Below, in pieces: positions 1-61,310 of a stretch of DNA of 61,310 nucleotides; within the stretch, counting starts at the first letter, position 1; each line of letters starts with the position of its first letter. The position numbers and the translations under genes are program-made. The stretch is from Methanobrevibacter sp. (GTDB lineage: Archaea > Methanobacteriota > Methanobacteria > Methanobacteriales > Methanobacteriaceae): assembly GCF_045126245.1 (NCBI RefSeq), contig NZ_JBGVOG010000020.1:1-61310 (forward strand). The letters are read 5' to 3'. The notes beneath the pieces were generated by a model. The model was not told where the DNA came from. It ran no database searches and was given only the letters and a program-made list of their open reading frames with translations.

Positions 1-108
1 GAAGTGACTGCAGAGGTACTTACTGAATGTCTTCCGCGTTTTGACTTCAGTGAATTTGAGGTGCCAACACCTCCTGAAAATAACCAAACAGCAATTGCAA
101 TAAGTTAA
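1..108 (+). CDS. 3' end of a CDS truncated by the window edge (EVTAEVLTECLPRFDFSEFEVPTPPENNQTAIAIS*)
   Basis: Frame 1 is open from base 1 to TAA at 106-108, followed by hairpin TTAAGAT/ATCTTAA (105-122) and a T-tract. Confidence 0.6.
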   Translation, partial: EVTAEVLTECLPRFDFSEFEVPTPPENNQTAIAIS

Positions 109-176
109 GATTAACATCTTAATTTATTTTCTTTTTTTAAAACAGGAAAAGTGAACACAAAAAATAAAAAATATAA

Positions 177-434
177 TTATGGATTGCATGCCTCATCGGC
201 AGCACCCATGACAACGCTGATTTCATCCCCAATATTTATTTCTGATATCTTTTTTGGAGATTCATTTTTAGCATTATAGTAAGCTTGAGCAAAATTCATA
301 GTTATATAGAATACTTCCTTAAAATCCAGAATGAAGTCATCACCATCGATTTTATTTAAAATATCGATTAACTCCACTGCAATTTCACTAGTCTCTAAAT
401 TATTGCCAAATTCAGCACCAACATTAATCAGCAT
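177..434 (-). CDS. Small hypothetical protein, possibly STAS-like (DUF4325-type)
   Basis: 85 aa; GGTG RBS upstream; FILDFKEVFYITMNFAQAY resembles the STAS LDF..V..I...F segment. Confidence 0.6.
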   Translation of the reverse strand: MLINVGAEFGNNLETSEIAVELIDILNKIDGDDFILDFKEVFYITMNFAQAYYNAKNESPKKISEINIGDEISVVMGAADEACNP

Positions 435-485
435 ATTTACACCTAAGATAATATTTAAAATTCATTATTAATATAATTAGATTAT

Positions 486-653
486 ATGAAAACTTGTCCA
501 AAATGCAAAAGATTATTGAAAAAGGTATTTCACGGCGAACCGGCAGATGAATTGGCTATCGAATCATTGAACGGTGAAATAATCCTAGGCAACTGTTGTG
601 AAAGCGAGTATAATTATTATTGTGAATATTGTGATGAGTTTTTCCGATTATAA
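486..653 (+). CDS. Small Cys-rich zinc-ribbon protein, 55 aa (not in ORF track)
   Basis: Translated by hand: MKTCPKCKRLLKKVFHGEPADELAIESLNGEIILGNCCESEYNYYCEYCDEFFRL*; CxxC at each end. Confidence 0.7.
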   Translation: MKTCPKCKRLLKKVFHGEPADELAIESLNGEIILGNCCESEYNYYCEYCDEFFRL

Positions 654-974
654 ACCTAACATGTCCTTATCAGGATTAGCATTTTTAAACAAATTAATTT
701 TAACATCCCTTTTCCAGGTAAACTTAAGCAAACCGGCGTGAATTATTTTCAAATCCTCATCTGAAAAGCCGTCCAAATAGTATATTTTACCCCTCTTTCC
801 CACATTCATCATGAATCTAATCAGATGCCTATGCACCATGACTGAAAAAGGCTTATATACAATTATATCATCAGTGATATATTCCAACAGCATTTCAAGT
901 TCAAAAACATCGGGAGCAATCACCTCAACATCACAATTTGGAAATTTTTCCAGAATAACTTCTTCGTAATCCAA
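648..974 (-). CDS. Hypothetical protein, 108 aa
   Basis: The track ORF 648-1193 overlaps MATE; a more plausible start is TTG at 974 just after a GGTGAT RBS (MDYEEVILEKFPN...). Confidence 0.55.
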   Translation of the reverse strand: MDYEEVILEKFPNCDVEVIAPDVFELEMLLEYITDDIIVYKPFSVMVHRHLIRFMMNVGKRGKIYYLDGFSDEDLKIIHAGLLKFTWKRDVKINLFKNANPDKDMLGL

Positions 975-1017
975 ATCATCACCATTAATAAATATTAGAT
1001 TAACCAATATTAAAATT

Positions 1018-2382
1018 ATGGCTAATAAAAATGTGGAGTTGATGAGGGGAGAACCTGAGAAAGCTGTCAAAAAATTAGCTATCCCAATCATGATTTCAAT
1101 GATTCTTACCGCATTGTACAACATCGTTGACGGTATTTGGGTAGCAGGTCTGGGACCGACAGCCATTGCAGGAATTGGATTTGTAACACCCATATTTATG
1201 GTGTTGAACGGCGCAAGCGTAGGGCTTGGAAATGGTGCTACAAGCAGTATTTCAAGATTTATCGGAGCGAAAAATCATGAAATGGCGAATAAATCTGCAA
1301 CACAGTCGTTATTTATCTTTTTAATTGCTTCAATTATTTTAACAATAATCTTTATTATAATACAGGAGCCTCTGCTTAGAAGCTATGGTGCGACAGGACA
1401 AACTCTAAAGGAAGCTGTGGCTTATGCAACACCCCTATTTTTAGGTTTAATTGCATTTATGTATTCAAATGGTTGCAGCGGTATCCTTCGTGGGGAAGGA
1501 GATATGAAAAGGGCAATGTATGTCGTTGTTGCAACCGTGATTTTAAATGCATCACTTGATCCTATATTCATCTACATCATGGGCTTCGGTTCAGCGGGAG
1601 CATCCCTTGCAACAATTGTAAGCTCAGCTATTGCAGCCATAATAATGTTGTACTGGATTTTAATTAAAAAAGATACTTATGTCAATGTCACTCTTAAAAA
1701 TTTCAAGTTTGACTCAAAACTTACAAAAGACATTCTTAAAGTGGGAATTCCATCCGCACTTGACATGTTGATAATGGCAATTGCAATGTCAATATATCTG
1801 ATTTTGATTTCACGGGTCGGAGGAGACTATGGAATTGCAACCTTCACAACCGGCCAGAGATTATATCTATTTGCAATAATGCCGCTTACAGCAATCGGGT
1901 CTGCAGTTATTGCAGTATCGGGAAGTGCATTTGGTGCTAAAAATGGAGATTACCTTTCAAGAACACACAAATACGGTGCAAAATGCGGATTGGCCTTAGG
2001 AGCCGTACTGAGTTTAATTTTAGTAGTATTTGCCACACCACTAGCTACAGTCTTCGCATATACTCCAGAAACCGCAAGTTTAGTTCCGGGAATTGCACAG
2101 TACCTTCAAATTGTATGTCCTGCTTTGATTTTAACAGGTATCGGACTCCCATCAAGCTTTTTCTATCAGGGCATCGGAAAGGGAACATACAGCCTAATGT
2201 TTACAATATTAAGGGAAATTATCTTTGTAGTTCCATTGATGCTGGTGTTCGTATTTGTACTGAACTGGGGTTTGGTCGGTATTTGGCTAGGTTTATGTAT
2301 CGGAAGGGCCATAGCAAGTATCATTAACTATGTATTTGCCAGATACGAAATCAAAAGAACAAGAGCCAAATTTGGAAATTAA
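1018..2382 (+). CDS. MATE family efflux transporter
   Basis: 454 aa, about 12 TM; LAIPIMISM, YNIVDGIWV, ILRGEGD, LDPIFI motifs. Confidence 0.95.
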   Translation: MANKNVELMRGEPEKAVKKLAIPIMISMILTALYNIVDGIWVAGLGPTAIAGIGFVTPIFMVLNGASVGLGNGATSSISRFIGAKNHEMANKSATQSLFIFLIASIILTIIFIIIQEPLLRSYGATGQTLKEAVAYATPLFLGLIAFMYSNGCSGILRGEGDMKRAMYVVVATVILNASLDPIFIYIMGFGSAGASLATIVSSAIAAIIMLYWILIKKDTYVNVTLKNFKFDSKLTKDILKVGIPSALDMLIMAIAMSIYLILISRVGGDYGIATFTTGQRLYLFAIMPLTAIGSAVIAVSGSAFGAKNGDYLSRTHKYGAKCGLALGAVLSLILVVFATPLATVFAYTPETASLVPGIAQYLQIVCPALILTGIGLPSSFFYQGIGKGTYSLMFTILREIIFVVPLMLVFVFVLNWGLVGIWLGLCIGRAIASIINYVFARYEIKRTRAKFGN

Positions 2383-2415
2383 GAGTTGAACGCTCTTAAA
2401 CTTTTTTTATTTTTA
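2379..2415 (+). terminator. Hairpin plus T-tract terminator after MATE
   Basis: TTAAGAGT-tgaac-GCTCTTAA followed by CTTTTTTTATTTTT. Confidence 0.6.
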
Positions 2416-2543
2416 TAATTGATATTTACTTTAAACACTACAATATTGATTTAACCATCTTAAATTGCTTTAAAAAATAACATACTAATTTATAAGTCTT
2501 TAATTCATATATAAGTATTACAAATATAATACAGGCTAAAAAT

Positions 2544-3068
2544 ATGAATGAAAAAGATTTTAATATAAGAACAAAAGTTATACAAGAAACATTTAATGAT
2601 ATGAGAGCGATAAAATGCGCTACACCTGAAAACATTAGAAAAGTTGATGAAGACATTTATCCCGGCGGAGACATATTTACAACAGAAGACGGCGATTTTA
2701 TTGATTTGGAATTTCAGATGAATGACTTCAACGAGGACGAACTTGTAAAATATGTTGAATTGGCCGAATCGTTATACAAAAAACACCAAAGGCATGTTTC
2801 GATTTACATAATATGTCCAAAGGGAATTAACGTATGCGTAAAAGAATGTGAAATCAAATCAGAAGCTGATTTTACCATCAAACTGGCTTGCATCCAGGAA
2901 GATCCATGTAAACTAGTACTCAACGTGATTAAAGAAAAAGTAAAAAATGGGGATTTGCTTAACGGAGAGGACATGTTTGCCCTATCCATACTTCCGGTCA
3001 TGTGCAATCCAGAAGATAGAAATTATTATAGAAAAGAATATTTTAGGATAATAAATCAAATATCCTAA
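2544..3068 (+). CDS. Hypothetical protein with a PD-(D/E)XK/Rpn-like motif
   Basis: DIFTTEDGDFIDLEFQ resembles the D...hEhQ core of Rpn/PDDEXK_2-type nuclease folds. Confidence 0.55.
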   Translation: MNEKDFNIRTKVIQETFNDMRAIKCATPENIRKVDEDIYPGGDIFTTEDGDFIDLEFQMNDFNEDELVKYVELAESLYKKHQRHVSIYIICPKGINVCVKECEIKSEADFTIKLACIQEDPCKLVLNVIKEKVKNGDLLNGEDMFALSILPVMCNPEDRNYYRKEYFRIINQIS

Positions 3069-3069
3069 A

Positions 3070-4086
3070 TTACTTATTCCATTTTAAAATAGTTTTTCCG
3101 AATTTGGAGATATGGTCTGTGTCAAATGCTTCCTTCAGGTCATCCAGAGAATTTATCTCACATATGCCTGTGATTAATTTTTCTAGATATTCAAACAATT
3201 TGGGATTCTCTTTCAGGGTTTCTATAACCCCAATGAAATCCTGCCTATCTGACCTGCTGTTTCCTTGAATGGTCAAACCCTTCTCTAAAACCATACGGGT
3301 GTTGATTGGTATTGGGTATTCGCTGACCCCAAACAAGTTTATTGAACCTTGAGGGTTAATAATATCGATTATCTGGTCAATTGCAGTTTGAGATGCACTG
3401 GAACCGACACATTCAAAAGCATGGTCGACAACAAAATCATCAGGCACATTATGAATCTGATAAATTCCGTCTACAAATGTAAACAGATCCAAGTTTTCCA
3501 AATGTTTACCAAAAACAAACACTTCAGAATTAGGGAATTTTTCCTTTAAAAGAAGTGAAGTTATAAAACCCAAATTACCGTCTCCCCAAACACCGAGCTT
3601 ATCTTTTGGAGTGACAGCTATCTGGTTGAATCTCTCGATTCCCTGATAAGCTACCGTAATCAATTCAATGAATGCAGATACATTCAAATTAAAATCATCA
3701 GGTATCTTTACAACCCTATCAGAATCCAATTTGATCAAATCAGATGTGAATCCGTCGAAACCGCTTCCCCTGAATCTTGATTTGTATGAGTAGTTGGCCC
3801 TGCAGACATCATCTCCGCAAGGGGTGTTCGGAATCATTACAACCATGTCCCCAGAGGTGAAATTTCCTTCACTGTCAAACACCACTTCACCAACGCCTTC
3901 ATGGATTAATGCCATCGGCAATTTCTCCTCTAAAATTTCGGCAGGCCTTGAACCCTGATAGTACCTCTGGTCAGCCTGACAAATTGAAAGGTGGGTCGGC
4001 CTTACAACAACTCCATCCAATTCAATTTCATCAATCGATTCTTCAAAAAATTTTGGAGACTTTAATCTATAAACAATGTTAATCAT
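3070..4086 (-). CDS. tarJ: Ribulose-5-phosphate reductase / ribitol-5-phosphate dehydrogenase (TarJ-like)
   Basis: MINIVYRL..PK, ICQADQRYYQG, LPMALIHEG, GVWGDGNLG, VDHAFECVG, NTRMVLEKGL match Firmicute TarJ; ATG at 4086 overlaps the tarI stop. Confidence 0.85.
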   Translation of the reverse strand: MINIVYRLKSPKFFEESIDEIELDGVVVRPTHLSICQADQRYYQGSRPAEILEEKLPMALIHEGVGEVVFDSEGNFTSGDMVVMIPNTPCGDDVCRANYSYKSRFRGSGFDGFTSDLIKLDSDRVVKIPDDFNLNVSAFIELITVAYQGIERFNQIAVTPKDKLGVWGDGNLGFITSLLLKEKFPNSEVFVFGKHLENLDLFTFVDGIYQIHNVPDDFVVDHAFECVGSSASQTAIDQIIDIINPQGSINLFGVSEYPIPINTRMVLEKGLTIQGNSRSDRQDFIGVIETLKENPKLFEYLEKLITGICEINSLDDLKEAFDTDHISKFGKTILKWNK

Positions 4087-4789
4087 GAATATCCTCAAGT
4101 ATTGTATTTGCTAATTTTAAGTCATAAGGGTATGTAATTTTAATATTTGTCACTTCACCATCAACTAGATGTACATCCTCATCCTTAAGTGTGAAGATTT
4201 TGCATGCATCTGTAAGAATATTACTTTCCTCTTCTGTTAAACTGGTGATTAAGTTAAAAAGTTTCTTTATATTGAAGCTCTGTGGCGTTTGGCCTTGGTA
4301 ATAATAATCCCTCACAGGGATACTTTCTATAGTTTCACCATTAATGCTCTCGACAATGGTGTCCGTAGCCGGAACAACGGTATCACATGCCCCATATTTC
4401 CTTGCAGCCTTAATGTTATCTTCAATAATCCTATGGGTTACGAATGGACGCACTGAATCGTGTGTAACGATTATTGAGTCCTCATCGATTCCGAAATTTT
4501 CATCAATGTAGGAAATGCTGTTCATTATTGTATCATTTCTTGTCTGACCCCCTTCAATCACAACAACATTGTCGCAATTCGGAATATGTTCATCAATCAA
4601 GTGAATAGTATGGTTTATGAAATTTTTTGGTGTCAGGACAATGATTTTATCAATGTCTCTGTTGATTACAAATTTTTCGATTGTATGGACTATTACCGGT
4701 TTATTGCCCAGATTCAAAAATTGCTTAGGAGTATCTGTGCCTCCCATTCTTGATCCGATACCGCCTGCCAAAATAGCTGCAAAAATCAT
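4079..4789 (-). CDS. tarI: Ribitol-5-phosphate cytidylyltransferase (TarI/IspD family)
   Basis: AILAGGIGSRMG..PKQFL, HDSVRPF, YQGQTPQSF, NIKITYPYDL; coupled to tarJ. Confidence 0.85.
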   Translation of the reverse strand: MIFAAILAGGIGSRMGGTDTPKQFLNLGNKPVIVHTIEKFVINRDIDKIIVLTPKNFINHTIHLIDEHIPNCDNVVVIEGGQTRNDTIMNSISYIDENFGIDEDSIIVTHDSVRPFVTHRIIEDNIKAARKYGACDTVVPATDTIVESINGETIESIPVRDYYYQGQTPQSFNIKKLFNLITSLTEEESNILTDACKIFTLKDEDVHLVDGEVTNIKITYPYDLKLANTILEDIHD

Positions 4790-4794
4790 CTAAA

Positions 4795-5382
4795 TTACTC
4801 CTTTTTAAAAATTATCATATAATGGGATTTGCCGTTTGGATAATCCGCACCAAGTTCATCATTCAGATATACCTTTTCAAGACCATGTTTGGCAAACAAT
4901 TCACATAACCTTTCCGGAGAACTTTTAATGTCGACAGGAGGCCCGTGAGGAATTTCAATTGGGTTAAAATCAACGATTGCAATCTTACCGTCATCATTGA
5001 CTAATCTTTTAAGTTCATCGATAACCACATCTTCTTTTTGGGATGTCTTAAATCCATGGAACACATTAATCATCAATATAACATCAACGGATGAATCTTC
5101 AATCTCATGAATGCCTTCAGTAATGTCACCCACAATATTAAACAAATTTTCAACATCATTTTCATTTTTATATTCCTTTAAACCTTCCATGGACTCCTCA
5201 TGAATATCTACTGCATAAACAACACCTTCCGGAAGATATTTTTCAATTGCACTGATGGAAATGTAACCATCACCGCAACCGGCATCCATAAAAGTCTCAC
5301 TGCCTTCAAGATTCAATTCAATTAAAATTTCATCAGAATCTAAAAATTTTGCACTTGATTTCCCATGATGCTTATGGCCCAT
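4795..5382 (-). CDS. Class I SAM-dependent methyltransferase (paralog 1)
   Basis: FMDAGCGDG, VYAVDI, VDVILMINVFHGF; start placed at ATG 5382 after GGTGA (alternatives 5388, 5391). Confidence 0.85.
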   Translation of the reverse strand: MGHKHHGKSSAKFLDSDEILIELNLEGSETFMDAGCGDGYISISAIEKYLPEGVVYAVDIHEESMEGLKEYKNENDVENLFNIVGDITEGIHEIEDSSVDVILMINVFHGFKTSQKEDVVIDELKRLVNDDGKIAIVDFNPIEIPHGPPVDIKSSPERLCELFAKHGLEKVYLNDELGADYPNGKSHYMIIFKKE

Positions 5383-5469
5383 ATACATCACCCATATTTC
5401 TAAATAATAATCTTTAAAAAATACTATTTAAAAGTTTTAAAAAAAAGAAAAAATGTTTGAGTTAAAAAA

Positions 5470-6072
5470 TCATTCTTTTTCAAACATTATCAAATAATGA
5501 GATTTGCCTTCAGGAATATCCTCACCTATTTCCTCGTTTAAATAAGTCATCTTAAGACCGTGATTATTGAACAATTCTTCAAGGTCCTGAGGAGAACTTC
5601 TGACCGGTGTTGGGGGGCCTTTTGGCACATCCCATGCCTTGTAATCCATAATAGCTATTTTTCCATCATTTTTAACTATTCTGGCCAATTCATCCACAGC
5701 CTCATCCATTTTTCTTGAAGCCTTAAATCCATGAAATACATTGACCATCAAAACAACATCCACTGATGAGTCTTCAACACCCGGAATGCCCTCAGTAATG
5801 TCCGCTTCAATATTAATTAAATTTTCAACATCATTCTCTTGCTTATATTTTTCCATATCCTCAATAGAAGCATCATATATATCTACTGCATAAACAGTTC
5901 CCTTATGATTATAATCTTCAAGAACTTTGATTGCATTGTGACCGTCGCCACAACCGGCATCCATAAAAGTCTCGTCACCATTTAACTTCAACTCTTGAAT
6001 AATCTCATCAGAATCAAGGAAATGTGCACTTGAAAATCCATGAGCCCTATGTCCATTTGCGGGTAACATCAT
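5470..6072 (-). CDS. Class I SAM-dependent methyltransferase (paralog 2)
   Basis: FMDAGCGDG, VYAVDI, VDVVLMVNVFHGF; tandem paralog of 4795-5382. Confidence 0.85.
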   Translation of the reverse strand: MMLPANGHRAHGFSSAHFLDSDEIIQELKLNGDETFMDAGCGDGHNAIKVLEDYNHKGTVYAVDIYDASIEDMEKYKQENDVENLINIEADITEGIPGVEDSSVDVVLMVNVFHGFKASRKMDEAVDELARIVKNDGKIAIMDYKAWDVPKGPPTPVRSSPQDLEELFNNHGLKMTYLNEEIGEDIPEGKSHYLIMFEKE

Positions 6073-6185
6073 AATTTCACCTAAATTATAATCTTTAAAA
6101 AATAGTATTTAATAATTATCAATGTGATGTGATATGAATATCAGTTAAAAATAGTTAAAATAAATAAAAAAAAGTTATAAGAGGA

Positions 6186-6290
6186 TTATTTTTTCCAGGT
6201 TTGTTTTACTCCCCTTCCTCTTTTACTACCAGGTTTAGTATAACTTCTTTTTGGCCTGGTTCTTCTGTTAGTTCCTTTAACTTTAGCCAT
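6186..6290 (-). CDS. Very basic 34-aa small protein (not in ORF track)
   Basis: MAKVKGTNRRTRPKRSYTKPGSKRGRGVKQTWKK*; AGGAGGG RBS 6 nt upstream, TTATATATAA box at 6330-6339, T-tract downstream. Confidence 0.75.
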   Translation of the reverse strand: MAKVKGTNRRTRPKRSYTKPGSKRGRGVKQTWKK

Positions 6291-6378
6291 AATCTTCCCT
6301 CCTTAAAATCAATAATTATAAAATTAGAATTATATATAACATAAAAATATTTGTTTTCAACATATTTAAAGCTTTTCT

Positions 6379-7602
6379 TTAAGTGGTGTATTCAGCATTA
6401 ATTTTAACATAATCATAAGTTAAATCACAGCCCCATGCAGTAGCCTCACCATCACCCAAATCCATATCAATATTTACTGTGACGTTTTTGGATTGCATGA
6501 TTTTTTCAGCTCGCTCAAGGTATGGTGTGTCTTCAAATGCCAGGATTTCACCTTTTCTTACAAGGTCAACCTCATCTTCATCATCAGCTATGGCAATAGT
6601 GACAATGTCCGGATTTAAATCACATCCGGAATATCCGATTGCAGAAACAATTCTTCCCCAATTCGGATCGCCACCGAAAACGGCGGACTTGAATAAACTT
6701 GATGAAACAATTGATTTTGCCGCAAGTTTTGCATCTTCAAAATCTTTAGCTCCACATACATTAGCTTCGATGAATTTAGTGGCTCCTTCACCATCACGGG
6801 CCATTTTCTTAGCCAAATCTATGCACAAGTAATTTAAAGCATCCTGAAAATTAGAATCTATTTCCCCATTGCGGACAACTTCAACACCTGATGCTCCGTT
6901 GGCCATCATCAGGCAAGTATCATTGGTACTTTCATCACCATCGACAACAATCATGTTGAAGCTTATATCTGCAGCCTTCTTTAACGCCTTGTTAATGCTT
7001 TTGGCAGGAATAATCGCATCACTAACAATGAATGATAGCATTGTTCCCATATTTGGAGCAATCATTCCACTGCCTTTGGTAATTCCTGCAATTCTAACTG
7101 ATTCACCAGTGGTTAAAGTTACTTCAACGGCACATTCCTTTGGAAATGTATCGGTAGTCATGATTGCACGAGCGGCGGCAAGGGAATTTTCCGGCTTATT
7201 TCCAAGTTTGGAAATGGACTCATAAGCCACTTTCGAAATAATGTCAATCGGCATTTCACGGCCTATAACTCCTGTTGATGCTATAGCTATTTCATCTTTT
7301 GGTATTTCCAAATCACGGGAAACAAGTTCCACCAAAGTTTCACAGTCTTTGAAACCTTGACTTCCTGTAAAACAATTAGCATTTCCACTATTTACAAAAA
7401 CCGCAGATAAGAATCCGTTTTTTATAGCTTTTTTCGTATAGCTTACAGGAGCTGCAACAACCTTGTTTGATGTGAAAACCGCTGAAGCGGTACTGTTTGG
7501 AGATACGATAATAGTAACCCCATATTTGCCTTCACGTGCTCCGGATACTTCAAGATTTCCTATATTGGAAAATCCTCCATCAATATTTCTGATAAAATCC
7601 AT
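6379..7602 (-). CDS. argJ: Ornithine acetyltransferase / N-acetylglutamate synthase ArgJ
   Basis: NSGNANC, IMTTDT, KGSGMIAPNMGTML, VDGDESTND, DGEGATK, GDPNWGR, YVKINAEYTT. Confidence 0.97.
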   Translation of the reverse strand: MDFIRNIDGGFSNIGNLEVSGAREGKYGVTIIVSPNSTASAVFTSNKVVAAPVSYTKKAIKNGFLSAVFVNSGNANCFTGSQGFKDCETLVELVSRDLEIPKDEIAIASTGVIGREMPIDIISKVAYESISKLGNKPENSLAAARAIMTTDTFPKECAVEVTLTTGESVRIAGITKGSGMIAPNMGTMLSFIVSDAIIPAKSINKALKKAADISFNMIVVDGDESTNDTCLMMANGASGVEVVRNGEIDSNFQDALNYLCIDLAKKMARDGEGATKFIEANVCGAKDFEDAKLAAKSIVSSSLFKSAVFGGDPNWGRIVSAIGYSGCDLNPDIVTIAIADDEDEVDLVRKGEILAFEDTPYLERAEKIMQSKNVTVNIDMDLGDGEATAWGCDLTYDYVKINAEYTT

Positions 7603-7623
7603 AAAAATCACAAATAAAATAAA

Positions 7624-7986
7624 TCAATAATTTAAATTACCATTATAGGTAATATTATACTCTTCCCTATCGCTTATATTGTTATAATCAATGTAGTCCA
7701 TATCATAATCAAAATCAGTATGATTTTTGGTCAAATTATTGGTCATTTCCACAGTTACATTTTCAACATGAGGCCCATCATCTTCAGAACCGCCAAGAGC
7801 CATAGAAACACCAATACCTGCGCCAATAACAAATGCAACCAACACTAAAACTATGACAAACAATGTGGTCCTGCTGGATTTTCTAGGTTTGCGATGTTTG
7901 TTCATGCCCATTCTTTTAGTTTGTGGCGGAGGAGAGGTATACCTCGGTTTCAACACTCTTTTATCATTTTTCTTTCGTCTTCTCAT
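7624..7986 (-). CDS. Single-pass membrane protein with basic N-terminus and acidic C-terminus
   Basis: K/R-rich N-terminal segment, TM LFVIVLVLVAFVIGAGIGVSMAL, D/N/Y-rich tail. Confidence 0.7.
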   Translation of the reverse strand: MRRRKKNDKRVLKPRYTSPPPQTKRMGMNKHRKPRKSSRTTLFVIVLVLVAFVIGAGIGVSMALGGSEDDGPHVENVTVEMTNNLTKNHTDFDYDMDYIDYNNISDREEYNITYNGNLNY

Positions 7987-8007
7987 GATACTTCTCTTCT
8001 ATATCGA

Positions 8008-9210
8008 TTAAACAACAAATGCATAAACTAAAGCTAAAATAACTCCAACGAATCCGAATACACCAAGCCCTAAGATATGCATCAAATAAACGAAAATAAA
8101 CACAAATGCGAATACTCCAATCAATTTCGGTTTTTCATTTTCAACCAAATTGATTAAGGTTCTTGTAAATTCAGATGGAATATTGTATGCATACAATCCG
8201 TTAGCAATTTCAAAGACAACCAGTGACAGAGGAGATGTTGATTTTAAATCATCAACCAATTGAGCTCGCTCACCAGCTTCTCTTCTACTCCTTCCAATAC
8301 CAGCCCTTATTTTAGCACCATTATCAAGTGCAAACCAAGCAGCATCAAGACCTGCCCGAATAGCCAAATCTTTTGATGGGAACCTTGCAATAAAATCATC
8401 CCCACCTTCCCGATAGCCTTCAAGTTCGCCTTCACATTCTGATTCTATGAAATTCTTAATTCCATTCATAAGTTCAACAAGCTGATTTCTGCCATGTTTA
8501 TTAATAAATTTAGTGGAGTCTATTAAATCAATGAATAAATAATTTTCCAAATCGACAGGGTGTGATTCCCTAAGCAAAAATGGGGAATCAAATACCAATG
8601 CATACTCGCCGCCCAGTTTAGTAAATGCAACACCCGGAAATAAACCGACATCTTGAGTGTAGTGGATTGCCCTTTCTATAGCGGCCGCACCAGTCATTCC
8701 AACAGCAGATATTACTTGAATTCCTTCAGATAAGCCAATGCCAATAAGTTCAATTGCAACTCTAATCGCATCGTTTTTGCTTAACATTTTTGCAACAAGT
8801 TCAGTGTCTGTTTTTTCAACAATTTCTCCCGCTTCATTTTCAATAATCTTGACAAAAATATTGATCATATTGGAAGGATGCGGAATCTCAATATAAAAAT
8901 AACGGTCACTTCCCATGATGATATTACTAACCAAAGCGTATTCTTCAATCTTATTCTCGGCAGGAGACAATTCATGGAAAGTATATTCCGCAGGAATATT
9001 TTCAGCACCCACATCACGAATAAGATTTTGTAGAATAGTTTCTGATGTAATTTCCGCTTTTTCAAGCTCAAAAAGAATAGTTTGAGTATAGTTAAATAAC
9101 TCTACATATTCTGTTTCAAGAGAATTTGTTGGAAAGAATTTAGTTCCAACAGCGATAGGATTAAGATTAGTAGTAAGCTTAATAAACGACTTTGTTAAGC
9201 CATTAGCCAT
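8008..9210 (-). CDS. Membrane-anchored GGDD palm / nucleotide cyclase-like protein (mCpol/GGDEF/GCH-III-like fold)
   Basis: YLFIDLIDST...EGGDDFIARF...IRAGIGRSRREA; two C-terminal TM helices; ATG 9210 after GGAGG, overlapping the upstream stop. Confidence 0.65.
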   Translation of the reverse strand: MANGLTKSFIKLTTNLNPIAVGTKFFPTNSLETEYVELFNYTQTILFELEKAEITSETILQNLIRDVGAENIPAEYTFHELSPAENKIEEYALVSNIIMGSDRYFYIEIPHPSNMINIFVKIIENEAGEIVEKTDTELVAKMLSKNDAIRVAIELIGIGLSEGIQVISAVGMTGAAAIERAIHYTQDVGLFPGVAFTKLGGEYALVFDSPFLLRESHPVDLENYLFIDLIDSTKFINKHGRNQLVELMNGIKNFIESECEGELEGYREGGDDFIARFPSKDLAIRAGLDAAWFALDNGAKIRAGIGRSRREAGERAQLVDDLKSTSPLSLVVFEIANGLYAYNIPSEFTRTLINLVENEKPKLIGVFAFVFIFVYLMHILGLGVFGFVGVILALVYAFVV

Positions 9211-10228
9211 CCAAACCTCCTCCTTTTTCAAGTTCTATCTCAAAATCGCCAGGATTTTCCAAAAGCATGTCCGGCTTAACAGAAACAAATGGGAATTTCC
9301 AAGATCCCAATCTGCCTGCAATAGTACTTGCAATGTTTCTGGAGTTTCTTTTTATGAAAATTTCATCATGTTCATTAACACGAATTAAAATGTTATAAGG
9401 GGCATTTTCAGTTACTTCATCAGCCAATAGGATATTTAACTCGAAAGTGCCCGGTTTTGTAAACAGGTCATTTCGAACAGCTATTAACGGTTTTTTTTCA
9501 AGGCCTAACCTATCGGCAATAGTCACAGAAATATTGCCTGCATTTTTAACGGCAACTTTATAATCTTTAGGATGAACCAATACGAAAATAACATAAGGTG
9601 CGGCAATTTCAACATCATCCACCATTTCCACAATCTTGTTAAACATTGGAATTCTTGAAAAGATGCTTTCAAGCTTTGAACCGGCATTATTTTCATTATC
9701 AATACGGATAATAGCCTGCTTAGCTATATTTAATGGAGAAATCTCTAAACCTTCCTTGCCTGTATAAATTTCCCATCTTTTAAAGTTTAATTCTTTGATG
9801 ATTTCATCACAGATATGTTGTAAGATATTCTTATCTTTTTTAGGCTTTTTAGGCTTTCCAAATGTCAATCTTCCATTTTCAATGACAAAAGGAATTCTCA
9901 TAGAAGAAATATTTCTGAATTCAGCAGCATAATCTCTGAATTTATCATTAGACAATATTTTTGCTCTTTCGGTTGTAGCAATCTCAAGAATGAAATGATC
10001 TGCATCATTGCCTGCTGGAACTTCCTCTACATTTTCACTTTCCATCAATCTTTCAAATTTTTCTCTATCGTCAATATCATGGCGAAGTGATGCATCAGCA
10101 ATAATTACAAACTCGTCTTCACCCTCTTCTAAAGCTTTAACGGCCGCAAGGATATTAGACATTTGAGGTTGTCCTTTTTCATTTTTTATATAGTGTGCTA
10201 CGTTTGAAGCATCTACAACAACTTTCAC
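9203..10228 (-). CDS. NYN/PIN (Zc3h12a-like) ribonuclease with a duplicated C-terminal domain
   Basis: VVVDASNVAH, IADASLRH, DADHFILEIA, ILSNDKFRDY carry the conserved acidic PIN/NYN residues; GTG start after AGGTGA. Confidence 0.85.
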   Translation of the reverse strand: MKVVVDASNVAHYIKNEKGQPQMSNILAAVKALEEGEDEFVIIADASLRHDIDDREKFERLMESENVEEVPAGNDADHFILEIATTERAKILSNDKFRDYAAEFRNISSMRIPFVIENGRLTFGKPKKPKKDKNILQHICDEIIKELNFKRWEIYTGKEGLEISPLNIAKQAIIRIDNENNAGSKLESIFSRIPMFNKIVEMVDDVEIAAPYVIFVLVHPKDYKVAVKNAGNISVTIADRLGLEKKPLIAVRNDLFTKPGTFELNILLADEVTENAPYNILIRVNEHDEIFIKRNSRNIASTIAGRLGSWKFPFVSVKPDMLLENPGDFEIELEKGGGLDG

Positions 10229-10320
10229 AATATCACCTAAAAAATCTATTAATATAAAATTTGCTCAGTATATTATATATGTATAATCTCCATATTTAAA
10301 GTTAATTTTTAAAAAAAAAA

Positions 10321-11064
10321 TTAGATTTTATTTCTAGGGAAGTTTCCAAATAAAAACCTTTCCCCGCCAACATTATTAAGATATACTTCTATTTCATCTT
10401 CAGAAATATTATAAACAACATAAGAATTTAGATTCTTTCCTCTTAGCTTATAAGAAGAAAGAGAACCTGCATTAACGATTATTGTATCGTTAAGTTTCCA
10501 AATATTTGGAACATGCTTATGTCCTGACAAGACCAAATCAACGCCATGTGTTGACAATGTTTTCAAGATATCTCCGGAATCGGATAGGATATTGCGTTCA
10601 CGACCTGTTTGAGGAATCGGAATAAGATGGTGGTGAAAAGCAACAATCATAAAATTCTCATTAATGACGCACTCATCCAATTGGTGTTCCAGCCACAAAT
10701 GCTGAGGTCGTCCAATATGCCCCCTATTTTCATCAGGAGTGCTGCTATCCAGCCCAATAACAGTTAAATCATCACCCATAGTTAGTTTCCAACTTCTCTC
10801 ACCAATCAATTCCTCAAAAGTTTGATATCCCAAATTACGAGAATCATGGTTACCTGGAACCGCAAATAAAGGAGCTTCAAACACTTCCAAATATTTTGTA
10901 ACCTGTTCAAACTCCGCATAATATCCATTTTCTGTCAAATCACCAGTCAATATAATCATGTCCGGATTTAACTGATTGATTTCACTTGCCGCTTGCATGA
11001 AAATTTCCTCATTGAAATCTGATCTGGAAACATGCAAGTCGGAAATATGGGCAATAACTGTCAT
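10321..11064 (-). CDS. Calcineurin-like metallophosphoesterase (Icc/CpdA-like)
   Basis: HISDLH, LTGDLT, VPGNHD, HHH, LSGHKH motifs. Confidence 0.9.
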   Translation of the reverse strand: MTVIAHISDLHVSRSDFNEEIFMQAASEINQLNPDMIILTGDLTENGYYAEFEQVTKYLEVFEAPLFAVPGNHDSRNLGYQTFEELIGERSWKLTMGDDLTVIGLDSSTPDENRGHIGRPQHLWLEHQLDECVINENFMIVAFHHHLIPIPQTGRERNILSDSGDILKTLSTHGVDLVLSGHKHVPNIWKLNDTIIVNAGSLSSYKLRGKNLNSYVVYNISEDEIEVYLNNVGGERFLFGNFPRNKI

Positions 11065-11069
11065 ATTAT

Positions 11070-11420
11070 CTATTGGTTTAATTTCATGATGGCTTCTGCC
11101 AAATCGCCTTTACATTCTTCTAATGCTGCTCTTGCATCATCTTCAGAAACATTAGCGCTGTTAGCCACCATTTCTACATCTTCATCGGGAATTTCAATCT
11201 CATATTCAAGTTCCACTTCACGGGCTTTACCATCAATTTGATAGGTTTCCTGACCCATCACATTCATTAGACTTACACCAGGATTATCAATGATTAATTC
11301 TTTATCATCAAAGCGGATAATTACTTCACGGACGCCTTCAAGCTCTTCCATTTTCATTCCCATTTTTTTCATTTGTCTTTCCATCTGTTTCATTTGTTTC
11401 TTATTCATTCCAGGCATCAT
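11070..11420 (-). CDS. nac: Nascent polypeptide-associated complex protein
   Basis: MKQMERQMKKMGM, VREVII, MGQETYQI, C-terminal UBA GDLAEAIMKL. Confidence 0.95.
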   Translation of the reverse strand: MMPGMNKKQMKQMERQMKKMGMKMEELEGVREVIIRFDDKELIIDNPGVSLMNVMGQETYQIDGKAREVELEYEIEIPDEDVEMVANSANVSEDDARAALEECKGDLAEAIMKLNQ

Positions 11421-11509
11421 AAAAAATCCTCAATAAAATAACTATTTATAATTATGTTTTTAATTATTATTAAAATTTGCTTAATTTTTTAAAAAAAAAA
11501 TAATATGGA

Positions 11510-12649
11510 TTAATTTTCAAATCCATAAATTTCGGTTTCGAAGGTTTTTGCAACATCCTTTAAAACTTCAGGAATGTTGATTTGTTGAGGGCATTCCTCC
11601 AAGCATGCTTCACATTCAATGCAGTCAGAAGCTATTCCAACATCAGGAAGTTTTGAATAGTTCAGATAGGCATTTCCCTGCTGAGTCCAATCGTCCCTTC
11701 CAAGAATCTTATGTTTATTATATAAATCAAAGAGTTTTGCTATATTAATCTCTTCAGAGCAGGCATCGACGCAGTATCTGCATTTTGTGCAGTCCACAGT
11801 GATATTGCTATTGATAATCTCTGAAACCTCTTCAAGAAGATTTAATTCATCGTCGTTTAATGGATCTGCATTGTTGAATTCATCGATATTGTTTTGCAGC
11901 TGCTCAAAACTGCTTGCACCAGTGAAAACAACACAGACATCCAAATTGGCTACAAATCTCATTGCCCATGAAACAACTGATCTGTCGGGGTCATGCTCTT
12001 TCATGAGTTTTTCTGCTTCTTTCGGCACATCTGCAAGAAAACCTCCCTTATACGGCTCCATAACCATTACCGGCTTATTGTATTTTTTTGCAACATCCAA
12101 ACATTTTTTGGATTCGATTGCTTCATCTTCCCAATCAAGATAATTGATTTGCAATAATACAAACTCTATTTCAGGATGGTCAAATAACAACTCTTCCAAA
12201 AATTCTGCATTACCATGAGTTGATAAACCAATGTGCTTAATAAAACCTTCATCTTTTTTCTTTTGAATAAAAGAGTATAAATCAACATTTTTCCAAGCAT
12301 TTTCAGTATAACCGCTTACATTATGCAACAAATAATAATCAAAATAATCCACACCGCAATTTTCAAGCTGTTCAGCGAATATAGGTTCCAATTGTGATTC
12401 TTCAGTAATCACAAACAGCGGCAATTTGGTTGAAATTTTAAATGATTCACGGGGATATCTCTCAACTACAGATTTTCTAAAAGCCAATTCGCCTATACCA
12501 TCATGATAGATATACGCTGTGTCAAAGAGATTAAATCCGCTTTCCATATACAAATCAACCATTTTGTTTACCTGTTCAAAATCAATGCTTTTAAAATCAT
12601 CTTCATTTAAAAGCGGCAACCTCATCATTCCCATTCCTAACTGAACCAT
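11510..12649 (-). CDS. Aldo/keto reductase with C-terminal 4Fe-4S domain
   Basis: LGMGMMRLP, FDTAYIYH, STKLP, VMEPYKGG; CTKCRYC and CIECEACLEECP. Confidence 0.9.
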   Translation of the reverse strand: MVQLGMGMMRLPLLNEDDFKSIDFEQVNKMVDLYMESGFNLFDTAYIYHDGIGELAFRKSVVERYPRESFKISTKLPLFVITEESQLEPIFAEQLENCGVDYFDYYLLHNVSGYTENAWKNVDLYSFIQKKKDEGFIKHIGLSTHGNAEFLEELLFDHPEIEFVLLQINYLDWEDEAIESKKCLDVAKKYNKPVMVMEPYKGGFLADVPKEAEKLMKEHDPDRSVVSWAMRFVANLDVCVVFTGASSFEQLQNNIDEFNNADPLNDDELNLLEEVSEIINSNITVDCTKCRYCVDACSEEINIAKLFDLYNKHKILGRDDWTQQGNAYLNYSKLPDVGIASDCIECEACLEECPQQINIPEVLKDVAKTFETEIYGFEN

Positions 12650-12892
12650 GTTATCTCCTCAATCATCCCTTTTTTTATCAAATAAGCTCATCACGCACTA
12701 CGCAATTAGCCATATTTCCTCATATTTAAATTTTTACTAATTATTATTATATCCATTATAGATAATAAATTTTCGTTTAAATTTAAAGAAACATCATTAG
12801 CATCAAGGATAAGATAAAATATAAATACATATACCTTCTAGAGATTTCATTTGAAAAAAAATTTTTTAATTAGGTAAACCATAATTATCCTT

Positions 12893-13429
12893 ATGAAAAA
12901 GACACGATGCAACTGGGTAAGCGATGATGAAGTTTACATCAGATATCATGATGAGGAATGGGGAATTCCGACACATGATGACCATGAACTGTTTGAAATG
13001 CTTGTTTTGGAATCATTTCAGGCGGGCCTTTCCTGGATTACCATTTTAAAAAAGCGTGAAAACTTTAAAAAGGCATTTGATGATTTTGATGTTGAAAAAG
13101 TGGCCAATTATGGTGAAGATAAAGTTGAAGAACTAAGAAATGATGAGGGAATTATTCGCCATAAAGGTAAAATCGCCTCCGCCATCAATAATGCAAAAAT
13201 ATTTATTGAAATCCAAAAGGAATTTGAAAGCTTTGATAAATATATCTGGTCATTTACGAATGGAAAAATTATAAAAGGAGAATTTTTAACGGAATCCGAA
13301 CTTTCAAAAACCATTTCAAAAGACTTGAAAAAACGTGGAATGAAATTTGTTGGTCCGACAATCATTTATTCATATCTTGAGTCAATAGGCATAATTGACA
13401 ATCATCAAAAAGATTGCTATAAATTTTGA
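12893..13429 (+). CDS. tag: DNA-3-methyladenine glycosylase I
   Basis: RCNW, YHDEEWG, LESFQAGLSWITILKKRENF, FVGPTIIYSYL, H..DC. Confidence 0.95.
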   Translation: MKKTRCNWVSDDEVYIRYHDEEWGIPTHDDHELFEMLVLESFQAGLSWITILKKRENFKKAFDDFDVEKVANYGEDKVEELRNDEGIIRHKGKIASAINNAKIFIEIQKEFESFDKYIWSFTNGKIIKGEFLTESELSKTISKDLKKRGMKFVGPTIIYSYLESIGIIDNHQKDCYKF

Positions 13430-13466
13430 TTAAAAATTAGAAATAAAGTAATGGGAGTAAATAAGA

Positions 13467-14504
13467 CTACTCTTCCAATAAGATTATGTCTTTTGGATCT
13501 ATTTTTAAATAATCCGGAACTGTAAATTCATGCTCATCAATCTGCTTATCAGATTTCCACCATAGACCGTTTGCCAAGGTTATCTCCCATTCAAAAGGCA
13601 TTTCCATTACTGTTGAATTATGTGTGTCAAACGCATTGACATCATCTTTTTCGGCAGCAGTGAAATCATGTGCCCTTATTCCAATATGATTGATATTAGG
13701 TGAAATTTTTTCAGCTACTTCAAATGTGACTCCCCAATCTAAAGATTTGAGATGATAATCATCAATAATTTCGACTTTGGAAATATTTTTACATCCTGTA
13801 AGCCTGGCGACTTGAACTTTTCTTGGATTCTCGAAGATGTCATAAGTGTCGCCCTTTGCTATAATTTTACCTTCATCCAACACTATAAGCTCATCACAGA
13901 ACTGGAATGCCTCATCACGGTCATGAGTTACCATAATAGAAAATCCCTTAAAGTCCTTTAATGAATTTGCAAGTTCAATACGCAATTGCTCTTTTAAGAA
14001 AGTATCCATAGCACTGAACGGCTCATCCAACAATATTACATCAGGACCATAAGCCATTATACGGGCTAAGGCTACCCTTTGCTGTTGACCACCTGATAAT
14101 TGCCTAGGATATCTTTTTTCCAATCCCTCTAAATGAAAACGTTTAATCATTTGAGCTACAACTGTTTCTTCATGTTCTTTAGGCAAACCAATAGCAATAT
14201 TCTCTTCAACAGTCATATTAGGGAATAATGCATAATTCTGAAATAGGTAACCCACATTTCTCTTTTGAGGTTTTAAATTAATTTTTTTATCAGAATCAAA
14301 ATAAATGTCATTTTCATCAGTGGTTACGCTCACAACTCCCTTATCAGGAGTCACAATACCTGCAATGGATTTCAATGTCATACTTTTACCGCAACCGGAA
14401 GGACCAAGAATACCTAAACGCCCTCTTCTCAATTCAAAATCGACATCCAAGTCAAATTCACTAAGTTCCATTTGGATATCTACTTTCAATAACTTATCAC
14501 TCAT
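13467..14504 (-). CDS. modC: Molybdate ABC transporter ATPase
   Basis: GPSGCGKS, LSGGQQQRVALAR, LLDEPFS; downstream of modB. Confidence 0.88.
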   Translation of the reverse strand: MSDKLLKVDIQMELSEFDLDVDFELRRGRLGILGPSGCGKSMTLKSIAGIVTPDKGVVSVTTDENDIYFDSDKKINLKPQKRNVGYLFQNYALFPNMTVEENIAIGLPKEHEETVVAQMIKRFHLEGLEKRYPRQLSGGQQQRVALARIMAYGPDVILLDEPFSAMDTFLKEQLRIELANSLKDFKGFSIMVTHDRDEAFQFCDELIVLDEGKIIAKGDTYDIFENPRKVQVARLTGCKNISKVEIIDDYHLKSLDWGVTFEVAEKISPNINHIGIRAHDFTAAEKDDVNAFDTHNSTVMEMPFEWEITLANGLWWKSDKQIDEHEFTVPDYLKIDPKDIILLEE

Positions 14505-14530
14505 AATCCATCCCTCTCAACTAAAGCGTA

Positions 14531-15208
14531 TCATTTCCATTGCTTTTCCTTACGTATGGAAATATAATCCATGATGAAAATAGCTATAAACGATATAACA
14601 ACAATAACTATTACATAATTAAAAGCTTCCCCCATATTACCTGCAGCCACTTCTGAGTAGACAGCCATAGGGAGAGTTCTAGTTTGACCGGCAATGTTAC
14701 CTGCAAGCATAGCTGTAGCACCGAATTCTCCTAAACCACGAGCATAAGCAAGAATTCCACCACTGATAATTCCAGGCAATGCATTTGCAAATAAAACTTT
14801 CCAGAAAATTTTCCATTCTGACATACCTAATGTACGGCCGGCATCCAGCAGGTTTGAATCAACCTGTTCAAAAGCGCCCCTAGCGGAACGATACATTAAA
14901 GGAAAAGACATGACTACTGCAGCAATAACTGTTGCAGGCCATGAGAAAGCTATTTTCATAGCGAAAAATTCTATAAAAAAGCTACCAATTGGTCCTCTTA
15001 CACCAAAGATATACAATAAAAAGAACCCTACAACGGTAGGGGGCAATACAATTGGGAGTGTAAAAATACCATCCAGTATAATCTTTAGTGTATCATTTTT
15101 AACCTTAACAAGCCAATAAGCAACAAACAAACCTACAAAAAAGGTTATGAAAATTGATAAGCTTGCAGTCTTCATTGAAATGAAAACCGGGGACCAATCA
15201 ACAGCCAT
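14531..15208 (-). CDS. modB: Molybdate ABC transporter permease
   Basis: LPIVLPPTVVGF, SFPLMYRS, ARGLGEFGAT, GQTRTLP. Confidence 0.93.
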   Translation of the reverse strand: MAVDWSPVFISMKTASLSIFITFFVGLFVAYWLVKVKNDTLKIILDGIFTLPIVLPPTVVGFFLLYIFGVRGPIGSFFIEFFAMKIAFSWPATVIAAVVMSFPLMYRSARGAFEQVDSNLLDAGRTLGMSEWKIFWKVLFANALPGIISGGILAYARGLGEFGATAMLAGNIAGQTRTLPMAVYSEVAAGNMGEAFNYVIVIVVISFIAIFIMDYISIRKEKQWK

Positions 15209-15255
15209 GTCTTTATCTCCTTTAATATTATTTAATTATCCACTTGTTTCAAAAT

Positions 15256-16086
15256 CTATTTTTGATTAATAGTGAAACCATATTCAACGAATATGTCTTT
15301 AGCTTCTTGAGTTTGTAAGAATTCTAAGAATGCTTTTGCACCATCTGGGTTTGTAGCGTTTTTAGTAATAGCTACTGGGTAAATTACAGGAGTTTTTAAA
15401 GCATCATCAGGAGCTTCACAAACTACTTTAACACCATCATTGGATTTTGCATCAGTAGCATATACAATACCACAGTCAGCAGATCCTTGAGCTACTTGGT
15501 TTAATACAGCAGTTACATCAGTACCTAAAGATAATTTGGATTGGAGATCTTCCCAAATGCCTGTGTTGTTTAATGCTTCTCTAGCGTATTGACCTGCAGG
15601 TACGGATTCAGGATCACCAATTGCAATGGTACCGTTTACATCTTTCAAATCATCAAATGAAGTTATGTTAAGAGTTGAGTCTTTAGGTACAATTAAAACA
15701 ACTTTGTTTTCTAAAAGTTGAACATTTGTATCGTTGTCAATTAAACTTTCATTGATTAATTTGTTCATTTGTTTATTAGCAGCAGACATGAATACATCTG
15801 TTTCCAAACCGTTTTCAATTTGGGTTTGTAAATCTCCACTTGAAGCGTAAGTAGGGACTACTTTTACACCAGGATATTTTTCTTCAAACATTGGAATTAA
15901 CTTATCATCATAAACATTTTTTAAACTAGCAGCAGCAGCTAAATGAACTTCTGTACCATTTAAACTATCATCGGTAGAGCTACCGCCTAAAAAATCAAAC
16001 CATCCAGCGCTAACTGCTGAACTTGCACAAACAATTGCTATCATTGCTATAACAGCAATAATTAACACTTTTCTCATAGATTTCAT
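15256..16086 (-). CDS. modA: Molybdate ABC transporter substrate-binding protein
   Basis: AAASL, ASSGDLQTQIENG, DVFMSA, GDPESVPAGQYA, GIVYATDA; ATG 16086 after GGAGG; signal peptide. Confidence 0.93.
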   Translation of the reverse strand: MKSMRKVLIIAVIAMIAIVCASSAVSAGWFDFLGGSSTDDSLNGTEVHLAAAASLKNVYDDKLIPMFEEKYPGVKVVPTYASSGDLQTQIENGLETDVFMSAANKQMNKLINESLIDNDTNVQLLENKVVLIVPKDSTLNITSFDDLKDVNGTIAIGDPESVPAGQYAREALNNTGIWEDLQSKLSLGTDVTAVLNQVAQGSADCGIVYATDAKSNDGVKVVCEAPDDALKTPVIYPVAITKNATNPDGAKAFLEFLQTQEAKDIFVEYGFTINQK

Positions 16087-16588
16087 GGTTTTCCTCCTTT
16101 GAAATAATATATACAAAAACACCATCAGACATCAAATACAATAATCAAAGATTAATAAAAATTGCGAATAAGTTTATTTGCATATTCAATTAATCAGATA
16201 GATTAATGCTTCAACCAATAAACCCACACCAATAAAAAAATAACATTATAAACTGAATTATTATTCAATTTCATGATATTTTTTCACACACTAATTTCCC
16301 AATCTTAAATTACCATTCAATTATCATGATTAGTAATTATAAATAAGTTAACAGTGACATATATATTTTTTCATAACGAGCTAGGATATTTAGAAAAAAA
16401 GTGTGTTAATGAATGTAATATCGAAAAATATATTTTTGTTAAAAAATCATTAAAATTAAAAAAAATAAATTAATTTAACTTCTGGCAAAAGTAAATAATC
16501 TTACAATCATCTATTCAAAACGAAATAAAAAAAGTTTACATACAACATTTATAATATGAATTGAACAAATAATTACTTGAGGTGCAAC

Positions 16589-16996
16589 ATGTCAGAAATT
16601 GCAAAAATAGACGAATTTTTAACAAGAGCAGAAGTATTTTACCTTGCAACAGTAAACGGAGACAAACCAAAAGTCAGACCTCTGGGTTTCCATTTGCTGT
16701 TTGAAGACAAGATATACTTCGGAGTAGGAACCTTTAAAGAAGTTTACAAACAATTGGAAGCTAATCAAAATGTTGAAATAGCTGCCTGGGATGGAGAACA
16801 CTTTTTAAGATATTATGGTGTCGCAGACCTAAGCAAAAATGAAGCTGTTGTCCAAAAAGCATTTGAACTCATGCCTGAGATTAAAGAAGCTTATGAAGCT
16901 AATGGCTGGGAAATGGGCGTTTTCTACCTTGACGATGCAACAGCAGAAATTAGAAATATGTTTGCTGTTGAAGAAACATATGAATTCAAGTATTAA
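16589..16996 (+). CDS. Pyridoxamine 5'-phosphate oxidase-like (split-barrel flavin-binding) protein
   Basis: FYLATVNGDKPKVRP, KEVYKQLEANQNVEI; ATG 16589 after GAGGTG. Confidence 0.85.
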   Translation: MSEIAKIDEFLTRAEVFYLATVNGDKPKVRPLGFHLLFEDKIYFGVGTFKEVYKQLEANQNVEIAAWDGEHFLRYYGVADLSKNEAVVQKAFELMPEIKEAYEANGWEMGVFYLDDATAEIRNMFAVEETYEFKY

Positions 16997-17025
16997 TGTG
17001 AAAAACATTAATACTCTCACTTTTT

Positions 17026-18411
17026 TTAAACATGTTTGATATCCGTATAATCGGATATTTCGGAGTTGATTGTGCACAAATCATTGATGTTTAAATCATG
17101 CACATCATTGTGCCCAGTAATCCTTGCAAAGGTTTTCAGCTCCTCAGTTGAAACTCTTAAATAATTTTCAACCCTTTTTGCCGCAGTTTCGATTTTAAGT
17201 CTTTTTCTTAACTCATCATCCTGAGTTGCAACACCAACAGGACAGTCCCCTGTATCACAAATCTTATATTGCTGACAGGCTGCTGCAATCATTGCAGCAG
17301 TCCCAATAGCTACTGCATTGGCACCCATTGCCAATGCCTTTGCAAAATCAGATGAAACTCTCAAACCGCCGGTTATTGTTAAATCAATGTCGCTTTCATT
17401 CTCGTCCAGGTATTTGCGAGCTCTTGAAAGCGCATAGATTGTTGGAACAGATGTTGAATCCCTAATCAATTTCGGACTTGCGCCGGTTGATCCGCCTCTC
17501 CCGTCAATTGTAATGAAATCAGGTTCGGCATATAACACATAATCGAGGTCATCTTCAATTTTACCCGCTGCAAACTTAAGGCCGATCGGACGGCCCAATG
17601 ATTTGGACCTTAACTCATCAACCAAATCCTTCAAATCCTCTTTTGAATTGACTTCAGGAATTGTTGCTGGTGAGTGAATATCCTTGCCTATTTCCTTTCC
17701 CCTGACTTCTGCAATCTCTGCAGTTACCTTTTCGCCTTGAAGCTGCCCTCCAAGACCTGGTTTTGTAGATTGACCAATCTTGATTTCAATGGCATCTGCA
17801 TTTTTCAGATTATCCTCAGTTAGAGAGTATTTGTTCGGAACATACTCAAAAATGTATTTATATGCATTTTCCATCTCATCTGTCAATATTCCACCTTCAC
17901 CACTGCACTGGGCTGTCTTAATGGCTGCACTACCTTTAGCCAAAGCTATTTTTGTCTCCCTTGAAAGAGCACCAAAAGACATGTGAGTAATGTAAATAGG
18001 AGATTCAATGACTAACGGTTTTTTAGCATTCCCACCTATAATTGTTTGAGTGCTAACCTCAACATCGCCTTCCAAAGGCTGCGGGTTCAACTGATTTCCC
18101 AAAATTAAAATGTCATCCCAATTGGGCATTGGAAGCTCGGTATACATTGCCGCAACAATGGATTCGCCTGTAATAGCCATTTGGTGAATCGCATCCATTT
18201 GCCTTATACCCTTATCGCTTTTGGCATAATCTTTATCATAAGCCAAATCAGTGTTTTTAATTTCTTTAGCTTCTGTTGATTTTGAATTTTCAACTTCCAC
18301 AAATTTTGAGATGTCCTGCTTACAGATTGGACATGCATCCAACTCGTTTAATAAAATTCCTGTTGCTTCCTCATTGTGAATATGACCACAAATAGTACAT
18401 TTATAAATCAT
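17026..18411 (-). CDS. Glutamate synthase-related FMN-binding protein with N-terminal rubredoxin-like domain
   Basis: CTICG...CPIC; MSFGALS, SGEGG, IEIKIGQSTKPGLGG, DGRGGSTGA, CQQYKICDTGDCPVGVATQ. Confidence 0.9.
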   Translation of the reverse strand: MIYKCTICGHIHNEEATGILLNELDACPICKQDISKFVEVENSKSTEAKEIKNTDLAYDKDYAKSDKGIRQMDAIHQMAITGESIVAAMYTELPMPNWDDILILGNQLNPQPLEGDVEVSTQTIIGGNAKKPLVIESPIYITHMSFGALSRETKIALAKGSAAIKTAQCSGEGGILTDEMENAYKYIFEYVPNKYSLTEDNLKNADAIEIKIGQSTKPGLGGQLQGEKVTAEIAEVRGKEIGKDIHSPATIPEVNSKEDLKDLVDELRSKSLGRPIGLKFAAGKIEDDLDYVLYAEPDFITIDGRGGSTGASPKLIRDSTSVPTIYALSRARKYLDENESDIDLTITGGLRVSSDFAKALAMGANAVAIGTAAMIAAACQQYKICDTGDCPVGVATQDDELRKRLKIETAAKRVENYLRVSTEELKTFARITGHNDVHDLNINDLCTINSEISDYTDIKHV

Positions 18412-18455
18412 GCAATCACCTTTAATTTATAATATTAAATATTTCAATATCGACA

Positions 18456-19256
18456 TCATTGACAAATTTCATTAATAATCGCTAAAGCGTTGAGAGCTCT
18501 TGGAAAACCAATATAAGGTAGAATTACCGCAATTGCAGAAATTAGTTTTTCCTTTTCATTTCCTACTGCCAAATTGCCTTGAACATGACCTCTCAGTTGA
18601 TTTTCACAACCTCCCAAAGTCGCAATAAATGTGAATGTAATTAATTCACGCTGCTTGTCATCCAAACCATCCCTTGTATAAAAATCGCCGAAACAAAATC
18701 CTTCAAGGAATGTATTGAAATGCTTCTGGTCATCAGGTGTCTGATTTCTCATAATTTCAATGTTTTGCCTGCCAAAATATGACTCCTGGATTTCACGGCC
18801 TTTTTCATGCCTGGTGCTGGGATTAGTGTTTGACCTATTTTTTAAAGGTGACTCGATTCCTTTTTTGTCAAAAACTTTAATGACCACACCGAAAAAATTA
18901 TGCGCTCTTGCAAACCCGACATAAGGAACCGCCTGATACAAAAGTTCCTTGACTTCCTCAGGTGAAATATCCTTATCCAAAGCGGAGAGTAATATTTTTT
19001 TAAATGACTTCGGAGATTGTGCAGCAATTAAAGAAGCCAATATTACTAAAATTGAGTCCTTTTCACTTAAAGAAGCATATTCAAACACTTCCCCAAATGC
19101 AAAATTTTTAAAGATTTCATGAAATTCAGGGTCGTTTTTTTTGATTATTCCAAAATTGCTAAAAAAATAATTAATGAGATAGCTTATGTTTTTAATATAA
19201 AAAAGCTTATCCACAAAAACAATATTTTCAACATCCAAACTTTTTTCATGACTCAA
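18456..19256 (-). CDS. Carboxymuconolactone decarboxylase family protein (two CMD domains); start uncertain
   Basis: ELLYQAVPYVGF, CFGDFYTRDGLD..QRELIT, PYIGFPRALNA; the first 27 codons look like promoter DNA. Confidence 0.85.
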   Translation of the reverse strand: MSHEKSLDVENIVFVDKLFYIKNISYLINYFFSNFGIIKKNDPEFHEIFKNFAFGEVFEYASLSEKDSILVILASLIAAQSPKSFKKILLSALDKDISPEEVKELLYQAVPYVGFARAHNFFGVVIKVFDKKGIESPLKNRSNTNPSTRHEKGREIQESYFGRQNIEIMRNQTPDDQKHFNTFLEGFCFGDFYTRDGLDDKQRELITFTFIATLGGCENQLRGHVQGNLAVGNEKEKLISAIAVILPYIGFPRALNALAIINEICQ

Positions 19257-19376
19257 TATCTCTTGAAAAGAAGATATTGAAATTTAAAAATTGTAATATA
19301 CATTTTTATATAAAATTAAATAAAAATAATACTAACGAAATTTTAAAGTTGTAAATATAATAAGGTGGATTTAAAC

Positions 19377-21182
19377 ATGGTTGATTTAATAGACGGAATA
19401 TTGAACAGTCGGCATAACATACGGGAAATAATACAAAACGACGCCAAATCAGCATTTGTAAATCCAATTGCAATTCTTCTTTTAATAGCAATCATTATAT
19501 TGCCTTCCTTATATGGGCTAATTAACATTTATGCATGTTGGGATCCTTATGAAAATACTGATCATGTCCAATTTGCAATAGCTAATGAAGATAAAGGAGC
19601 CACATATGAAAATGTGAGCATAGATGCTGGTGGCGATTTGGTTGAAATGCTTGAAAATAATACTGATTTTGATTGGGTATTCGTGAGCTCGGATGAACTG
19701 CGGCAGGGCGTGCATAATGGAAAATATTATGCAGGTATGATAATACCCGCCAACTTCAGTGAATCGATTGTATCCATTACAACAGATGACCCCCATTCAG
19801 CTAGACTAGAATATATTGTTAATGAAAAATATCCTGTAGCGGCTAAATTGTCAGATGCCGCCGCAAAAGCAGTATATAACAATATCAATGCTGAAATCGT
19901 TACTTTTATTAATCTGGCAGCTTATGATAAACTCGGAGAATTGGAATCCGGACTGGCTTCAGGAGCAGCACAAATGTCAAGCGGTGCAGTTCTCTTGTCC
20001 AATGGAGCGGGCCAGGTAGGCAGCGGAGCAAGTCAGGTTTCAAGCGGTGCGGCACAATTATCCGACGGTGCAGGTCAGTTGGCAGACGGTGCCAATCAAT
20101 TGGCTGATGGTGCAAGTCAAGTGGCTGGAGGTACTCAACAGGCATATGACAAAGTAAATACTTATAACACCGCCGTTCATGATGTTACTAATTTTGTTAG
20201 AGAAAATCATCCTGATTCTGAGTTTATAAAAGAATGGATGGATAGTGTTGATACTAAAGCAGATAATGTTACAGGCAAAGTTCAGCAGTTGAATGATGGT
20301 GCAAGTCAGGTAGCTAGCGGTTCTGCATCCTTAGCATCCAATACTGGCAGACTTAAAGGAGGCGTGGATGAACTATCTCAAGGATCAATAAGCTTGGCTG
20401 CTGGTGCGCAATTACTTGCAAATTCCGCTGCTTCAGCATTATTTACAGCATCCAGTTCATTGGCTTCAGCGGCAGGTTCACTCTCTGATGTAACCGGATT
20501 GAATGACAGTCAAGTAGGAGACTATTTCTACGCACCTGTAAAACTGGATAGATATGCAGAATTTGAAACCAGCAATTTCGGTTCCCAGGTTGCAGCATTT
20601 TATCTGGTTTTATCAATGTGGGTTGGTGGATTGATTACTACTGTAATTTTATCTGTCGGAACAAGTATCGGCACCCCATATAAACCTCATGAAATGTATT
20701 TCGGTAAAATGTTGCTGTTCAACATAATAGCAATACTGCAAACTACAGTAACACTAATCGGAGCATTCCTCCTTGGAATTGATGTTCACAATCCTGTAAT
20801 GTTCATCTTTTCGTGTTATTTTGTTGCAATAATATTCATGACAATAATATACTCCCTAATATCACTATTCGGAAAGGTGGGAGATGGTATTGCAATAATC
20901 TTGCTGGTATTCCAAATATCCGGTACCGGTGGTATATATCCTGTTGAAATCATGCACAAAATCTTTGCAGTAATGTCACCGTATCTGCCGATGACTCATG
21001 CAATAAACATAGTGCGTGAATCACAGCTCGGTTTAATCTGGAGCAATTATATACCTTCATACATGTTCCTATTGGTAGCAGGAATAATTGTAACCCTGGC
21101 ATCAATTATTCTAAAACAAAGATTTGATAAACGTACAAAATATTTCGAAGAAAAATTAGAAGAATCCGACATCTTTAATTAG
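19377..21182 (+). CDS. YhgE/Pip family membrane protein
   Basis: LPSLYG..NIYACWDPY, IANEDKG, GKYYAG.IIP.NFS, QLADGA heptad repeats, LSMWVG, QISGTGGIYP. Confidence 0.9.
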   Translation: MVDLIDGILNSRHNIREIIQNDAKSAFVNPIAILLLIAIIILPSLYGLINIYACWDPYENTDHVQFAIANEDKGATYENVSIDAGGDLVEMLENNTDFDWVFVSSDELRQGVHNGKYYAGMIIPANFSESIVSITTDDPHSARLEYIVNEKYPVAAKLSDAAAKAVYNNINAEIVTFINLAAYDKLGELESGLASGAAQMSSGAVLLSNGAGQVGSGASQVSSGAAQLSDGAGQLADGANQLADGASQVAGGTQQAYDKVNTYNTAVHDVTNFVRENHPDSEFIKEWMDSVDTKADNVTGKVQQLNDGASQVASGSASLASNTGRLKGGVDELSQGSISLAAGAQLLANSAASALFTASSSLASAAGSLSDVTGLNDSQVGDYFYAPVKLDRYAEFETSNFGSQVAAFYLVLSMWVGGLITTVILSVGTSIGTPYKPHEMYFGKMLLFNIIAILQTTVTLIGAFLLGIDVHNPVMFIFSCYFVAIIFMTIIYSLISLFGKVGDGIAIILLVFQISGTGGIYPVEIMHKIFAVMSPYLPMTHAINIVRESQLGLIWSNYIPSYMFLLVAGIIVTLASIILKQRFDKRTKYFEEKLEESDIFN

Positions 21183-21431
21183 ATGTTTGTGATTCCATTT
21201 TTTTATTTTTTTAAATTAACCTAATTTTAAATAAGACACTGTTTTTCGTGATGAAATAGCTTCATAAAGAGGGAAAATTAAACATAATCGCCGGCATTAC
21301 CATCAATTTAATGAAGCATCGAAACTAATTGCAGGCAGATTAGTCGAAAAATAACTCATAAATAAAACACCATGCATACCAAAAGACTAACACATTAAAA
21401 AAAAAAGTTAATATCTAAAAAAAGAAAAGTT

Positions 21432-21449
21432 AAGGAGATTAATCTCCTT
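21432..21449. terminator. Perfect 18-bp palindrome over the stop of the symporter accessory gene; likely terminator
   Basis: AAGGAGATTAATCTCCTT, followed on the minus strand by T-rich tracts. Confidence 0.5.
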
Positions 21450-21552
21450 TATTCCAGTTTACAATACCATAAACAATACATAAAAGTGTAGATAATATAA
21501 TTCCAAGATATACTCCCCAAATCCATGGGTCTTCAATTCCTAAAATCGCCAT
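21439..21552 (-). CDS. Symporter small accessory membrane protein, 37 aa (not in ORF track)
   Basis: MAILGIEDPWIWGVYLGIILSTLLCIVYGIVNWNKGD*; LGI.DP.I...Y...CIVYG..NWN pattern; TAATG overlap with the symporter stop. Confidence 0.85.
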   Translation of the reverse strand: MAILGIEDPWIWGVYLGIILSTLLCIVYGIVNWNKGD

Positions 21553-23162
21553 TATACATCACTTCCTTTTGTATCAATGCTTTCAAATGCCTTATCGACA
21601 ACCTCTTTAGCCGGAGGCTGGGTAAGTAAACTTACAACTATTGTAAATATTGCTGAAACCGGAACTGCTATTAACATTACATCAATGAACGGCCATGGTG
21701 CCGCAGGCAGGATTGTTTCAACGCCAAGCAGGAATTTACATATTCCAAGGCCAACTGCAGTCTTTTTGAATACGAATATCAGCCAGAACAGGCTCATGAA
21801 TGTTCCGGATAGGATTCCTGCAATAGCACCGAGCCTTGTAATGCCTTTCCAGTAAAGTGCGCCTAAGAAAACCGGCAGGAATGCTGCTGCACAGATTTCA
21901 AAGAACAAGCTTGTACCCAATGCAACCACACTTCCAGGAAGTGAAAATGCCATTACCAAAGCTAAAAGAATAGCTATTAAAATACCCACTCTTGAAATTG
22001 AAACATCATCCAGTTTCCTTTTGCTTTTATCCCTTAATGTTGAGTAGATATCTACACCGAATGCAGTTCCCTGGGTGTGCAATTGAGAAGATATTGTTGA
22101 CATTGCTGCCGCAATTAAAGAAAGCAGGAAAATGTATACGAACCATTCTGGCAGAGCCATTGTAATGAATGTTGGAATAATCTTGTCAATATTTCCTCCA
22201 ACCACATCCACTGCAATCTTGCCTAATTTATCCATGAAATATACATTTGAAAGAGATCCTACAATATATGCAGTAGTCGGCATGATTGCAATGAAAATAC
22301 CTCCAATCAAAACGGACCTGTTAAGTTCCTTATCGGATTTGACTGTCATGAATCTTACAATCAAAGAAGGTTGAGCAAGCACACCAATACCCACACCGAT
22401 TAAAGTTGATGAAACTAAAGACCACCAGAATGGTGTTCCAAACTCCGGAAACGAAGTCCAGCCCGTTCCACCCGTTGCTATCGCATCGGCAGGGTATAAG
22501 TTAACCATACCTGAAAGTGCTGTATTTGAAGTGCTTACACCTCCAAGCAACCAATATACAAATACCAGCAGGAATATCATTGCAACAACCATGATTGTAC
22601 CTTGAAGTGCATCAGTATACATCACACCACGGATTCCACCGAACAATACATAAAATGTGATAATTATTGATAAGATTAAAAGTGCAATACTAAAATCAAT
22701 TAATAATGAAGATTCCAAAAATCTTGCAGCTCCAATCAACACAACCGCCGCATAGATTGGCATTGCACAGAAAATAATCAAACCAGAAACATATTGGATA
22801 AACTTACTGTCAAAACGTTTTCCTAAAAACTCAGGGAATGTCAAAGACCCCAAAGAATGGCCCATTCTACGAGTTCTTTTTCCCAAGAATACGAATGCTA
22901 TGAACACCCCTATAATAATGTTTAAGAATGCCAACCATAGAACACTCATACCATATTCACCTGCAACTCCTCCAAATCCAACGATTGCCGCTGTCGAAAT
23001 GAATGTTGCTCCATAACTCATTGCCATAATGAATGGGTGAGTGTCCTTACCAGCAATCATAAAGTCTTCAGAGGAATTAGTTTTCTTATATGCATAATAA
23101 CCTACAAATACCAAAGCAAATATGTAGACTATAAATACAATTGCTAAAATCATTACATCCAT
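21552..23162 (-). CDS. Sodium:solute symporter (SSS) family protein
   Basis: SYGATFISTAAIVGFGG, GGIRGVMYTDALQG, RFMTVKS, AAAMST; ATG 23162 after GAGGT. Confidence 0.93.
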   Translation of the reverse strand: MDVMILAIVFIVYIFALVFVGYYAYKKTNSSEDFMIAGKDTHPFIMAMSYGATFISTAAIVGFGGVAGEYGMSVLWLAFLNIIIGVFIAFVFLGKRTRRMGHSLGSLTFPEFLGKRFDSKFIQYVSGLIIFCAMPIYAAVVLIGAARFLESSLLIDFSIALLILSIIITFYVLFGGIRGVMYTDALQGTIMVVAMIFLLVFVYWLLGGVSTSNTALSGMVNLYPADAIATGGTGWTSFPEFGTPFWWSLVSSTLIGVGIGVLAQPSLIVRFMTVKSDKELNRSVLIGGIFIAIMPTTAYIVGSLSNVYFMDKLGKIAVDVVGGNIDKIIPTFITMALPEWFVYIFLLSLIAAAMSTISSQLHTQGTAFGVDIYSTLRDKSKRKLDDVSISRVGILIAILLALVMAFSLPGSVVALGTSLFFEICAAAFLPVFLGALYWKGITRLGAIAGILSGTFMSLFWLIFVFKKTAVGLGICKFLLGVETILPAAPWPFIDVMLIAVPVSAIFTIVVSLLTQPPAKEVVDKAFESIDTKGSDV

Positions 23163-23395
23163 AAATGATACCTCAAAAATTAAAAACTTGATATTACACT
23201 TAAATTTATAAATGTATAGATATATAAATATTAGCATAAAGATACATTGATGTACAATAATGTGCATAGTAATAATTTTGAAATCTGATTAAATCAGAAT
23301 TGCCAGTTCAAATATTATATTAAAATAATATAACATTTAATATAAATGAAATATAATAATTAAACATAATTAGAAAATTTACTAACAGGGATAAT

Positions 23396-24697
23396 ATGTT
23401 TTGGAATGAAGAAGCGGAATGTATGGGAAATGATGAAAAAGAAGAAATACAACTGAAAAGACTTCAGGAGACCGTGAAATTGGCATATGAAAATGTCGAA
23501 TTTTACAAAAAAAGATTTGATGAAGCAGGAATAAAACCTGAAGATATTAAAACTTTAAAAGATATTGAAAAAATACCATTCACCACAAAAAATGATTTAA
23601 GAGAAGCTTACCCGTTAGGATTGCTTGCAGTTCCTCGAGAAGAAATCGTAGAGGTTCACGCATCATCAGGAACAACCGGAAAACCAACCGTGACAGCATA
23701 CACACAAAATGATTTGGACATATGGGGAGAATGTATTGCGCGCGGACTTAAAATGGCCGGAGCTGAAAAAGAATACATTATCCAAAATGCTTACGGCTAT
23801 GGCCTGTTCACAGGAGGATTCGGTATTCACCACGGCGGAAATAAGATGGGTGCAATTACAATACCTATTTCCGCAGGAAACACCAAAAGACAGCTCGATA
23901 CAATGGTGGATTTCCAAAGTGAAATCCTAACCTGCACTCCATCTTATGCAATGTATTTAGGAGAATCAAGAGAAAAAGCAGGAATTCCTCTAGAGGACAT
24001 CAACTTAAAAATAGGAATCCACGGAGCCGAAATGTGGACTGATGAAATGAGAAAAAGAATCGAATCCTCACTTGGTATCAAAACACATAACATTTATGGA
24101 TTAACAGAAGTAATGGGTCCGGGCGTTGCTCAAGAATGCGATCAACAAAACGGAATGCACATTCAGGATGACCACTTCTATCCGGAAATCATTAATCCGA
24201 AAACTGGCGAAACCCTAGGGTATGGCGAAAAAGGAGAACTTGTTCTAACTTCACTTACCAAAACAGGAATGCCTATTATAAGATTCAGAACAAAAGATCT
24301 AACTTCACTCATCGGGGAAAAATGTGAATGTGGAAGAACAACCGTAAGAATGACTAGAATCACCGGAAGAAGTGATGATATGTTGAAAATCAAAGGCGTT
24401 ATGGTATTCCCATCACAAATTGAAAAGGCATTGCTTAAAATCGAAGGTGCCAGTCCTAACTACATGATTCACGTAACAAGACCGGACATTTTAGATGAAG
24501 TTGAAGTTAAGGTAGAAGCTACAAAAGATTTATTCTCAGACGAAATGAAAGAAATGGAAAGAGTGGAAAAGCAAATCCAAGCGGCAATCAGATCAGAAAC
24601 CGGATTGAGGGTAGACGTGACACTCTGTGAACCGGAATCATTACCAAGAAGTGAAGGTAAAGCTGTTCGCGTAATCGATGAAAGAAAATTTGAATAG
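23396..24697 (+). CDS. paaK: Phenylacetate--CoA ligase
   Basis: [43 protein letters not shown]. Confidence 0.93.
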
Positions 24698-24705
24698 GTG
24701 ATAAA

Positions 24706-25137
24706 ATGGCAGTGAAACAAATTTCAATTTTCGTAGAAAACAAAGAAGGAAGAATTAAAAAGGCTATTGACACATTAGCTAAAGAAAACATCAATATTCG
24801 TGCTCTTTCAATAGCAGATACTTCAAAATATGGAATTTTAAGATTAATTGTTTCAGATAATGAAAAGGCAATAGCTGCACTTGAAAAAGATGGTTTTATT
24901 GTAAAGGAAAATGAAGTAATTATCTTGTCCGTTCCGGATGAACCTAACGGATTAAATTCCACATTGGCCGTTTTTGATGAAAAAGGAATAAACCTGGAAT
25001 ACTTATATGCTTTTGTAAGCAGCAATAGCGACGAAGCCATTGTAGTCATGAGACTGGAAAATATGGAAAAAGCTATTGACGCATTAAATGAAAGCAACGT
25101 TAAAATACTAGATGAAAACGACATTAAAGATTTATAG
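24706..25137 (+). CDS. ACT-domain protein (typical paaK partner)
   Basis: QISIFVENKEG, INIRALSIADT..YGILRLIV, INLEYLYAF. Confidence 0.9.
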   Translation: MAVKQISIFVENKEGRIKKAIDTLAKENINIRALSIADTSKYGILRLIVSDNEKAIAALEKDGFIVKENEVIILSVPDEPNGLNSTLAVFDEKGINLEYLYAFVSSNSDEAIVVMRLENMEKAIDALNESNVKILDENDIKDL

Positions 25138-25169
25138 AAAAGATTAACCTCTTTTCTACACTATTTTTT
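25135..25169 (+). terminator. Hairpin plus T-tract terminator
   Basis: TAGAAAAGA-ttaacc-TCTTTTCTA followed by a T-run. Confidence 0.55.
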
Positions 25170-25314
25170 AAAAAGTTACAGGAACTAAAAAAGAGAAACT
25201 GAAGAGAAATATCTCTTTTCTACAAATTGTTCTTGTTTTTAATTTCAATGATTTTTTCACAATAATAGAAAATAAAAGCAATTTATGCAAAATTAAAAAA
25301 AATAAAAAAAGTAG

Positions 25315-25593
25315 CTAAAATTCTTTAAGCATTTTAGCTATATCTTCTTTGGAATAACCTAAACGAACAAAAAGAGCTTTAAGAGGTTCTGTTTCAGGAA
25401 TAACCCCTAACTCTTTCCAATTTTTAAAATCGTTTTTCATTATTCCATTAATTAAAAGTTGAATAGTGATTAAATCATCACTTTTAACAGCAATGAATGC
25501 ATCTTCATCATCAAAAATATTATCCGGGTCAATTAGGGAAATACTTCCGTTTACCTCTCTTTTAACAATTGCATTATCAATTTTGTAAGCCAT
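25315..25593 (-). CDS. Hypothetical protein, 92 aa
   Basis: Clean ORF with plausible composition downstream of iorB; no motif recognised. Confidence 0.65.
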   Translation of the reverse strand: MAYKIDNAIVKREVNGSISLIDPDNIFDDEDAFIAVKSDDLITIQLLINGIMKNDFKNWKELGVIPETEPLKALFVRLGYSKEDIAKMLKEF

Positions 25594-25648
25594 AATACCA
25601 CAACTTCATTATATACTAAAAGTTTTATCTTAAATACTATTTATATTT

Positions 25649-26233
25649 TTAACCTTTGATGGATTTATATCCGCTTTCGATAGCCTTTAAATTCATGTCA
25701 TGGAATTTAGGTTTTAAATTATTTTTCATTGCATCAATTACAGACTCCTTTGACAACGGAAAATTATCATCTGCAGTGACTGCACCCAATAAAACCATGT
25801 TTAATGCTAAAACACTTCCTGCTTCGATGGCTAATTTAGTCCCATCAATAGGAAGAACATGCTTGAAATTTTCGTTCAATGTCTTGGTTATGCTATCAAC
25901 ACTAGGATAATCTTTATCAGCGGAAGATGGAATAATCGGATGAGTATTGTAAACAATTTTAGTCTCGCTGTTTGCTTTATCCAATCCCCTTATTGTTTCA
26001 ATTGGTTCGAAAGAAAGTAACATGTCCGCTCCCTGATTTGGAATAATTGAAGAGTTGAATCCGCCAATTTTTAACTCAGTGGAAACAGAACCCCCTCTCT
26101 GAGACATTCCATGAATTTCGCTCATCACTACATCCAAACCTTGGTTCATTGCAGCTTCACCTATAATAGTTGAGGTTTTAATAATTCCCTGACCTCCAAC
26201 ACCACAAATATAAATACTATAATGATTATCCAT
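25649..26233 (-). CDS. iorB: Indolepyruvate:ferredoxin oxidoreductase subunit beta
   Basis: GVGGQG, SEIHGMSQRGGSV, NMVLLGA. Confidence 0.95.
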   Translation of the reverse strand: MDNHYSIYICGVGGQGIIKTSTIIGEAAMNQGLDVVMSEIHGMSQRGGSVSTELKIGGFNSSIIPNQGADMLLSFEPIETIRGLDKANSETKIVYNTHPIIPSSADKDYPSVDSITKTLNENFKHVLPIDGTKLAIEAGSVLALNMVLLGAVTADDNFPLSKESVIDAMKNNLKPKFHDMNLKAIESGYKSIKG

Positions 26234-26237
26234 TTTC

Positions 26238-28133
26238 TCACTCCCTACCTGCTTCTAGAGCCCCATACTTGCAGACCTGAATACATACATTACATCCATC
26301 ACATTGAGCTTCATCAACTGTGATTTTTCCATTGATTTTTGAAATTGCAGGACATGCGAGCTCACTTACACATTTATCACAATTATTGCAGTTTGACTCA
26401 ACAAATTGAACCGGCGGTTTTTTAGTCAAGCCTTTAATTAAGGTACATGGTGCTTTTGATATAATTACTGCAGTATCATCTCTTTCGAAAGCCTCTTTAT
26501 ATGTTTTGACAACCTGTTCCAAGTTGAATGGATTGATTACCCGCACATAATCACATCCGCAAGCCAAAGCCAGTTTACGAATGGAAACTTCAGGGGCATC
26601 ATCACCCATACCGTCAACCGGGATGCCCGGATTTGGCTGGCCTCCAGTCATTGCTGTAATCCTGTTATCAAGAACTGTCAGGACAAAATTATGCTTGTTG
26701 TGAACTGCATTGATTAAGGGTGAAACTCCACTATGGAAAAATGTTGAATCTCCGATGAAGCTTGCTACCTTTTGATTGGTGGAAACTGAAAATCCGCAAC
26801 CGTCACCTACACTGGACCCCATTGACAACAGGTAATCAGCAGCATTGTACGGTGGATTAATTCCTAAGGTATAACATCCGATGTCTGATGCAAACACCAC
26901 ATCATCCGGTTTTAATCCAAGCTCATCAATAGCCTTGTTGATTCCATAATACATTGCCCTGTGAGGGCATCCTGCACATAAGACCGGTGCCCTTGAAGGG
27001 ATATCTTCAGACAATTTTTCCAAACTTGATGAATAACTGATTGATTTGTCATCCTTGAAACTTAACACCTTATCGAATCCATCAGCCACAACATCTGAAT
27101 TAAATTCATGGAAAAGAGGGAATGTGCCATCCAATTTACCGTGAACGATTACATCCAATTTTTTCGCGCCTATTGTAGCCAAGGCATCCCTTTCAATAAT
27201 CGGGTCGACTTCCTCAACGACAAACACTTCATCGAGATTGCTTAAAAATTCAGCAACCTTTTCCTGTGGAAACGGATATGAAAATCCCAATTTCAAAATA
27301 TCCATGTCCAATCCATTGAATTTGATAACATCATGAGCGTAATTATAAGCGCTGCTTGAAGATATAACTCCATATTTCTTATCACTTGCAAAGTCAATTT
27401 CACTATTCAAATCACTTTTATTTGCAATCTCTTCAATTTTATGAATTTTATCCCATAACCTCACATGCATTTCGCCGGCAAAAGCTGGAACGGGTACGAA
27501 TTTTGAAGGGTCTTTATCGAAATGACCTCTCTTCCAGTGGTTATCACTGTTTGAAGAATTATCCTTTATGTCTCCAAATTCAACAACACCCCTCATATGG
27601 GATACACGAGTGGTTGTTCTGACAATTACTGGAAGGCCAAATTCCTCAGACAATTCAAATGCATATTTAACCATGTCTTTTACTTCTTGACAATTTGACG
27701 GTTCCAAAACAGGAACGTTCGCCAGTCTCGCATAGTTACGAGTGTCCTGCTCATTTTGAGATGAAAACAGTGAAGGATCATCGGCGGACAAGATGACCAT
27801 ACCGCCTTTAACACCGGAATATGCAGTTGTCATGAATGAATCACTGGCCACATTCATCCCTACATGTTTCATGAAAGTAAATGAACGTAATCCTGAAGCG
27901 GCCGCGGTTGCCGCAACTTCCATCGCCACTTTTTCATTTGTTGAAAATTCAAAGTAGATATTGGCATCTTTAGCCAATACGGATAATACGTTTCCAATTT
28001 CTGATGAAGGAGTTCCAGGATAGGTGGCTGCAATAGAAACACCCGCTTCTATCACTCCCCTAACAGCAGCTTCATTACCAAGTAAAAATTGTTTTTCACC
28101 TTGAACCCCTGTAACTAATTCTTTTAAATTCAT
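26238..28133 (-). CDS. iorA: Indolepyruvate:ferredoxin oxidoreductase subunit alpha
   Basis: LLGNEA, YPGTPSSE, NEKVA, MKHVG.NVA.D, SQNEQD, LCAGCPHR, DIGCYTLG, IGDSTFFHSG, C-terminal ferredoxin. Confidence 0.96.
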   Translation of the reverse strand: MNLKELVTGVQGEKQFLLGNEAAVRGVIEAGVSIAATYPGTPSSEIGNVLSVLAKDANIYFEFSTNEKVAMEVAATAAASGLRSFTFMKHVGMNVASDSFMTTAYSGVKGGMVILSADDPSLFSSQNEQDTRNYARLANVPVLEPSNCQEVKDMVKYAFELSEEFGLPVIVRTTTRVSHMRGVVEFGDIKDNSSNSDNHWKRGHFDKDPSKFVPVPAFAGEMHVRLWDKIHKIEEIANKSDLNSEIDFASDKKYGVISSSSAYNYAHDVIKFNGLDMDILKLGFSYPFPQEKVAEFLSNLDEVFVVEEVDPIIERDALATIGAKKLDVIVHGKLDGTFPLFHEFNSDVVADGFDKVLSFKDDKSISYSSSLEKLSEDIPSRAPVLCAGCPHRAMYYGINKAIDELGLKPDDVVFASDIGCYTLGINPPYNAADYLLSMGSSVGDGCGFSVSTNQKVASFIGDSTFFHSGVSPLINAVHNKHNFVLTVLDNRITAMTGGQPNPGIPVDGMGDDAPEVSIRKLALACGCDYVRVINPFNLEQVVKTYKEAFERDDTAVIISKAPCTLIKGLTKKPPVQFVESNCNNCDKCVSELACPAISKINGKITVDEAQCDGCNVCIQVCKYGALEAGRE

Positions 28134-28235
28134 TATATTTTCCTCAAAATAATCATTAATACAATATATTATATAATAGTTTGATGTATAAATATTATAT
28201 TATAATATTTTATAAGCTTTTAGAAATGGAGGGGA

Positions 28236-29714
28236 ATGATGATTAAAGTTTATGTTTCAAGGTTTGATGGTGAAAAAGACACAGAACCTCATTTGGAGTG
28301 TTATGAAATTGAAAAAACACCTCAGATGAAAGTATTGGATGCGCTTCAAGCCATTAACGAAAAATATGATGCCGACATTAGTTTTAGAAGCTCATGTAGG
28401 GCTGGACAATGCGGATCATGTGGAATCTTGTTTAAAGGAAATGGGGCTCTTGCATGTCAGAAGGAAATAAAAGATGGTGCAATTATTGAACCGCTCAATT
28501 TTCCTGTCATTAAAGATTTAATAGTTGATAAATCAAGTATCGAAGCTAAAGTAAAAGATTTAGAGTTATCCCTCCAATGTGACCATGAATGTAGTGAACT
28601 CGATACTTCAATTACAAAAGATGACACAAAAGATACCAAAAAAGTAAGAAGCTGTATAGAATGTTATTCCTGCCTTTCAACTTGCCCTGTTGTCAATATT
28701 GCAACTGAAGAATTCGGCGGACCTTACCTAATGAGATATATCAATAAATTTGAAACTGACCCTAGAGACAACTTTGACAGGCTGAAAGATGCTTTGGATG
28801 AAGGATTGTACAATTGTACAAGTTGCGGAAAATGTTTGGCTGTTTGTCCTAAAAACATCAACACATTTGGAGACGCAATAGAAAAAATGAGAGCCATTGC
28901 AGTTGCAAATGGTTCAGGCCCACTTCCGGAACATGTGGCATTTAAAGATAATATCTTAAAAACTGGAAGGTCTATAAAAACCGATAAAACATCATTTATC
29001 GATGAAGTTGAAAATTATACTGGATCCAAAGTGGCTTTCTTTACCGGATGCATGGTCGATTATAAATTCCCTGAAATCGGACACATGCTGGTAAATGTCT
29101 TAAAGGAAAACGGCATTGACGTTGATGTTCCAGAAGGCCAGGTATGTTGCGGTTCCCCTCTTTTAAGAACCGGGCAAACAGATATAGTTCAGGAACTCGT
29201 TGACAAAAATAAAGAAGTCTTTAAAGATTACGATACCGTGATTACTGTTTGTTCAGGCTGTGGAGCTACCTTGAAAAATAATCATCCGGAATTCGGCTCA
29301 AAATTACACGTAATGGACATCAGTGAATTTTTAGTGGATAAACTTGATGCGAGCAAAATGAAAGAAGTTGACATGAAAGTTACCTATCATGACCCATGCC
29401 ATTTAGGAAGGGGCCAAGGCATAAAAGATGCACCAAGAGATATAATTGAAATGATTCCTGGAATCAAATTCGAAGAAATGAAATATCCTTGCCAATGCTG
29501 CGGAGCCGGTGGAGGAATAAAATCCGGAAAACCTGAAATCGCAATGGATTTATCAAAATCAAAGGCGGAAATGATTAAGGATACAGGTGCTGATGCGGTA
29601 GTTACAATTTGTCCTTTCTGTGATTTGAACTTGCAGGATGGTTTAAATGCGATAGGTTGCGAAGACATCAAATCTATGCACATACTTGAATTATTAACAA
29701 AAGCTTATGAATAA
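28236..29714 (+). CDS. tfrB: Thiol:fumarate reductase subunit B (FrdB-like Fe-S plus CCG domains)
   Basis: SCRAGQCGSC, CIECYSCLSTCP, CTSCGKCLAVCP, CCGSP, YHDPCHL, CCGAGGG. Confidence 0.9.
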   Translation: MMIKVYVSRFDGEKDTEPHLECYEIEKTPQMKVLDALQAINEKYDADISFRSSCRAGQCGSCGILFKGNGALACQKEIKDGAIIEPLNFPVIKDLIVDKSSIEAKVKDLELSLQCDHECSELDTSITKDDTKDTKKVRSCIECYSCLSTCPVVNIATEEFGGPYLMRYINKFETDPRDNFDRLKDALDEGLYNCTSCGKCLAVCPKNINTFGDAIEKMRAIAVANGSGPLPEHVAFKDNILKTGRSIKTDKTSFIDEVENYTGSKVAFFTGCMVDYKFPEIGHMLVNVLKENGIDVDVPEGQVCCGSPLLRTGQTDIVQELVDKNKEVFKDYDTVITVCSGCGATLKNNHPEFGSKLHVMDISEFLVDKLDASKMKEVDMKVTYHDPCHLGRGQGIKDAPRDIIEMIPGIKFEEMKYPCQCCGAGGGIKSGKPEIAMDLSKSKAEMIKDTGADAVVTICPFCDLNLQDGLNAIGCEDIKSMHILELLTKAYE

Positions 29715-29719
29715 TTATA

Positions 29720-30634
29720 ATGGAGTTGATTAAGATAGGAGATGCTGCTGTAAGTGAAGAAAAAGTGGTGGATACAGCCCCATTAGCTTCACCAAAAGAG
29801 GAAGAAGACTCAAAAGCAGAAAAAAAATCAACTTCAACAAAAAAATCAAAAGCAAAAACCCAATCCAGAGGAACCGGAAGGGCGAAACTTACAAAAGCTC
29901 AGGAAGAAAAGGAAATAAACCTCTTTAAAGAGAATATTTACATTGTTTTTGTTGAGTGTGAAACTCCCGGAAATATTGGTTTTCTTGCAAGAACCATGGC
30001 AAACTTTGGATTGAAAAATTTAATACTTATAAATCCTCCCAAACTAACAAACGAGGCATATTATCAGGCAACACACGGAAAATATATTGTTGAAAATGCA
30101 AAAATCTACAAAACTTTGGATGAATTTTACCAATCCCAAAGAATTGATTTTAAAGTTGCCTCTACTGGTATGGCCGGAGGAAGTTATAATTTATCTAGAA
30201 TTCCCCTTAGACCGGAAGAGCTAGGAAAATCATTGAATGCTTCAAATAAAATAGCAATTTTATTTGGAAGGGAAGGAAATGGACTTACAAATAAAGAGAT
30301 TGAAGATTGTGACATTTGTGTCTCCATTCCCACAGACCCCACTTACCCTATAATGAATATCTCCCATGCTGCCGCAATCATATTCTATGAATTGTTTAAA
30401 AACAAACATGATTATGGCGTTAAAGGTTTGGAAGAAAGCAGCGAGCTTGAAAAAGAATATTTATTAAAGGACATGAGTGATTTGATTAACAGTTTGGATA
30501 TACCGGACCACAAAAAGAAAAATGGTTTAAAATCATTCAAAAATATTATCAATAGAGCATTCATAACTGGTAGGGAAGCGCATACATTAAAAGGCATATT
30601 AAGACGATTAAAAATAAAACTTGGTGAAGAATGA
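29720..30634 (+). CDS. TrmJ/TrmH (SPOUT) family RNA methyltransferase
   Basis: PGNIGFLARTMANFG, LFGREGNGLTN, MNISHAAAI; low-complexity N-terminal extension. Confidence 0.9.
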   Translation: MELIKIGDAAVSEEKVVDTAPLASPKEEEDSKAEKKSTSTKKSKAKTQSRGTGRAKLTKAQEEKEINLFKENIYIVFVECETPGNIGFLARTMANFGLKNLILINPPKLTNEAYYQATHGKYIVENAKIYKTLDEFYQSQRIDFKVASTGMAGGSYNLSRIPLRPEELGKSLNASNKIAILFGREGNGLTNKEIEDCDICVSIPTDPTYPIMNISHAAAIIFYELFKNKHDYGVKGLEESSELEKEYLLKDMSDLINSLDIPDHKKKNGLKSFKNIINRAFITGREAHTLKGILRRLKIKLGEE

Positions 30635-31455
30635 AACGAATTAGCTTTGCAGAAATCAGTATTTTTGTCCTAAAATACATTTTCAATTGGAGATTTTGGA
30701 TAGCTGAAATCACAAAAAAATCAAAGGCATATAAAAAATTTATTGATAAAATGCTTTTTGAAGATGATGAAATTGTAGTTATCCCAAATACCATAAATAT
30801 CAACAAAAAAATTGAATCTGAAGGCTCCGAATTCTTGCCAACAGAGATTATTAAAGATGTCATCAAACGTTGTGATGACATTGTAATTATGGATACCTGC
30901 CTTTGTAGGACTTCAAACGATTGTAAGGACTATCCACAAGATATCGGCTGTATATTCCTTGGACCAACAAGTAAAAAGATTCCAAGAAGCATCGGTAAAA
31001 AAGCAACAGTCGAAGAAGCATTGGCTCAGGTGGATAAAGCTGATGCTGCGGGTTTGAGCCATATAATCGGTAGAAACAAAATCGATACTGTTTGGATGAA
31101 TGTCAGACCTGGAAAAGGACTTTTAACAATCTGCCACTGCTGTCCATGTTGCTGCCTGTGGAAAGTTTATCCTAATTTAGATAGCGACATTAGCGATAAA
31201 CTAGAAAAGTTGGATGGCGTGCAAGTTAAACTACACGATGACAACTGTAAAAAATGTAAGAAATGTCTTGATATGTGCATGTTCAAGGCCATCAGCATGG
31301 AAGACGGTAAAATCACAATCGACACAGACAACTGCAAAGGATGCGGATTATGTGCTAATTCCTGTAAATTTGATGCCATCAGCATTGAATATAGCGACAA
31401 GACTATTGAAAATGTAGTCAATAGAATTGATAACCTTTATGAAAAAGAATTATAA
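30631..31455 (+). CDS. 4Fe-4S ferredoxin-domain protein
   Basis: [39 protein letters not shown] overlap with the upstream gene. Confidence 0.85.
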
Positions 31456-31483
31456 AACTTATTAAATGATTTTGTGTGAAAAC

Positions 31484-32071
31484 ATGGCAATCTTAAGTGA
31501 TAAAGATATAAAAAAATACTTAAAAGAGGGAAAAATAGCAATCGAACCTCTTAAAGACGAAAAGCAAATACAACCATCTTCCGTTGATATGAGATTGGGA
31601 GATGAATTTAAAGTATTTAAAGTCATAAGAAAACCTTACATTGATCCTAAAGATGAAGAAGATGTTGCATCCTATATGGAATCAACCACCGTCAAAGAGG
31701 GTGAAGCGTTCATTATACATCCAAATGAATTTGCCCTTGCTACAACTTTGGAATATGTTAAAATACCTGATGATTTGGTTGCAAGAGTGGAAGGACGTTC
31801 AAGCATGGGGCGTTTAGGTGTTACAATGCATGTTACAGCAGGTTTTATTGACCCTGGTTTTGAAGGGAAAATCACTTTAGAAATATCCAATATTGGTGCA
31901 ATGCCTGTCGCACTTTATCCTGGCCAAAGAGTTTGTCAAATCGTGTTTGAAACCATGACAACCCCTTCAGAAGTGCCATATGGACACCCTGATAGAAATA
32001 GTAAATATATGGGCCAGACTCGCCCTGAAAGCAGTAGAGTCAAATTAGATTATGAATTGAAAAAAGATTAG
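31484..32071 (+). CDS. dcd: dCTP deaminase
   Basis: ILSDKDI, QPSSVDMRLG, EGRSSMGRLG, TAGFIDPGFEGKITLE. Confidence 0.95.
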   Translation: MAILSDKDIKKYLKEGKIAIEPLKDEKQIQPSSVDMRLGDEFKVFKVIRKPYIDPKDEEDVASYMESTTVKEGEAFIIHPNEFALATTLEYVKIPDDLVARVEGRSSMGRLGVTMHVTAGFIDPGFEGKITLEISNIGAMPVALYPGQRVCQIVFETMTTPSEVPYGHPDRNSKYMGQTRPESSRVKLDYELKKD

Positions 32072-32083
32072 GAGTTAATATTT

Positions 32084-33778
32084 ATGAATCATGATAAAAT
32101 GAACAATATAAGTGCAAAAAGAGGATTTTTATGGCCGTCCTTTGAAATTTACTCAGGAGTATCAGGTTTTACTGACTATGGTCCCCTTGGAGCAAGCCTA
32201 AAGAACAACATTATGCAAAAATGGAGAAAGCAATATGTTTCCGGTGAAGGATTTTATGAAATTGAAGGTCCTACAGTAATGCCTAAAGAAGTCTTGAAAG
32301 CATCAGGACATGTTGACAACTTCACAGACCCAATGTGCAAATGTGAAAAATGTGGTGAAGTTTTCAGAGCAGACCACATCATTGAAGAGGTGATTGGGGA
32401 AGATGTGGAAAGTCTGGAAAACGAAGAGCTTGACCAGATTGTCATCGACAACAATATAGTATGTCCGGAATGTGGTGGAAAATTATCCAACATCTGGAAT
32501 TATAATTTGATGTTTAAAACAGAAATCGGAGCAAAAGGAGATAAAGTAGGTTACATGAGACCTGAAACCGCTCAAGGAATATTCATTTTATTCAAACGTT
32601 TGGAAAGATTTTTCAGAGGAAAACTTCCATTTGGAGCAGTTCAGCTTGGAAAAGCATACAGAAATGAAATATCTCCAAGACAAGGCGTTATCAGACTTAG
32701 GGAATTTACACAGGCGGAAGCGGAGATATTCCTAAACCCTAAAGATAAAACCCATCCGAAATTCGCACAAATTGAAAACGAGATATTGCGCTTAAATTCA
32801 CAGGAAGTTCAAGAAAATAACACAGAACCATTGGAAATTACTGCACGTGAAGCTCTGGACAAAGGCATTGTGGCCAACGAAATGCTAATTTATCAATTAT
32901 ATTTAGCACGTAAATTTTTAACTGAAATTGGAATTCCAGAAGAAGTTTTAAGATTCAGACAACACCTTGCAGGGGAAATGGCACATTATGCACTTGACTG
33001 TTGGGATGTAGAAGTGAAAACCGACAAATACGGTTGGGTTGAAATCATTGGAATCGCCGATAGGGGAGATTATGACTTGACTTCACACTCCGAGTTCAGT
33101 AATGATGAACTGAACGTGTTTATTGAATACGACGAACCTAAAAAAGTTCAAAAAACAGTCGTTAAACCTAATTTATCCAAATTTGGACCTATATTTAAAG
33201 GAGATTCACCTAAAGTAAAACAAGCCATTGAAGATGCTGACCCTGAAGACATCAAGGCAGCACTTGAAAATGATGGAAAATTCACCGTTGAGTTGGATAA
33301 GGTTTATGAAGTAGACAAAGATTTGCTCATATTTGAAGAAATTGAAGAGGAAATCACTGGTGAGAGAATCATACCTCATGTAATTGAACCCTCATTCGGT
33401 ATTGACCGTATAGTATATTCAGTTTTACTCCATTCATTTACAGAAACTGAAGAAAAAGACTACTTTAAATTTGATAAATCAGTTGCTCCGGTGCAGGTTG
33501 GAGTTTTCCCTCTTGTCAATAAGGAAGGCCCGCGTGAAATTGCTCAAGATTTAACTGAAAGCTTAAGAATGGCCGGATTTAGAGTAGAATATGATGCAAC
33601 AGGAACAATTGGAAAAAGATACGCTCGAGCTGATGAAATTGGTACTCCTCTTGCAATAACAGTTGATTTCGATACCCTTGAAGATAATCAGGTGACAGTA
33701 AGGGACAGAGACACCGAAAATCAGCAAAGAATTCCGATTGATGAGCTAAACGACTACTTGGAAAAATATTATAAATGA
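32084..33778 (+). CDS. glyS: Glycine--tRNA ligase (archaeal/eukaryotic type)
   Basis: YGPLG, MRPETAQG, RNEISPRQG..RLREFTQAE, EMAHYA, PHVIEPSFGIDR, IGKRYARADEIG. Confidence 0.97.
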   Translation: MNHDKMNNISAKRGFLWPSFEIYSGVSGFTDYGPLGASLKNNIMQKWRKQYVSGEGFYEIEGPTVMPKEVLKASGHVDNFTDPMCKCEKCGEVFRADHIIEEVIGEDVESLENEELDQIVIDNNIVCPECGGKLSNIWNYNLMFKTEIGAKGDKVGYMRPETAQGIFILFKRLERFFRGKLPFGAVQLGKAYRNEISPRQGVIRLREFTQAEAEIFLNPKDKTHPKFAQIENEILRLNSQEVQENNTEPLEITAREALDKGIVANEMLIYQLYLARKFLTEIGIPEEVLRFRQHLAGEMAHYALDCWDVEVKTDKYGWVEIIGIADRGDYDLTSHSEFSNDELNVFIEYDEPKKVQKTVVKPNLSKFGPIFKGDSPKVKQAIEDADPEDIKAALENDGKFTVELDKVYEVDKDLLIFEEIEEEITGERIIPHVIEPSFGIDRIVYSVLLHSFTETEEKDYFKFDKSVAPVQVGVFPLVNKEGPREIAQDLTESLRMAGFRVEYDATGTIGKRYARADEIGTPLAITVDFDTLEDNQVTVRDRDTENQQRIPIDELNDYLEKYYK

Positions 33779-33786
33779 GTTTAAAC

Positions 33787-34566
33787 TCATTTATTTAAAT
33801 TTTTAAAATTTTCATAGAGATTATCTGCCCATTTCAATGAATTGCTATTTTTTGAGATTAATAATCTATTTTGATCAAAACTCCCATCTTCCTTAAATAA
33901 TCCCAGAATCATCACTTTATCTGTGACTATCAATAGAAAATTATCTTCTTTTTTAAATGATGAAAAACTTTTAATTTCAGATTTTTCTTCAAAAACACTT
34001 AGAATATCGCTGGAAACCATCATTTCTACATATTTATTGTTTTTAACCATATTATTCAATTGATTATTGAAATTTTCATAATAAAACGGCAAAATGCATT
34101 TTACAAACTCAGCTTCCATTAGGGCATTCTCAATATAATTGTAGGTCCTATACGCATCAATATCATCGGATTCAATTAGACTCGCCTGCCCTATCAAGTA
34201 TATCTCGGCTATTGATTCATTTGGAATCATATCAACCAGATGTTTATCCAAAATATTGAAAAACTTGTTTATCACATCAATTGTTTTATTCAACTCCAGA
34301 ATGTTTTCAATCTGCATTTTCATGGAATTGGTCAAATGATATTTGCTTGATTGCCTGTAGACAAAATTTTCCAATTCCAGCTTGTGCATGGTGCTTGATA
34401 CTGAACTGTAGCTTAATCCAGTATCCTCAGTCAAGGATTTCATGCTTTTAGGGTTTTCATATAATGTTGCTATAATTTTTAACCTAGACAACGAGTTTGT
34501 AATATATTTTACATCTTTTGAAATAGATTCATAACTTTTTAAATAATTTTCGTTTTCTTCAATCAC
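33787..34566 (-). CDS. Winged-helix transcriptional regulator with DUF1724/FilR1-like C-terminal region
   Basis: SLSRLKII..L, HTH LTEDTGLSYSSVSSTMHKLE, LGLFKEDGSFDQNR, WADNLY; GTG 34566 after AGGTGG. Confidence 0.8.
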   Translation of the reverse strand: MIEENENYLKSYESISKDVKYITNSLSRLKIIATLYENPKSMKSLTEDTGLSYSSVSSTMHKLELENFVYRQSSKYHLTNSMKMQIENILELNKTIDVINKFFNILDKHLVDMIPNESIAEIYLIGQASLIESDDIDAYRTYNYIENALMEAEFVKCILPFYYENFNNQLNNMVKNNKYVEMMVSSDILSVFEEKSEIKSFSSFKKEDNFLLIVTDKVMILGLFKEDGSFDQNRLLISKNSNSLKWADNLYENFKNLNK

Positions 34567-34752
34567 AATAGACCACCTATTAGTATTACTTATTCTATTA
34601 TTTTTATTACTAAAAATATAAAATTTCTTGAAGTGAACAACCGCATAGGATAACACTTGCAAAAACTATAAAAGAAGTTAGATTTTTTAGATATTTTTTT
34701 AAAACAGAATAAACAAATTAAACATAAACTAATAAAATCGAATGGGATAAAA

Positions 34753-35517
34753 ATGATTGATACACATATGCATGCAGATTCAAGAAGCGGCGAGGATTTT
34801 AGGCAAATGTATCTTGCAGGAATCAATACAGCAATTACATGCAGCTATTACCCTTATAGAATAGAACATGAAATGATTCTCTTAAATCACTTAAACAGAA
34901 TATTGGAATTGGACACTGCAAGAGCAGAAGAACATGGACTTGATTTGAAGGTAGCATTAGGCATTCATCCAACAAACACCAATATAAATCCGGAAATAAT
35001 CTTTGAAAGCCTATACAAATGGATTGATGCCAAACAAATTGTTGCCATTGGCGAAATTGGTCTTGAAGATATGAGTGAAAACGAAATTGAGATATTTAAA
35101 AAACAACTGGATATTGCACAGGAGACCAAATCAAAAGTGATTGTTCATACACCTCGAAAAAACAAAAAGGAAGTTCTAAAAGAGATTATTGAAATCATAC
35201 CTCAACATTTAGATGAAACACAGGCAGTTATCGACCACATCAACCCAGACGTTATTGAAGAGTCAATCAATACCGATTGTATGCTCGGCTTAACTGTGCA
35301 ACCCCAAAAAATGGAAAAAGAAGACGCTATAGCAATTTTGGATGAATATGGTTTTGATAGATTCCTGTTAAATAGTGACATTAGCAATAAACCGTCAGAT
35401 CCTCTTTCAGTTCCTAAAACTGTACGGGAACTTGAAAGACTAGGATATCCTCGCAAAGAAATTGATAAAGTATCATTTAAAAATGCAGAAGACTTTTTCG
35501 ATTTAAACACAATTTAA
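34753..35517 (+). CDS. TatD-related metal-dependent hydrolase
   Basis: IDTHMH, GIHP, AIGEIG, VHTPR, IDH, LNSD. Confidence 0.88.
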   Translation: MIDTHMHADSRSGEDFRQMYLAGINTAITCSYYPYRIEHEMILLNHLNRILELDTARAEEHGLDLKVALGIHPTNTNINPEIIFESLYKWIDAKQIVAIGEIGLEDMSENEIEIFKKQLDIAQETKSKVIVHTPRKNKKEVLKEIIEIIPQHLDETQAVIDHINPDVIEESINTDCMLGLTVQPQKMEKEDAIAILDEYGFDRFLLNSDISNKPSDPLSVPKTVRELERLGYPRKEIDKVSFKNAEDFFDLNTI

Positions 35518-35543
35518 ATATTATGAATTACTAAGTTATCATT

Positions 35544-36173
35544 ATGGGAAACGACAAATTAATCATAACGGCATTAATTGCAATTATTGCCATTTTACTT
35601 ATATTAATTGGGGCCACGGTTATTCCAACAATGATGAAAGAAGACTGCCAATTAGACATTACCAGCCCGGAATCTTTAAATGGGAGAGATAATATCACTG
35701 TCCATTTATATGATTCTGAAAACAACCCAATCTCCGATAAAAACATTAAAGTTATCCTTAGAAATTCCAACACCTCACAGGAATATTTAATTAAAACAGA
35801 TTCAAACGGAATTGCCACATTAACATTAACTGAAGATAATGTTGGAACATATAACCTAACATGCAGCTTTGAAGGTGACGATACCTACAAACCGGCTTCC
35901 ACTACAAAAGAGATTACCGTAAATGGCACTAGCGAGGCAACTGCAAGCAGTACTCAAGATCCAATTGAAGCAAATAGGCCTAAAAATGATCCCAACTACA
36001 AAGGATACACACCAAATCACGAAAGTGAAATTATTAACGGTTGGAATCCCCATGAACACGAAACCTATCGTGAAAGCATGAGCGATGGAAACGTGAAAAT
36101 TCACTATGACGACGGTTACTTCAGGCTTGTTGACAGAAACGGATATGTAATTACTTACGGTTATGGCGGTTAA
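35544..36173 (+). CDS. Membrane-anchored/secreted Ig-like (adhesin-like) protein
   Basis: N-terminal hydrophobic anchor; KTDSNGIATL, GTYNLTCSFEGDDTYKPAS beta-sandwich signature. Confidence 0.7.
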   Translation: MGNDKLIITALIAIIAILLILIGATVIPTMMKEDCQLDITSPESLNGRDNITVHLYDSENNPISDKNIKVILRNSNTSQEYLIKTDSNGIATLTLTEDNVGTYNLTCSFEGDDTYKPASTTKEITVNGTSEATASSTQDPIEANRPKNDPNYKGYTPNHESEIINGWNPHEHETYRESMSDGNVKIHYDDGYFRLVDRNGYVITYGYGG

Positions 36174-36214
36174 ACCCATAGCCTTTTTAATTTTTAAAAA
36201 TCAATATAATAAAT

Positions 36215-37111
36215 ATGATTGAAAAAATACCTATTCCAATTTGCGGATTAATTCTTGCATTATTATCCCTTGGAAATCTCTTAAACGATACACATCCCTA
36301 TTTAAGAGTACTTTGCGCCACAATAGGTATAATACTCATGATTTTAATATTGGCAAAACTCATTTTATATCCCAAAAATATTAAAAAGGATTTAAAAAAT
36401 CCAGTTATTGCGAGTAATTCCGGCACTTTTTCTATGAGTTTAATGCTTTTATCTACATACCTTTCACAATTTATGCCGGATATCGCGTGTGGTGTGTGGA
36501 TATTGGGTGTAGCTTTACACATTTCACTAATGATTTACTTTACCCATCATTTTATCATATCCAACTTTGATATTTCAACAGTTTATCCAAGCTACTGGAT
36601 AGTCTTTATTGGAATTACAATGGCCGCAATCACAGCACATGTGCACGGCCTTAATGAAATAGGATTCATATTCTTTTTGGCAGGATTTATTGCAATGCTC
36701 ATTACACTGCCCCTTGTCATATACAGATACCTGAAATACAGTGACATTCCTGATGCCAATAAACCGTTGATATGTATTTTCAATGCGGTTTTAAGCATAT
36801 TAATAGTGGGATACATAAATTCCTACAATAGCATATCAATTGAGTTTTTAGGAATAATGTATGCATTTGCATGTATATTTTACATATTTTCACTGATTAA
36901 ATTCCTGGAATATAGAAAATTAGATTTTTATCCAAGTTTTGCGGCATTTACATTTCCATTTGTAATCAGCACTCTTGCAACAAAAGGAGTAATTTCAAAA
37001 ATAGGGTCAAACATCATATTGGACGATGTATTGACTTTGCAGACAATCATAGCCTCAGCTATCGTATTGTATGTATTAATAAAATATATAAAATTTTTAA
37101 GTAGAAATTAA
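36215..37111 (+). CDS. TDT (SLAC1/TehA-like) family transporter
   Basis: About 10 TM; IPIPICGLIL...LGNLL, YPSYWIVFIGI, FYPSFAAFTFPFVIS. Confidence 0.85.
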   Translation: MIEKIPIPICGLILALLSLGNLLNDTHPYLRVLCATIGIILMILILAKLILYPKNIKKDLKNPVIASNSGTFSMSLMLLSTYLSQFMPDIACGVWILGVALHISLMIYFTHHFIISNFDISTVYPSYWIVFIGITMAAITAHVHGLNEIGFIFFLAGFIAMLITLPLVIYRYLKYSDIPDANKPLICIFNAVLSILIVGYINSYNSISIEFLGIMYAFACIFYIFSLIKFLEYRKLDFYPSFAAFTFPFVISTLATKGVISKIGSNIILDDVLTLQTIIASAIVLYVLIKYIKFLSRN

Positions 37112-37116
37112 TCTAC

Positions 37117-37692
37117 TTAACTTTTATTAATCAGCCTGACTTTATTAGGAGATATAATAATCAAATTCTTTTCTTCAGAGCGAGCGAGCAATAATGCTTG
37201 AGCACCATATCCCTCTCTCATCTGTTTGATTTTTTGTCCTGCCAATTTAAAGTTAGCTGGACTTTCCCTTTCCAAGAAGGACAAATCTAAAATAACAGGA
37301 TTTCTCTCTTCAATTACTTGGTCAATAACATAGTTCACATCATCAATTGATTTTGGTCTAATGAGAACAATCTCATAATATGACTGTTCGGGAGTAATCA
37401 CATAATCGTCATAATCATCATAAATCGGAGTAGGTCTTGGCATTTGCTCAGAATTATGGTTGGGTTTGTATTCGGGATTAGGATTATAGTTCACTTTGGA
37501 ACTTTGAGCAGGATTATAGTTTTCAGAACCGTTTTGTTGCAGCCTTTCGCGTAAATTGGAAACCCCAACCTTCACATCATTACTCAAATCATCCAATATT
37601 TCATAAAAGCTTGTTTCACCATTTGTTTTTTTATCGCTTGAGTTAGTTTCTTCAAAACCTAAACTTCTTTTTAATGTGTCAGTAAAGCTCAT
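37117..37692 (-). CDS. sepF: Cell division protein SepF
   Basis: N-terminal amphipathic MSFTDTLKRSLGF, disordered linker, EIVLIRPKS.DD...NPVILDL...IISP core. Confidence 0.85.
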   Translation of the reverse strand: MSFTDTLKRSLGFEETNSSDKKTNGETSFYEILDDLSNDVKVGVSNLRERLQQNGSENYNPAQSSKVNYNPNPEYKPNHNSEQMPRPTPIYDDYDDYVITPEQSYYEIVLIRPKSIDDVNYVIDQVIEERNPVILDLSFLERESPANFKLAGQKIKQMREGYGAQALLLARSEEKNLIIISPNKVRLINKS

Positions 37693-37697
37693 TTAAA

Positions 37698-38750
37698 TTA
37701 CTCCTCTAAATATTTAAGAATAGCATCTAATAATTTAGCTGCCCCATTATTATAAACATCTTCAGCAGGCAATCCAAATTCTGATTCGAAAGATTCGATA
37801 GTCATGCCGTCATCAGCATTTTTAAGATTGATAGATAAACCCACAACTTTTGTAGGTTCAACAGCCTCAATAGCTTTAATTTCTTCTTTGATACCTTTTG
37901 GATCTCTGTAAGGGTGATTTGGTCTGTGTCCAACAATAACCGCATCAGGAGCAGCTCCAATTAAAATAGCCGCAGACAATCCTCTTGGGTGAGGATTTCC
38001 GTCTTCAGTTAAGCTAGATTGACCTTCAATAAAAATAATATCAGGGTTTTTTGTCTCTTCCACATATTTAATTGCGGACAATACGGCTGCCGGGACATCC
38101 ATAGCGGATAAACTTCCAGCCCTAAAATTAAAATCAGTCGGTTCTTCCAATCCCATTTCATCAGTGGAAATAATTGCAGGGGTCAAATCTCTTTCCATAC
38201 AAGCAATGCCTAGCTGTTTGGTAGTGGTTCTTTTTCCACATTCCTGGGATGTTCCTCCAACAAAGATTACTGGAGCTTTCGGAACATAAGATATTTTTGG
38301 TAAAACTTCACAGGATTTCTCAGGAGCCACACCAGCTATCCTTTCAACAACGTCCAACCTAGGGCCTATTTCCTTTATCACCACATTTTTTGAATCTGCA
38401 AATTTCTTTAAGGATAAGTTTTCACTTATTGATAAAGATCTAAATGAAGTAATTACATTCAATCCCGCATCGATAGCCTGAACTGCGTATTTCAGTGCAG
38501 ATCCTTCAGCACCAATCGGCAACATTATAACAAGAGATTTTGCTTCAGGCGCGCTTTTTAAACATTCTTCCAAGCTACCCGCAACAGTATATTTGCAAAA
38601 CTCTTTTCCTTGCTTGTTAACATTATCATCAATGAATCCTATAGCTTCAACACCTTCAAGATTGGAGAATTTTTCTCCTCCACCGCCACAACCAACTACA
38701 ATGAATGGATTTAAATCTTGAATCTCTTTAACTGATTTTATTGAATACAA
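37698..38750 (-). CDS. DUF1611 domain P-loop protein
   Basis: [34 protein letters not shown] start at about 38750-38753 after GGTGA. Confidence 0.8.
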
Positions 38751-38941
38751 CAATTTCACCCCTATAACTTATAATTTATAATTATCCCGTAATTTTATTA
38801 TCCTACTATTTTTGAAAAAATCATAAAAATAATATTATACTATTAGATATAATTTTTCATATTAATAAATGTAAATGTTTAAAGTGTAATAATTATTAAA
38901 TATAATATTGATAATAAAAAAATTAAAAGGAGAAATAAAGC

Positions 38942-39886
38942 ATGAGAAAACCCTATGTTATTTTGATTGGAAGTGCATCAGGAATTGGAAAATCAACAAT
39001 AGCTGCGGAACTGGCCAAACAACTTAATATAAAACATTTGATTGAAAGTGATTTTATTAGGGCTGTTGTGCGCGGTATAATAGGTAAGGAATATGCTCCA
39101 GCACTCCATAGCTCATCATATGATGCCTATAAACATCTAAGAAACAAGAATCGTTATGAAGACTACAATGATTTGGTTTCCGCAGGGTTTGATGAACATG
39201 CCTCCTATGTGATTCCTGCTTTGGAAAAGATTATTCAAAGAGCAATAACCGACTATGACGACATAGTCATTGAGGGAGTTCACTTAGTTCCAGGACTAAT
39301 TGACATTGACCAGTTCAAGGAATATGCAAACATATACTTCTTCGTTTTAAGTTCAGATGAGGAATCCCACAAAGAGAGATTCGTTAAAAGAGCCATTCAA
39401 ATTCAAAGAGGTGGAAAACAGCTTGATTACTTTAAAGAAAACAGGATTATCCACGACCACCTGTTAAAGCAGGCGGAAAAGAATGATGTTGATATAATAA
39501 AAACTGAAACCATTGAAAAGACATTGGATAAGATTTTATCAATCATCAATAAAGCTTGCACCACAATAAAGCTAACAAATAACGTTGAAGAACTTGAAGA
39601 TGTGATAAACATCATCATCAAAGAAAATAACGGTTCTCTTGAAAAAGTGACATATAACATTCCTGGCTTCAAAGAACCGCTGGTCAGAAACATCAATGTT
39701 TCAGACGTGTACTCCGCTGAAAAGTTTATAAAAAATATTAATGAAAATAAAGACAAAAAAGAATACTTGAATAAACTCTATGACTTATCTGACTACAGAA
39801 ATACATCCATATGTGCTTCAAACCAGGAAAAGTTGGATAAAATTATAACAGAATTAGAAGATAAAGGATATGTTTTAAATGAATGA
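38942..39886 (+). CDS. 2-phosphoglycerate kinase-related P-loop protein with C-terminal 3H-like domain
   Basis: GSASGIGKST, SDFIRAVVR, LHSSSYDAY, IEGVHLVPG. Confidence 0.8.
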   Translation: MRKPYVILIGSASGIGKSTIAAELAKQLNIKHLIESDFIRAVVRGIIGKEYAPALHSSSYDAYKHLRNKNRYEDYNDLVSAGFDEHASYVIPALEKIIQRAITDYDDIVIEGVHLVPGLIDIDQFKEYANIYFFVLSSDEESHKERFVKRAIQIQRGGKQLDYFKENRIIHDHLLKQAEKNDVDIIKTETIEKTLDKILSIINKACTTIKLTNNVEELEDVINIIIKENNGSLEKVTYNIPGFKEPLVRNINVSDVYSAEKFIKNINENKDKKEYLNKLYDLSDYRNTSICASNQEKLDKIITELEDKGYVLNE

Positions 39887-40460
39887 TGATACTCTTACTG
39901 AAATGATTATTAAATGTCCCGCATGCGGAATTGAAGGTGTTGCCAAATCAATAATGAAGGAAATTGAGATACCTCATTTCGGAAATGTTTTAGAAACCAG
40001 CATACAATGCCCATCCTGCGGGTTTAAACACAATGACATTATAGCTCTTGAACAAAATGACCCTGCAAAATATGTTCTTGAAATAAATAGAAATAACTTA
40101 TCCATTCGCGTTGTAAGATCCCAATCCGCAACCGTTTCAATCCCTGAAGTTGGCGTTAAAGTGGAACCCGGCCCAAAGTCAGAGGGATATGTGACAAATG
40201 TAGAGGGAATATTAACCCGTTTTGAAGATGCAGTTAAAAAAGCGATGAACTTATTTGACAATGAAGAGTCACAAGCTAATGCTCAAAAGACCCTAGAACA
40301 TATTCAGGAGTTAAAAAAAGGAAACGGAACTGCAACATTAATCATTCTGGATCCATTTGGACAAAGTAATATAGTTAGTGAAAAAGCAGAAATACTGGAC
40401 ATTCCTGAAGAGGAATTGCATAAATTAAAAACTGGTTTTACTCATATTGAAGATAATTAG
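39879..40460 (+). CDS. ZPR1 zinc-finger protein
   Basis: CPACG, IPHFG, CPSCGF, RVVRSQSA, EPGP.SEGYVTNVEG, DPFGQS. Confidence 0.92.
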   Translation: MNDDTLTEMIIKCPACGIEGVAKSIMKEIEIPHFGNVLETSIQCPSCGFKHNDIIALEQNDPAKYVLEINRNNLSIRVVRSQSATVSIPEVGVKVEPGPKSEGYVTNVEGILTRFEDAVKKAMNLFDNEESQANAQKTLEHIQELKKGNGTATLIILDPFGQSNIVSEKAEILDIPEEELHKLKTGFTHIEDN

Positions 40461-40469
40461 AAAGAAGAA

Positions 40470-40901
40470 TTATTCTTCTTCCTCTTCTTCATCAAGACTT
40501 GCTGAGAAATTGGTGAAAGTATCTTCTTCAACAACGTCTTTTAATTTTAAAGTTTTTTGAACATCCATAGCCAATGCATTACAGTCAGCTTTAATAGCTT
40601 CTAAATGTAATAAAATTCTTTCTTTTTCTTGATTAATCCTTTCGATGTTAGTGTATGGGTAAGTAGATTCCTTAAGCATTTCATATTCAATTGTAGTGTA
40701 AGGATAATCGTTTAATTGTTTACATACATTTTTTAAAACATCGCCTAAAAACTTGTTCATTTCAACTTTTACTCTTTCCCTAATCATCTTGTCATCATCT
40801 AAGTTTTCTTTCATTAAACGAACAACTTCAGCCTTAGCGAAAGGTAATTTTTCTTCATCTTCTTCATCAAATTCTTCTTCAAAAATTTCATCTTCAGGCA
40901 T
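40470..40901 (-). CDS. Acidic histone-fold-like protein
   Basis: [13 protein letters not shown]...MIRERVK...[11 protein letters not shown] parallels the archaeal histone pattern LP.A...RI.K...RV...KTI..EDI; acidic tails. Confidence 0.6.
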
Positions 40902-41168
40902 AATAACATCTCATTCGATTATTTAATAATATTGACTATATCCGCCATTTTTAATAAAAAGTCGGCAGCACATCAATATCTAAGTAAACATTTATTGAAA
41001 GTTATATATAAATGTATTGATTTAATTAGAGAATTGAAGCAGTATTCGAGTAGTTTTTAGTGTAAGATATAAAATAATCATGCGGAAAATTAATAATTTT
41101 AATACTTGTAAAATTTTGAAAAACAGTTTTAAAAAAATAAAAAATAGTAGCATTAAAGCTACTTTAAA

Positions 41169-44100
41169 TTATCTTTTCTTTGCAAAATTGCCACCCAAAA
41201 CTATTATGGAAAACAGAACAGAAATTACCAGAATTACTAACGGATTGGCTGTAATGTGATTTTCACCAATTAGAACATCCATCCTATCTTCATTAGATGA
41301 AATAGAAGTTGAATTCGGTTCATAATCCTGTTTTTTAGGATTTTTGCTAACATTGACTAAAACGTCATCCTGATTATTATCCAAATCATAATCAAATGTG
41401 TCGGCCATTGAAGAAACCGCATTTCTAACAATGCCCTCACCAGAGGCCATTGCCCTTACATATAATTCAGCGGATTCCCCATTGTCCAGATAATCAATAT
41501 CCCATTGTTGGTCCAAGTCATTATAGATTCCTTTTGTAGGTATTACTGACCTTAAAATCAATGACTCATCCGGAATTTCATTAACCCTAACATTTCTAGC
41601 AGCATCAGGTCCGGCATTAGCTATTTTGATTGAATAATCTATAGGATCACCAACTTCATAATAGTATTTTGAGACTGTCTTTGTAATTGATAAATCACAG
41701 GCGGGTGCGACGCTGATATCTTCAACATCCCTATTGTTAGTCGGGAACGGGTCATGCTCATTTCCGGATACCATAACAATATTTTCAAAATTGCCTGTAG
41801 ATATTACCCTACAAATAATATCCAATTGTTTAAATTCGTTTAAAGCCAAATTACCAACATACCAAGTACCATCCATTGCAATGTCATCACTTGACTCAAC
41901 AAATTCAACACCGCTAGGCATCATATCTTTAACACTTACATTTGTTGCATCATTTGGACCGATATTCCTCACAACGATAGTCCATTTAATCAAATCACCA
42001 TAGTTCGGATTTGAATTGTTGACTGTTTTCACAACAGACAAATCACTAACAGGATAAACATTGATTATTTCACTATCATTGTTATTGGATTCATCTCTAT
42101 CAACCTGTGAACAAATTGCAAATGCCTCATTTTGAATTTCACCTAATCTATTTACAACACAAGTGATATTAATATATGCAGTTTGTCCATTATTCAATCT
42201 GGAAATGCTCCATTTATTATCGCTGAATGTTCCAACAGTGCTTGAATAATTTTTTAATATTAAACCGTCATCCAACAAATCGGAAACCACAACATTGGTC
42301 GCACGGTCAGGACCGTTATTCTTAACAGATATCAACCAGGTGATATCCTCACCGAAGTAAGGTTTTTTATTGGATACTTGTTTAGTTACTTCCAAATCAA
42401 CTGTTGACGGAACTTTAATTGATTTGCTGTCATTGTTGTTGGATGGGTTCAAATCAACTTCATCGGAAGAAACTGATGCAAAATTGGTAATTGTACCTGT
42501 TTTATTGACTTTACAAGTAATTTCCAACATTTGATACTCGCCATTCTCCAAACAGCAGACACTCCAAATTCCATTGTCATAAATGCCCTTACTTGCATTG
42601 ACATCCATCAATATCAAACCTTTTGGCAGAATATCTTCTACAACCACAGAAGTTGCCTTATCAGGACCATCGTTCTTAGCGATTAATGTCCATTTGACGA
42701 TATCTCCATATTTCGGATTTGAATTGTTAACTGATTTGGATACGCTTACATCAGCGGTTCTTGAAACGTTTATATAATCATCATCCTTATTATTGGACAA
42801 ATCATAATCAAATCTAGTTCCGTTTACAGAAACATTGTTTTGTATGATTCCTGTAGCATTCACACGGGCAACAATATTCAATTGGACGGATTTATTTGGA
42901 TTCAGTGTACCTATATTCCATTTACCGCTAACCGGGTCATATTTTCCATTACTGTCATCACTAACCCAAATCAATGAATCCGGAAGCAAATCATATGCTA
43001 CAACCTTAGTTGCAGTATTCGGACCGTTATTGTTAACAATAATATACCAGCATACGGTGTCGCCGTAGTTAGGGTTGGTGACATTGACAGCTTTTATAAC
43101 TTCCAAATCCGCTGCAGGATTAATTAACACAGATGCATCATCCACATTGTTGGATTCATTATAATCATAATGTTTTCCAGTGATATTGGCAGTATTTACG
43201 ATTAAGCCTGTCTTATTAACCTTACAAATGATTTCATAAGTTAAATTTTCACCAATCTCCATGTTACCCACTGTAATAACACCATTGGAGTATGTTCCTC
43301 TAGGCAAAACTGAACTGATGTAAATTAGACCGTCAGGCAATGCATCATATACTTTAACTGCTGTTGCCTTATTAGGACCATTGTTTGAAATAACTATCTT
43401 CCAGGTTATTTCATCACCAAAGTCGGCGGATGAAACGTTGATTGACTTTTCAATGGACAGATCAGTTGATGCATTGACTCTGATTGTACTGGAATCCCTG
43501 TTATTTGATTCGTTCCTGTCAATTTCACGACCACTGACAACAACATTATTTTGAATAGTGCCTATTCCATTTACTTTACAAATGATTTCTAATTTAACTT
43601 CCTTATTGACTCCAAGAGTTCCAATATTCCATTCTCCTGTATTGTTATTATAGTTACCAGTACTGTTAATGTAAATCAAAGACCTATGAAGAATATCCTT
43701 CACCACAACATCATGTGCAGTATCAGGACCATTATTTCTAACGACTATTGTCCATTTGATTAAATCAGCATAGTTTGGATTTGAATTATTAACAGACTTT
43801 ACAACCTCCAAATCACAGGTTTTTGGAATTGTAATTGATGCTTCATCGTGATTATTGGTTAGATTTACATCATATTCATTAGAAGTGACATTTGCTTCAT
43901 TAACTATTTCCCCGGTTTTATTAACCCTAGCATAGATGTTAACAATTATTGTTTGATTGACATCAACATCACCGATATATAAAATACCTGTCTGAGGATC
44001 ATATGCATTATTGCTGTCATCATCAATATAAATCAATCCGCTTGGAAGAACGTCAAAGACTGTAACGTTTGTTGCTTTATTAGGACCATTGTTTGTAATG

Positions 44101-46127
44101 TTCAATGTCCAAACGACAATATCATCAAAGTTATAAGACTCAGAAGTGGATAGCTTTCTAATTTGGCTATCGATTTTTGGAATAACATTGAATGCTGTTG
44201 TATTAGTGATAGCCTTATAGTAAGTATCCTCGTAATGCCTAGCAGTCACATAATACTTTCCAGGCTGCAAGTCATTTAACTCATCTGAAACTTCACCAAG
44301 ATAGTTGGAATTTAATGTTTTATTATAAATCAATGTGCCGTCGTCTTTTTCAACTGTGAGTAAAATCCTCATGTTATACTCACGGTCATCCTGATACAGT
44401 CTGCCGTTATTTGTAGCCCCATCCAGAGGGGATTCCCCGTCAATGGACAAATGAGAATACTCGGCAGCATTATAAATTGCATTTGAAACGGCAAGATTAT
44501 TATATCTTGCAATGTTGTTTCCGCCATGGATTACCGCCATCAATTCTTCTGTTTGACCATAATAAACATCATTTGCATAAATTGGCAATAAATAAACCCA
44601 AGCCTGATTTTCAAACAGAGTATTATTTTTTAAAACCAATTCATTGCCGTATTTATCATAATATATCGCACTGCCATTTCTGGCAGTATTGAAATAGAAA
44701 TCTGAATTAAATACATTAGCTTCAGTACTGTTTATATAAATTGCGCCTCCCAATCCATCATTCAACTTATTATAATCCGGACGGGCCTCATTGGATATGA
44801 ATGAAGATTTGTTTATAAGAGTATTTTTACCCTTTATGTATATCGCACCACCATCCACATCAGCGATATTATAATCAAAGTCTGAACCGGAAATCTTAAC
44901 ATTTTCAGCTTCAATATTTAAAGCTCCGCCATAAACGTCTGCATGATTGTCAGTGAAATTAGAATCGACAATGTCAATATTTAAACCAGCTACTTGAATG
45001 GCACCTCCTTTAGGAGCATCATTACCCTCAAAATAACAATTATTTATTTCCAAGTCCATGACATCATATAGCAATCCTGTAGAAACCGCACCGCCATATA
45101 ACTTAATGGCGGAATTATTTATTAAAGTACAATTTTCAAGTTTTCCGGATGCATGAAATGTTAATGCTCCCCCTTGATCGGCCGAATTGTTAATGAATAT
45201 GCAATTGGCGTAATTTACGCCATTACGAACACAACCTGCGCCCCCATGAGAATAACCGTTAACACTAATCGCATGGTTATTGATGAAAGTACAGTTATTC
45301 ACCAATGCACTATAATTCTCTACATCCAAACCAATTTGTATTGCACCTCCATATACTGATCCGCTGCCTTTAATCCAATTTGAATCAAAAATAGAATTTA
45401 TTATCCTTGAATTCAAACCATAAGCTCCAACAGCTCCTCCCGTAGAGAAGTTTTCAAAGTTTTTGAAATATCCCGAATTATTCCTAAATTCACAATTTCG
45501 AATAGTGAGATTCTCAGCCGCATACAAATCATATTTGGTGGACAATACACCTCCATGATTACAATGGTTATTTTCAAATACACAATTGTCAACAACGACA
45601 TTCTTTGCATTTATAAACAACGCCGATCCAACATCCCCTTCAGCATTGGAAAACCTTAAATTAGAAATGACCGTTCCTGAAGCATTACCCCTAATATAAA
45701 AAATGCTTGATATGCCTCCGCCATTTAAACTAGCGGAAGATGTGGATGTTATTGTTAACGTTTTATCAATGTTCACTGTTGATTCATTTCCGTTTGCAAC
45801 GTACTCACCGACCAGATAGATATTATCTCCAGCCCGCGCAATATTAATGGCATTTTGAATATCTTCGAATGTTCCCTGTTCAACATAATAATCAGTAGCC
45901 AGAACATTTTCACTACTTCTATCTACCTCCAAAATTTCATTAACTTGAGAATTTCCTAGTTTATCTTCAATATCAAACTCCATTGCAATTCCACTGCTTT
46001 TTTCATTTAAATCTACGGCATAGGAATCTTCAATAGATAATCCAATAGCCGCAAAAATTAAACAGACAAATAGCAATGGAATAATGAAATTTTTGCTAAT
46101 AGCTATTTTTTGAGTTTTATTTAACAT
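41169..46127 (-). CDS. Adhesin-like protein: beta-helix (GGA repeats), 8 DUF11 repeats, C-terminal TM anchor
   Basis: Signal peptide; repeated N.A..GGAI; eight N.GP motifs (NNGPNKAT, NNGPDTAH, NNGPNKAT, NNGPNTAT, NDGPDKAT, NNGPDRAT, NIGPNDAT, NAGPDAAR); TANPLVIL...KKR tail. Confidence 0.92.
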   Translation of the reverse strand: MLNKTQKIAISKNFIIPLLFVCLIFAAIGLSIEDSYAVDLNEKSSGIAMEFDIEDKLGNSQVNEILEVDRSSENVLATDYYVEQGTFEDIQNAINIARAGDNIYLVGEYVANGNESTVNIDKTLTITSTSSASLNGGGISSIFYIRGNASGTVISNLRFSNAEGDVGSALFINAKNVVVDNCVFENNHCNHGGVLSTKYDLYAAENLTIRNCEFRNNSGYFKNFENFSTGGAVGAYGLNSRIINSIFDSNWIKGSGSVYGGAIQIGLDVENYSALVNNCTFINNHAISVNGYSHGGAGCVRNGVNYANCIFINNSADQGGALTFHASGKLENCTLINNSAIKLYGGAVSTGLLYDVMDLEINNCYFEGNDAPKGGAIQVAGLNIDIVDSNFTDNHADVYGGALNIEAENVKISGSDFDYNIADVDGGAIYIKGKNTLINKSSFISNEARPDYNKLNDGLGGAIYINSTEANVFNSDFYFNTARNGSAIYYDKYGNELVLKNNTLFENQAWVYLLPIYANDVYYGQTEELMAVIHGGNNIARYNNLAVSNAIYNAAEYSHLSIDGESPLDGATNNGRLYQDDREYNMRILLTVEKDDGTLIYNKTLNSNYLGEVSDELNDLQPGKYYVTARHYEDTYYKAITNTTAFNVIPKIDSQIRKLSTSESYNFDDIVVWTLNITNNGPNKATNVTVFDVLPSGLIYIDDDSNNAYDPQTGILYIGDVDVNQTIIVNIYARVNKTGEIVNEANVTSNEYDVNLTNNHDEASITIPKTCDLEVVKSVNNSNPNYADLIKWTIVVRNNGPDTAHDVVVKDILHRSLIYINSTGNYNNNTGEWNIGTLGVNKEVKLEIICKVNGIGTIQNNVVVSGREIDRNESNNRDSSTIRVNASTDLSIEKSINVSSADFGDEITWKIVISNNGPNKATAVKVYDALPDGLIYISSVLPRGTYSNGVITVGNMEIGENLTYEIICKVNKTGLIVNTANITGKHYDYNESNNVDDASVLINPAADLEVIKAVNVTNPNYGDTVCWYIIVNNNGPNTATKVVAYDLLPDSLIWVSDDSNGKYDPVSGKWNIGTLNPNKSVQLNIVARVNATGIIQNNVSVNGTRFDYDLSNNKDDDYINVSRTADVSVSKSVNNSNPKYGDIVKWTLIAKNDGPDKATSVVVEDILPKGLILMDVNASKGIYDNGIWSVCCLENGEYQMLEITCKVNKTGTITNFASVSSDEVDLNPSNNNDSKSIKVPSTVDLEVTKQVSNKKPYFGEDITWLISVKNNGPDRATNVVVSDLLDDGLILKNYSSTVGTFSDNKWSISRLNNGQTAYINITCVVNRLGEIQNEAFAICSQVDRDESNNNDSEIINVYPVSDLSVVKTVNNSNPNYGDLIKWTIVVRNIGPNDATNVSVKDMMPSGVEFVESSDDIAMDGTWYVGNLALNEFKQLDIICRVISTGNFENIVMVSGNEHDPFPTNNRDVEDISVAPACDLSITKTVSKYYYEVGDPIDYSIKIANAGPDAARNVRVNEIPDESLILRSVIPTKGIYNDLDQQWDIDYLDNGESAELYVRAMASGEGIVRNAVSSMADTFDYDLDNNQDDVLVNVSKNPKKQDYEPNSTSISSNEDRMDVLIGENHITANPLVILVISVLFSIIVLGGNFAKKR

Positions 46128-46438
46128 TTAATCACCTTTTGAGGACGATTATAACCACTATTAATTAACAAAAGCTATCAAACAGCAATTAAACTTTTTA
46201 CTTTAGTTAAAACTTTAAAAAGAATAAAATATTATTATAAAATTTAAAAAACTGCTCCGAAATCATTGGAAACACTATTTTTTAGCCATCCAACACATAA
46301 TATCTTTATTAATAATGCACAGATTTTAGAACCGCTCCAATTTCACAACATAAAATAAACTTTTTTAAATTCTTGCTAAATTTAACTTAAAATAAAAGAT
46401 AACCTCTTTAAATCCTCAAAATGAGTATTAAACCCTAA

Positions 46439-46448
46439 TTTATATAAA
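46439..46448. promoter_or_regulatory. Palindromic TATA box between divergent surface-protein genes
   Basis: TTTATATAAA reads as an archaeal TATA consensus on both strands. Confidence 0.45.
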
Positions 46449-46586
46449 TCTTTGCTAATTAATGACTAAAAATTATTATTTTCTAAAAATATTCTATTTT
46501 AAAATAAAATTAATTATTTAACATGAATAAAATATTTTAGTCATAAAAACCAAAAATAAAATACAATAAAAGTTAAGGTAAGAGCT

Positions 46587-47720
46587 ATGAAAAAACAAAT
46601 TGCAATACTGATAATGGCATTATTAATAATTGCACCAGTTATTCAGGATGTATCTGCAACTAAAACTGTTTTTATTACAACAGACAATATTGTAGACCAT
46701 GATTTTGATGTAAATTTATTAAATTCCATTAAAAAATACATACAGGAGATTAGCGGAGGGGAACTTCAAGTCATTATTGATAATCAGGCCCCCGCTCCGG
46801 GAGAAGGTTCAAGATCAATGCAAGTAACAAGTGACGTAAGTATAAATTTGGCGGCGGCAGATGCTGGAAACTTCATATTATTAGGTAATTATAGTGTAAA
46901 TAAAGACAAACAGATTATTTTTGTTAACATTGGAGATTATGATTTAGACAATTATTCTAATTATCTTAGAAGGGCATGGGATGACAACTATTCAAATGAA
47001 AGTTTAGCAGGTTTACGCGCTCCAGGAACATTCCTGAAAAATTCAGGAATATACTACATTCAACCTGCAAAGGAATACCCCGACAATTACCATGATGGTA
47101 TTTTAAGCCGCTACGATGATGAAATGTGTAAAAATATTGCTCAGGAAATTGTTGATATAATCAATACCCATGGAAATGATACAAGGGTATATAATGATGA
47201 GTTGGTTGTGAAAAATCACATTTCACCGGAGGGAATGGCAAATGCAAGTAAAGCTCTAGTAAATGACAATGATACTGAATTTAAAGGAAAATATGGGGCT
47301 TACAGTGGTCCCCAATTGTTATACCAAACAAGTGCCTATCTAAATGGTGATGGAATCGATATTCCAAAGAAATATGGCGAACCTGAAGACCCTATGGGCA
47401 TTTCATTTATGGTAAGAGATTCCTATTCAATATACGATTATTTCAAAATGGGCGGAATAGTTAAGGAGTACATGGATGAAAATGGGCGTGCTCCTGATTC
47501 AATTGAATATGAAGGAGCCCATATCGGATATTATGATTTATTATACAATTTTGCAAAAATAACTCAAAATCATACCGATGCCAAACATATGGACTTTGAA
47601 AACGAGTATCACTTTGATAAAGTAAACGATTCAGTATTACTGCATGTGTTCCCATTTGTTTTAATAGCATTCGTATTATTTGTTGCATATTGGGGATATA
47701 AGAAGATAAGGAGATTTTAA
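46587..47720 (+). CDS. Cell-surface protein with pseudomurein-binding repeat
   Basis: Signal peptide, LRRAWDDNYS, PMBR-like IVKEYMDENGRAPDSI...YYDLLYNFAKI, C-terminal TM plus basic tail. Confidence 0.8.
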   Translation: MKKQIAILIMALLIIAPVIQDVSATKTVFITTDNIVDHDFDVNLLNSIKKYIQEISGGELQVIIDNQAPAPGEGSRSMQVTSDVSINLAAADAGNFILLGNYSVNKDKQIIFVNIGDYDLDNYSNYLRRAWDDNYSNESLAGLRAPGTFLKNSGIYYIQPAKEYPDNYHDGILSRYDDEMCKNIAQEIVDIINTHGNDTRVYNDELVVKNHISPEGMANASKALVNDNDTEFKGKYGAYSGPQLLYQTSAYLNGDGIDIPKKYGEPEDPMGISFMVRDSYSIYDYFKMGGIVKEYMDENGRAPDSIEYEGAHIGYYDLLYNFAKITQNHTDAKHMDFENEYHFDKVNDSVLLHVFPFVLIAFVLFVAYWGYKKIRRF

Positions 47721-47775
47721 GTATTACAAATAACAAGTATTGTTTATTGAATGAATAGATATGGAAGGGAAATTT

Positions 47776-48459
47776 ATGAAAAGATATATTTCAGAATTAA
47801 TCGGAACAATGGTTTTAGTCCTATTTGGATGTGGAAGCGCTGCCATAGCAGGCTCTCTTTTAGGAAACCTAGGTATTGCAATGGCTTTCGGTTTATCAAT
47901 TGTGGCCATGGCATACGTAATCGGAGACATCTCAGGATGCCACATCAACCCTGCCGTTTCAATAGGCATGTGGATTGATGGAAGGCTGGAAGCAAAAGAT
48001 TTAATCATGTACATTGTCTTCCAATGTATCGGTGCGATAATTGGTATTGCACTTCTTGTGGCAATTATTAATTCCGCTCCAAATCTTGGAGGATACTTGA
48101 CAACAGGATTAGGTCAGAATGGATTTGGTTCCGCATCAAGTGTTGGTTTAGATGTTGTAGGTGCAATAATTGTAGAAATTATCTTAACTTTTGTATTTGT
48201 ATTTACAGTTCTTGGAGTTACCAAAAAAACAGAAAATGCTGCAGTAGCAGGTATTGTAATCGGTTTAACATTAGCATTCGTGCATATTATGGGAATTCCA
48301 TTGACCGGTACTTCAGTTAACCCGGCACGTAGTTTGGCTCCCGCATTATTCATGGGCGGACAAGCTCTCCAACAAGTTTGGGTATTTATATTAGCTCCAA
48401 TTGTAGGTGCAGTGATTGCAGGTTTATTATACAAAGGTTTAACCACAGAGGATGCTTAA
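47776..48459 (+). CDS. MIP family channel (aquaporin)
   Basis: SGCHINPAVS and GTSVNPARS NPA motifs; ATG 47776 after GGAAGGG. Confidence 0.95.
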   Translation: MKRYISELIGTMVLVLFGCGSAAIAGSLLGNLGIAMAFGLSIVAMAYVIGDISGCHINPAVSIGMWIDGRLEAKDLIMYIVFQCIGAIIGIALLVAIINSAPNLGGYLTTGLGQNGFGSASSVGLDVVGAIIVEIILTFVFVFTVLGVTKKTENAAVAGIVIGLTLAFVHIMGIPLTGTSVNPARSLAPALFMGGQALQQVWVFILAPIVGAVIAGLLYKGLTTEDA

Positions 48460-48482
48460 ATCCTCTAACTTTTTTTATTTTT
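48447..48482 (+). terminator. Hairpin plus T-tract terminator
   Basis: AGAGGAT-gcttaa-ATCCTCT followed by a T-tract. Confidence 0.55.
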
Positions 48483-49173
48483 AAATTCTTATACTTCCAA
48501 TGTAAGTATAACCATTAATATTCTCAAAATCATCATTTATTTCAAATTCAAATGTTTTTTCATTGGCAACATACATATGGGCCAAACTGATTCCGATATC
48601 AATCGGATTCCATTTTTTAAGAATATGGCGCTTAATAATGTTCTGTTTCCGTTGATAAACATCAAAACCATTATTAGAATGTTTATAAAACCAAGGCTGT
48701 GAATTAATGGCTGAAGGTGCAAGCTGTGCAGGTTTTAATCTATCATCCTCAAAATCACTAATATTCGCTAGACTTTTCCTATTAAATTTGGAGACATCCC
48801 TTGTTAAATCATTAGATTTGCCAAAAGCGATTGCGATTATAAATTCAGGATCTTTATTTTTAACTGAAGCCATACCTACCCAACAGCTGCCGATGCCCAT
48901 GCTTTGTAAAAAAAGAGAAACCTGCTGAAAAATAAACCCGATATTTTCAAGATAATTTTCTTTTTTCTCACTGTATAATGCCAAATAGTATGGTGCACTC
49001 CAACGTGTTTTTAAATTTACTTTATCTTTTGTTAAAATCTCATATCTATAACTTATATCATCATTCAAAGACTTTACATTTGAAATAAATTCATGGATTG
49101 GATTCATATCAATTGTATCATCAACATACTTCCGGCAGGATTTTCTAACATATATCTGATTAGCTAAATTCAT
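48481..49173 (-). CDS. Nitroreductase family protein (TM1586-like)
   Basis: IYVRKSCRKY, MGIGSCWVG, LAPSAINSQPW, IDIGISLAH. Confidence 0.88.
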   Translation of the reverse strand: MNLANQIYVRKSCRKYVDDTIDMNPIHEFISNVKSLNDDISYRYEILTKDKVNLKTRWSAPYYLALYSEKKENYLENIGFIFQQVSLFLQSMGIGSCWVGMASVKNKDPEFIIAIAFGKSNDLTRDVSKFNRKSLANISDFEDDRLKPAQLAPSAINSQPWFYKHSNNGFDVYQRKQNIIKRHILKKWNPIDIGISLAHMYVANEKTFEFEINDDFENINGYTYIGSIRI

Positions 49174-49261
49174 TGAAAACCACCATATGAATACTAAATT
49201 TATTTTTACATTATATAAACTATAAATAATATCTAAAAGATATATTATATAAGGTGAATAT

Positions 49262-49939
49262 ATGAAAATTGTTGTAGCAATTGGAGGATCAATTTTATTG
49301 AAAGAATATAATTGTACAAAATTCCAAGAGTACAGTGCTATTTTAAAGGATTTATCTAAAGAACATGAATTATTTGTAGTGATTGGTGGCGGAAAACCTG
49401 CAAGAGACTACATTGGAGTGGTTCGTGATTTAGGTGCAGGAGAAGCGCAATGCGATGATATCGGAATTGAAGTTACAAGAATCAATGCAAAATTAATGTT
49501 GTCCGCTCTTGGTGATGCAGCATATCAAAGAGTTCCTCATAATTTCCAGGAAGCCTTGGAATTTTCAGCCAGCGGAAAAATAATTGTTATGGGTGGAACC
49601 GAACCTGCACACAGTACAGATGCAGTTTCAGCTATTCTTGCAGAATATATAAATGCAGATAAATTAATCAACCTGACTTCCGTTGATGGAATGTATACAA
49701 AAGATCCTAATAAATTTGATGATGCAGAACTTGTCCCTGAAATCACTGCAAGTGATTTGCTTGACTTTTTAAGTGGCAAAGATGTTAAAGCTGGAACTTA
49801 TGAATTCTTTGACACCACAGCAGTTCAAATGATTAAAAGATCCAATTTGGAAACAGTTATAACCAATGGTTTTGAACCTGAAAACCTAATTAAAGCCGTT
49901 AATGGTGAAAAAATTGGTACCAAAATTATAAATGAATAG
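49262..49939 (+). CDS. pyrH: Uridylate kinase
   Basis: [52 protein letters not shown]. Confidence 0.95.
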
Positions 49940-49947
49940 GTGATTAA

Positions 49948-50733
49948 GTGGATAATCTCATCGATATCGGTTTAAATCTAATGCATAAATCATTTGCAAA
50001 AGACCGATTGGAAATTATTGAAGAAGCTAAAAAAGTTGGAGTCAATCAATTCATCATTACCGGAACCAATGTGCATTCAAGTCATATTGCTGCTGAATAT
50101 GCATCCAAATACCCTGAAACATTATTTTCAACATCAGGAGTGCATCCCCATGATGCAAAGACATGCAATGGCCATACCATTAATGAATTAGAAAAGATAT
50201 CTAAAAATAGTTCAGTAGTGGCCATTGGAGAATGTGGCCTTGACTATAACAGAAACTTTTCACCGCAAGATTTGCAGAGAAAATGGTTTGAAGCACAGGT
50301 TGAACTTGCACAAAGACTTGACATGCCTTTATTTTTACATGAAAGGGAAGCGCACAACGATTTATACAATATACTAAAAAAATATGATGTTGGCGAGAAA
50401 GCCGTTGTTCATTGCTTTACCGGAACTAAAAGTGAAGCACAAAATTATATTGATTTAGGATGTTATATTGGTGTTACAGGATGGATTTGTGATATGAAAA
50501 GAGGAAGAGACTTGCAAGAAGCTGTAAGTGTAATTCCCCCTGAAAAATTGATGATTGAAACTGATGCACCATTTTTAATACCAAAAAACTTTGATGTGAA
50601 ACCTAAAAAAAATAGAAATGAACCGAAATATTTACCTCATATCCTCGAATTTATTGCACTCTGCATGGGTCTTGATAAAGAAGAACTTGCAGTTCAAGTT
50701 ACTAAAAATACTAAAGAATTTTTTAAAATATAG
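49948..50733 (+). CDS. tatD: TatD family deoxyribonuclease
   Basis: IDIGLNL, SGVHPHDAK, IGECGLDYNRNFS, FLHEREAH, HCFTG, ETDAPFL, RNEP. Confidence 0.9.
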   Translation: MDNLIDIGLNLMHKSFAKDRLEIIEEAKKVGVNQFIITGTNVHSSHIAAEYASKYPETLFSTSGVHPHDAKTCNGHTINELEKISKNSSVVAIGECGLDYNRNFSPQDLQRKWFEAQVELAQRLDMPLFLHEREAHNDLYNILKKYDVGEKAVVHCFTGTKSEAQNYIDLGCYIGVTGWICDMKRGRDLQEAVSVIPPEKLMIETDAPFLIPKNFDVKPKKNRNEPKYLPHILEFIALCMGLDKEELAVQVTKNTKEFFKI

Positions 50734-50744
50734 GAAGTGAAAAA

Positions 50745-50936
50745 ATGGCAGTAGAACCTCATAAACATTGTCCAATATGTGGAACACCAATACCTTTAAA
50801 CGAACTTGTATGCTCACCAGATTGCCAAAAAGTCTGGGACGCTAGATTAGCTCAAACCAAAAGAACTAGATTAATATTATACGTAGTTATTGCAATATTT
50901 CTAATTATTTGGGCAATAATGACCTTTATGAAATAG
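50745..50936 (+). CDS. DUF2116 family Zn-ribbon membrane protein
   Basis: [14 protein letters not shown]....CSPDC followed by a TM helix. Confidence 0.88.
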
Positions 50937-50944
50937 TGGTATTA

Positions 50945-51268
50945 ATGATTATAACCTCATCAAATACACTTGCCGATAAAAAAATAATCGACTATAAAGG
51001 GTTGGTTACCGGAGAATCACTTATTGGAGCCAACATTTATAAAGACTTATTTTCCGGAGTTCGTGATGTTGTAGGCGGAAGGACATCTAAATACGAAGAA
51101 GAACTCAAAAAAGCCAGAGACCTTGCTTTGGAAAGTATGGAAGATAAAGCTAAAGCTTTAGGGGCTAATGCAATTATCGGACTTAAAATCTCTTATGACA
51201 ATCTTGGCGGCACTATGGGAAATACAATTCTGGTAACCGCTTATGGTACTGCAATTTATTTTGAATAA
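50945..51268 (+). CDS. YbjQ/UPF0145 (heavy-metal-binding-like) protein
   Basis: MIITSS, GLVTGE, RDVVGGR...[17 protein letters not shown]. Confidence 0.92.
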
Positions 51269-51269
51269 C

Positions 51270-52121
51270 ATGAAAATTAGAAATACTGAGATTGACATCA
51301 TACATGGTATGAAAGTGCTTTTCTGTATTGGTGCAGGTACCGCAATAGGGCTTTTAGTTTACGGTATTTTTTTATATTTCCATATCGACATTTTCGGTTG
51401 GAATTTAGGTTTGATTTTCGCACCATTGGCAGCGGGCTACGTTGAAACCATTCTTGCAAATAGGATTATTGGCGAAAATGTAGGTGCAATAAGTGCATTC
51501 ATTCTTTTTATAGATACAACATTTTACAGTTTTATCCTAAAAAATCCAACTTTAGGGATTAATTTAATAACCGCAGGATCAATAATTGTTATCTTACAAG
51601 CCGCATTTCCAACATTGATAAATTATATTCTTTTAGTTGTGCTTGGAGGAATCTTTTCAAATTTCCTGAAAGACTTGAAAAGAATTGTTAAAAAAATTGA
51701 AGATGTATATGCGAACCGGGGCATATTTTTTTGGAATGGTCCTCCTATAAAAATAGAAGATGAAGAAATAACCCTGTTCGACGAAGTTGAAAGCAACAAT
51801 AAACTGAATAGCCTGGATTTTTACTTTATAACAAGTACAGATATGGTTGATAGAGAACATGAAATTATTGGAGTTTTCCAAAGTCAAGTGATTTTAAAAA
51901 GGGATACACATTTGGTTCATGCCGACATTGAAGAATTTGAGCTTAAAACACTGAATTATATTAAACAGGGAAAGGACGAATGTTTAATAAAACTATCAGA
52001 AAAGATTAAATCCTATGGGGGAAACGGAATTCTGAATTTGGAAATTCATTATGGTCTTGTTGGACTTGGTGGAGATGATTTCCATATAAGCGCGACTGGA
52101 ATCGGGCTTTATGTCCCTTGA
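51270..52121 (+). CDS. Membrane protein with C-terminal divergent YbjQ-like domain
   Basis: About 4 N-terminal TM; FITST...KDECL.KL.EK.KSYGGNGIL.L.I.Y...SATG resembles YbjQ. Confidence 0.65.
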   Translation: MKIRNTEIDIIHGMKVLFCIGAGTAIGLLVYGIFLYFHIDIFGWNLGLIFAPLAAGYVETILANRIIGENVGAISAFILFIDTTFYSFILKNPTLGINLITAGSIIVILQAAFPTLINYILLVVLGGIFSNFLKDLKRIVKKIEDVYANRGIFFWNGPPIKIEDEEITLFDEVESNNKLNSLDFYFITSTDMVDREHEIIGVFQSQVILKRDTHLVHADIEEFELKTLNYIKQGKDECLIKLSEKIKSYGGNGILNLEIHYGLVGLGGDDFHISATGIGLYVP

Positions 52122-52138
52122 AAAATTCTATAACTTAA

Positions 52139-52957
52139 TTAAGGTAAAATACCTAACATTTTTAATGCCATATACACCACTAAAACAGAAAATACTATTT
52201 TTAATTTCTTTTGAGGAACTTTGTGCGCCATTTTAGCTCCAAATGATGCAAACGGTACTGAAAAACAAGCTATTAAAATAAAATTAATAATGCTAACATA
52301 TCCAATTGAATATGGGAATGTGCTAACGCCCCAACCGGATACGATATATGACAAAAATCCTCCGATGGCAGTTAAACTGATGAATATTGATGATGTTCCA
52401 ATAGCTTCTATTAATGAAAATCCCAAAAGGGCTGTTAAAATTACTATTAGGAATACTCCTCCTCCGATGCCTAAAAGACCGGACGCGAATCCAACCAAAA
52501 TCCCGATGACGGCACAGGAAATCAAATTGAACGGAATTTTTGCTTCTTCCCTTTCCTTATTGAGATCAACAATATTTTTAATTGCAACAAATAACAGCAA
52601 ACAACCGAATATTATTTCCAAAGTTCGTGATGGAAGCCCTGAAGCGACAAACCCTCCAATAGCACCACCAACTATTCCAAATACACCCAATTGCAATCCC
52701 GGTTTTATAATCCCATCTAGAGATTTTGTGTGTCTATATGCTCCGCTTAATGCTGTTGGAATGATAATGGCCAGACTTGTTCCGATTGATATTAGCATTG
52801 CAAGGCTGGGTTCAACTCCGATGTATTTCAAAAGAAAATACTGTAAAGGAACAATTAAAAATCCTCCTCCAACACCCAAAAGTCCAGATGCAAAACCTGC
52901 GCAAATACCAATTAAGATTAAGCCTATGAAATATTCTATCGGAAACATAATCATCAT
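52139..52957 (-). CDS. Sulfite exporter TauE/SafE family protein
   Basis: Two repeats, GFASGLLGVGGG and GFASGLLGIGGG; IGTS motif in each. Confidence 0.92.
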   Translation of the reverse strand: MMIMFPIEYFIGLILIGICAGFASGLLGVGGGFLIVPLQYFLLKYIGVEPSLAMLISIGTSLAIIIPTALSGAYRHTKSLDGIIKPGLQLGVFGIVGGAIGGFVASGLPSRTLEIIFGCLLLFVAIKNIVDLNKEREEAKIPFNLISCAVIGILVGFASGLLGIGGGVFLIVILTALLGFSLIEAIGTSSIFISLTAIGGFLSYIVSGWGVSTFPYSIGYVSIINFILIACFSVPFASFGAKMAHKVPQKKLKIVFSVLVVYMALKMLGILP

Positions 52958-52990
52958 TTATTTAAACTATTAATACTTAAATTATTGTTA

Positions 52991-54061
52991 ATGAGAGTTA
53001 ATAAAACTATCATAATCGGATTGATATTTATGCTCCTTGCGGGAGCGATATTTGTAAGTGACATTCTTAACCCAGTTATAAGACCAATTACATATCAATT
53101 TCTAATGGGATCCTCCAAAGGGAAAGACATCATATTCTTTGGCCTTTTAGGATTATTCCTGATATTGTCCCAAGCGATTGATAGAGATATTGACGCTACC
53201 AGATATTTGAAAATCTCAATGCTGATAGGCTTTGCGACATTGACTTTAGGAATTCTTTTGGAAATTGTCTTTAGACTGGAAATGGGAATCAAACTCAACA
53301 CCATTTTTGCATCAATGACAGGCACAATGAGCACCACCAGTATTTTGCACACACACCTGTTAAAGTCCATTTTAGGAGCACTTTTAACTCAGATTATAGG
53401 GCCGCTAATCCAAAGCGACATCAACACGGGAGTTGGCCTATATCAATATCTTCCAAGTTTCAGTTTTTTAGTAATTTTACTGATCCCAATATTGTTCATT
53501 ACTCTTGTTTTTGCAATGCAAAGACGCCCATGGCTTACAAATTTCCTGATTGCATTCTTTTCAAGCTGTTTGATAATTGGATCCATCGATGGAGGGATGT
53601 TTGCAACACCATCATATGTGGGATTATTGGGATTATATTTAGTTTATAGGAATGGTTATTATCTGAATTACATTGTTGGAACTGTATTGGGCGATGAAGC
53701 ATTGCTTAATGAAAATGAAGCCATTCAACCAGTTTATAAAAATCATGACCTTAGCCGAATCAGATATCTGTTTAACAGATTTTTAATTTACTTCGTTGTA
53801 ATTGCTGTGATAATTTTAAGATTCACCGTTGCATTTGCAGGAGCCGAACCGGATTACTATACCATTAACATTGCAAATGAGAGTGGAGACATTGATTTTG
53901 GAGATATTCCCATGGAAAAAATCACTCAAAGCAACAACATTACCACATATCATGTAGATTCACAATACAATGAGATGAAACTGTTAAATGATTTGAAAGT
54001 TCCCTTAAACAATTCGTGCGAGTACTATACCGTAAGTTGGAATGTTTACTCCTATCTGTGA
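52991..54061 (+). CDS. Conserved multi-pass membrane protein of unknown function
   Basis: Multiple TM; GSSKGKD, SILHTHLLK, IDGG motifs. Confidence 0.7.
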   Translation: MRVNKTIIIGLIFMLLAGAIFVSDILNPVIRPITYQFLMGSSKGKDIIFFGLLGLFLILSQAIDRDIDATRYLKISMLIGFATLTLGILLEIVFRLEMGIKLNTIFASMTGTMSTTSILHTHLLKSILGALLTQIIGPLIQSDINTGVGLYQYLPSFSFLVILLIPILFITLVFAMQRRPWLTNFLIAFFSSCLIIGSIDGGMFATPSYVGLLGLYLVYRNGYYLNYIVGTVLGDEALLNENEAIQPVYKNHDLSRIRYLFNRFLIYFVVIAVIILRFTVAFAGAEPDYYTINIANESGDIDFGDIPMEKITQSNNITTYHVDSQYNEMKLLNDLKVPLNNSCEYYTVSWNVYSYL

Positions 54062-54112
54062 AAAATTGATTTTATAGAAAGCATTATATTTTTTTAAACC
54101 AAACTTTAAGTA

Positions 54113-54994
54113 ATGAAAAAAACCTATCTAATTTTACCAATTCTTGCGGGAATCATGTTTGGGTCAGCAGGAATATTTGTGCGAACATTAACTCATAATG
54201 GAATTGATCCAACCACACTTCTGTTTTTAAGGTTTTCAATAGCCTCAATTCCAATCCTGCTAGCTATCTTATTTACCAATAAAGGATTGTTTAAAATAGA
54301 TTTATCGGATTTACCATTATTTTTAGCATGTGCGATTTGTATTATTGGACTTAATTTATGCTATAACGAGTCCATGAATACCATACCATTATCTCTTGCA
54401 GCAGTGCTTCTGTCTCTTGCCCCAATTTACGTATTAATTCTTGCATACATATTATTTGGAGAGAAAATAACGCCCAAAAAGTTAGTCTGTATGTTTTTAG
54501 CAATAATTGGATGTTTGCTTATGACTGGAGTTTTAGAAGATAGCTTAACATCTGCTCCATTATTGGGCATTCTACTGGGTATCGGTGCGGGCTTATTTTG
54601 GGCAGTATACCTTATGGCATCTAAAAAATCAATTGAAAGAGGCAAGCACACATACACTATACTATTTTATTCGATAGTTCTCATTTCAATTGCATTAATT
54701 CCCTTTACAGATTTTAGCCAAATTGCAAGTTTTGTTTCTATAAATCCTACTTTAACAATAGCATTTCTAATAATACACTCAACATTTTCATTTGCATTGC
54801 CTTATATTCTCTCAACAGTAAGTTTGAATTATATTGATTCGGGCGTTTCATCAATCTTACTCTCGGGTTCAGAACCACTTGCCGCATTAATCTTTGGATT
54901 GCTATTATATTCGGAAATCCCCACAATCCTAATGTTTTTTGGATTTGTATTATCGATGATTGCTATGATGTTACTTGGAAAAACGAACACCTAA
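54113..54994 (+). CDS. DMT/EamA family transporter
   Basis: About 10 TM; GIFVR, LAAVLL.LAP, LFGEKIT, EPLAA. Confidence 0.9.
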   Translation: MKKTYLILPILAGIMFGSAGIFVRTLTHNGIDPTTLLFLRFSIASIPILLAILFTNKGLFKIDLSDLPLFLACAICIIGLNLCYNESMNTIPLSLAAVLLSLAPIYVLILAYILFGEKITPKKLVCMFLAIIGCLLMTGVLEDSLTSAPLLGILLGIGAGLFWAVYLMASKKSIERGKHTYTILFYSIVLISIALIPFTDFSQIASFVSINPTLTIAFLIIHSTFSFALPYILSTVSLNYIDSGVSSILLSGSEPLAALIFGLLLYSEIPTILMFFGFVLSMIAMMLLGKTNT

Positions 54995-55103
54995 TGCAAC
55001 AAATTATATGCAAAATTCATTAAGTTTGCCTAAAAATGACCAAAGTATTTATTACCCAGTTCCATTAAAGTTAATAATAACTAGTTGAATGGAGGTAAAA
55101 AAT

Positions 55104-55322
55104 ATGGTAAACGCTATACTTGCAGCAATTTTATCCTTCTTTATTCCAGGTTTAGGTCAAGCACTTGCTGGAGACATTAAAAAAGGAGTAATCTTTTTCG
55201 TAATTGCAATTGTATTAGGTTTCATTTTAGGATGGATATTTGGAATGGGAATCATTACATACATTGTTGCTCTTCTTTACGATTTATATGCTGCTTATGA
55301 TGCATATAACATGGCAAAATAA
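55104..55322 (+). CDS. Small membrane protein (TM2-like AAILSFFIPGLGQ family)
   Basis: ATG 55104 after GGAGGT; LAAILSFFIPGLGQ...G..KKG...AAYDAY. Confidence 0.8.
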   Translation: MVNAILAAILSFFIPGLGQALAGDIKKGVIFFVIAIVLGFILGWIFGMGIITYIVALLYDLYAAYDAYNMAK

Positions 55323-55361
55323 GGTTAAAATATTTAATTTTAACCATTTTTTTCTTTTTTT
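55323..55361 (+). terminator. Hairpin plus T-tract terminator
   Basis: GGTTAAAAT-attta-ATTTTAACC followed by TTTTTTTCTTTTTTT. Confidence 0.6.
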
Positions 55362-55406
55362 AAAATTTTACAAAAACTTATTAATTCTAAAATTAAATTT
55401 TTACAT

Positions 55407-57299
55407 ATGATTTTAAGCATTATCATTCCTACATACAATGAGGAAGAATACCTTCCGGTTCTCTTAGAGAGCATTAAAAAACAAAGTTTTACCGATTATG
55501 AAGTTATTGTAGCTGATGCTAATTCAACCGACAACACCAGAAAAATCGCTGAAGAATATGGCTGTATTGTAGTTGATGGTGGTCTTCCGGGCGTAGGTAG
55601 AAATAATGGTGCGAAAGTGGCCAAAGGAGAATATCTGCTGTTTTTAGATTCTGATTTGGAGCTTACTGACGATTACCTGAGGGATGTCTTATACGAATTC
55701 AGAATGGAACATCTCGGAATAGCCATTACTCAAATGCTTCCGATGTCAAATAAAGTTGAGGACAAACTGTTCCACGATTTCGCCAATTACTTCATGATTG
55801 GTGTTGAAAATATAAAGCCCCACGGTGCAGGATGTTATGGAATAATCTCTCGAAAAGAACTGCACGATGAATGTGAGGGATTCGATGAATCCTTAACTTT
55901 CGGTGAAGATACCGATTATATTGAAAGGTTGGCCAAAAAAGGAAGGTTTAAAGTTCTAAGAAATGCAAAAATTGGCGTTTCGACCAGAAGGCTTGAAGAG
56001 GAAGGCATAACAACATTAATTAGACAATATGGAACAAGTACTGTTAATGACTTTTTAGGAAAAAGAACCGACGCCAAGGAACTTAACTATAATTTTGACC
56101 ATGGACATGAAAGAATTACACCTAAGAGATTTGAGAATCTGGAAAAAAGAGTAGAACAGATTAATGACATAAAAGAAAGCTACGACAAATCTATTGCACG
56201 CATTAACAATACCCGATCCCGAATAAAATCTAGCCACCGTCAAAGAGACAGGAAAGTTGTGTTTTACTGCGTTTGCGGTGAGGGAATGGGACATGCAATA
56301 AGGACTAGTGTAATTGTCGATAAAATCAAAGAAAAATATGACGTATACCTTTTTTCAAGTGACAGGGCTTATGAATACTTAAAATCCAAATTTGACAATG
56401 TCTATGAAATAGGCGGATTCAACACCGTCTATATCAACAACAAGGTAAATAACCTAAAAACATTATCAGATGCGATAAAAAGAAATCCAACCAACATCAA
56501 GGTAGGATATGAGAACCTATATAAAAAAGCTGCACAGCTGAAGCCTGATGTCATTGTAACTGATTTTGAAATATATGCTACAATGCTTTCCAAAATACGC
56601 AATATTCCATTAATCAGCTTAGACAATATTCACATGATTACACAAACCAAAATTGACTATCCTAAAAGCCATTATGTTGAAATGCTTAAAGCGAAAGGAG
56701 TCATAAAAACCTATGTTGTGAATCCAAGAATCCACATTTTAACAAGTTTCTTTTATCCAAAAATCCGGGCAAAGAAAAATGCCGTAATATATCCTCCAAT
56801 CATCCGTGAAGAAATTCTAAAAATGGAACCCAAAGAAGGAAACCATATTATCGTATATCAGACAAGCCGTGAAAGTGAAAAACTTGTTGGTAGACTTAAG
56901 GCACTTAAAGATGAACAGTTTATCGTGTACGGATTTGATAAAGAAGAGACTGACGGAAACTTATGTTATAAACACTTTAATGAAGATGAATTTTATGATG
57001 ATCTTGCCTCTGCAAAAGCAGTAATCTGCAACGGAGGATTCACTTTTATCTCCGAAGCCATACATCTTAAAAAGCCAATCTATTCTGTGCCTGCGGTTGG
57101 AAACTTCGAACAAACATTAAACGGATTTTACGTGCAAAAATTAGGCTATGGGGAGTATCATGAAGTAATGAGTGCTAAAAGAGTGGCCAATTTCTTAAAA
57201 AGACTTCCAAAATATCAAAAAAGACTTGCTAAAGTTAAAAAGACAAATAACGATGGAATCGTCCAAGAGTTAATCTATAGAATCGAAAAATATTCCTAA
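55407..57299 (+). CDS. Fused glycosyltransferase: GT2 (GT-A) plus MJ1255/MurG-like (GT-B)
   Basis: SIIIPTYNEE, VADANSTD, RNNGA, FLDSD, GEDTD; then GEGMGHA.R, VTDFE, NGGFTFISEA, FEQ..N. Confidence 0.88.
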   Translation: MILSIIIPTYNEEEYLPVLLESIKKQSFTDYEVIVADANSTDNTRKIAEEYGCIVVDGGLPGVGRNNGAKVAKGEYLLFLDSDLELTDDYLRDVLYEFRMEHLGIAITQMLPMSNKVEDKLFHDFANYFMIGVENIKPHGAGCYGIISRKELHDECEGFDESLTFGEDTDYIERLAKKGRFKVLRNAKIGVSTRRLEEEGITTLIRQYGTSTVNDFLGKRTDAKELNYNFDHGHERITPKRFENLEKRVEQINDIKESYDKSIARINNTRSRIKSSHRQRDRKVVFYCVCGEGMGHAIRTSVIVDKIKEKYDVYLFSSDRAYEYLKSKFDNVYEIGGFNTVYINNKVNNLKTLSDAIKRNPTNIKVGYENLYKKAAQLKPDVIVTDFEIYATMLSKIRNIPLISLDNIHMITQTKIDYPKSHYVEMLKAKGVIKTYVVNPRIHILTSFFYPKIRAKKNAVIYPPIIREEILKMEPKEGNHIIVYQTSRESEKLVGRLKALKDEQFIVYGFDKEETDGNLCYKHFNEDEFYDDLASAKAVICNGGFTFISEAIHLKKPIYSVPAVGNFEQTLNGFYVQKLGYGEYHEVMSAKRVANFLKRLPKYQKRLAKVKKTNNDGIVQELIYRIEKYS

Positions 57300-57325
57300 T
57301 AAAAAAAGATAAAAAAAACGAGTGT

Positions 57326-58318
57326 TTATAAAGTAACACCCATTTCCAATTGTTCTGTTAATTCTTTGTATCTGTTACGGATAGTAACTTCGGTTACACC
57401 CGCAATATCTGCAACATCCCTTTGTGTTTTTCTCTCACCAAGCAAAACAGAAGCGATGTATAATGCGGCTGCAGCCACACCGGTAGGGCCTCTTCCTGAA
57501 GTCAAACCTTTTTCCATAGCTTTTTCAATAATTTCAATAGCTTTGGATTGTGCTTCACCTGATAATCCCAGTTCTGATGCGAACCTTGGAACGTAATCTA
57601 CTGGAGAAGTTGGTGGTAACTTAATATTTAATTCACGGGTCAAAAACCTGTAAGTTCTTCCCACTTCTTTTTTGGTAACTCTAGACACTTCAGCAATTTC
57701 ATCCAAGGTACGTGGCACATTACAACGACGACATGCAGCATATAAAGAAGCGGCAACTACACCTTCAATACTTCTTCCCCTGATTAACTTATTATCTACT
57801 GCACTTCTATAAACTACAGATGCTGCTTCCCTTACACTTCTTGGAAGACCTAATCTTGAAGAGTCACGGTCAAGTTCACTTAAAGCAAACGCCAGGTTCC
57901 TTTCTGTAGCGCCGGAAATTCTGATTTTCCTTTGCCATTTTCTTAACCTATACCATTGAGCACGGTTTCTTGCAGGAATATCCCGACCGTAAATATCCTT
58001 ATTTCTCCAGTCGATCATTGTACTCAAACCTTTATCGTGAATAGTGTAAGTAATTGGAGCTCCAACTCTTGTACGTTTATCTCTTTGTTCGTGGTCAAAT
58101 GCTCTCCATTCAGGACCCATATCTACAAGATTTTCATCAATAACCAATCCACAACGAGCACAAACGACTTCTGCTCTTTCATAGTCTCCGATTAATTCTT
58201 CTGAACCACATTCAGGACAAATAGTTTGTTTATTATCTTCAAATACTCTTTCTTGAATTGGTTCGTTTACAGCTCTCCTACGTCTTCTGCTAGGAGTTTC
58301 CTTTACTTCTTGTGTCGT
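57326..58318 (-). CDS. tfb: Transcription initiation factor IIB; non-canonical start (ACG 58318 or ATT 58258)
   Basis: Zn ribbon CPECG...CARCG in frame upstream of the track's [36 protein letters not shown]. Confidence 0.92.
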
Positions 58319-58590
58319 GTTTTCATCCTCCTTTTTTTAGGTTTTTTGGATTTTGGTTTTGATACAAATAGTTTTTCACCACAATTCTTTGCAATCATAT
58401 CTCTATCTGCTGATTTAAATAAACGAATAGAGATGTATGGTTTTTTTGTTGGTCCAAAAACATAACTGACCTTCCCAATTTTGTTCTTATTACTATCAAA
58501 AACAATTCCGCCAGCAGTTGGTGTTTTAGAAGATCTAGCTATTAATTTACCAGAGTTTGCAATATGCAAACTGTTTCCTAAGAATTTCAT
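58303..58590 (-). CDS. gar1: Gar1/Naf1 family H/ACA RNP protein
   Basis: LG..LH...[19 protein letters not shown]; adjacent to tfb as is common in Euryarchaeota. Confidence 0.85.
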
Positions 58591-58707
58591 ATAATCAATC
58601 TTAAAAATCAAATCTGTATCGTTTATATATTAAAAAAAAGTAGTATATAAATATATCGGTAATATTTATATATAAATTAAGTTACTTATTTAAATGTTTT
58701 TCTATTT

Positions 58708-59445
58708 TTATCTGAGGCCAACAACCTGCCCAAGAGTGATTCCATCGGCCAACTTTTCGATAATAATGGATTCTTTTAATTTGACACCCAGCGCAGAAAC
58801 CATGACTTTAGTGAATAACTCTTTTGGAATGACAACTATTCCGCTTTCATCTCCAAAGAAAAAATCACCCGGTTTTATTTCGTTACCCTCAATTTCAATT
58901 GTTTGATTTAATTTCCCCAAACCAAGTGCCAAACCTGCATTTGGAACAAAGTTGGATGCGAAAACCGGATAATCCATATCTAAAAGAGCATCCAAATCAC
59001 GGACAGACCCATAGACAACAGTTGCCTTAACTCCATTATTTTTTGCACAGGTGGAAGCCAATTCACCCCAAATAGCTTTATCATCATTATCAACCTTAAA
59101 AAATAAAACATCCCCTTCACCAGCACTATCAATGGCCAATGCAGATGTTCCCCAATCATCACTGGTGGTTTCGGCAGTGTAAATGCTTCCCCACACCTTC
59201 AAGTTGTTGATTGGTTTTATTGATTTGATTGTTCCTGACCTGTGAGATATTCCATTATAAGCATCGGAAATTTGACAAGCTGAGATGTTTTCAAGCAAAG
59301 ATAAAAGATTGATATGTTCCCTATAGTTATTTCCTCTAAATTTTAGATCATCAATTGTAACATTGTCCAAATCAATATCTTCGACGTTGACTCTTTTTTC
59401 TAAATCCTTATTTTTATTCAAAATATCTTTTGGAGTAACACTCAT
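58708..59445 (-). CDS. RraA/HMG-aldolase family protein
   Basis: ISDA, DDWG, AIWGEL, GSVRD.D, PGDFFFGDESGIVVIP. Confidence 0.85.
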   Translation of the reverse strand: MSVTPKDILNKNKDLEKRVNVEDIDLDNVTIDDLKFRGNNYREHINLLSLLENISACQISDAYNGISHRSGTIKSIKPINNLKVWGSIYTAETTSDDWGTSALAIDSAGEGDVLFFKVDNDDKAIWGELASTCAKNNGVKATVVYGSVRDLDALLDMDYPVFASNFVPNAGLALGLGKLNQTIEIEGNEIKPGDFFFGDESGIVVIPKELFTKVMVSALGVKLKESIIIEKLADGITLGQVVGLR

Positions 59446-59891
59446 TAGCTCACCGTTTCATCTTTGTATAATTATATTATGTAAAACATCGTTAAAAAAT
59501 TTTTGAAATATAAAATATTTTATATATTAGTTATGCTAAAATTATTATTGTAGTATTGAAAAAAATACTTAATTATTATATACTCAATAGAGAGTTTATT
59601 TACATTATCATTATTATAATTATTATTAATTAATTCAAAGACAGGAGAAAAATCAATTATTAAGGAATCAAAGATTAGCGAGTTTTATATATTTCAAAAT
59701 AAAGATTAAATGTAGGAATTAGTAAACCCTTAATAGAATGACGCTCCGAATGTATTGGCTCTTTTTTTAGTGTATAATAGGCAAATATGTTTATCGTATA
59801 ATTTATGCAAGTTAATTGCCTAAAAATAATTATAAAATTTTTAGTTATTACATAAATTATCCCGATTAAATTAAGCTTAGGAGGCTTAAAA

Positions 59892-61139
59892 ATGGGAAAA
59901 GGTGAAGAATTAACTACAACAAAATATTTAATTCATGCCCAAATTACCGCCAACGGTATTGTTGAAAAACCTGATGTTGTTGGTGCTGTATTCGGGCAAA
60001 CTGAAGGTTTACTTAGTAACGATTTAGATTTAAGAGAACTTCAAAGAACTGGAAGAATCGGAAGAATTCAAGTTAACATTCATTCCAACGGCGGTAGAGC
60101 CAAAGGCGAAATCGTGATTCCATCCAGTTTGGACAGAGTTGAAACCGCCATACTCGCGGCATCCCTTGAAACAATCAATCGTGTTGGACCTTGCGAAGCT
60201 GAAATTCAAACTTTAAAAGTTGAAGACGTAAGGGCTGTAAAAAGGGAACAGGTCGTAAACCGTGCAAAAGAAATCTACAAAAACATGGTTGAAAGTGTCG
60301 GTCCTGCCAGCATGAAAATGATTGAAGAAGTAAGAGAAGCCATGAGAGTGCACGAAATCTCTGAATACGGTTCAGATCGCTTACCTGCAGGTCCAAGCAT
60401 CCACACTTCAGATGCAATTATCGTAGTTGAAGGCCGTAGCGATGTTTTGAACTTACTTAAATACGGCATTAAAAATACCGTTGCAGTTGAAGGAGTAAGC
60501 GTTCCTCAGTCAATTGGTGAGTTAAGTAAAAAAAGAACCACAACCGCATTTGTAGATGGTGACAGAGGTGGAGAACTTATCTTAAAAGAACTCTTGCAAA
60601 TCGGTGAAGTCGACTTTATTACTCGTGCTCCAAAAGGAAAAGAAGTTGAAGACTTGGAAAAAGATGAAGTTTTGGTTGCACTTAGAGATAAAGTTCCTAC
60701 AGCACAATTCTTAGCTACCCACAATATCTTAAACGAGTCTAACGGAAATCATAATAAAAGAGACAACAACAGAAAATACCAAAATAGAAATTCCAAAAGG
60801 CAACAAAAATTCACCCCTCGTGAAGAAGTTGCACCGGAACCTGTCATCGAAGATGATGAAGTTAGCCTTATGAAAGATATGTTAAAGGAATTTGAAGGAA
60901 CTGGAAGTGGAGCTATATTGGATGAAGCATTGAATGTAGCTAAAGAAGTTGAAGTGGAAAACATCTATGAAGAAATTAAAAACATAGACGGAACCGCTGA
61001 CAGCGTCATATTTGATGGAGTTATCTCACAAAGATTGGTTGATGTAGCTTCCGAGAAAGGAATCAAAAAATTAGTCGCATTCAACTCAATGAATATAGTC
61101 AAAAAACCACATAATGTCAAATTAATAACAATCGACTAG
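59892..61139 (+). CDS. dnaG: Archaeal DnaG (TOPRIM; exosome-associated primase-like protein)
   Basis: GIVEKPDVVGAVFGQTEGLL, DLRELQ, IVVEGRSDV, DGDRGG, DGVISQRL. Confidence 0.96.
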   Translation: MGKGEELTTTKYLIHAQITANGIVEKPDVVGAVFGQTEGLLSNDLDLRELQRTGRIGRIQVNIHSNGGRAKGEIVIPSSLDRVETAILAASLETINRVGPCEAEIQTLKVEDVRAVKREQVVNRAKEIYKNMVESVGPASMKMIEEVREAMRVHEISEYGSDRLPAGPSIHTSDAIIVVEGRSDVLNLLKYGIKNTVAVEGVSVPQSIGELSKKRTTTAFVDGDRGGELILKELLQIGEVDFITRAPKGKEVEDLEKDEVLVALRDKVPTAQFLATHNILNESNGNHNKRDNNRKYQNRNSKRQQKFTPREEVAPEPVIEDDEVSLMKDMLKEFEGTGSGAILDEALNVAKEVEVENIYEEIKNIDGTADSVIFDGVISQRLVDVASEKGIKKLVAFNSMNIVKKPHNVKLITID

Positions 61140-61152
61140 AAAATTAATTTTA

Positions 61153-61191
61153 GGAAATAGAAATCATCTATTTCCAAATTTACTTTATTTT
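61153..61191 (+). terminator. Hairpin plus T-rich terminator after dnaG
   Basis: GGAAATAGA-aatca-TCTATTTCC followed by T-rich sequence. Confidence 0.55.
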
Positions 61192-61296
61192 AACACCACA
61201 AAAAAACTTTTTTTCAAAAATCTATAATATAACATAAATAATAAATAACATAATTTATAGAGTTTATATAGAATCTATAAAATATGGAGGAGAAAA

Positions 61297-61310
61297 ATGA
61301 ATATCAATAT
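61297..61310 (+). CDS. Start of a CDS truncated by the window edge (MNIN...)
   Basis: GGAGG RBS 6 nt before the ATG; TTTATATA box at 61263-61270. Confidence 0.45.

Follow-up and report, generated by a model that had tools for sequence, protein, structure and literature searches.

An ACG codon behind a Shine-Dalgarno motif is the probable start of the transcription factor gene tfb in Methanobrevibacter

The tfb gene of a Methanobrevibacter sp. very probably initiates at an ACG codon (58318-58316) under the direction of a Shine-Dalgarno (SD) sequence, which would yield a TFB of 330 residues, and the same appears to hold for nearly the whole genus. The window analyzed here is the entire stretch of 61,310 nt of contig NZ_JBGVOG010000020.1 (assembly GCF_045126245.1). 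For comparison, tfb loci were taken from 40 relatives of the window's genome, from genome contigs (79) and from metagenomes (80 loci). A sequence-only reading of this DNA had described a tfb frame without ATG, GTG or TTG until 58147. This description is exact, and the coordinates it gave for the upstream TAA, the GGAGG, the ACG and an alternative ATT were all confirmed. Its main proposal, that TFB is made from a near-cognate ACG positioned behind the GGAGG inside the 3' end of gar1, is strongly supported by the comparison with relatives. The features of the locus are listed in Table 1.

Table 1. Features of the gar1-tfb locus in the window
Feature	Position	Strand	Evidence or remark
Proposed tfb coding sequence, ACG start, 330 codons, TAA stop 57328-57326	57326..58318	-	Pfam and comparison of relatives
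Proposed tfb initiation codon ACG	58316..58318	-	ACG in 98/99 loci and in 95/97 resolved genus genomes
Shine-Dalgarno GGAGG (AGGAGG with 58332), 8 nt upstream of the ACG, within gar1 codons AGG AGG	58327..58331	-	
In-frame TAA, upstream limit of the tfb frame	58337..58339	-	TAA or TAG at the same place in most relatives
gar1 (H/ACA RNP protein Gar1), 95 codons from ATG 58590, stop TAA 58305-58303	58303..58590	-	PF04410
Alternative gar1 start TTG	58611	-	
gar1/tfb overlap, 16 nt; tfb frame is the gar1 frame shifted by -1	58303..58318	-	
Predicted TFB N-terminal extension, 32 codons between ACG and first Cys	58220..58315	-	In frame in 98 loci
Basic stretch ETPSRRRRR within the extension	58274-58300	-	
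TFB zinc ribbon CPEC...CARC	58151..58219	-	PF08271, residues 39-80 of P0001
TTG, first canonical in-frame tfb codon, behind the zinc ribbon, not the real start	58145..58147	-	Codon index 63
ATT, alternative start of the earlier reading, rejected	58256..58258	-	1/42 aligned loci
ATG abutting the GGAGG, gar1 frame, Met of the Gar1 tail, not a tfb start	58324..58326	-	

The product of the tfb frame has the architecture of archaeal TFB/TFIIB, with an N-terminal zinc ribbon (PF08271, E = 1.1e-18) ahead of two cyclin-like TFIIB repeats (two stretches of PF00382, E = 3.3e-48). The four zinc-ribbon cysteines occupy codon indices 39, 42, 58 and 61. The upstream gene encodes a protein with the Gar1/Naf1 RNA-binding domain (E = 8.4e-10, 38.8 bits compared to a cutoff of 29.3), and the corresponding proteins of relatives start with MKFLGN. 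Read in the gar1 frame, the ACG consists of the third base of an ACA and the first two bases of a CGA, and in most relatives the gar1 stop follows 13 nt after the A of the ACG. At its other end, tfb converges on a plus-strand ORF of 630 aa (55407-57299) that is glycosyltransferase-like at its beginning; approximately 26 nt rich in T runs (57300-57326) lie between the two stops.

Among the records L001-L110, 99 distinct orthologous loci remained after removal of 10 duplicates and three paralogue records (L018b, L087b and L031). The nearest named record, from a Methanobrevibacter sp. MAG (L032), had a protein identity of 98%. An SD-like motif (GGAGG, GGGGG, GGAGAG and similar) followed by an in-frame ACG was present in 98 of these 99 loci, and the sole exception, L020 of genome G017, has an ATT at the position of the ACG. 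In 38 of the 98 ACG loci as well as in L020, the stretch from the upstream in-frame stop to the first Cys of the zinc ribbon contains no ATG, GTG or TTG, leaving no canonical start ahead of this conserved and indispensable N-terminal domain. In the remaining 60 loci, canonical codons occur at widely differing positions, from codon -46 to codon +34 as counted from the ACG, and these species could use such a codon instead.

The census of the genus comprised 103 genomes, 97 of which were resolved by a readable locus. The 17-nt pattern AGGAGGATGARANCACG, which ends in the ACG, occurred once each in 78 of the 103 genomes, while the reversed control gave no match. Another 17 genomes carry the ACG behind a variant SD or spacer (G002, G011, G014, G016, G018, G019, G042, G043, G044, G058, G060, G062, G089, G108, G110, G112 and G118). 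Altogether, ACG was found in 95 of the 97 resolved genomes, ATT in one (G017) and ATG in one (G109). In the other six genomes, which are 66-93% complete (G005, G012, G045, G055, G064 and G073), no tfb orthologue was found. In the metagenome set, SD and ACG were present in 50 of 80 loci. At L141 the ACG immediately follows the SD, and L117 has an ATG exactly at the ACG position behind GAGAGAG, with the same spacing and a database protein beginning with MNEELK. The N-terminal part is missing from four other metagenome loci, a contig end truncates two more, and the remaining ones belong to different lineages with long N-terminal forms, plain-ATG forms or membership in distant classes.

The only substitutions observed at the ACG codon were ATT (G017) and ATG (G109 and L117), all of them start-capable, and no other codon occurred among the 97 genus genomes. 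Across species, the same codon is held at a fixed functional distance from the SD, beyond what coding constraint accounts for. The ATGs in G109 and L117 confirm the codon as the predicted start site, as opposed to an error in the window. Given that the other genera of the order have the ACG as well, these ATGs represent the derived and rare state. In G109, the ATG turns the gar1 codon into TGA, resulting in an ATGA overlap. As a change from ACG to ATG would create this TGA, gar1 may account for some of the resistance to ATG.

We considered whether gar1 coding explains the ACG. In gar1, the A of the ACG occupies the third position of a codon that is freely variable at its first position. The tfb codon preceding the ACG is ACC in 41, AAC in 23, AGC in 13, GAA in nine, AAA in five and ATC in three of the 98 loci, with four singletons. 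For the 42 loci that align without gaps, the column entropy is 0/0/0 at the ACG compared to a high value at the middle base of the preceding codon. ACG accounts for only 2.3% of the Thr codons and CGA, its reading in the gar1 frame, for 3.1% of the Arg codons in 673 long ORFs of this genome. As an internal control, the conserved Thr at +31 is encoded by ACT in 20, ACA in 13 and ACC in seven loci and never by ACG, while codon 0 is ACG in 42 of 42. The occurrence of ACG in 98 of 99 loci despite the rarity of the codon is far beyond chance.

In six loci (L096, L108, L109, L104, L097 and L091), the SD is preceded by AT-rich DNA with stops in all frames, and gar1, where visible, ends tens to approximately 190 nt upstream; SD and ACG are kept in all of them. 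Two of these loci, L096 and L109, combine a non-overlapping gar1 with the complete absence of a canonical tfb start and have still kept the ACG. In some loci gar1 is located well upstream or is absent within 330 nt, again with SD and ACG in place. The overlap with gar1 is not the only thing that keeps the ACG, and the coding of gar1 provides no explanation for it. A tie of TFB to gar1 translation, which the sequence-only reading had envisaged, is probably not required, as loci without the overlap keep SD and ACG. Upstream of the ACG in L096, L108 and L109 (150-330 nt), three to four copies of a repeat of the type TTCTCTATTT...TTAGGGA were observed, possibly promoter or regulator sites. In L101 and L102, gar1 stops just before the SD, and a seven-codon mini-ORF in another frame (ATG GAG ATG GTA ACA CGG TAA) covers SD and ACG.

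The segment behind the ACG has features of a translated sequence. Among the 98 loci, ACG and first Cys are 17 to 47 codons apart, with 15 different lengths observed, all of them in whole codons. Stops within this segment occur in frame +2 in 96 loci and in frame +1 in 35 loci, with none in the tfb frame. In the N-terminal extension, the mean column entropies by codon position are 0.89, 0.98 and 1.20, with third positions being the most variable. The corresponding values for the zinc ribbon are 0.14, 0.12 and 0.80, its first and second positions being almost invariant, and strong purifying selection acts on the zinc-ribbon codons. The motif P(+8)-x-R(+10)-G(+11)-R(+12)-x-R(+14), in which codons vary synonymously (CCT/CCA/CCC; R(+12) CGT 19 / CGC 13), is conserved within the extension. 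It is positioned upstream of many of the scattered ATGs, and in 32 of the 42 ungapped loci the interval from the ACG to P(+8) is free of canonical codons. From this pattern of variation, the segment downstream of the ACG is under coding constraint and most likely translated. The basic N-terminal extension that had been suspected from the run of arginines is supported by the maintained frame and by the conserved P-x-R-G/R-R motif with its synonymous codon changes.

These data also bear on the trivial explanations, namely that the ACG arose from an error in sequencing or assembly or from a private mutation, or that TFB is made only from a TTG or ATG behind the zinc ribbon. Gene callers do output proteins of the latter kind: P0085 (264 aa) and P0056 (276 aa) start with MGPEWRAF and have no zinc-ribbon Pfam match. 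A protein of this type is at odds with the strong purifying selection on the zinc-ribbon codons and with the many genus genomes that gave only one tfb match (among them G003, G006, G009 and G010, with one match each). An error or private mutation, for which ATG in relatives had been named as the telling sign, is opposed by the presence of the same codon in 95 of 97 resolved genomes; ATG was found in only one of these, G109, and in the metagenome locus L117. We regard error, private mutation and truncated TFB as refuted by the comparison, the probability left to them being negligible.

The spacing of SD and ACG was compared to that of other genes in this genome. Among 63 ATG genes led by GGAGG, the distance from SD to start was 6 nt in 14, 7 nt in 26 and 8 nt in 10 (50 of 63 in total; mode 7), and the 8-nt spacing of the ACG is normal for this genome. 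The anti-SD sequence was assumed, because the 3' end of the 16S rRNA was not found in the assembly. A strict screen for start codons 6-9 nt behind a GGAGG, which had to open a frame of 150 codons or more and to have no canonical start upstream in that frame, returned ATG 54, TTG 12, ATT seven, GTG two and ACG one times, the single ACG being that of tfb itself. With a looser screen, ACG was again restricted to tfb among cases whose first canonical start is at least 15 codons downstream, and ATT was obtained 34 times compared to 19 for ATA and seven for ATC. In this genome, ATT seems to serve as a minor start codon. Candidate ATT starts are located in the window's genome assembly G000 (coordinates of the scanned strand) at C95:1803 (+), C56:19831 (-), C111:15222 (+), C43:3634 (+), C63:1070 (+) and C118:243 (+).

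Two other codons near the tfb 5' end were rejected as starts. The ATT at 58258, which had been put forward as the alternative to the ACG, turned out to be private to the window among the 42 loci aligned without gaps, and the nearest SD-like motif, AGGAGAG (~58280-58274), is about 15 nt away from it, outside the usual 6-8 nt. The ATG at 58326 would have to be combined with a frame change. It is absent in L018 and replaced by GTG in L015 and L017, and its zero spacing from the SD was seen in only one of 63 gene starts. A structured RNA element at the start site is not supported either, as the fold of 58240-58370 had a z-score of -0.06 and no Rfam match was obtained at E up to 1.

The overlap of the two genes raises the possibility of termination-reinitiation, by which ribosomes ending at the gar1 stop would re-initiate backwards and the ACG would be tolerated only through this coupling. 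The 16-nt overlap and the constant position of the gar1 stop in most loci are in line with this, and contigs from RNA libraries bridge both genes (X18 record 23, X20 record 27), which is not proof of one transcript. Reinitiation has been documented in archaea (PMC6728339; PMC10666635), and another report describes the gar1-tfb synteny as conserved in archaea (bioRxiv 10.64898/2026.09.06.749720). However, loci without overlap keep SD and ACG with a canonical start being absent (L096, L109) or none being nearby, and coupling to gar1 is probably not required, given that these lineages keep the ACG. Furthermore, according to PMC10666635, short overlaps (-4, -1) were efficient and an overlap of -8 nt was less so. 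Reinitiation concerns the delivery of ribosomes and is compatible with initiation of tfb at the ACG codon. It may contribute where the genes overlap; as the reason why the ACG is tolerated, we consider it improbable.

Even less probable is C-to-U editing of the ACG in the mRNA to a normal AUG, as it occurs in plant organelles. A single change would suffice, and the codon is invariant at the DNA level. However, the RNA-library contig X15 record 6 (58190-58331) has no differences from the DNA, with the restriction that metatranscriptome libraries may contain DNA, and no G>A at 58317 was among the differences listed for the metatranscriptome contigs, to which the same restriction applies. In addition, the ATT of G017 could not be converted to AUG by such editing. 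To our knowledge, no editing system for archaeal mRNA has been described.

We give slightly less credit still, and very little overall, to a programmed -1 frameshift from gar1 into the tfb frame, which would lead to a Gar1-TFB fusion. The tfb frame is indeed the gar1 frame shifted by -1, and the tfb frame of the window opens exactly at a stretch of seven A ahead of the SD. Against this, the gar1 frame has no X XXY YYZ heptamer at this site (CCT AAA AAA AGG), the A run is absent in L015 and L017 (CCT AGG AAG AGG AGG GTG), and no conserved slippery heptamer with the downstream frame open across it was found. An in-frame stop between SD and ACG, two codons before the ACG, is present in L105, L140, L103, L137 and L143, and lineages without gar1 overlap keep the same tfb 5' end. 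A fusion would explain neither the conservation of the ACG nor its replacement by ATT or ATG.

Initiation at the ACG, the reading we prefer, may extend beyond the genus. The loci L023-L030 from two other genera of the order, L103 and L107 (Methanobacteriaceae) and many metagenome loci follow the scheme NNG GGG GCG AAG GAA ACG AAG GAR AAA ATG A. Besides the SD-like GGGGG and the ACG, these loci possess an ATG located 4-5 codons further downstream, which forms an ATGA overlap with the gar1 stop. An ATG four codons after the ACG with the same overlap also occurs in 17 of the 98 loci, the window having GTA instead. In addition, the loci of other genera often have an ATG, GTG or TTG five codons upstream of the ACG. 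In some loci (L142, L144, L152 and L172), this upstream position is occupied by CTG, ACG or GCG; it is separated by TAA in L103, L137 and L143, and the downstream ATG is replaced by CTA or ATA in L142, L144, L150 and L155. The ACG is invariant in all loci of this type. G039, from another family of the same class, reads GGAGGAGAGAAAA ACG AAA ATGA, and G040, from another class, has a plain ATG and no ACG. The SD-ACG unit seems to predate the genus. In the other genera with their nearby ATG, the ACG may be conserved for another reason.

Paralogues of tfb and divergent tfb lineages were observed along with the orthologous loci. The window's own genome contains a second tfb (L031, C28:1107-2021) that is 76% identical and has an ordinary start, with GGAGG, 7 nt and ATG. 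In some species a second paralogue is arranged in tandem (L018b / L087b, G002:C15:12421-13371, directly downstream of tfb; L209, G108:C7:12258-13196). This copy reads GGAGGG ATT ATT ATA AAA or GGAGGA GTT ATT ATA AAA, and the first canonical start behind the SD is an ATG located 13 codons ahead of the zinc ribbon; an ATA or ATT may serve as a non-canonical start of this copy. In the metagenome loci L153, L156, L157, L159 and L161, more than 170 open codons precede the zinc ribbon in the tfb frame. The TFB of this lineage is predicted to carry a long N-terminal extension, because the corresponding database proteins (P0018-P0037) are 529-588 aa in length with TFIIB and zinc-ribbon domains as their only Pfam matches.

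Taken together, we propose that the gar1-tfb transcript carries the AGGAGG inside the last gar1 codons and that the small ribosomal subunit would bind there. The initiator Met-tRNA would thereby come to lie on the ACG, 8 nt downstream, and pair with a single mismatch, at the middle base; the product would be the 330-residue TFB with a basic tail of 32 residues in front of the zinc ribbon. The model implies that the initiator tRNA can read ACG and that selection maintains the weak start, possibly as a means of setting or regulating the level of TFB. The arrangement would be old within the order, because other genera keep the same SD and ACG beside canonical ATGs.

Bacterial infC is regulated through its AUU start, and ACG initiation occurs in AAV VP2 and Sendai virus C'. 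Like infC and other bacterial genes with rare starts, tfb encodes an essential gene-expression factor and has a conserved one-mismatch codon behind a ribosome-binding site that is not replaced by AUG. In contrast to infC, the mismatch in tfb is at the middle base and the host is an archaeon with aIF1/aIF1A/aIF2; TFB is a transcription factor, not a fidelity factor, and no autoregulatory loop is evident. With the eukaryotic and viral cases tfb would share an ACG read by the initiator Met-tRNA. In contrast to these, the site would be selected by SD pairing, not by scanning and Kozak context, and in many species the ACG would be the gene's only start and not that of an alternative isoform. We know of middle-base-mismatch starts otherwise only from eukaryotes and their viruses. 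In E. coli, GFP with an ACG start was produced at full length with an N-terminal Met, in one culture also Thr, according to bioRxiv 10.1101/063800, and SD-led ACG initiation is therefore physically possible; this was an engineered bacterial reporter with one expression level among several, not a natural conserved start. The overlap of tfb with the gar1 3' end resembles the archaeal ATGA pairs as described in PMC6728339 and PMC10666635. Unlike in these pairs, the overlap in the window measures 16 nt to the proposed start, this start is not canonical, and the downstream ATG is a GTA.

Non-AUG translation has been reviewed (PMC5666671). Archaeal initiation factors are homologous to the eukaryotic ones (PMC6237735), and aIF1 discriminates against non-AUG codons (PMC4705826, PMC6237735). 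In a ribosome-profiling study on Haloferax, approximately 30% of the putative alternative initiation sites were near-cognate and were set aside by the authors (PMC7261190). Within open-access text, we found neither a description of ACG initiation in archaea nor a paper dealing with the tfb start of Methanobrevibacter. Near-cognate starts as such are already known; what makes tfb notable is the codon itself, its occurrence in an archaeon, the essential nature of the gene, how deeply the start is conserved and how systematically it has been mis-annotated. The database N-termini of these genes differ (MKEVPRRGRK, MANRQVDVYDD, MGDKRQRDVY, MNTKEGLS and MGPEWRAF, the last without zinc ribbon), and the MNTKEGLS start corresponds to an ATT two codons before the ACG in loci of the L096 type.

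In the human gut and in the rumen, the main methanogens are Methanobrevibacter species, and TFB is required in every round of archaeal transcription initiation. If the ACG start is correct, the annotation of tfb in this genus would be wrong or inconsistent, ranging from arbitrary internal ATGs to forms without the zinc ribbon. Mis-annotated N-termini would affect recombinant and structural work on TFB, and gene finders that forbid ACG would keep missing such starts. We further suggest, tentatively and with more doubt than confidence, that the ACG is the ancestral functional start of the main tfb throughout the Methanobacteriales, including the genera annotated with ATG, and that it is a deliberately inefficient, stringency-sensitive start held by selection, which would make tfb the first natural ACG-initiated prokaryotic gene described. 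In that case, TFB synthesis would track the state of the translation initiation machinery (aIF1, supply of initiator tRNA) and, where the genes overlap, also the expression of the ribosome-biogenesis gene gar1. Should the ACG start hold, archaea would use a start codon with a mismatch at the middle base, and tfb would offer a case in which the translational control of a general transcription factor can be tested.
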